From Octopus sinensis (taxonomy: Eukaryota): 43,156 nt of DNA. Positions 1 to 43,156 of this stretch are shown in pieces. Both the position numbers and the translations under genes were made by a program. Below the pieces are notes generated by a model, which made no database searches, was not told the DNA's origin, and saw nothing but the letters and a program-made list of their open reading frames with translations. The first letter of the stretch is position 1, and every line of letters begins with the position of its first letter. Location of the stretch: assembly GCF_006345805.1 (NCBI RefSeq), contig NW_021834998.1:1-43156 (forward strand). The letters are read 5' to 3'.

Positions 1-2080
1 AATTCGAGTGACTCCTTATTTGACCCAAGACACTGTGATGTGCCAAATAATGCCTCTTTCAATACAAAATGCAATTATTTCCAAGTCAGTGGGAAGTAGG
101 ATTCTCAGTTGTCGACTAATCACTCCTATGTTAAATAAAATTAGAAACAAGACGTGTCATGTATGTTTTCAAATCTTAGGATGGTTGAAAAAATGTTTCG
201 TCTAGTCAAAGATCTATGTCAAGATATTGACTACGACGTACGAGCTGCAATGTGTGGAGAATTACGTCACATATCGCGGTACATAAAATGTGCTATTAGA
301 GTAGAATTGGAGGCCAGAACACAGCCATGTCAATAGTTCCAGAACTCCTGGAATTGTTGAAAGACGATTCTATTATTGTCAAATCGGCTGCAGTGGAAAC
401 GTTGGCTTGCATCTTGCCGATTCTAGACACCGGTAATGTACCGACATCTCCTCATTAAGTTTGTCAGAAGTCAAGAAAGGATACATTTCCATGATTATAA
501 AACTGTTCCAAGAATCTTACAACAAATGCGAAGACACACTTCAAGTGATTGCTCGACAGTTTTCATTATTCCTCGACAATTTTAAACGTTTGATGAGAAT
601 TAAATGTCATGTCTCAGGAGACATCACTGACCATCAAATGCGTTGGTTCGTTGAGTATTTTGCCAACCTTTGTTTTCTCGATGATAAAAATGATGTTCTA
701 TTTTTTATTTATTATAGGAAATATTTCTTCTAAAAATTTCAAAATCGCTGAACCTTAACTGCAAACTGGGCTTTGCAATGAATTTTGGAGTATAACTGGA
801 TTTGTTTTTTGCTTAGAAAGTTTTACAAATTGCAGGGGTTGCTTTATTCCATTCACATCTCCACATCTGTCTTAAAACGCTCGTGAAAGATTCTGAACTT
901 GAACTTAAAAAAACAGTCGCAAAAACTTTTTTGGAGGTTATTTAGTTCTGAATAAAGATGATAGATCATGTTGGGTTTGGGTTTGAGTGTTTACTGTGTC
1001 CAGCCTCAATTTGTAGAGCTATGTAAAAATGTCAAACTTGAGGTTTTTTTTAGCAACATGATTAGGTTATTTGTGAGATAATTCCCAATCTGGGTGAAAT
1101 AGTCACTTTGTTCTTAAATATCCCAAAAGGGCACAAGGAAAGTAAAAATATAACCGTACTTCTTTCTAATAATCCACTAGTGTGAGTATATCAACGAATT
1201 TATAAAAATCTTTCAAGAAATAGAGGCCCTTTTGATTAATACATACGAATGGCATCTTCACGTAAAATTTGTCGAACAGTTTAAAAAGTGTTGGAAATTA
1301 CTTCCATCGAACGTAATTTACCAAAAATTTGTTCCCTCTATTTGGAGACATCTTAAAAGCTCGGTGACTTAAAAATTTTTGTTTATATCATAGCTTCCAT
1401 TACCGGTCATTGATTCGTATGTTTCGCTGATTATTATGATTATTCGGTATACAAAGCCAAAGCAGAAACAACAGGAATTTCTGCAAAAAATATTCAATGG
1501 TTTTTAGTGGCTTATTTGACATTTAGAATTCTGTTTCAATCAAAATTGTTATTTTCGGATTATATTCATTGATGTTGCAAAAAACTCGTTTGAACTAAAT
1601 TCCAGGAGGTTCAACAAAATTCACTTTGTCTCTCATCTGATTGACATGATCAATGACCCCGTCCCCATTGTGCGACTGAGTCTCTGTTCGGTCATCATGC
1701 AATGTCGCCGGTGCATAAAACCACAAGACATCGACGAGTTGAAAAAATTGAAAATATCACTGAGACACGCTGCGATCACAGAGCAGGATAGTGAGGTCTT
1801 GAATGAGTGGATAAAAGTATTAGGACAAATAAAACTTTATAGATAATTAAAGAAATTGATTGCTACGATATATCGAATGTGCACGTAGCGTTTGTTTTTT
1901 ATTTCATAGAGCAAATCTTTTGGCATAATAACGGACGAGGATCTCGATGATCTTACGAAAGAAAACGAAGAACTAGAACTTGAAGATGTATGGGCCTCTG
2001 GTTTATGTTTAGAATGTGGAACGCCCGAATGCTACCCCAGTTTCTACAAATAAAGGTTAGATGTTCGTGGTAAGTAATCA
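1..2080 (+). CDS. PPP4R4: Protein phosphatase 4 regulatory subunit 4-like HEAT-repeat protein; 5' end outside the window, multi-exon, 3' end approximate
   Basis: Spliced reading LVKDLCQDIDYDVRAAMCGELRHISR|IGGQNTAMSIVPELLELLKDDSIIVKSAAVETL resembles PP4R4 (LVKSLCQDVEYEVRSCMCRQL...VLPELIEL). Mini-introns include gtacataaaatgtgctattagagtag (26 nt). A later exon reads MINDPVPIVRLSLC. Confidence 0.72.
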
Positions 2081-2401
2081 ATAGCTAAAATAAGTACAAA
2101 ATCTACTTCAGCTAAAAAAAAGTATCAATCTAATTTATATATTTTAGGAAATCTCCATCTAAAAAATAAAACGAAGTGCTTTTTAAATGTGAATACATAT
2201 TAGCTCTAAAATAATTATCAATCAATTTTTTCCATTATAAATCTAATTAAAATATTTAACCAAGTTATTTTTAAAAAAAGCCCAATTTAATATTTTCACA
2301 GATTACGATGAGAAGTGAAATAATCTTTTAGTTCTACACGATGCTTAATTGATATTTACTAAGTAACTATAACACCTCTCGGTGAGCAGTCATGTTGTAA
2401 T

Positions 2402-3000
2402 TAGGGCAACCGGAGAGTTGCTCTCAAAAATATTAAAAAATGATCTTAAAAGTCGACTAAATTGCATTAAAAAATTAAAAGTTTCAAGAAACAGAAATTA
2501 ATTTATCAAAGCACAACATTAAATAATATTTAACATTTTCAGGTAGGAAATTGCAATATTTGGTTAAAATTTTATGAATAATAGAAAATGACCTTTTTAC
2601 TTTGCACGATGTTGCCGGACAATAATGCGTGACGAAATGAAGTAATTGGTAGCTTAGATAACTCCATTGTTTCTAAAATGTCGTTTCTTGAAATTTGTAA
2701 GCTTATGTAGTCTTGAATTTTACAGGAATCTTCTTTAAAATCAGTATTTTTCAAAAATGATACGCTCTTGAAATAGTGAATTTATTTGATTCAATATTTT
2801 TAATAAAAAAATCCTCTTCTTGAAGATTTCTGTTAAATTTTTTGCAAGTCAGCAGCATTTGACCAGCTGCCCCATCTAGTTACAATGGGCTCGGGTGAAT
2901 ATCCAATTTCTGTAAATAATTGACGTCGTAAATTCTTTTTGACAACAAGTGCTTTGACGCACAATACCAAGTGATCTACCGCTGGATAAATTAATATTTG
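2402..3000 (-). mobile_element. Decayed hAT-like (DUF659-type) transposon relic
   Basis: Minus-strand peptides YPAVDHLVLCVKALVVKKNLRRQLFTEIGYSPEPIVTRWGSW and PENVKYYLML match the 32.7-33.8 kb element family. TAGGGCAA at 2402 resembles its TIR TAGGGCGA. Confidence 0.6.
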
Positions 3001-3769
3001 TTCCTATATTTTTTGTATTAAAAAAATATATTTTCAAAAGTTTTTAAAAACAATAGTTAAAGGCGTAAAACGTGTTTTTAGTGACGTAAAAATCCGGACA
3101 CTTTTTAGCTAAAAGACTCAATTTTTAATTATTTTGAAAAATAGTAATGGATTTTTTAAAGGGACAAGTTATATCCTACTGACAGCAAAATTTTTCTTAT
3201 AGGAGAAATAATGATACACTTGGTGTCCCAAGATTGATTGTATTTTATGTTGCTTAGATATACATCAACGAAGGAACCATTTGTAGAAAAAGATTCTGAA
3301 AGACCAACATTTCTGGATACAAACAAAGTTAAAATACTTTTCGAACTTCCTGGAGCAAATTGTGCAAAATCCGCTAAATATCTGTCGTTAGAAATGGAAA
3401 AAATTACTAAAAAAGTAATTTTCCCCCGAACTATTACTCTCAATTTAAATAAGAATGGTGTATTTCGTGTCAAATGGTATATATCTTTTAGAATCGAGTT
3501 GGTAAACGGATTAATTTTTACTTAAATTCACAGGGCTAATAGATCTGATGAAAATGCAATATTTTTGCCATATAGGAGTAGAGAAGAGACTTATGGAATA
3601 ATAAAAATATGATAAGAGTTGCTATGTTAGTACTCTGAATGGAATATAGGGTTGGGACGTCCACAGTGGAAAGAGATCTGGCAAATTTTTTAGATTATTT
3701 ATTAAAAAAAGCTGTTACTGTGCAGCGGGGTCGTGTAAACGAACGCAAGCTCCAAAATGTTTTGATAAT

Positions 3770-3950
3770 AATAATGACGACTAAAATCTTCAAATTGTAC
3801 GTTTAGTCAAGATTGGACTCATGAATATTTCTTTATTGAGGATAATGGAAAACCTATAAGCTTAATATCCTTCGAAAAAGTTGCTGTCCAATAACTTTAT
3901 AACATCAATCGAGTTCAGATCTCATGTGGAAACTAATAACTCCCAAATGG
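3770..3950 (+). mobile_element. hAT (GTF2IRD2/SPIN-like) transposase N-terminal fragment
   Basis: Reading RTFSQDWTHEYFFIEDNGKPISLI..KVAV resembles the conserved FQEKWTEEYFFVEVKGKPVCLIC start of this family. Confidence 0.5.
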
Positions 3951-4404
3951 ACCTTAAAAACTTTCGTCTCTGAGTACCATCAAACACGGAAGCCAATCTA
4001 CCTTCTGATTTTGGATTGTATATGATCTCTAAGAAAGCCCCAAGTATGACCTCAGCTTGGAAGAAACAGCAAACTGTGACTCCATTTTTGGAAGAATCGT
4101 CTGTAAACAGAAGTCTTTAAAAGCAGTGTATCCATTGGAACCCAAACGGATGAGCCTACGGACTCAAATATAATGACTATAGATCTGGAAGCAGCAGAAG
4201 TCTCAAAATTAATTCCGGAACAAAAAACAACGAAAGGCAGGGGTCTCAAAAAGAAGTCATCCTTAAAAAGGAACTCAATATGTCGATAGACAGGTGACTT
4301 AAATCAATTGAGGGGGAAATCATTTAATTGGGATAGAACGATGTGATCTCTAACGAAAAAGATCGATATTTACGAGAGATGGTGGCGTAAAAGGCTCTCT
4401 TGTG

Positions 4405-6400
4405 GTCATCCTCCTAAATGTCAGATCAATATGGAGACGGCCTTCCGAGCTAATCCGGCTCGTGGCTTTCCATCAGCCGGATATTTTAGTAGTAAACGAG
4501 TCAAAATAAAAACATGGAATGATATACCTTGGATGGCTATACTTCATATGGTGTCCAGTTGCTGGCACGGTCATCTTCTATATGATTGGTTAAAGATGGA
4601 AAACTTGAGAATAGAAAACGAAACTATTTTTAAATTTTTGTCTCTCGAGTTTTAATGTAGACAGGAATGGGTTCTGCTTGGGGGAATTTACTATAAGAAA
4701 TTAGCTGAAAACAAAAACTTAATTGCTGATTTCTTTAAAGAAAATCAATTTTCACTAATTGCTGGAAATCTAAATTCTAAATGCCCATCTTCAGTAGAAA
4801 AAAAGCCTGCGAGCTATATCCGATCATGTTGGTTTTGATGTTTAAACATCGGAAGAGCCAAATTATTTTTCATGTCATGGAGATGATTTCTTACGGCTGT
4901 TCCTAACTTCACCCTCATTGAAGCTCTTATGCAAACCTACGAGGAAAATCGAAAACATCGGCGGTGATCATACTTCCAAGATGATGACTATAATGCTGTA
5001 TTCAACATTAATGACGTCTGAGAGGATGCCTCTCGATCCAAGAGGAGATTACTGAAATCCTCCGCAATCAGCTCGCAGCTGTTTCGGAAGCAGATCCATC
5101 TGCCTTTTTACCAAAGCGTCCTCCAGCAAACTACACACGCAGATTGCAACGTTACACGATTATTGAGTCTGAGACTCGAGAAGTAATAAGCGTAGTCAAA
5201 AATGCGGCCCCAGTATATGACAAGATTCCAATGGCCTGTATTAAGCATGCACTGATTTGTTTGATGTCTGTGCTTACAAAACTCTACAATTCCAGCCTCC
5301 GTTCTAACATCATGGAAAAAACCTAAGTTCGAATAATTCGAAAACCTAAGAAATTTAAAAAAGCCTTGGACTATAGGCCTATAAGTCTAATTTGATCTAC
5401 ATCAAAGATAATGGAGAAAATCATATATAGAAGTCTAGTATTGCATATAGAATCACTGGCTCTCTCACGATCAGTGGGGTTTTCGTCCGGGCCGAACCTT
5501 GCTGACTTCATCTATCGACTGAATTCGATAGTATCTAAGGCACGAGATTCTGGCTTATCGAACAGTATTGTCTGCTTGGATGTGTCGAAGGTTTTCGACA
5601 GTGTCTGTCACTCAATCTTGCTGGAAAATCTTGAATATTGTGATGTCGATGCAGAAACCCTTGATAGTTAGCGAGTTTTTTGAATGGGAGGATCTCCTTT
5701 GTCAAATATCTTGGTTAAGATTCAAAAGTTATTCTTCAAAAAAGGAAGTACCTCAAGGCTCAGTTCTCACCCCATTTTTGTTCATCGTGTACATGGCAGA
5801 CTTTCCAAAAACCTGTGTGCATCTCAACGAATGTATTCCTTTATGCTGATGACGTTATTATCACGAACGAGGCAGCCCTTCCGACGACGTCGGAAATAAA
5901 ACTAAAATCTACTTAAAGCAAATAAAACAGTGGATGGTATTGAAGTACTTGACTCTGTTAATTGAGAAGTGCACGCTCACTAAAGTATAAGCAAGAAGTG
6001 CAAAAACCTTACCATATACGATTGAATCTATTCGGAAGAGCTAATCGTTTTTGTACCTGGAAGTCTAATTTTTTTAATGAAATGTTTACACAAATGATTA
6101 TGGACCTAATCAAACTACCCCGGAGACTGTGCTATTTATTTTCCGGGTAGTCATTCTTTCTGTGGTGATGTCTGGGCTGGAAGGGCGGATCTTGTCCCTT
6201 TCTAAGGCAAGAATTATAAAACTACTGGAAAAACGAGGAGATTAGCTCTCAAGGTGGCCTTTAGCGTAAATTTGAGAGAAAAAATACCGAGCTGTCACAA
6301 AACCTTTTTTATGAGCTGTCACGAAATTGGTGACTTGTCGAAAGCCAGTTCCTAAAGTTTCTAGACAAGAGAAGGAAATAGCCATGAACGACTTAGTGTA
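4405..6400 (+). mobile_element. Degenerate APE-RT LINE (ORF2 pseudogene)
   Basis: APE start VILLNVRSIWRRPSEL, followed by RT motifs YRPISLI*STSKIMEKII, LDVSKVFDSVCH, VPQGSVLTPFLFIVYM and YADD, with real stops and frameshifts. Confidence 0.85.
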
Positions 6401-7169
6401 TAAGGCCTGCTACTTTTCTTTAATTTTATATCAAGTATTCTCTTTGTGAAAATAAACCTATCTTTATCTTCCTATTTATTGGAAGTAAGGCTATACTTTC
6501 AGGATCATTTCTAAGAAAGAACGTTTATCAAAAATGTTCTTAGACAAAACTGTAATGATGTTCTTACTCTGCATTGCCTGAACGTGACTTGGCGTTCGCT
6601 TTAGAACGTTAAGAAGATTGTTCCCGTTGACTGGAGAGCATTTTGTTCTTTTTTAAAATATCACTCTTTACATTTTAATTTTTTTCGGCGAATTTTTTTT
6701 TGATTTTGAATTTAAACATAGAAAAGAATTATTTTGAACTCTTCCGTACAAGATGGGTTGCAGTTCTCTCGGAAGATCGCTAACGAGACTTTTTGAAAAA
6801 GATGACAAGTCTGGTTGGGATCCTTATTTTCCCTTGTAATTTTCGTTCCAAGCCGATGAAGAAAAATAATTGTTTATAGTTAATCGTTTTTAAAAATTGT
6901 CGAATCTCTGCGGGAAACTGCTTGGGCGATCTCATCACTGAAGCGGTAAATTCCGGATGGACTTTTTCGGATCCGTCTTCAGTCCTTGTTGTCAAAACCT
7001 CAGGAATATTCGAAAGGCTGTGACTCAACTCCTCACTGACAATGTTAGGAAAATCTCCTCGAAAACAAACGACTGGAGAAATACGAGCTGGCACTTTCGC
7101 GAATCTCGATTGCCGTGCTCCGCGGAAACTGCCATTCAATACGCATTGGGGTGTCGTTGAGCTGACTAA

Positions 7170-7920
7170 CATCTAACCTTTTATATTGAATGAGAGAAGA
7201 TAGTGAGAAAAAACAAACTCGATCTGCAGCATTGCCAGAGAACATCCTCGAGCGATAATGTGGGAGACGTTTTTCAGAAATTTTGATTTTTGCAAGCCGA
7301 AGGCTCCGGAGGTTTCGAATATCGGAGGGACAGAGAAATGTTGAGGGGCAATTTGATTGCACTTTTCCGTTATGTTGACTTCGCCAAAACCGCAGCCGAT
7401 CCAGGAGAAGATGCGGATGGGGACTAAATTGTATTCGTAGCATCCCAGATGTGGCATTTGCCATTACGGAAAAAGAAGGTTGCCATCCTATTTAGAGGCT
7501 TGCCGTCCCCCCTGTCCAGACCGGCTAGTTGAGTAAATTCAAGAAACCTGGCAACATTGAGTGCTTACGAGATGACGTCGTTGAGTGCCCCGTGACGAGG
7601 CGTGCGGCCTGTGCTCGGGCGGCTTCCACATTCACCATACTCCTCCAGCGACAACAACGGAGCGTACAGATATCAATACCCAACCGAAGAGCAACTCGAA
7701 TTCGGAGATTCTCGTCATCCAATAACAAGCCCGTTGATGGCGTCTGGGAGGCGTCGAGTCAGGAGTCATGTGTTTGTGAACTGCAGAAAGCAAGCACGCC
7801 AGGCGATGTTGGTCCAGTAGCGGCTGTAGCATGGAAAAGGAGTGTGCTGCCCAGATCTCGTCTCAATTCCTCTGTCTGGACATCTCAGAAGGAATTGGGA
7901 AGTTGGCTGTAATCCGAAAT
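7170..7920 (-). mobile_element. CRE-like RLE non-LTR retrotransposon C-terminal fragment
   Basis: Frameshifted LRIRVALRLGIDICTLRCCR..HGALNDVISRAL..GLDRGDGKP..WDAT corresponds to the CCHC plus PD-(D/E)xK region of CRE elements. Confidence 0.7.
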
Positions 7921-8169
7921 TCCTGCAGGTCGTCGGCCGGTAAATCCAGAGAGTTCGTTTAAAAAGGCTACATGCAGGAAGCGCAAACGTATCAGCTGTA
8001 AAAATACCAGCGCGACAAAAAAATCAGAAAAACTAAAACTTAATGATGAACTCGGAAGAACCATCTACAACAACTAGGTGACAAAATTTTCGCTTATGCT
8101 AGACAAATTTTTCACAGGCCAGAGATAGAACATAAAGTTAATTATTCTGTTATTTTACGTCTATAGATT

Positions 8170-8295
8170 ATTCTTTGTTGATAAATGTCAGGCTACATCG
8201 TACGAAGTGGAACGATTATTTTTATTCTAACACCAAAGATAAGAATTTTAAAGCGGATAATGTAGAATATTACTTAATTGTGAACACTCGATAAA
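8170..8295 (+). mobile_element. hAT-like (DUF659 family) C-terminal relic
   Basis: CQATSYEVERLF..TKDKNFKADNVEYYLIVN parallels CQPTSCSVERTFSL..RNF at 33.6 kb. A weaker colinear copy lies near 16198-16340. Confidence 0.45.
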
Positions 8296-8548
8296 CCATG
8301 AATAAGATTACTTGAAATTTTTATAAGAGTAGTTTATTTATTATTATTATAAGCACTTTCACGATGCCACCAGTATTTATTTATGAAAATAAAGTTGTAG
8401 ATAGTATGAAATATTATTAGCTTTAAATAATGATTAATTTATTTAATAAATAACAAAATTAAAAAAAAAAAATATAAAAGTACATCAATTAAATATCAAA
8501 CCACAAATCGGAGTGGCACGATCTTTGAGTAGTATTATTCACACATCG

Positions 8549-9475
8549 ATGGCTTCACGAAGATATATAAGCAAAATAAGAGGGATCATTCCGCCTATCC
8601 CAACCCCATTCGACGATAAAGGCAATGTTATCACCCAAAAACTGACCGAGAATATTGGCAAGTGGAACGAGACTGACATAATGGAATAACCATGATCGGA
8701 TCGAACGGAGAATACCCTCTACTGAGTCCATCCGAACGTATCCAAGTAGTGAGCACTGCCAGAAAAGCTTTGAATAGTAGCAAAGTATTGATTTCGGGAG
8801 CTGGATATGAAAGTACATCCGTTAAGTATAACTGCAGCCCCGAGGGCAACGATCGAGCAAATAAACCAACTGGCGGACTGTGGGGTGGATGCAGTGCTGG
8901 TGAAACCCCCATACTACTACAAACCACAAATGAATACTGACTCATTTCGTTTGTACTTCAACGAGGTGAGAGTGCTGTAATTTATTCAGGTGGCCGACGC
9001 CTCGCCCCTCCCCGTCATTATGTACAACATTACTCAATTCACGGGCATCGATATGGACTCACAAATCATTGCCGAAATGGCTCAACACCCAAATATAATC
9101 GGATTGCAAGAGAGCGGCGGAGATGTGAGTCTCATTTTATAATCTCAGATCATCAAAATATCACAAGTCGTCTCTCTAACTAAAAACTATGAGTTTAATG
9201 TCTTTATGGGCTCCGCCTCCCTTCTTCTACCTGCCTACGTTGCGGGTACACTTTTTTCTTTACCCACAGGAGCCAAATACTGCATCAGTTCGTTGGCGGG
9301 AGTACTCCCTCGATCAGCCTGCAGGTTGTACTCCCTCCTCCAGTCATCGTCCTTCCAGGAAGCTCTTGAGTTGCAGCAGAGCTTTCTTCCACTCAATCAC
9401 CTCGTTCTATTATTGCTCAGTCATGAAGGTTGCAAAAAAAATCTTGTTCTGCCGGGTATAAGTTTGCCTTGGATG
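8549..9475 (+). pseudogene. HOGA1: 4-hydroxy-2-oxoglutarate aldolase (DHDPS/NAL family), main part, interrupted by a LINE
   Basis: MASRRYISKIRGIIPPIPTPFD..MIGSNGEYPLLS..GAGYE..DAVLVKPPYYYK..VADASPLPVIMYNI..HPNIIGLQESGGD..FMGSASLLL, with several 24-25 nt GT-AG introns. The reading stops (GAT GAA TGA) right after the TSD. Confidence 0.85.
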
Positions 9476-9588
9476 AATGAATGAATGAATGAATTTTTAT
9501 TAACGGAAAAGCCGAAAAAAGAGGGAGAAAGTTAATGAGACAACGTATGCCTCTTCTTCGTTGTTTCCCTCTTTTTTTTTTTTTTTTT

Positions 9589-12178
9589 TTAATATTTAAT
9601 TCGAGAAGAAAAGGCTCTCTCAAGAACACTTCCAACCGTTTCCGTCGCGTCTTCCATCACTTGAGGGATGGGTTGGTCCAACTGGAGTCCATTTGCCAAT
9701 TTGATGGCATATCGCCTCGTCTTTTCGAGCTTAGCGATAATGCCATCCCTTTCAGCAGTAGGATACCATCCCTCGAACCCGTAGGTAAGCAATGGTTCGA
9801 CGCACGTTTTATAAACATATAAAAACGTTTCCGGGGAAGGTGGAAGTGAATTATGCTCCTGAGAATTTGAGCGCATTTCCTTCTCCTCGAGTCGATGTAT
9901 CTGAAGTAAGAACCCTTGGATCCAACTTCAACCCCAAGGTATTTCAGGTTCTCCGTTACTGTAAACCCATAGAGGTTTCTCGGCGGTTTTCGTTTTGCTC
10001 CCTGTTTTGCAATCCAAGTGGCGGTGCACTTTTCTTTTGCAAGCGTCAGTCCTTTTGATATGCACCATTCTTCCACTCTTGTCACGTATCCTTTTAACTT
10101 CCTCCACGAGATGTTTCTTTTCTCCACGAAGCATCCGTTATTAATATGTCGTCCGCGTAGATCATGAGACGACTGGTAGGATCTTTCGGTTTTGGAATCA
10201 TCAGCAACGTAAATATTAAAAAGCAGGGGGCTCAAGACCGAGCCTTGAGGTACCCCTCTTTTGAGATCGACAGATTCCGACAAACGGTTTCCGCATCGTA
10301 TGTATGACCTTCTCATTGATAAATAGCTCTTCAGCCAATTGACCGTTTTAGACCCGGGTTTGCTCTTGGCGACACTTTCCAAGAGGCCCAGGTGCCATAC
10401 GCTGTCAAAAGCTTTTGAGACATCGAGGCAGATAGCAATAGTCGCTGTATTATTAGCAAGACTAAGCGAGATGACTTTCTCGAGTTCTCCGAAACAATCA
10501 CCACAGGATCTTTTTCGTCGGAATCCCCACTGCTCTACTGCAAGTGCACCTGATTCCTCTACGAAGTTCGAAAGTCTTGTGAAGACAATCCGTTCCATAA
10601 TTTTAGAGACGGAGCATATTAGGCTTATCGGCCTATAGTTCTCTGCATGGTCCTTTATTTTTCCAGGCTTTGGAATCATACGTACGATTGACTTTTTCCA
10701 AGAGTCCGGTACGTATCCAAGTCTCCAGCTTGCATTGTATAGTGCGGTCAAGTATCGTAGGAGAATATTTGGAGCATGTTTGAATACAGAAATTGGAATG
10801 TAGTCATGGCCGGGTGCATTATTCTTGCAGCTCATAATTGCGGCATACGTTTCTTCCAACGTTATGTCTCTGCACAGTGGTCCCGTATGACTCAAATTAG
10901 CTCTTAGACTTCTCTGAGCCTCACATATAACTTCTTTCGGAACCATGTCGATCGGATCCACCTCTTGAACTTTTGCCAGTTGACTTCGCAGATGTGAGGG
11001 AACTTCATCGAGCGGGATATCTATTCCTTCAGTTGTTTTTAGTCGGATCTCTTCTCCTTTGTTCTCCATATTACTCAGTCTGTTGAAAACCTTCCAAAAA
11101 TGAGGGTTTTTCTTATTCAGTTTCGAGCATTGACTCTTCCAAGCAAGGTCTGAATGTTTTTTTGCGACATCATTTATCTCTATTTTCACGGTACGAATCT
11201 TATCCGAAGACGAATACGATCTATGGGGTCACTGCATCGTCTTAGCTTCTTTTCAAGGTTTCCCTTCCATTTTATAAGTTTTCCCAAAGATTCGTCAATC
11301 CGGGTTTTTCTGTTAGTATTTGACATGATGTATTTCCTGATTGAAGATTTTCGGAGAAAGTCCAGTATAGCTTCTCTGAGAATTTTATCAAGTTTTTCAA
11401 TTTGTATATTCGAAGAGATGTTTTGTATTGGATACGGTGTCAAATGCTTTTTCATTGATACCTCAAGGTCCGACCAGATTGTCCGAGACGTATCGTATCC
11501 GATAAACAGATCTTCGCATATCGTAGATGATGTTCGCATACACAAGGATTGAGGTAGGTGATCACTACCAATGTTTATCTCAATCCTTGGTATGCTGCAT
11601 TGATGAACAAGATCTGCCGATACGAGGAAAACTCCAATACAATCCTCTCCATAACAAGAGAAGTGGTTTGGTTCTCGTGAGGTCAAAACACTAAAACCGC
11701 AGTTCTCCGATAATCTGAGGAGTATATTACCGTCCGAATTTGTGTTGGCACATCCGTACGATGTGTGTTTTGCGTTAAGGTCTCCTATTAGAATTCCTCT
11801 ATCATTGTTCTGGAAAAATTCTTCAATAAGATTTTGATAATTCTTCATTGCTTTGGAGTACATAGCTCCGACAGATATCCATCCAAGGGATGTTAGTAGT
11901 TTCAATGTAATCAGTTCGCACAAATTTTGTTCGACGATTTTCAAGTCCCTCACCATCAGATTGTCTTTATAATATATGGATGTCCCAGTGCCAGCCACTG
12001 CGTCAGGTCGCCATGGGATATCAATCGACTGAAAACCATGGATTTTATGATGCTGATTTCCCTTAAGCTTCGTTTCATTAACAACCAATATGTCCATGTT
12101 TACCGAGCTAACCAAGTAGGTTAGCTCCGTAGCCCGTTTCCGAATTGACCGGGCGTTGATAAGCGTAAAAACGCTCAT
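9589..12178 (-). CDS. LINE ORF2: apurinic endonuclease plus reverse transcriptase, broken by a few indels
   Basis: APE motifs LINARSI, VVNETKL, ILIGDLNAKH and GSDHLP. RT motifs PGHDYI, YRPISLICSVSKIMERI, LDVSKAFDSVWH, GVPQGSVLSPLLFNIYVADD and YLGV. Confidence 0.92.
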
Positions 12179-12440
12179 CTCGTCAAGTTTTGGTGACTGT
12201 CCTCCATAACGAGCGCCACCAGTTCCAGTAAATTTTTAAACGTTTTTTTAGTCGTCGTTTTCGATTTAAGATGGAGGTCCTCCAGTTTTGCTTTTAAATG
12301 TTCAATTGCATTTGTCTTTTATCTGCCACCTGTATGTTGCATGGTGGTTGTCCCGGGTTTGATTTGGAAGTGTCCCCGAGTTTCATGCCTCTTTTTGGGT
12401 TGAGTCATATATTCGGTTGTGTTTACGCCTTGTTCCAACT

Positions 12441-13556
12441 TTAATTTTGTTTTTGCGTAGATATAGTGGGTGTCGCAGTTTTCAAAGTGTTTGACATGGA
12501 TTCAGAGATATCGTCAGTCTGAACCTCAGCATCCACGAATTTTGTACTTTTATTAAAGTTCCATCCTTTCCAGGTATTTTGTACTTTCACGTTTCCTGTT
12601 TCAGTTTTGATCGTTTTTCCTTGTATTTTCATTGCGGGAGATGTATCAAATTTCAGTTTAGTAGACTGATCTGTAGTTTTCCGAGGTAATCTCTTTTTAA
12701 GAAGCTCCTTGACAACAGGACATCCTCCATAGTTGGCCATGTGTGTTGAGGATCCACAGTTTATGCACTTGGTAGGGTAGTTTCCAGTCAGAGGACATTC
12801 CGAACGGGTATGTGGGCCCTCACAAATGAGACATCTCACTTTTTCTTTACAGAACCGTGAGATATGTCCGAAACGCTGGCAGCGGAAACATTGCGTGTCT
12901 GGTTGCTTGTACCAACTACAGAAAATTTCGCGGAAACCAATTTTCAACCCCATTCGTATGAGAGAGGCTGCTTCACCCCTAGAGGGGATGGTCACTTTAG
13001 CCAGAGGAAGTGGACTTCCATTTCGGAAAAATCTCTCAACCAAAAACCCCGGAGAGATTAGTTTACCCAGATACTTTACAAGTTCCTCGGTTCCAACCCA
13101 GTTCGGGAGGTTCCTAAGCATTATCGCGGACGCACGTGGCTTTGCCTCCTCGATTTTGTGGCCATTTGGTCCAAAGGGCTGGGTATACTTACAGTAGTCA
13201 ACAAAGGCCGAAAGATCCTCTTTACTTTTGAAATCCAAAACGTAGTCGCCCGAGTGACGACGTGTCACTCGAGCCTTACAAGCGATTTCACAACCACAAA
13301 GTGTGTTTGCTATCTCAATAGAATCGAGCTCTGAGTTGTGTATTGATAGTACAATACTCAGGCATACAGATGGCACGGAGGCCGGGATAGATGGCACGGA
13401 GGCCGGGATAGATGGCACGGAGGCCGAGATAGATGGTACAGAGGTCGAGATAGAAGGCACAGAGGCCGAAATAGAGCGCACAGAAGCCGAGATTGATGGC
13501 ACAGAAGCCTGGATATTCGGGGATTTAAAATTCTTCTTGGATTTTGAATAATTCAT
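12441..13556 (-). CDS. LINE ORF1 nucleic-acid-binding protein with three CCHC knuckles
   Basis: CFRCQRFGHISRFC, CLICEGPHTRSEC and CINCGSSTHMANYGGC, plus an N-terminal 7-aa repeat (ASVPSI[S/P]). Confidence 0.88.
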   Translation of the reverse strand: MNYSKSKKNFKSPNIQASVPSISASVRSISASVPSISTSVPSISASVPSIPASVPSIPASVPSVCLSIVLSIHNSELDSIEIANTLCGCEIACKARVTRRHSGDYVLDFKSKEDLSAFVDYCKYTQPFGPNGHKIEEAKPRASAIMLRNLPNWVGTEELVKYLGKLISPGFLVERFFRNGSPLPLAKVTIPSRGEAASLIRMGLKIGFREIFCSWYKQPDTQCFRCQRFGHISRFCKEKVRCLICEGPHTRSECPLTGNYPTKCINCGSSTHMANYGGCPVVKELLKKRLPRKTTDQSTKLKFDTSPAMKIQGKTIKTETGNVKVQNTWKGWNFNKSTKFVDAEVQTDDISESMSNTLKTATPTISTQKQN

Positions 13557-13627
13557 TGTGAAATTGTTATTAGTATTTTTCTTTTATTTTGCTCACAAGA
13601 ACACCACGTCACAAACACCTAGAGAAC

Positions 13628-13754
13628 TTTGCCTTGGATGTGATTGGACTTTACGGGGACTGTCCGAGCTCCTCTGGTTAACCTCGACTCCCAGGGACAA
13701 GAAGAGTTGAAGACATTGCTTGTTCAATACTACAATAAGTATCAAATTTACTAG
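13628..13754 (+). pseudogene. HOGA1: HOGA1 C-terminal remainder after the LINE
   Basis: FALDVIGLYG..RAPLVNLDSQGQEELKTLL..Y* aligns with the HOGA1 end [28 protein letters not shown], with one indel. Confidence 0.8.
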
Positions 13755-13864
13755 CAGGACTTATTTACTAATCACTCGTTATCAATTAATATCGATTTGT
13801 TCAGTACTTATTAGTCCTCTTTTGTCGTTCGAGTTTACCATTATGTAAACAAAAATGAAATTTA

Positions 13865-15022
13865 TTAATTCAAAGATTGAATTATGTCATAAAATACAGG
13901 AGAAAGCACTTTTCTGGAACTAGACTGATCTTCTTGTCTAAAAACAAGACAAGTGGGGAATTTCATCGACAGACCAAGATTGATTCGACTACAAAGACGG
14001 TCAACGAACTGCAAAATAAACATCACCACCCTTTCCTCATTCATACGCATCAAACAACTGTGGTGTACGACTATTCCTCGTTCGAAGCCTGAGTCATCCA
14101 AAACCAAGTCAGAATTATTAAAAAGTCCAAATTGTTGCTTTTTGAATAATTCTCAATCTCCTGATCCAATTCCGGAACCATTCTAATCAACTCCTAGCTA
14201 ATATAAATGAAAGCCAACATCGAGTTTGAGGGGGACTGATGCAATTTGTGTTGAAGGACGGTTCGGGTTTGGCTGAATTTCCTTCATGTCTTTCCTGAGT
14301 ATTTGTTCGAAAGTTAAATCTAATAAGTATTTTGATTACTTGACAGGTCGCTCCTAGCAGACCATAATTCTCGGGATATGAGATGCCTCTCCTTCGGATC
14401 CCTACCAAGCAGATCTTCAGAGTATTAATCATCTCCAGATCTCTAGGAGTACCCTTAGAACACGTTTTATGGTCAGTGAATGCGCAATCAAGCAAGATTG
14501 TGTCTAAATTAGCTGACAAGACCAACCATATAACAACTGGGCTAAAATTGTGTCGAATGGTGTCAGAGTGAGCACTTTTTCGGCTACCAATGTCGAACAG
14601 GACCCCACTTTATGAATGAAAACGTGGTCGGGGATTAGACTGAGTGAAGACTCGTCGGTGATTTGGTGATGGTCGACTACTGAAAATAAACATCCAGAAA
14701 GTCGTTTTGAGAATCCGACGGGAAAATTGTGGTCTACCAAAGACAACCTTGTGAATTGAGGATTTGTGGAGAAAGGGAAATTCAAGTCATCAAAGCACAC
14801 CAACAGAGAGTCGTGTATGCCCATTTTGCGGAATAAATACACCACTTCTGTTTTCGTCGGTAATTCTTTACGGTGAGTATTACAAACAGGAATGCAGGTC
14901 CATTCTGGAAAAGCGAAATGGTAGTAGTAGGCCAATCCTATTGCGGACACGACAGAATCCAAATCGCATGATTCATTCCCGACAATGAAATGGACGTGGT
15001 CGGGAATTGAGGATTTGATCAA
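13865..15022 (-). CDS. PRUNE1: Exopolyphosphatase PRUNE (DHH family)
   Basis: GNESCDLDSVVSA, LVDHN, VVDHH, VGSCSTLVAE, TILLDC, EQILRKDMKE and SRKVLSPV motifs; 20-23 nt introns. Confidence 0.88.
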
Positions 15023-15684
15023 CTTTGTCGTTTTATTAAAAATTCCTTTAAACTCATTACAACAAAAAATTTTATTTAGTTTTAATAAACAACTTAAATT
15101 TGATAATTTTCAAATCTTATCAAAAAAATTATAGTTTATAAAAGCTTAGATCGCTTTTTTAATTATCTGAACGTAACTCGACAACTTGAATAAATATTGA
15201 AGGACTGAAGGGGGACAACTGGTAATCCTATGAATAAGAAAGGACACCCTTAATCTTGAGAAAAGACTTGAAAAGATACTAATTCACATTATTTGTACTT
15301 TCCGCCGTACCAAGGTGGTTTTTCACAAAGGAAGATCGACGTTGTGTAGCCACACAAATGAGATGCGCGACCGTCCGATACTCCGCCTGTCAACTTTTGG
15401 GGATCGAGATATCAAAAACATTCGAATCGGTCGAGAAAAGCAGACTCCTACAAATATATGGAGGCAACAATTTGTCCCTTTGATATGGGAATAATATATC
15501 CCCTGGTTAACTTTTATTTCAACTAAAACATGAAATCATCAATTTGAAAAGTTGGATCCCATCTGAACGGGCCAGGAGAAAACACATGAAATACGCTGGA
15601 TATCTACAAATAGAAATTTATAAATTTAATAACTAAATGCAATTCAATTTTTAAATAAAATACTGTTTTTCGTGTGCTGTCTTT

Positions 15685-15980
15685 ATGGGAGTAGTGGAGA
15701 AGTCAAAATATGTGTCAAGAACAGTATTTTGCAATGGAGATTTAAATGAGGCATACAGCACTCTTCAAAAGTACCCTTCCTTGATTGTTTTTAGAATTCT
15801 ATCAAAAGAAAAAATAGATAAAGAATTCAAACGCAATCTTTTTACTGAGCGACCTGCAATCAACGTAACAGAATCGGCAAAGAGCGTTTTATGAGGATTT
15901 ACAACAAGAAAATGGATAGCAAGGTTCAACTAGTCAAAACCATACTTCTGCGTGATAATCCACACCCCTGGAATTGTTAA
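15685..15980 (+). CDS. MRPS21: Mitochondrial ribosomal protein bS21m
   Basis: SKYVSRTVFCNGDLNEAYSTLQK|ILSKEKIDKEFKRNLFTERPAI(Q)RNRIGKERFMRIYNKKMDSKVQLV..DNPHPWNC*. One 24-nt intron and a single-C loss (atc caa -> atcaa). Confidence 0.8.
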
Positions 15981-16683
15981 TTAAACAAAATAAATCTTTT
16001 ATATTGTTGCGAATACTAATTCGAATAATGTCAGCTCTTTGTTTTGTTTTGAATGGCCATGTTCTGAAATTGTTAATTTTAGAAATAAATGACATTTTCT
16101 AAATAGATAATTTCACATAAGAATTATTAATTGATTTCAAGTATTGTAAGAGATTAGGTAGACAGTTTTGCGTATATTCATTCATTCGAGGATTGGTTGT
16201 CAGGCTACTTTCAAAGTAAGTATCTAAATTAAGTATGGACATAATTTACATGCAGAAATAAAATGGATTATGTTAGTGTTTGTTTACTTAGCTATGAACA
16301 GGACGGAAGAGTCAGAACAGATTTTAGGTTTTGAAATTCTGACTTTTAACGTATTTGAGACTCTTGCTGTAAATGTAGCAAAATGACTTATCAGTCTGGT
16401 ATTTATTGTAAACATTAAGTTTTAACAGAAATTGTATCTTTTCTGTCTACGAGCAGATTATATTTTCTTGAATATGCCATTAAGTGAATTTTATTTTATC
16501 AGTAATATTTTGAAAAATTTTCCGAACTATTTGATTGCTAAACAGAAAATTCAGGTCTAAAAAATTAAATCTACAGGATTGCTATAGAACAATACTGTTT
16601 GATAAAAACACATGGCCGGAAAAAATGTTTTCACCACAGGCCTGGATAACGGTGGGCGAAACGTTGAGGGACCAGAGTTAAAA

Positions 16684-16756
16684 CGACCATGGTGGGACTC
16701 GAACCCAGAATCTCCCGATCCGTAGTCGGGTGCATTATCCATTGCGCCACACGGCC
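16684..16756 (-). tRNA. tRNA-Arg (anticodon ACG), 73 nt
   Basis: GGCCGTGTGGCGCAATGGATAATGCACCCGACTACGGATCGGGAGATTCTGGGTTCGAGTCCCACCATGGTCG: paired acceptor stem, A and B boxes, TTTT terminator downstream. Confidence 0.96.
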
Positions 16757-16881
16757 GGTTTTCCGTCTAATGATACCTTATTAAATATTTTTAAATTATT
16801 TGGCATTTCATGAATTACTGTGTTAATTCTACAAATTCTTTAATATCAATTTATACATGATATTAAATTAATTAAGATCGA

Positions 16882-17816
16882 TTAATCGAAGGAAAGGCCA
16901 GCAGCCTGGCGGATTGCCAAACTGTTTCCCCGGATAACGGCGATCGAGAACAGTTGCATTAGCCACTCCACCTCCCGAGGATCGTGAGTGCGCATTGAGA
17001 TTTTTGCTCCAAGCTTGCGGAGGAACTTTTCAGTCTTTGAACCAAGAGCACCCGACGTCTCCGCCGCTATCAGCACCACGGAAAACTTCTCCGAAAGGAC
17101 AGAATATTTGGATAGCTTTAAATCTTCAGCCTTCTTAGAAGCAGATTTAGCCTCCAGAGCACATGAAATTAAATGTGAAGTAGAAAAAGTGTCCCAGCAG
17201 GTTGCATCCGATACGAGACCTTTTCCGCCTTCAAAAAGGAAAAGGGTCATCCCGTCAGGACGTATGATGTCATTCATAGCAAAGTGCCTCGGAAAACGTC
17301 CGGCATTCCTCCTGCACAATAAAGAATGCAGACCAAAAGAGTCAACAGTGCAGTCACAACGACAAACGTGAGAGACATATTGCCTTACCCCGAGAGAGAT
17401 TCCGATCCTTATTAATTCATCGTTGAGGAGAGTCCGTTCGGGAATGCACAAAGCCAAGCTCAACTAGCTGGGGATGCTGCCGAAAGAAGGCAAGCGCGGC
17501 GGTGCTGGTTGGACTACTCGAGCAGCAGATTGAAAGTTTGCTTGCATCTAATTCGATTCCAGGCTCGTTGAGACATTCGATTTTCTGGAAAGTCAAGACC
17601 TTGTTCCCTCCAGACTTCGCTGAAATGCGTCACATTTGTGTCCAAGGAAAATTCAGAAAAAGAGCGTAGAATTTCCATGACAAGTGTGTGGCTCGATTTT
17701 TCATCAGCCCGAAAGACACCAACCGGTTCCAGGATAGACGGGAATCCCGCGGAATTAAAAGCACTTCTAATCACTTTATTCTTATAAATTTTTGAATCTC
17801 TTACAATGTAGGTCAC
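16882..17816 (-). mobile_element. CRE-like RLE retrotransposon C-terminal region, rearranged
   Basis: HVCRCDCTVDSFGLHSLLC..RHFAMNDII|RPDGMTLF..DATCWDT..KLSKY..IAAETSG..SIAVIRGN. The segment SAGFPSILEPVG is displaced to about 17700-17780. Confidence 0.85.
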
Positions 17817-18285
17817 TCTTTTCTTCGAAGAATGAATTTTTGTAAATCAATTAACATTCCACAGACACTTGGTTTTAAGAAAGACATTAGAGAGCATAAA
17901 ATATCTCATTTTAAATTAAACGAAAAATGCAGTGAATGACGGCAAGATTTTATAATTTCAAGAAACGTGATAATTCGAAAAGGGCAAATAATGAGAAATC
18001 GTTTAAAAGAACAAACTTGTCTAAACTCGAGCAGAAGTGCATAATCGAGGAAATATAATTAATTGTTTGATTTTTACTGTTCGATATTTTAATAATATTC
18101 TTGCAATACACGTTGATTTTGATGTCACGTTGAACAAAAAATTAAATTTTAAATCAATTTGTTGGACAATTTACATGCCCATCTTTACTCTCGAATATAT
18201 TTGGCCACATCCTGTAAACAATCAACCAACTTTGATCGAATTTGTGACCATTTCCATAACCGAATGTCAAAAAATTTCACTACAG

Positions 18286-18965
18286 GGGCGACATTACTCC
18301 CAAGTATACTACTCAGAGGACTGTCCTTACAGGGGAGACATTACTCCCAAGTATACTACTCAGAGGACTGTCCTTACAGGGGGGACATTACTCCCAAGTA
18401 TACTACTCAGAGGACTGTCCTTACAGGGGGGACATTACTCCCGAGTATACTACTCAGAGGACTGTCCTTACGGGGGGACATTACTCCCAAGTATACTACT
18501 CAGAGGACTGTCCTTACAGGGGGACATTACTCCCAAGTATACTACTCAGAGGACTGTCCTTACAGTGGGGACATTACTCCCAACTATACTACTCAGAGGA
18601 CTGTCCTTACAGGGGGGACATTACTCCCAAGTATACTACTCAGAGGACTGTCCTTACAGGGGAGACATTACTCCCAACTATACTACTCAGAGGACTGTCC
18701 TTACAGGGGGGACATTACTCCCAAGTAAACTACTCAGAGGACTGTTTTTACAGGGGAGACATTACTCCCAAGTATACTACTCAGAGGACTGTCCTTACAG
18801 GGGGGACATTACTCCCAAGTATACTACTCAGAGGACTGTCCTTACAGGGGGGACATTACTGCCAAGTATACTACTCAGAGGACTGTCGTTACAGGGGGGA
18901 CATTACTCCCAAGTATACTACTCAGAGGACTGTCCTCACAGGGGGGACATTACTCCCAAGTATAC
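18286..18965 (+). repeat. 47-bp tandem array, block 1 (15 units)
   Basis: Unit GGGGGACATTACTCCCAA-GTATACTACTCAGAGGACTGTCCTTACAG, head-to-tail with no spacers. Confidence 0.97.
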
Positions 18966-18974
18966 TAATAATTT

Positions 18975-19728
18975 TTTGATTTTTTGGCGGAAAGGTTTTA
19001 AGGACCTCATCATGTAAGTCGAGGACGTCGTAGTTGTTCATTTTAACCAAAATGCAAAAAAATTTTTTTAATTTTTTTTTGGAGGAAGGTTTTAAGGACC
19101 TTATCATGTAAGTCGAGGACATCGTAGTTGTTCATTTTAACCAAAATGCAGAAAATTTTTTTTTAATTTTTTTTGAGGGGAGGGTTTTAAGGACCTCATC
19201 ATGTAAGTCGAGGACATCGTAGTTGTTCATTTTAACCAAAATGAAGAAAATTTCTTTTTAATTTTTTATTGAAGGGAAAGTTTTAAGGACCTCATCATGT
19301 AAGTCGAGGACATCGTAGTTGTTCATTTTAACCAAAATGCAGAAAATTTTTTTAATTTTTTTTTGAGGGGAGGGTTTTAAGGACCTCATCATGTAAGTCA
19401 AGGACATTGTAGTTGTTCATTTTAACCAAAATGCAGAAAATTTTTTTTTAATTTTTTTGCGGGGAGGTTTTAAGGACCTCATCATGAATGTCGAGGACAT
19501 CGTAGTTGTTCATTTTAACCAAAATGCAGAAAATTTTTTTAATTTTTTTTGGGGGAAGGTTTTAAGGACCTCATCATGTAAGTCGAGGACATCGTAGTTG
19601 TTCATTTTAACCAAAATACAGAAAAAATTTTTTTAATTTTTTTTGGGGGAAGGTTTTAAGGTTTTCATCATGTAAGTCGAGGACATCGTAGTTGTTCATT
19701 TTAACCAAAATGCATAAAATTTTTTTTT
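18975..19728. repeat. About 95-bp tandem array (8 units)
   Basis: The core GGTTTTAAGGACCTCATCATGTAAGTCGAGGACATCGTAGTTGTTCATTTTAACCAAAATGCAG plus T-runs recurs at about 19001, 19095, 19190, 19286, 19380, 19473, 19565 and 19659. Confidence 0.95.
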
Positions 19729-20796
19729 ATTGGGGTCAGTAGGTTAAAAGCATATTGGGGTCAGTAGGTCAGTAGGTGAAGTTGGGGTAAGTAGGTTAAA
19801 ACCATATTGGGGTCAGTAGGTCAGTAGGTGAAGTTGGTGTCAGTAGGTTAAAACCATATTGGGGTCAGTAGGTCAGTAGGTGAAGTTGGGGTCAGTAGGT
19901 TAAAACCATATTGGGGTCAGTAGGTCAGTAGGTGAAGTTGGTGTCAGTAGGTTAAAACCATATTGGGGTCAGTAGGTCAGTAGGTGAAGTTGGTGTCAGT
20001 AGGTTAAAACCATATTGGAGTCAGTAGGTGAAGTTTGTTTCAGTAGGTTAAAACCATATTGGGGTCAGTAGGTCAGTAGGTGAAGTTTGTTTCAGTAGGT
20101 TAAAACCATATTGGGGTCAGTAGGTCAGTATTTGAAGTAGGTGTCAGTAGGTTAAAAACATATTGGGGTCAGTAGGTCACTAGGTGAAGTAGGTGTCAGT
20201 AGGTTAAAAACATATTGGGGTCAGTAGGTCAGTAGGTGAAGTTGGTGTCAGTAGGTAAAAGGCATATTGGGGTCAGTAGGTTAAAAGCATATTGGGGTCA
20301 GTAGGTCAGTAGGTGAAGTTGGTGTCAGTAGGTTAAAACCATATTGGGGTCAGTAGGTCAGTAGGTGAAGTTGGGGTCAGTAGGTTAAAAGCATATTGGG
20401 GTCAGTAGGTCAGTAGGTGAAGTTGGTGTCAGTAGGTTAAAAGCATATAGGGGTCAGTAGGTCAGTAGGTGAAGTTGGTGTCAGTAGGTTAAAACCATAT
20501 TGGGGTCAGTAGGTCAGTAGGTGAAGTTGGGGTCAGTAGGTTAAAAGCATATTGGAGTCAGTAGGTCAGTAGGTGAAGTTGGTGTCAGTAGGTTAAAACC
20601 ATATTGGGGTCAGTAGGTCAGTAGGTGAAGTTGGGGTCAGTAGGTTAAAAGCATATTGGGGTCAGTAGGTCAGTAGGTGAAGTTGGTGTCAGTAGGTTAA
20701 AACCATATTGGGGTCAGTAGGTCAGTAGGTGAAGTTGGGGTCAGTAGGTTAAAACATATTGGGGTCAGTAGGTCAGTAGGTGAAGTTGAGGTTCAG
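19729..20796. repeat. About 52-bp tandem array (about 20 units) with an internal GTCAGTAG sub-repeat
   Basis: Unit GTTAAAACCATATTGGGGTCAGTAG-GTCAGTAG-GTGAAGTTGGTGTCAGTAG. Confidence 0.95.
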
Positions 20797-22974
20797 CTCC
20801 CAAGTATACTACTCAAAGGACTGTCCTTACAGGGGGGACATTACTCCCAAGTATACTACTCAAAGGACTGTCCTTACAGGGGAGACATTACTCCCAAGTA
20901 TACTACTCAGAGGACTGTCGTTACAGGGGGGACATTACTCCCAAGTATACTACTCAGAGGACTGTCCTTACAGGGGGGACATTACTCCCAAGTATACTAC
21001 TCAGAGGACTGTCCTTACAGTGGGGACATTACTCCCAAGTATACTACTCAGAGGACTGTCCTTACAGGGGGGACATTACTCCCAAGTATACTACTCAGAG
21101 GACTGTCCTTACAGTGGGGACATTACTCCCAAGTATACTACTCAGAGGACTGTCCTTACAGGGGGGACATTACTGCCAAGTATACTACTCAGAGGACTGT
21201 CCTTACAGGGGGGACATTACTGCCAAGTAAACTACTCAGAGGACTGTCCTTACAGGGGGGACATTACTCCCAAGCATACTACTCAGAGGTCTGTCCTTAC
21301 AGGGTGGACATTACTCCCAAGTATACTACTCAAAGGACTGTCCTTACAGGGGAGACATTACTCCCAAGTAAACTACTCAGAGGACTGTCTTTACAGGGGA
21401 GACATTACTCCCAAGTATACTACTTAAAGGACTGTCCTTACAGGGGGACATTACTCCCAAGTATACTACTCAGAGGACTGTCCTTACAGGGGGGACATTA
21501 CTGCCAAGTAAACTACTCAGAGGACTGTCCTTACAGGGGGGACATTACTGCCAAGTAAACTACTCAGAGGACTGTCCTTACAGGGGGGACATTACTCCCA
21601 AGCATACTACTCAGAGGTCTGTCCTTACAGGGTGGACATTACTCCCAAGTAAACTACTCAGAGGACTGTCTTTACAGGGGAGACATTACTCCCAAGTATA
21701 CTACTTAAAGGACTGTCCTTACAGGGGGGACATTACTCCCAAGTATACTACTCAGAGGACTGTCCTTACAGGGGGACATTACTGCCAAGTAAACTACTCA
21801 GAGGACTGTCCTTACAGGGGGACATTACTCCCAAGTATACTACTTAAAGGACTGTCCTTACAGGGGGACATTACTGCCAAGTAAACTACTCAGAGGACTG
21901 TCCTTACAGGGGGGACATTACTGCCAAGTAAACTACTCAGAGGACTGTCCTTACAGGGGGGACATTACTCCCAAGCATACTACTCAGAGGTCTGTCCTTA
22001 CAGGGGAGACATTACTCCCAAGTAAACTACTCAGAGGACTGTCTTTACAGGGGAGACATTACTCCCAAGTATACTACTTAAAGGACTGTCCTTACAGGGG
22101 GGACATTACTCCCAAGTATACTACTCAGAGGACTGTCCTTACAGGGGGGACATTACTGCCAAGTATACTACTCAGAGGACTGTCCTTACAGGGGGGACAT
22201 TACTGCCAAGTAAACTACTCAGAGGACTGTCCTTACAGGGGGGACATTACTCCCAAGCATACTACTCAGAGGGTCTGTCCTTACAGGTGGACATTACTCC
22301 CAAGTATACTACTCAAAGGACTGTCCTTACAGGGGAGACATTACTCCCAAGTAAACTACTCAGAGGACTGTCTTTACAGGGGAGACATTACTCCCAAGTA
22401 TACTACTTAAAGGACTGTCCTTACAGGGGGGACATTACTCCCAAGTATACTACTCAGAGGACTGTCCTTACAGGGGGGACATTACTCCCAAGTATACTAC
22501 TTAAAGGACTGTCCTTACAGGGGGGACATTAGTCCCAAGTATACTACTCAGAGGACTGTCCTTACAGGGGGGACATTACTCCCAAGTATACTACTCAGAG
22601 GACTGTCCTTACAGTGGGGACATTACTCCCAAGTATACTACTCAGAGGACTGTCTTTACAGGGGGGACATTACTGCCAAGTATACTACTCAGAGGACTGT
22701 CCTTACAGGGGGGACATTACTGCCAAGTAAACTACTCAGAGGACTGTCCTTACAGGGGGGACATTACTCCCAAGCATACTACTCAGAGGACTGTCCTTAC
22801 AGGGTGGACATTACTCCCAAGTATACTACTCAAAGGACTGTCCTTACAGGGGAGACATTACTCCCAAGTAAACTACTCAGAGGACTGTCTTTACAGGGGA
22901 GACATTACTCCCAAGTATACTACTCAGAGGACTGTCCTTACAGGGGAGACATTACTCCCAAGTATACCACTCAG
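20797..22974 (+). repeat. 47-bp tandem array, block 2 (about 46 units) with higher-order variant order
   Basis: Same unit and orientation as block 1; recurring ordered variants. Confidence 0.97.
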
Positions 22975-23330
22975 GCGAACATCGCCGTCCATGATTTTGC
23001 AATTTACTTTTCTGTAAAGGTAGTCGTCATCATACGGGGGTGCAGTCAAATTTGGGCAGGTTCAGCCGAAAGGAGGTTCTGAGTTGGCGAGATAGGCCTG
23101 GAGCCATCGACGAGAAAAACAGTTCCCGTCAACAGTTCATGTTTGACGGTCGAAGCAAACGATGGGGAGGTTTTGTTACTGGATGTGAGAAAGTCTAAGA
23201 CGGAAGAGGCAAAGCAGAACAACTTAAGCCAATGATATTCCCTGTTGGAGGCCAGAGCGTCGTCAATTGCGGTGGACAAAGAGGAAGCAGCTAGGTTACG
23301 AGCAGCTTTTGCGAATAATTTAAACATTAA
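22975..23330 (-). mobile_element. CRE-like element N-terminal (pre-RT) fragment truncated at the array
   Basis: AKAARNLAASSLSTAIDDALASNREYHWLKLFCFASSVL..YLYRKVNCKIMDGDVR. The DGDVR motif precedes the RT in CRE elements. Confidence 0.65.
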
Positions 23331-24606
23331 AAGAAACTACATCGTAAAAATGCCATTTTCCCAAAAAAACTGGCGAGCAATATAGGGTAAACTGTATTTG
23401 GCAACTAAGGCTCCACGTTCTTAGACAAATTTGAATATTAAATGAATAAATAATTTTTTCTTTTTCTATTGTTGCGTGCTGTTTATCCTCATATTCATAT
23501 GGAAAATGACTTCGATAAGATGAGCAAGAAGGATTCAGTCCAAACTTTCACGGATCCGGACATAACACATTGTCATGTTCTGCATTATCTTGCCAATTAG
23601 TCGGGTCTCCGTTTATTAAATATCAATGTCTATTAAATATGCTTGTTTACGTTCGACGTAATTTTCCGTTGTTTCGAGTGGATGGTGACTCAGCAGGAAG
23701 TCAAAGTGCACTTTTCAAGTCAGTTGAATGTATCCATTGCCAGTAGATTTTATTCGAGTCACAGGGTTGCAGTCGACTGCCATTTTGTCTTTTTGTGGCA
23801 GTCTTGACCAGGTTTATACAGCGAGTAATCCGACAGAGCATTGATATTATTGTCAACTGAAATTTGACAGACTACATATCGAGAAACGCAGTGAGACAAG
23901 AGTTGACCTGCTCATCACAATTGTCGAGAGTCGGGGATTACTTTTAGTATAGGCTGTTGCGGGGAATAAAAAGAGGTTATGTTTTGCGTTTAAGAAGAAT
24001 GATCGGGAAGATGTTTGAAAATGTTCTGAAACAGCTGAAAGAGAAAATATGAATGAAATATTATTTAACCTTTCAATGAAACATTGGATAATAACCGTTC
24101 AAATAAACTATTTGTTCTTTTAGTAATATGTGGTGACTTTATATAGCCAAGTGAAATTTACATACACAGTACAGGCAATTGATAACTATTAGAATAGATT
24201 GACTATTGGCTCTGATTTGCACAAGTTTATTGTCGAAACCGCTTAAATCAAATAAATTTTTAAATAGATATTGAATGAAACAACATCTTATAAATGTTAG
24301 ATCATAGATACACAAGTAGTTATCTTTCTTTGATTAAAAAATTATTTATAATATAAATTGATTATCCTAATATTGTTTAAAAATTTGACTTTGATACGAA
24401 TCATTGGATAAAGCTTCGCAAATTAAATTCACTTTGATTTTTAAAGGAGAATTTACATTTTCTTGATTTTGGTTTATGCAGTCAACGTCACTCTCGGCCA
24501 TTATGGGAATATATTTACTAAAATTCCACAACTAAAAATGAGATAGGCAAATCTAATCCAATTTATCAAAACAGAGGATAATTTGAATATAATGTATCCC
24601 TTTCGT

Positions 24607-24631
24607 GTGACGTCACAAAAAAGTATATAAA
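24607..24631 (+). promoter_or_regulatory. Candidate promoter: CRE/ATF palindrome plus TATA box upstream of the cadherin gene
   Basis: GTGACGTCAC at 24607-24616 and TATATAAA at 24624-24631, about 30 nt before the ATG at 24662. Confidence 0.45.
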
Positions 24632-24661
24632 CAGAAATCGACTTAGGAAAATAATCATATA

Positions 24662-27137
24662 ATGGTTATTATCTAGATTAATAGATAGACTATACTCCTT
24701 CTATTCCTCTCACTGTCCACGGCAACGGACCTCTCTGTCTACGAAGAAACACCCGTGGGGACATTCATTGGCAACTACTGTCTTCTCTCAAAGATTTCAT
24801 GCAGATCGTACAACTCCCTCAGTTTCGACAAAAACATGTTATCTATTGACTTATCGGGGGATATTAAGGTTGTCATTTCTGAAGACTCACTGCTTAGGTG
24901 ACACAGAGAATTGACTCCGATAGCATCCCGGGAAGAATCATCAACATCAACCTCACTCTCAAAAAAGTCTCATTGGCGACTATCTACGATATTATTAAAC
25001 TGAAGGTCATTGACATTAACGACAATCCCCCAAAATTCCCGAGCTGGCGGACTATTATGCTTCCCTCAATTTCCCAGGATTTATTCTCCACTTACCTAAG
25101 GCTGAGGACAGAGACTTGGGGATCAACGCCATTCAACGGTATGAGCTGTTGGGAAAAGGACCTTTCTCACTCACGGAAAATAGGTCGTCCCCAGTCCTCA
25201 TATCTCACTCAGCCAACGCTCAAAAGTCGGTCAAACTGCGACTATTGGTATTTGACGATCAAAAAATCGTTTTTTGGTCATTTATGGACGTTTTTATCAC
25301 CTTTGGCGACTCCTACAAAGCCACTACTCAGTTCTACGACGTGGTCTTCAGTCACTCGGCCAATAAAGGGACCCCACTACTCAATGTAGGGCCCACTAAG
25401 GACTACATACAGCACGTGTACAAATTAGAGGGGAACAAATACTCTATTGACACATATGGAACAATAATAAAGAATGATGATGAAAAAATAATCAAAGACC
25501 AGCTAAATGTGTTAGTGGATAACACAAGAGGGCAAATTACGTCCTATCAAGTGCAGATTGAGACTGTTGAACGAAAAAACTTGTCATTAAAATGGACTAA
25601 TCAGAAAAGCAAGATTTTCAACGTGCTAAGGAACACTTCCTTTATTGCTCAGTTGTGTGTAAGCTGTCATGAAAATGATTTAAACGTGGAATGCAAAACC
25701 AATACAAAAAGTGTCGTTCTGGTAAGAGTTAAAAGCAACGTGTTTAATCTAACTCTCGTGGATTATTCAAATGTCATTCCCAAAATATTTGTGTACGTGT
25801 ATTGCACGTGGGTTGAGAATATCACAAGATATAGTACATGGTACCCACATGAGGAAACGTCGAAAGACATTGTTCAAGTTTGAATTATTTTATTCAAATA
25901 GATATTTCCCAAAGATGACCAAGTACCTCAATTATTGGGAATTTATGAAGACATGCCTTTAGACACCGTTGCCTTGTTGGGAGTGGATAATGCGTTTGAA
26001 ATAGAATTAAATGACTACTTTAATTGCCATCAAGTGTTTCGCAAAGACAATAAAGTTGGGTGCTTCGAAGTCGGCTCGCGGAAAATTTTCGACAGGGAAA
26101 AACTGGACAACCTCACTATAGGTTTTCTCTTTTGGAACGAAACGATCAATCCTTTGACAATCAGAATACTGGACTTGAATGAATATCCCCCCGTCTTCAG
26201 AAATAAAAACTGTGCCATTTCGATCAAGTTGGATACTCCGTCGGGACTTGAGTTGGCGAGAGTGTTGGCAGAAGATGAGGACATAGGACCCGACAGGGAG
26301 ATATGGTATAGAATGATGTCTGTGGAGAATATGAGTGATTACAGCAATAGCCACGGCATGTTCTCCATTGATTTGAGTACTGGAAGACTGAGAACAAGCA
26401 AAAAAATAAACAGGACGGGGTATTTCCTCGTGAACCTCCGAGCTTCTGACTCAGGACCCCAGAATTTGTTTGCGGATTTACACTGTCTCGTCCAAGTCGT
26501 TGATCTTTCTTCCGTTTTTGTGTATTCCTACAAAGGAAGTGTACTGGGACTATCCTCGACCATCGAATCGTCGAACATTCAAGTGGGAGATGTTTTCCTA
26601 CAAAATTCACGTTTCACATATGACTTCACTTTTTTTGTCGTTAATGACACGAATGGACATTTCCGATGTGACCCCGATTCTGGGAATGTGACTTTGGTTA
26701 AGCAAATGTCTCCCGGCGACTATTTGAAGTTGACCATCAAAGCTGTTTTCCGTCCCAATCCTTCCTTGTGGACGCTGTACTCCGTAGATTTGTTCTTACG
26801 GAATCCAATAGTGAGCGGATTGAGTGCCACTTTCGTGTCAGTTCCTGTCGTAGTTCTAATAATTTGTGTCGGGTTTGTGTGCTTGGGAGTCTATCTGTAT
26901 CGAAAGCACAGATCACCTCGAAAAATAGAGGTGAAATTTACATCTACCCTATAGCGACACACCGAGTAATTATAACTAATTATTTTTGTTATGTATAATT
27001 TATGGATTTGTAGTCCGATTATAACAGCGGTATTTGCAGGTGAGAATATCCAAAGTCGTGCTGAAAAATTGCAGGACTTTGACACATCAATCATTAATGT
27101 TGCCACTTCAAGTGTTAGTGTTAATTCTCGCTTCTAA
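24662..27137 (+). CDS. Protocadherin-like cadherin-repeat membrane protein (about 6-7 EC repeats, TM, short tail)
   Basis: Signal-like MTILLLFLSLSTA after a mini-intron, then VYEETPVGTFIGN, DINDNPPKF, AEDRDLGINAIQRYEL, DLNEYPPVF, AEDEDIG, ASDSG and TM VPVVVLIICVGFVCLGVYLY. The 3' exons are approximate. Confidence 0.82.
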
Positions 27138-28364
27138 GTAAGAATTAACGTTTTTCGCGAACTTCTGTTTTAGAGAGCTATATGTCGACAACAAAGAAAT
27201 ACTATACTTTTTCGACGTTTAAGCTCGGAAAACCCTATATGTTTGACATAAAATTGGTTTCAGAACGACGAATCAAGAAATATAAAATAAATGACAAATC
27301 GGGAAAATATAAAAATGTCATAATTGAATGTCAGATAGTCAAAATGTAATGTAGTATTGTTAAAATGAATTAATGAATTTATAACATACAAGACCAAATA
27401 AAGTTTTAATTAATTAGTATGACCCTCGGATAGCGTGTGAATTTCCGCGGACAATTGCACACGAAATCATCTGGAAGAGCCACGAAGTCTCCCGCGGATC
27501 ACCTGTTTTTTTGGAGATTAGACCACAAATCTTCGAATGAACGAAAAACTCTCTGTTCCAAACTCCAGAAGTCTCCACAGCGATCGGCTGGAAAAGATAT
27601 CTGTCTGCCAGGAAGAGTATTTTTTTTTCTTCAACTCTTCAGAACGTTTTGCAGCAGAGCCAGGAAAGGATGCCGAACTTCCGAATGAAGAAGGTCCAAA
27701 ATTGTTAAAATTGATATAAAAAATGTAAGAATTGAATACCACATTATCAACTTTGCATATCGCGTTGTCAAATCTGATGTAAAAATGTCAAAATTTTATT
27801 CATTGAATATTAAAAATATATCATAAATCACTTTGTTATATTTATTTTTTAATCAAAAAACAGCTAATGAAAACACAATTAAATTGATCAAAGAAATATT
27901 TTTGCGGTCTATAACCGGCCTTAAGTTATTTTTAACCAAATTGTGAATTTTCCATTTTTAAACAAATCGAGCCCCAGTTCAATTCGGACATTACTAGCAA
28001 AATTGATTTACTCTTTTCGAAAATTATTACTTAGAATATTAGGATAGAAGTATTTTTCATCAAAATTTCGTATGAATATATTTTGCGGTATTCTCTCAGG
28101 TCGGTTTAGATTATCGAAATTTCAGAAACACAATCTCCTTGCAAATTAATTGTCGATTCTCTATGAAACAGAAATAAATATTGTTATCGCAGTCTTTATT
28201 TCAGATATCTGGACAATCATTGAGACATCCCCTCTGGTATTTACACTGTTTATAAGCTACTAGGTAGAATTGTGTTTTAATTAAAATTATCTTAATTTTT
28301 AGTTACCCAATTATTAATGAAAACATAATAAATTGTGGCACGTGTGAGCACTCTTTTGGGCAAA

Positions 28365-28850
28365 ACATCTCAGGACCGCTTAAAACAAGTGGAAGTTGAA
28401 AACTTCACAAATATGATTTCCTTGCAAATGAACTGTCACTACTCTACGAATGCCAAGTTAAAATTATTCCCGTGGTTCTGACCTGGGATGGTGTTGTCAC
28501 AAGATGCTTCAAAAATTATATGGATAAACTATATATTGAAAAATCTACAATGACATACATCCAATCGGTTGTGCTCAAAAGGACGCTAGAGAGCATGATA
28601 ATTGAACACAAGCATGGAATGATGATAACTGGCGAGGAATATACTTCTGCGACCGATCAACTAGTAGAAATGGCATGCCGCCAGGACATTCCATTCAAAG
28701 ATAAAAGACGCACAACAACTGACGCAGAGATAGAGAATGAAGAGGAACAGCAGCAGACTCTTCTCCTAAAAGGAGAGAGAGACTACCAATCAGGATTGAA
28801 AGTCCTAATTAAATATTTTAATCTAAATTAAATTTGGTTTCGTAAATAAA
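28365..28850 (+). mobile_element. 5'-truncated copy of the RLE retroelement (endonuclease C-terminus plus 3' UTR)
   Basis: QDRLKQVEVE..KYDFLANELSL..KVKIIPVVLTWDGVVTRCFKNYMDKL..YIQSVVLKRTLES, close to 32220-32460; ends with the same AATAAATG. Confidence 0.88.
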
Positions 28851-29141
28851 TGAATTAATTGAATAATAAGAATTATAATGGAAGTTATCAAAGTTTAAAA
28901 CGTCAATATTTACATAAAATAAATTAATGAGGTCAAAAATTTATTCAACTTTCTCTGATCGTGTAAATATCAGAATTATATGCTAATATCAATACGCCAA
29001 ATATAAAAAAATATTAAAAAAGAAATTTTTAAATTTTCAGAAAAATAGAATTAATTTAGAAAATTATTAAACAAATAAAAGATTTATTAACAAATTAATT
29101 TAAATAAAAATTAATTAACATATATTTTATCTGATGTCAAA

Positions 29142-32100
29142 AAAAAAAAAAAAACGTGTTGTTGTGGTGCTGTTCATGTCCGTTTTTCTCGATAAGAAGA
29201 AAATGAATCCCATGGGCCCTCCTGCAGAAGTAAATTATAAAAAAAGATATGGTGGATGTAGGAACGATGTCTCTGGGGCTGGATAATGCCACAAGAGCTT
29301 ATATAAACAATAACCCTACGTTTGGAAGTCGTGTTGCCAATACTAACTTTCACACTCTTTCTGTCATTATTGAGGATGTCGATTGTGTCTCTAAGAATGA
29401 ATGGGTGTCACAGGCTGTTCATGCCCACAGACAAAGACTGGGGAGAATACCCAGAGGTGGCTGGAGTTTTATCCTTGAAAAGTTCAACGTGAAATTTTCT
29501 GAGAGTACGAGTCTAACCAGATTGAAAAATATGGCCAATCTCAAACCAGTAGTTGGTAACAATAATGAAGCTGTGGATCTAATAGCAAAACAATTCCCAA
29601 CAAGGGAACAAGTGGAAATCTCCAATTTCAGAAATTGCCTGGAAGAGATTAATTTCCAAATTAAGGAAGTTAAATCGATACCGAGAGAGGCTCGTAAGCC
29701 TACATGGAAAATTCCAAGAAACCACCTCGAGATATCAATGCAATTTGTGATATTTTATATGCTGCCCAGTGTGCCTACTCAGTCTTAACTAAGAAAGTTA
29801 AGCCACAGACCACATGGTTGGGAAATACCGAGGCGAAGATCTCAAAATTATCCGCAGAACTAGAACTTGTAAATTGTTACGTAAGACAGGCTCTGCCACA
29901 GTGTGAAAAACAAAATGTGATGGATATTCTATGTCGTTATGGATATAAAAAGAAGAAAAAAGGAGAGCTTTCGAGAATCGAATCCTTACTACATGACCTA
30001 ATCAGAGTTAAGAAAAAAACAAATTGCTGTATATAACTCGAGGAAGGACTTCCGTAAGGACAATGTTTGCTTCGAACTAAACAGAAGAAGATTTTACAGA
30101 AACTTATCAAAGAGTAATGAAGTCACAACATACTCTTTTGACGATGAGGAGTGCATGTCGTTCTGGGAAAAAGTATGGAGCAAAAGGCGCGAAATATCCG
30201 TGTCACTGGACAATTTAGTAAAAGAATAACCGGCAGTGAAGACATGTTGCCAGATTTAACAAATAATTACATAATGGAGATCATTAAATATCTTCCTGAC
30301 TGGAAGGCACCGGGATGTGGACGGAATATATAATTTCTTCATTAAAAGACTAGAATCTCTGCATGAATTTTTATGTGTTGAAATCAAGAAAATAATCAAC
30401 GGTGATTACATGCCAGAAAACTGGTTTTATACTGGAATTACATATCTAATTCCTAAAAAGAACGATTGTGAGACCCCGAAAGATTTACGGCCTATAACAT
30501 GCATGTCGACACTTTATGAGTTAGTTACCAAGTGTGTTAATGGAAAACTGTCTGAGTTCATGGATGTATTTGGCTTAATTTCCGACAATCAACTTGGTAC
30601 GAGGAGACAGTGTCAGGGTGCTAAAGAACAGGCCCTTATTAACCAATGCCTAAATAAAGAGTATGGAAATGGGCTATACTCTGCATGGATTGATGTCAAG
30701 AAGGCTTTCGATTCTGTTGACCACGACTTTCTATTTCATGTGTTGGAGTGCTCTGGGATACCTTTATGGATAGTTAACTTTGTGAAAAGTACTGTACGAA
30801 TGTGGACTGTAAAGCTCCATGTTGACGGAAGGAGAATTGGTTCTGTAAAGTTGAGCCGAGGGATTTTACAAGGAGACTCGTTATCTCCGCAACTGTTTGT
30901 TATGGTGATGGACCCACTAAGCAGGATTCTTAATGCCATGTTTCCAAAGGTTCAGATAATCAACAGGACCCAAATATGTTGACCTATTCTACTAATCATT
31001 TGTTCTTCATTGACGACCTAAAGATATTCGCTCTTAAAGAAGATGTAGTAATAAAAATGATGGAAGCTGTTGATGGATTCTTTAAAACTGTTGGCTTGGA
31101 GATGAATTCAGAAAAGTCTGCATCAAATGTCAAATCTTTATCTTGTTGTGAGACTTTGGAAGGAGTCAAAGGATATCGCTACTTGGGTGTACTTGAAGAT
31201 GCAGGAAGTAATGTTCTTAAGAGTAAAGTAATGGATTCTATCCTTGGAAATGTAAAGGAAAGGATAACCATGCTTTCAAAGACGAAATTAAATGCGGTAA
31301 ATTTATTCCACGCTATAAATGAACATGCCATTTCTCTATATAATTATTACATTGGACTCATTAATATTGAACCTCATGAATTTGATTGTATTGACCGTCT
31401 CAATACGACAACTTCTTACGACTCTCAGACTCCATCTCAAACCTGCAAATAAAGAGAGGTTATATTTAAATCGGAAATCTCTTGGGAGAGGACTTGCTTC
31501 AGTCTCTTTCAGAAGTGAACTGATACTTTTCCAGTTCATGAAAAGTTTAGAAAGACAGTCGACAGTATGCTTACGGAGATCGGGAATCCTGCGTGTGATA
31601 CAAATAAATAAATGGCATATGGCCACAATTGCAGGATTTCTCGCCTCCAAGTATGCAATTCTCGACATGGAGAATTTGGGTGTTGAATTTATCAAAGATG
31701 CTCAAAGAAAAAATATTGCTTAAGAACATCAATTGTAAAATGCTACATTCGGTTCTATTCAAATGCATGGACGAACAAAATGTTGATCTAGCCACATCCT
31801 CAGAGTGGTTATCTAAAGGAAATAATGGTCCACGGAGTGAAGCATTGTACTGTCTCTTGCAGGATAGGAATTTGTTCTTCACATCCATGGGATCTTTATG
31901 CAGTCACTGCAAAAAAATGCAAGAAAAACAGTTGATCATTTGGCTACGCAGTGTGGGAAGATGTTAAACAGTGATTATCTGCGGAGACACAATGAAGTTG
32001 TGAAGTGCATTCACCTTCATTGTGTCGAACCTACGGTTAATAAGAGGGAAGCAAATTAAAGACTCATTCTGTTCAGTCCATATTATCGACGCAGAATGTT

Positions 32101-32718
32101 GAAATCAGAGTCGATATGTCAATCATGACGGAAACTAAAGTTCAATCCAACAAACCAGATATCTTCGTGTATGACAAAACCAAACAAGAGATAACCTTAA
32201 TTGAAGTTGGCATCACGTCACAAGATCGCCTCAAACAAGTCGAAATCGAGAAATTTCGTAAATATGATCTGCTCGCAAACGAACTTTCGATACTTTATGA
32301 TGCAAAGGTAAAGATTATCCCGGTTGTCTTGACCTGGGACGGTGTTGTTTCGAGATATTTCAAAAACTATACGGACAAATTATCGATCGAAAAAGCCACA
32401 AGAACTTATATTCAATCTGTCGTTTTAAAAAGGACTCTAGAAAGCATGGTAGTTGAACACAGACATGGAGTGAGAGTATCTGCCGAAGAATACGCCTCTG
32501 CTGCTTACCAGCTTGCAGAAGTGGCATGCTGCCGTGACACGCCGGGGTGAAAGATGTGAGACAAATAGAAAATCTATCTGACTGGGAGATGGGAGTGAGA
32601 AGGAACTGGTTGCAAGGTCTTCTCCTAAAAGGAGGAGAAAGATTCCAATAAGCGGGACTGAGAATCTAAATTAAATAGTCTAGCTTAAGTTAAATTTTGT
32701 TTCTTTTAATAATAAATG
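29142..32718 (+). mobile_element. Apparently full-length RLE-type non-LTR retrotransposon (R4/Dong-like)
   Basis: RT motifs WKAPG.DGIYNFFIK, LRPITCMS, WIDVKKAFDSVDH, GILQGDSLSP and FIDDLK; CCHC (CSHC..DHL..C..YLRRHNEV); RLE NKPDIFVYD..LIEVG. 12-bp TSD TCTGATGTCAAA at 29130-29141 and 32719-32730. Confidence 0.9.
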
Positions 32719-32746
32719 TCTGATGTCAAATCTTGTAGGTCATTAT

Positions 32747-33839
32747 TAGGGCGAACTAAGTTAAAAAAGTTAAAATTTAATAATAGTAAATAAATTATAA
32801 TTTAAATGATTTTTTAACTATATTTTATTATAAATAAATGCATATTAAACAATATTATTAGGTTAAAAAGTTAAAATTTAAAATTATAAGGTTAAAATTA
32901 TATGATTCTTGAGGATTGTGTATTATATTTGGTTCAAAGGGAATATTTCTTTTTGTTAATTTCGGATGCCGCAAATTATATGAAATCAGGTAAAATTTCA
33001 TTTTTAAGTTTTAGCTGGCAAATACTTAAAAATCTGTACCCCAAGTTATTACATGTCACATGTACTGTTCATCTATTACACAATTGTTGTGAGAAAATAA
33101 AAGCCTCCTATCCGGAAATTGATTTAATGATTGCTACTGTACAAGCAGCAATTAACAAGAACAATACAAGAAAACGAATATTTAAAGACAGAAACATCGC
33201 CATTCCACCTCGTGTGCATTTGACAAGATGGGGGAGTTGGCTTAAGGCCGCTACTTACTATTCAGAAAATCTGATCGGAGTACAAAATATTTTCGAATCA
33301 TTCGCGGATGATGGATATCTAGTTCGAACAGCCAAAGAAAGTCTTCGAAACCATGTGTTAGTGAGCAGTCTATGTGACCTTATCCGAAGCTATTCAAACA
33401 TTCCAGGTTTTCGAGTAAATGTCGCTATTGTAGATATTATTACGAAATTTGAAATTACGCGCTTCACAATTGAACAGGCATATTATTGTTTAGAATCGTT
33501 GGAATTTGGGAATGACAACAAATTTATCAAAGAATAGATAAATAAAATGACTAATTCACAAATATCTCCTGCCCAGTATGCATTACTTCTGAATTGTCAG
33601 CCAACTCGTGCTCGGTTGAAAGAACTTTCTCTCTAATAAGGAGTTTTCTAAGATCCAACCGAAATTTTCTACAAGAAAAGTGAGAAAATTATGTAATTTG
33701 TATGTGCAACAAACAGTTTTAGTGTTTTTATTGTTTATTATAAAGTTAAATTTTGGGTTAATTTTTTTAGTTTTAGGTTAATAAAGTTAAAGTTTTTAGG
33801 TTAAAATTTTTATTTTTCAGGTTAAAAAAAATCGCCCTA
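32747..33839 (+). mobile_element. Internally deleted hAT element (DUF659-type transposase)
   Basis: TIR TAGGGCGA / TCGCCCTA; perfect 8-bp TSD GTCATTAT (32739-32746, 33840-33847); peptide ISDAANYM..HVTCTVHLLHNCCE..TRWGSWL..CQPTS..ERTFS. Confidence 0.9.
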
Positions 33840-33869
33840 GTCATTATATAGCCTAAAATAATATCCTTC

Positions 33870-36110
33870 TACGAACAGTGAGAATCCTGACCAAAAATGC
33901 AAGAACGTAAAAGGTAAAAGATACCAAAGGCACTATAAACATTAACTAATAATAGCCAATGGTTCAATGAATTACGGGACGAACTAGAAAGAACTCCTAC
34001 AAGTTAAAAAACTACTTATTTCATGACCAACAGCCCCAATTTTCACGACCAATACACCAAAGACCGAAAAAATGAAAAGCTCTAACCCAAATAAGCAAAT
34101 TTAAAAAAATTAGTCGAAGAATCTCAAGAAGCAGGCACCGAACAATTTCAAGCGTTTGACAAAGAAAATTTCGATTCAATCCCCTACAAGTATTTAAAAT
34201 AATTATTTAAGTAATTTGGATTGGAATGATTCATCCAAGGACTGTTTTGTCGAAGGAACTGGTATTTATATTTGTTATGTTAGAAATGATTCTCCAACCA
34301 TGTTACTACTGCAAAAAAATTAAAGAAATGGTATTTTGACATTTTTTGTTAAAAATAGGTCCCGCGTTGAAGTTGGGAAGACACAGTGACACAACTTTGG
34401 CACTTATGTTTATTTGAACACTCAAAATGAACTCCATTTGAATACAAGCATAGAATTGTAGTTTAGAGCTGTCAAAGTTGTTAGATTTAGTAGGAATTGG
34501 AGATACAGTCAACCCTCTCTATAGTGAACCCTCTATAGTGAACAGGCCATATTAATGCAATCTACAATAACAAATATAGTAATTCTCATTAATATATTTA
34601 TTATAAAATGAATACCACGTTTAAAAATGTATAATATCATTTATTTAAATTTTTGTGTTCACTATTAAAGAATAGTGAACGTCAAATTTTTTTGTGAACA
34701 TAAAAATATTAAATTTAATTTTTTACATATATATTTAAAATTCTTTAAAATGAATAAACTACACGTTCTACAGTTGTTAGCATGGTGGAAAATCGAAAAC
34801 GCCTGTCATTTTTTCAAAAGAAGGAAATAATCGAATTTTATCATAAAAATAGACATTACACACGCGCGATTTATCTCTTTATTTAATGTTTCTCTGGGCT
34901 GCATAAACAAAATTTTGAAAAATTCTGAAGGAATACTTAATGTTCAAGATGACCAAAAAAAGAAGAAAATTTACTTGCCCAAGTCTCAACCATTCGACAG
35001 AGATCTATTTGAATGGTTCGTTAAAAAATGATCATTTGGATTTACAATCAATGAATATCTTTTGAAGTCCATGTCTCTAAAAATGGCGAATTAATAATTT
35101 ACAAGTGGAATACAAATCAAATAAAAAAGCATGGATGACATATTTCTCAGAATGGCTCATAGAATTGAACAAAAAAATGATTTTGCAAAAAAGAAAAATT
35201 CTAATTCTACTTGATAATGTGACTGTACACTCACGTGATTTAGAGTTCAGTAACATCGAACTCTTTTTTTTCCCTCCAAATACAACATCGAAGTTACAAC
35301 CCCTTGATTAAGGAATAATAAAATCATTCAAAGACAGGTATAGACAACTCCTATGTGCACACTTGATTGAATTTTATACTAATGATGACAATGTAGATCA
35401 CGAAAAAGTTACGGAAAAGTTGAAGAAATTCACTCTATTGAATTGCTTGATATTCATAAATGAAGCTTGGTTAGAAGTGTCGGAATTAACAATTACAAAT
35501 TATTTCAAGAAAGCATTTGAAAATGCGTTAATACAGACCTGACAGAGTTCCGACACTATATGAAGCTAGTGAATATGCGAAGGCGCTTGAATTATGGTTT
35601 CTTGAGAATGATTATGAACAAAGAGGAAAAGTATACAAAATACAAAAAATTTTTAAGAAATTATCAAACTAATCATTCTCAAAAAATCACGATTACATGA
35701 TTAAAATCTCTAAATAATCTTTGTAATTATACTTTAATATTGTTTATTGTTATTTTGATTCCTTTTGTTCACTATAGACAATAGTGAACATGATGTTTTG
35801 ACGTGGACATTTTGTTCATTAGAGAGGGTTGACTGTACCACAAACCCAGCAAGTTTGGATAACCGGGACAAGCACAAAGACACAGGAATTGATCGCCAAT
35901 AAACCGACAGAGTCGTTTACAGAAACATTTACTTACATAAATCCTAGTGAAATGAAAAAAGTATATTTTTGTGAAAAATTGTTTAGTTTAAAAAGGAATT
36001 TTTTATTAATTCGGAGACTTTGGAGTATATAATCTATTCGGATTTGTTGAAAGATAAGGGACCAACTGATGTTCATGAGGCAACTTCGGCCGCATTTAAA
36101 CAATTTTTAA
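33870..36110 (+). CDS. Unidentified intron-containing host gene interrupted by a Tigger element (limits approximate)
   Basis: Mini-introns gtatttaaaataattatttaag, gtatttatatttgttatgttag and gtatatttttgtgaaaaattgtttag join open exon-like segments on both sides of the TA insertion site. No family recognised. Confidence 0.35.
34506..35835 (+). mobile_element. Tigger/pogo (Tc1-mariner superfamily) element, internally deleted
   Basis: TIRs CAGTCAACCCTCTCT..TGAAC at both ends, TA TSD, a CENP-B HTH segment and the DDE-1 segment KAWMT..LLDNVTVH..FFPPNTTSKLQPLD*GIIKSFK. Confidence 0.92.
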
Positions 36111-36384
36111 AAAAATAATTTAGCTTTGAGTTTTTTATTTTTTGGCTGTAGATTAATTTTGTTTTTGTTCATTTTTTATCGTGATGTTAAGTAACAGTAA
36201 TAATAATTTTTTAGCATTTAACTATGCCTCTTTTTTATTTTGTTTTCTATTAAGTTATTAAGTATTAGACTAAATCGATTGTAAAAAATTGGTTCTTGGA
36301 ACCTTCATTTAATCCTGTTCAGTTTATCTGGTGAACTAGCATTTTGTTACATTTGTTTATTAGGCTACACCCCCTCTCTTGTCA

Positions 36385-36770
36385 CCTCAGTGCCGGCCGA
36401 ATACCCAGACAGCCTTGAATGATATTGTCAAGCGTGCGCTCTACGCCGCTGGATTCCCTTCGGTCCTGGAGGTTGGGTTAGACCGTGGTGACGGAAAACG
36501 TCCCGATGGGTCCACGCTATTCCCGTTCAAGGGGGAACTCGCTCTCGTTTGGGACGTCACCTGTGTCGACCCGTTTTCCTCGTCATCTCTCATCGACTCT
36601 GCCTTCCGCCCTGCTCAGCCTCTGCAAATGCCGAAACAAAAAAAATCACAAAGTATGCCTCATTGAAGAACACCTGCCTTTTCGTCCCTCTGGCTTTCGA
36701 GACGAGTGGGATAATCGGCTCAAAACCCCTGGAGTTTCTTTTGGAGACCGGCTTGATGATCTCAAGGAAC
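36385..36770 (+). mobile_element. CRE-like RLE domain fragment
   Basis: ALNDIVKRALYAAGFPSVLEVGLDRGDGKRPDGSTLFPFK..LVWDVTCVD..KITKYASL..FVPLAFETSG. Confidence 0.85.
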
Positions 36771-36879
36771 TGCCTGTCTATTCGCTCGTTTTCTCAATCA
36801 AAGAATTAACGCTACTTACTTGGCTAGCATCTAATTTTGTTTTTGAACTTTCTTTTAAAGGTAAAAATATTGTTTATTC

Positions 36880-37145
36880 AAGGAGGATTCAACTGTTCTC
36901 AGTCTCAGTTTCAAGGATTTTGAAGAATAAAGAAGAAATTATGTTATTGGCTGAATCAAATTGCACCAATTTGAGTCGCAAAAGATGACGCCATGGCAAA
37001 GAAAAGAACGTAGAAACTGCTTTGTCCGTCTGGTTTGGTCAAACCAGGGGGGAAATGTGCCAATTAATGGTCACATATTAACCCACAAAAGCTACTAGCT
37101 TTGCTAAAACTATGAAAATGGATGACTTTATTCCCACTTCAGCCA
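36880..37145 (+). mobile_element. Second Tigger/Jerky-like transposase N-terminal fragment
   Basis: SVSRILKNKEEI..RKR*RHGKEKNVETALSVWFGQTRGGNVPINGHIL..KATSFAK resembles the CENP-B-type HTH. Confidence 0.7.
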
Positions 37146-37229
37146 TGTGATATAGGGATCATAAAAAGTCTAAAGCACAAGTACAGATTGACATTTTTAC
37201 AGAGAGTGATTGTCATAATTGATTCAGAC

Positions 37230-38050
37230 CAGTGATTCTCAACCGTGGTGCACCAATTTTGGTACATCAAAAATACTCGAATGGTGCATGAAAAGAAATT
37301 GATACATGGTATTATATTTTTATTTTAGTGGAGACAAATCTAAGCCTTTTTTCATAATCTGCAAAAATAGTTCAATGAAATTGTCAAGATTAGCACAATT
37401 TGAGAACTGAACATCCAAATCTAGTCGAATCTTCGCATAAATATTTTCAAAATAAAAAAAACAAGATTGATGAACCTACTACCATTCAAAAGTTAATCAC
37501 TCATCATGTTCTTGCACAAAAAAGTATTACTTTTAACCTATTTCATAGATGGGCTACTTGCATCGTTGCGAATCGTTGCCGAATCGTTGCTAAAAATAAT
37601 GCTACCCATGTTTCGGGTGAATCGTTAAAAATACCTTCTATCGCAGTTGTTTTACAAGATATGTTGGGACATAATCCATTTGAAATTTTACAAGTAGTGT
37701 GACCATTTTGATGTTCCTAGAATTTACCTTTGAGTATTCGTCGCCGAATTGATGAAATGGCTGAAAGCGTCAAAGGTTCCTAAAATATATTTAGAAAAAC
37801 TGTTTTTTCCTTGCACATTGACGAATGTCTGGTATGTGATAATAAATCTATATTAAATGCCTATGTTAGGTAGGTATTTTAAATAATATTTTGTTTAGAT
37901 TTTTGATGAACAAGTAGTTTTTGTGAAGAGGTTTTGTTTATCAGACCTTTGATAACAAATTCTACCGGAGAGTCAATTTTTAATGTATTGAAAACGTATT
38001 TTGAGGAAAAACAAATTCCATTTTCCAATCACATGTGCTACAGACGGGGC
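37230..38050 (+). mobile_element. hAT Buster/Charlie-like element, left end plus transposase fragments
   Basis: TIR-like CAGTGATTCTCAACC at 37230; peptides IRRRIDEMAE..FSLHIDE..LNAYVR and LITNSTGESIFNVLKTYFEEKQIP. Confidence 0.7.
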
Positions 38051-38059
38051 AATGGCCAT

Positions 38060-38210
38060 AAAGATTTTTCGAAAAGCAAAAATCTTTATTACCTGGGAGC
38101 AACCATCAACTGTCGTGGCTCGTACGCAGATCATATATCAAATCAGAGAAAGAGGAGTGTGAGGATCCTAACAAGCTTAACCAGGTTCCACATCACAAAT
38201 TACGATGAGA
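38060..38210 (+). mobile_element. Short LINE RT C-terminal fragment
   Basis: NLYYLGATINCRGSYADHISNQRKRSVRIL parallels NLKYLGVEVGSKGSYFRYIDSRRRKCAQIL in the 9.5-13.6 kb LINE. Confidence 0.6.
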
Positions 38211-38783
38211 AGTGGAATAATTTTAGAAAAAACGCATTCATTGTAGTGTGACTTGACCAATTTCGGTATGTTGCCGATTGCGCATAATTTTTGTACTTGT
38301 AGTCCATTACTACATAAATATATTTTTGAATCAATTGATTAAGAGTCTTTTTTGCTCGATAAAATTGATAAAATATTATTTTTGTGTTGCTTAGGAAATT
38401 ATTTATAATCTATTTCTTCTAACATATTCTACTAAACTTTTAAAAATATACTTAAATAAGCTCAGCAAAATGTTGATAACAAAATATATAAAAACCTTAA
38501 CAAGAGAATTGATTTTTCTATTTCTGAAACATCCTCAGGACTGATAGACTTTGAAGCTCCTCTTCAGACTACATTTTATATGAAAATATTTTAAAAAACT
38601 TTTAATGTTTTAGGAATAGTTTCGAACTCAAAGTCAGACAAATTAACATTCATTGTTGGCAAGAGAAACTGCCAGAATTTTTTTTTTATAAATCAAATTA
38701 TTATAAACTTATATAAAAAATACGTTTAAGAAATAAGAATAATAAAAAAAAAACAAAGATATACGCCTCTGTACCATGCAAAG

Positions 38784-38990
38784 TTTAGTCGGCCAAGGCA
38801 CCATCAATCACAGGGTCAAATTAAAAAGTGCAACCAAACGTTAATGCGTTGGTAACAAAAAAGACTGGTTGTAAAAGAAAATCACGAATGGTCTACGAGT
38901 TCTTTATTTAGTTGTCTATAACTACAATATAAGTATTCATTCAGCAACAAAAAACTCAGCGTTTATCCCATTTCACCGTGCTATAATACA
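38784..38990 (+). mobile_element. Ginger/KRBA2-like DDE integrase fragment
   Basis: FSRPRHHQSQGQIKKCNQTLMRW..VYNYNISIHSAT resembles the GRPRHPQSQGxVERxN..YNxxxHSAT integrase motif. Confidence 0.6.
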
Positions 38991-39170
38991 TTTATGCGAA
39001 AACATTAGTACATTAGTTGATATACATTTAGTTGAAAAGCAAATAAAAATAGGAACCCTTCTAATTTTTCTTATAACAACATTATAACATAGTATTCTAT
39101 AGCTCCGCAAAGGCAGGACAGTAACTGTATTTTAAAGTAGAGTTAATTTTTTAACTAGGTAGCCTCAAGG

Positions 39171-39841
39171 TTAACTGATTGTAGGTAGAGCCAGGAAATT
39201 ATCTTTATCTGTTTTTTGTGTTTGGGTCCAAAATAGACGATCCAGTTCTGCAAGAGTCTTCACTAATAACGGCCTACTCGTCAAGTTTTTTAGCATCTCA
39301 GATGTATAGAATCTTTCATCGGATAAGCAGCGTTCAGACTCGAACCCGAGAATTATTTTAATCATAATTAAGTTAGGGTTTTTTAAGTTTTTTTACATGA
39401 AACCCAAGGAAATTCTCTCAATTAAAGTAGCAAGGACCATTTGTATTGATGGAGGGGTTAATATGATTGATCTCTAATAAACGGTTTATGGACTTTTTTC
39501 AGAATTGAGATTTCGAAATAAATCTTGATGCTATATTTTGGCAACATTGTCTCATTCATCAGGAGAATATAATCGCAAAGTCAATGCAAAATGTAATAAA
39601 TACGGTGTTGTCTATTGTGAATTGGATACGTGGCAAATCTCTCAATCATAGGAGATTCAAAAAATATTAGTGGAAATTGACAGTCCATAGTGATGTGCTT
39701 TATCATACCACTGTTCATGTTGAGTCGTTCCGCCTGCTCAAAAGATATATTTGCTTGAATAGAGAAATTGAATTTATGGTATATTTTGAAACTCGCTAAA
39801 AATGGCTGTAGACTACTACAAAAGTACCATTTTGCCATCAA
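39171..39841 (-). other. Broken open reading segments of unknown identity
   Basis: Two track ORFs (86 and 64 aa) with mostly open sequence between them; no motif recognised. Confidence 0.2.
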
Positions 39842-40943
39842 CTCTGTGAATCTATTGCTATTTTTTATATCAAATTAAAACTTTCGAGAGATCAAATAAT
39901 TCCCAAAATACGGTTCATTTTACTTTTAAGCGAAAATAAAGCTAAAGATTCATTAGAAAAATATACTATCATTATTAGTCACATTATTGTTAAATTTGAA
40001 AAAAGTTCTAAGATTTATTAAAATTAAGTGCATTTTAAAAATTTAATAAAATTTTCAGGCAATGAAAATTTTTGCCGCACCATTCAATATAGATCTTAGG
40101 AATGCTCCCCCATCACTCCAATTAGTTAGTTAGTTAGTTACCACGACTTCTCTAGCTTGTATGAGGCCGGCTGTCATCAGGCGATCAGCAGTGAGTGCTG
40201 GGCTTCGTCCCAAAAAAGTTTAAAGTGAATGGAGTCGGTATCTTGGATGGTCTTTAAGGAGCCTGTAGGCAGGTTTGTTTGGATATTTGTTTCAACTGCA
40301 AAGTGTGTTCTTCTCCCAGAAACGCTGAACTTCGTCCCTAAAAACTTTTTTTGTAAAAATAATTGTTACGCTCTCCTACAAGCAAGGACGCAATTACCAA
40401 AAAAATGTAGTAAAAAACGAAGTTACAACCCGGAAGAGCGCTGCCCCCATCATACTTTATCAAAAAAAAAGTTTTCAAAGATCAAACTCTAACAACGCAA
40501 GCCTTGGAAACGATGGAATCAAATATCTCTTTTAACACATTTAACACATTTTATTGACCAAAGGACAGGGTAAGCCAGTTGATTATAATCCCCCGTGATC
40601 CCCAAATCAAGCGAGGGAGATCCTTCTGAAAGGTTCAATCCTGCTCACAATGATCGGACAGAGACGACGATGTCCCAGGGCAGAGATCTAGAAGTTCTTT
40701 TCGGTAGGCATTAAGTGCCTCCTGAGCGTTGCCATATCCGATGGAATTTCCAACTGACATGGTAGACTCCATAACGCCACGCTAAATCCGGAAGGTAAGA
40801 GATCCCCATTTCCAACTGTGTCGTGCCAAAGTACTCGTTTGCCTCACGGGCAGGGGAACGATAACGAAAATTGACCCAGGATGAAAAACTGCCTCCTTCG
40901 AATCGAACTCACGACTGTCCAAGTCTTCAGCCAAGAGGGCTGA

Positions 40944-41628
40944 AATGTTGAAATGGACTATAACTTTTCTTTTGCAAAAGAAAGTGCATTCCAATCTTCG
41001 ATTTTGATGATGAAAAAACATACGCTGAGTGAGGCCCTGATGAGAGAGTTGAATAGAACGATACGATTTTAGAAGCCACAAAGAAATCTTAGAAGCCGAT
41101 TCTAGTGTCTACTTTATAGGTCAGGGTGCAACAAGTTATAAGTCAGGTAGTTTAGCAGAGCAGTTTGGCAGTGTGCGTGTGATGGATATGCCTCTGTCAG
41201 AAAATCGTTTACTGGGTGTTATTGGAACAGCTTTAATAGGGATACGACCGATTCTTTGTTTCCCACCACGTCAATTTGTTCGTTTCATCCTGTGATCAAC
41301 TCATTAACAACGCCGCGAAATGGAACTAAATTTCTGCTGAACACCTTAAATTTCAACTTGTTATTCGTCTTATTATGGAAAGAGGTTAAGGACAAGAGAC
41401 ACATAATTCCCAATACATGCACAACCTATTTGATATATTCGGAATAAAAATCATCATGCCTGCAACTGCAAGAGTGATGTCAAAGAGATTTTCATGCCGC
41501 TGTTAAGACAATAATCCTGTCATTTTCATGGAACAGTGCAGGCTCCATGAAACGTTTAGTTCGATTCTGGTGAAAATAGCTCTGTTTCTATTGGAAAAAG
41601 ACATCACAGTCATCAATCTTGGAAGATA
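40944..41628 (+). pseudogene. Bacterial-type TPP-dependent 2-oxoacid/acetoin dehydrogenase E1: alpha C-terminus plus N-terminal two-thirds of beta, decayed
   Basis: FSFAKESAF, then MREL..TILEAT..EADSSVYFIGQG..LAEQFGSVRVMDMPLSEN..IGIRPI..DQLINNAAKW..LVIRLIMERG*GQ..HNSQ..GIKIIMPAT..DNNPVIFMEQ..LH..GKDITV. Intronless, with in-frame stops. Confidence 0.85.
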
Positions 41629-41799
41629 ACAGCCCACTATAAATGAAAAATCCACTACCAAAAACTTTTGAAATATGGGATAAAGTATATCTTGGATTGA
41701 AAATTAGTAAAAATGTAAGAAACAATCTTTCCTTCTAAAATCTAGATGTATATATCCAGCTATAAGACTTTGGAAAATATTATTTTCGTCTTTTTTATT

Positions 41800-41915
41800 C
41801 CCGCATGTCTGCTATCACAGGCGACGCCCGCAAATCGAGATGGTTTTTTGAGCGGATATCCCTTGCGATAGTACGCTCTAACTTTTTCTCGATCGCGTCG
41901 GCTTCCCGCCCATGA
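41800..41915 (+). mobile_element. CRE-like extreme 3' fragment
   Basis: ITGDARKSRWFFERISLAIVRSNF..* matches the DPRE..LFQRLSVAIQRGN terminus of CRE elements. Confidence 0.6.
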
Positions 41916-42157
41916 AGCTTTTATTAATTAACTTGTAGTTATTTACTTTGTTCACAATGTCATTCCAATTCTGTAATAGAGGACCAGATTTTAACTAATA
42001 AAATTCAACAGCTCCATTATTGTTAATTAACGAGAGAGACATGGTTAGTAGTGTTAGTATTTTAGTAGTGTTAGTATTTTAGTATTTAAGACATTTAAGG
42101 AGAGAACCTGTCTTGATTCTCTCTGATGGAGAAGTATCCATAAAAGAAGTAAAATTT

Positions 42158-42600
42158 GAAAATGTTTTCATGTCCTTCAATCAATCAAGTGGCTTTAGAG
42201 AGTCGTCTGATTCATTATGTTTTGTGTTTGAAACGGAGAGTTTGCTGTCATCAAATCTAAGGAGAGTAATATCTGGAAACGTTTTCATGTCCTTCAACCA
42301 ATAAGTGGCTTTAGAGAGTCGTCTGATTCATTCATGTTTTGTGTTTGAAACGGAGAGTGCTGTCATCAAAATCTAAGGGAGTAATATCTGGAAACGTTTT
42401 CATGTCCTTCAACCAATCAAGTGGCTTTAGAGAGTCGTCTGATTCATTCATGTTTTGTGTTTGAACGGAGAGTTGCTGTCATCAAAAATCTAAGGGAGTA
42501 ATATCTGGAAACGTTTTCATGTCCTTCAACCAATCAAGTGGCTTTAGAGAGTCGTCTGATTCATTCATGTTTGTGTTTGAAATGGAGAGTTATTGTCATC
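42158..42600 (-). repeat. About 117-bp tandem repeat (about 3.8 copies), open as a 39-aa repeat on the minus strand
   Basis: Copies start at about 42261, 42377 and 42494. The consensus translates to LDFDDSNSPFQTQNMNESDDSLKPLDWLKDMKTFPDITP. Confidence 0.85.
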
Positions 42601-43156
42601 GGAAAATTGATTTTCTGAATTTGTGATTCTTTTAGTCCCATAATTTTTACAAATAATTTTATTTCACAAAACAATAGATATCTAACACTGTAACTGAATA
42701 TTCTGTTATTTAGTGAATCGTGAAGAAAAAATTGTAAAACAGCATTTAATCAAAAAATTTGATCAACATTCAATTTTGACAATGCGATAAGCATATAGAC
42801 ATTTTTTGCTATCAATTTTAAAATGCACAAAATTGGCCGTTTGTTGCAATAATTTTTTCAGCATTTTTCCAAATGCCGTATTTTTATTGGATATTCCAAA
42901 GCACTTTATAAAATTGTGCTTTAAATTTGGTCAGAGTTGCATTTCCTGCTGCATTAACATCATTATAGGGATTGTTATGATTAGATTAATATATCTTTAT
43001 CCCAGCCTTAAGAATGAAAAATAGCGTGGAGAGAATATGGTACATCAAATTTTCCAGAATAAAAATCAACAATAAAAATCAACCATTATTAGAAAAAACC
43101 AAACACAGTTTCCAAGTACTATGGACAAGGAAACTTTCGAGAAGCACTTGGACTCG

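What the first reader, a model, noticed from the sequence alone, without database searches (positions are those of the whole stretch)
40944..41628. Decayed bacterial E1 alpha/beta operon remnant in an animal genome (candidate horizontal transfer)
Seen: an intronless beta subunit with DQLINNAAKW and LVIRLIMERG*GQ..HNSQ, directly preceded by an alpha-like C-terminus (FSFAKESAF). In-frame TAA stops (41387-41389 at a conserved Trp) are substitutions, not homopolymer slips, and the flanks are host transposon relics. Established: mitochondrial PDHB has IVFRGPNG..AQHSQ, whereas IRLIIGRGWGQG..HSQ marks a bacterial subfamily often found in polysaccharide or sugar-modification clusters. Adjacent alpha-beta order is an operon trait. 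Inference: an old integration of bacterial (or giant-virus-borne) DNA, now a pseudogene. Decay argues against live contamination.
Basis: partly seen in the sequence, partly recalled or inferred. Interest (0 to 1): 0.7.

Follow-up and report, generated by a model that had tools for sequence, protein, structure and literature searches.

The report
Dead chlamydial gene fragment in octopus DNA
About 0.9 kb of a two-gene bacterial operon (E1 alpha and beta of a thiamine-dependent enzyme) from a Simkania-like chlamydia sits broken and decaying in what looks like an octopus chromosome, a small molecular fossil of a past germ-line encounter between an intracellular bacterium and a cephalopod.

Summary
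Window 40317-41630 holds about 897 bp of a bacterial E1 alpha/beta operon: alpha residues ~152-321 with its TGA stop, the 7-bp spacer, then beta residues 1-~212. A 417-bp non-bacterial insertion (40532-40948) splits it.

- **Host:** the window is Octopus DNA. A 4.1-kb retrotransposon in it is 99.6% identical to an Octopus sinensis contig.
- **Donor:** a Simkaniaceae chlamydia. The remnant is 85-88% identical in nucleotides to an environmental contig that also carries the chlamydial topoisomerase I-SWIB fusion. The beta remnant is sister to that contig's protein in 200 of 200 bootstraps (75% identity, against 32% to human PDHB and 27-35% to viral relatives).
- **Decay:** it looks neutral. Of 92 substitutions, 34/22/36 fall on codon positions 1/2/3. 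Synonymous changes number 21 against 20.6 expected. GC-to-AT changes outnumber the reverse 57 to 18. There are 32 indels, five stop-creating changes and a ~180-bp internal deletion.

Still untested: read support for the junctions, presence in other octopods, and the class of the insertion. This is a new member of a known kind, dead bacterial DNA in an animal genome.

The parts
40317..40414 (+). E1 alpha remnant, part 1 (about residues 152-192 of the L001 alpha, including the ETLNF...CxNNxYA motif). It carries internal deletions of 3, 11 and 7 bp. About 180 bp of alpha (L001 ~9605-9788) is missing after it.
   Evidence: tblastn alpha residues 153-176; local nucleotide alignment to L001 9482-9604, score 89, against 24 for the upstream flank, which is within shuffled scores (mean 27, maximum 36).
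40415..40531 (+). E1 alpha remnant, part 2 (about residues 254-293).
   Evidence: blastn 87.6% over 121 bp to L001 9789-9907; tblastn residues 257-293.
40532..40948 (.). Non-bacterial insertion of 417 bp splitting alpha. It can also be read as 408 bp plus a 9-bp local duplication (CTGAAATGT|TGAAATGG) at the right junction. GC is 47.5%. The minus strand ends in a TGTGTTAAA-type tail and has a B-box-like GAGTTCGATTCGA. Class unknown; a host SINE-like element is only an inference.
   Evidence: L001 is contiguous across the site, 9907 to 9909. No match to any of 87 bacterial loci. No Rfam or tRNA hit. No second copy in the window or L088.
40949..41032 (+). E1 alpha C-terminus (residues 294-321, EMDYNFSFAKESAF/PIFDFDDEKTYAE) with a 1-bp deletion at 40989, ending in the alpha stop TGA at 41030-41032.
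   Evidence: Nucleotide alignment to L001 9909-9993; tblastn residues 295-321 in two frames.
41040..41630 (+). E1 beta remnant (residues 1 to about 212; the Transket_pyr domain only, the C-terminal Transketolase_C domain is absent). Stop-creating substitutions lie at 41056, 41329, 41388-41389 (Trp TGG to TAA) and 41625. There are many 1-bp indels and deletions of 11 and 20 bp.
   Evidence: blastn 84.6% over 674 bp to L001; lesion list; Pfam and PDB hits of the stitched protein; codon-projected protein has 134 of 212 residues identical to P0001.

Best explanation
This is a dead fragment of bacterial DNA integrated in an octopus nuclear genome.

A piece of about 1.16 kb of a polycistronic alpha-beta operon entered the germ-line genome of an Octopus lineage. 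It ran from the 3' half of E1 alpha through the stop and spacer into the 5' two-thirds of E1 beta. The donor was a Simkaniaceae (Chlamydiota) intracellular bacterium very close to the organism of contig L001.

In the donor, the pair belongs to a TPP-dependent E1-like subfamily that sits in nucleotide-sugar and LPS/O-antigen clusters rather than in a pyruvate dehydrogenase complex. The fragment lacked a promoter, the alpha N-terminus and the beta C-terminal domain, so it was non-functional on arrival.

Since then it has drifted neutrally under the host's AT-biased, deletion-biased mutation. It lost about 260 bp net, gained five stop-creating changes and many frameshifts, and was split by a 417-bp insertion of non-bacterial DNA.

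**Shown:** homology, donor clade, host identity of the surrounding DNA, neutral decay, and the clean insertion.

**Inferred:** the route (DNA from lysed intracellular bacteria captured by end-joining in a germ-line cell). The age is also inferred: JC distance 0.114, which gives tens of millions of years only if a generic invertebrate rate of 2-5e-9 per site per year is assumed.
For: **Homology**
- E 1.9e-60 to P0001. Nucleotide identity of 84.6% over 674 bp and 87.6% over 121 bp to L001.
- Operon stop, spacer and start are preserved.

**Donor**
- L001 carries a topoisomerase I-SWIB fusion that passes the NCBIfam equivalog NF004966 (1349 bits, cut-off 868).
- The nearest GTDB genomes to P0001 are Simkania or Simkaniaceae MAGs at 64-84%.
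- NJ tree: the remnant is sister to P0001 in 200/200 bootstraps, inside the Simkania clade.

**Host**
- Window 9476-13612 is 99.6% identical to O. sinensis GCA_006345805.1 contig VCDQ01013128.1, with different flanks.
- Reverse transcriptase, endonuclease, cadherin and DHH domains occur in the window.
- No other bacterial homology anywhere in the 43 kb.

**Neutral decay**
- Substitutions fall 34/22/36 by codon position, with 21 synonymous against 20.6 expected.
- Functional bacterial orthologues over the same region show 27/22/107, and 79 synonymous to 15 non-synonymous.
- GC-to-AT changes number 57 against 18 the other way. There are 24 deletions and 8 insertions.
- Remnant GC is 36-38%, against 44.6% for the L001 genes and 37% for the window.
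- Assembly indel noise, estimated from two transposon copies, is about 0.3% per bp against 3.7% here.

**Insertion**
- It is clean relative to L001 and non-bacterial.
Against: - There is only one assembly and no reads. Junctions at 40317 and ~41630 could not be checked.
- Junction-spanning ORFs are not on record in other assemblies.
- No orthologous or empty site was available.
- The insertion could not be shown to be a host repeat.
- The indel-to-substitution ratio (0.35) is unusually high.
- The lack of any synonymous excess requires that the L001 lineage barely diverged from the donor. This is compatible with an old transfer only if the bacterial side changed by roughly dS 0.06 or less.
- Host assignment rests on a transposon copy and generic animal domains, not on a single-copy octopus gene.
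Confidence: 0.85

Rival explanations
1. Assembly artefact: reads from a living chlamydial symbiont or contaminant were wrongly joined to octopus DNA, so nothing is integrated.
For: Chlamydia-like and Simkaniaceae bacteria do occur in marine molluscs (PMC7661492, read). The assembly shows some long-read-type indel noise (12 gap openings in 4.1 kb).
Against: - The copy is only about 0.9 kb, truncated at both ends inside genes, and has no other bacterial sequence in 43 kb. Two independent chimeric joins would be needed.
- It carries five stop-creating changes, 32 indels, a ~180-bp deletion and a 417-bp non-bacterial insertion.
- Its substitutions are neutral and AT-biased, unlike those of live orthologues.
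- The indel density is about 12 times the assembly noise.
Confidence: 0.04
2. The fragment is of bacterial origin but reached this locus indirectly. It could have been carried by a giant virus, or captured and moved by a host mobile element, and it may be present in several copies.
For: IMG/VR viral contigs do encode members of this E1 beta subfamily. The window is transposon-rich. The 46%-GC stretch at 40146-40316 and the 417-bp insertion are unexplained foreign-looking DNA next to or inside the remnant. Copy number in the genome was not testable.
Against: - Viral relatives are only 27-35% identical to the remnant, against 64% for L001 on the same measure and 85-88% in nucleotides.
- No transposon terminus, target-site duplication or transposon coding relic adjoins the remnant.
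- There is no second copy in the window or in L088.
Confidence: 0.08
3. It is a decayed copy of the animal's own mitochondrial-type PDHB or BCKDHB gene, such as a processed pseudogene, and not a transfer.
For: It is intronless and belongs to the same superfamily; PDB E1 beta chains match at E 1e-13 to 1e-15.
Against: - It shares 32% identity with human PDHB against 75% with P0001, and human PDHB falls outside the whole subfamily in the tree.
- It has the subfamily motifs INNAAKW and the decayed GRGWGQG.
- An alpha gene with a bacterial stop-spacer-start junction lies directly upstream. A processed eukaryotic mRNA cannot give that arrangement.
Confidence: 0.01

Closest known systems
Nuclear inserts of endosymbiont DNA in animals (Wolbachia 'nuwts' in insects and filarial nematodes; analogous to NUMTs). 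From my own knowledge.
   Same: A fragment of DNA from an obligate intracellular bacterium sits in a host chromosome. It cuts across gene boundaries, has no function, and decays by neutral substitution and deletion. It was later interrupted by other DNA.
   Different: The donor is a Simkaniaceae chlamydia rather than Wolbachia, and the host is a cephalopod mollusc. Only about 0.9 kb is seen. I found no report of chlamydia-to-octopus transfer in the searchable literature.
Heterotetrameric TPP-dependent E1 (alpha2beta2) of pyruvate, acetoin or branched-chain 2-oxoacid dehydrogenases (PDB 3duf, 1w85, 1ni4, 1um9, 1dtw).
   Same: The domains match: E1_dh alpha followed by Transket_pyr(+Transketolase_C) beta, in an adjacent alpha-beta operon. 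P0001 just passes the NCBIfam subfamily model NF006667 (325.8 bits, cut-off 321) and matches PDB E1 beta chains at E 1e-64.
   Different: The donor subfamily has GRGWGQG where PDHB has GPNGASAG. It fails the PDH equivalog cut-offs. It lies with nucleotide-sugar, O-antigen and ABC-2 exporter genes rather than E2/E3 genes. The octopus copy is truncated and dead.
E1-like alpha/beta pairs proposed to add two-carbon branches to keto-sugars in antibiotic sugar pathways (AviB1/AviB2 type). Recalled from memory; a lead only.
   Same: An E1 alpha/beta pair sits among sugar-nucleotide modifying enzymes (epimerase/reductase, methyltransferase, nucleotidyltransferase), as seen around this subfamily.
   Different: No sequence comparison with those proteins was made here. 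The function of the chlamydial pair is untested.

Membership tests
2-oxoacid dehydrogenase E1 beta subunit (Transket_pyr + Transketolase_C) | Significant match to the pyrimidine-binding domain | tested here: met
   The stitched remnant hits PF02779 at E 4.8e-13, 49.6 bits (cut-off 27). PDB E1 beta chains match at E 3e-15.
2-oxoacid dehydrogenase E1 beta subunit (Transket_pyr + Transketolase_C) | Complete open reading frame including the C-terminal Transketolase_C domain | tested here: not met
   Homology ends at beta residue ~212 of 356. Five stop-creating substitutions and more than 20 frameshifting indels are present. It is a pseudogene fragment, not a functional member.
Bacterial E1 alpha/beta subfamily of nucleotide-sugar clusters (INNAAKW + GRGWGQG motifs) | Subfamily motifs and closest relatives within the subfamily | tested here: met
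   The remnant reads DQLINNAAKW and IRLIMERG*GQ, against the invariant W123 and GRGWGQG of alignment A1. The top 120 hits are all proteins of this type.
Bacterial E1 alpha/beta subfamily of nucleotide-sugar clusters (INNAAKW + GRGWGQG motifs) | Alpha gene immediately upstream in operon arrangement | tested here: met
   The alpha C-terminus, the TGA at 41030-41032, a 7-bp spacer and the ATG at 41040 are collinear with L001. Alpha is present next to beta in 78 of 82 loci.
Bacterium-to-animal germ-line DNA insert (nuwt-like LGT) | Closest relatives are bacterial, from an identifiable donor clade, and not host paralogues | tested here: met
   Sister to P0001 in 200/200 bootstraps within the Simkania clade; human PDHB shares 32% identity. 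The chlamydial TopA-SWIB fusion is on the same donor-like contig.
Bacterium-to-animal germ-line DNA insert (nuwt-like LGT) | Physically linked to bona fide host DNA on both sides | tested here: inconclusive
   On this contig the answer is yes: an octopus retrotransposon at 99.6% identity, plus cadherin and DHH exons. Read support for the junctions could not be examined, and junction ORFs are not on record elsewhere.
Bacterium-to-animal germ-line DNA insert (nuwt-like LGT) | Signs of residence in the host: neutral decay toward host composition | tested here: met
   Synonymous changes 21 against 20.6 expected; codon positions 34/22/36; GC-to-AT 57 against 18; GC 36-38% against 44.6% in the donor-like genes. 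Control with live orthologues: 79 synonymous to 15 non-synonymous.
Bacterium-to-animal germ-line DNA insert (nuwt-like LGT) | Present in several individuals or related species at the orthologous site | not testable with these tools
   No octopod assemblies or reads can be searched by DNA here.
tRNA-derived SINE (for the 417-bp insertion) | tRNA-related head with pol III A and B boxes | tested here: not met
   No tRNA or other significant Rfam match at E up to 10, and no ARAGORN hit. By eye there is only a B-box-like GAGTTCGATTCGA with 2 mismatches.
tRNA-derived SINE (for the 417-bp insertion) | Dispersed multi-copy repeat with target-site duplication | tested here: inconclusive
   No flanking duplication; there is only a one-sided 8-9-bp duplication. 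No other copy exists in the 64 kb of octopus DNA at hand, which is too little DNA to decide.
Eukaryotic mitochondrial PDHB/BCKDHB pseudogene | Highest similarity to eukaryotic PDHB or BCKDHB | tested here: not met
   The stitched remnant scores 55 bits against human PDHB, 30 bits against human BCKDHB and 222 bits against P0001. The tree agrees.

The most novel reading that the evidence does not exclude
The remnant may be the visible tip of a long-standing, germ-line-accessing association between octopods and one particular Simkaniaceae lineage that still exists (the organism of contig L001, whose genes differ from the remnant only by the remnant's own neutral decay). If so, further transfers from the same donor, larger or even functional, may lie elsewhere in octopus genomes. 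The unusually indel-rich, AT-biased decay might also reflect accelerated degradation of foreign DNA rather than ordinary drift.
Probability: 0.15. Interest if true: 0.65.

Novelty: new member of a known kind. Interest (0 to 1): 0.45.

Why it matters
Dead bacterial inserts in animal genomes are well known for Wolbachia. They are rarely documented for Chlamydiota, and I found no report for cephalopods.

The remnant is direct genomic evidence that a Simkania-like chlamydia once had access to octopus germ-line nuclei. It also names a near-identical living relative that can be looked for in octopus tissues.

It is also a clean warning for annotation and contamination screens. The sequence would be flagged as bacterial contamination, yet it appears to be host DNA. 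It has no functional consequence by itself.

Tried and rejected
- **Raw six-frame translations of 40001-41900 against Pfam:** 0 hits. The frames are too fragmented, and only the stitched protein scores.
- **Rfam, gathering thresholds on the whole window and E up to 10 on 40450-41000:** only a tRNA-Arg gene far away, and nothing in the insertion.
- **Self-BLAST of the insertion and both flanks, and BLAST against the other octopus locus:** no second copies.
- **Two metagenome scans** (a 23-mer of the insertion and a 25-mer of the 47-bp satellite) to find host DNA in environmental samples: 0 hits.
- **Exact-protein look-ups** of the window's 371-aa ORF1, two junction-spanning ORFs and an ORF inside the insertion, to find independent assemblies: none on record.
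- **Sample metadata for the L001 contigs from the literature:** the two papers found give no habitat.
- **Host from a prune-like/cadherin query:** only 34-39% hits to spiders and a tick, which was misleading. The retrotransposon query settled on Octopus.
- **Further donor genes in the window** (blastn and tblastx with L001, L003, L004 and L008; flanks against all 87 bacterial loci): nothing outside 40317-41630.
- **Giant-virus origin:** rejected as the best source.
- **Host PDHB pseudogene:** rejected.

Full report
**1. The observation**

Raw frames give no Pfam hit. A protein stitched across the frameshifts gives three results:
- It hits Transket_pyr (PF02779) at E 4.8e-13.
- It matches solved E1 beta chains at E 3e-15 to 1e-13.
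- In the 5.8-billion-protein search its best hit is P0001, at E 1.9e-60 and 63% identity. The next hits are P0002 and P0003 at 53%.

The feature is real.

**2. Anatomy**

P0001 is encoded on three near-identical environmental contigs (L001-L003) directly downstream of a 321-aa E1 alpha gene.

| Window | Matches in L001 | Identity |
|---|---|---|
| 40317-40414 | 9482-9604, with several deletions | about 69% by blastn over 105 aligned bp, 23 of them gaps |
| 40415-40531 | 9789-9907 | 87.6% |
| 40949-41594 | 9909-10578 | 84.6% over 674 bp |

- About 180 bp of alpha (L001 ~9605-9788) is missing between the first two blocks.
- Homology upstream of 40317 is no better than in shuffled sequence.
- Homology ends at about 41630, which is beta residue ~212 of 356.
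- The alpha stop (TGA, 41030-41032), the 7-bp spacer and the beta ATG (41040-41042) are collinear with L001.
- L001 is contiguous from 9907 to 9909 where the window has 417 extra bases (40532-40948). This is a clean insertion, with only an 8-9-bp one-sided duplication at its right edge.
- Nothing else in the 43 kb matches L001, L003, L004 or L008 by blastn or tblastx.

**3. The host**

- The window has three reverse-transcriptase-bearing elements, an endonuclease ORF, a cadherin exon and a DHH (prune-like) exon. It also has a tRNA-Arg gene and large 47-, 52- and 94-bp satellite arrays.
- The EN+RT protein of the element at 9.5-13.6 kb is 98% identical to an Octopus sinensis protein.
- Window 9476-13612 is 99.6% identical to contig VCDQ01013128.1 of assembly GCA_006345805.1, with unrelated flanks. 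That is a paralogous copy of a young transposon.
- The window is therefore DNA of Octopus sinensis or a very close relative.

**4. The donor**

- L001 carries a topoisomerase I-SWIB fusion that passes NCBIfam equivalog NF004966 (1349 bits). To my knowledge this fusion is a chlamydial hallmark.
- In one genome per GTDB species, the nearest relatives of P0001 are Simkania sp. OZ244056 (84%), another Simkania MAG (71%) and other Simkaniaceae and Chlamydiota (59-67%). Only then come unrelated phyla.
- I projected the window bases onto L001's codons to get a 212-residue pseudo-protein with X at gaps and stops. It shares:
  - 75% identity with P0001,
  - 59-62% with the Simkania OZ244056 / P0002 / P0003 group,
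  - 32% with human PDHB,
  - 28% with Geobacillus PDH E1 beta.
- In an NJ tree on 180 columns it is sister to P0001 in 200/200 bootstraps, on a long branch, while P0001's own branch is very short.
- Viral contigs encode subfamily members, but these share only 27-35% identity with the remnant.
- Simkaniaceae sequences have been reported from marine molluscs (bivalves) (PMC7661492). I found nothing for octopus.

**5. What the genes do in the donor**

- P0001 and P0002 lie among Wzy_C, GT1/GT4 and GT2 glycosyltransferase genes and an ABC-2 exporter pair.
- Across 82 loci of the subfamily, the commonest neighbours are:
  - the alpha gene (78 loci),
  - RmlD-type epimerase/reductases (61),
  - a cytidylyltransferase-PfkB kinase fusion (46),
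  - a conserved 196-aa protein with no family (39),
  - methyltransferases (36),
  - short-chain and zinc dehydrogenases,
  - an acetolactate-synthase-like TPP enzyme.
- P0001 just passes a generic PDH-beta subfamily model but fails the equivalogs.
The chemistry, possibly two-carbon transfer to a keto-sugar, is my inference only.

**6. Decay**

Over 874 aligned bases there are 92 substitutions. Over the 867 aligned coding sites, p = 0.106 and the JC distance is 0.114.

| Measure | Remnant vs L001 | Neutral expectation | Live orthologues (L001 vs L008 / L004) |
|---|---|---|---|
| Codon positions 1/2/3 | 34/22/36 | 33/30/28 | 27/22/107 and 28/20/109 |
| Synonymous : non-synonymous | 21 : 71 | 20.6 synonymous | 79:15 and 86:13 |

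- Essentially all the divergence is unconstrained. The donor was therefore almost identical to the L001 organism. A Poisson bound leaves room for a bacterial-side dS of roughly 0.06 at most.
- Changes are AT-biased: GC-to-AT 57 against AT-to-GC 18. C>T plus G>A account for 45 of 92, and only 7 of those are at CpG.
- Remnant GC (36-38%) has moved from the donor-like 44.6% to the window's 37%.
- There are 32 indels (24 deletions, 8 insertions; 22 of 1 bp, about half in homopolymers). Stop-creating changes lie at 41056, 41329, 41388/41389 and 41625.
- Two copies of the young transposon differ by 5 mismatches and 12 gap openings in 4141 bp. Assembly indel noise is thus about 0.3% per bp, roughly 12 times too low to explain the remnant's 3.7%.

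**7. Interpretation**

The simplest account is a dead-on-arrival insertion of chlamydial DNA into an octopus germ-line chromosome. Neutral decay followed, and so did a later insertion of other DNA.

- A chimeric assembly of live symbiont reads would need two false joins around a 0.9-kb, heavily mutated, internally deleted and interrupted fragment.
- A host PDHB pseudogene is excluded by the tree and by the operon junction.
- A viral or transposon vector cannot be excluded but has no positive support.
- An age in the tens of millions of years follows only if one assumes a generic 2-5e-9 substitutions per site per year. This is an assumption, not a measurement.

**8. What remains open**

- The class of the 417-bp insertion is unknown. 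It has a SINE-like tail and a B-box-like motif. It has no tRNA match, no target-site duplication and no second copy.
- The 46%-GC stretch at 40146-40316 is unexplained.
- The indel-to-substitution ratio is high.
- Read support, copy number and phylogenetic distribution in octopods were not testable.
- No step had to be referred.

Noticed in passing
window 9476-13612 (-): An apparently young non-LTR retrotransposon. It has an ORF1 of 371 aa with zinc knuckles and an internal 21-bp tandem repeat at 13368-13509, an endonuclease ORF of 330 aa, and an RT ORF of 510 aa. It is 99.6% identical to a copy on another O. sinensis contig, so the family was probably recently active.
   Followed up: partly
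window 18281-22974: A composite satellite block. Arrays of a 47-bp unit (18281-18967 and 20797-22974, about 60 copies) bracket 94/285-bp and 52-bp arrays, with GC skew up to +0.45. Translated, they give long spurious ORFs (18037-19017, 20780-21427).
   Followed up: no
window 16683-16757 (-): An intact-looking tRNA-Arg(ACG) gene (Rfam 45.6 bits; ARAGORN) beside an unclassified 193-aa ORF (16882-17463).
   Followed up: no
window 14504-15022 (-) and 25116-26954 (+): Likely host exons: a DHH/prune-like exopolyphosphatase exon (best named hits are spiders and a tick at 34-39%) and cadherin-domain exons ending in a transmembrane-like segment.
   Followed up: partly
window 28472-28831 and 32116-32550 (+): Two ORFs share a long near-identical peptide (VLTWDGVV.R.FKNY.DKL.IEK.T.TYIQSVVLKRTLESM). 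They are presumably two copies of the 3' part of the RT-bearing element at 30.2-31.5 kb or a relative.
   Followed up: no
window 42148-42600: A 117-bp tandem repeat, 3.9 copies at 94% identity, about 0.5 kb downstream of the remnant. Unclassified.
   Followed up: no
window 40146-40316: A 46%-GC stretch directly 5' of the bacterial remnant; the flank further out is 29% GC. It follows a (TTAG)n microsatellite and matches none of the fetched bacterial loci. It might be further foreign DNA or a host repeat.
   Followed up: partly
L001 8441-9031, L004 8462-9061 (bacterial loci): A conserved 196-199-aa protein with no Pfam or NCBIfam match overlaps the start of E1 alpha (apparent translational coupling). 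It accompanies the pair in 39 of 82 loci and may be an uncharacterised third subunit or partner of this sugar-cluster E1 subfamily.
   Followed up: partly
L088 against window 9476-13612: Two copies of the same octopus retrotransposon differ by more gap openings (12) than mismatches (5). This suggests residual long-read indel errors of about 0.3% per bp in one or both assemblies.
   Followed up: partly
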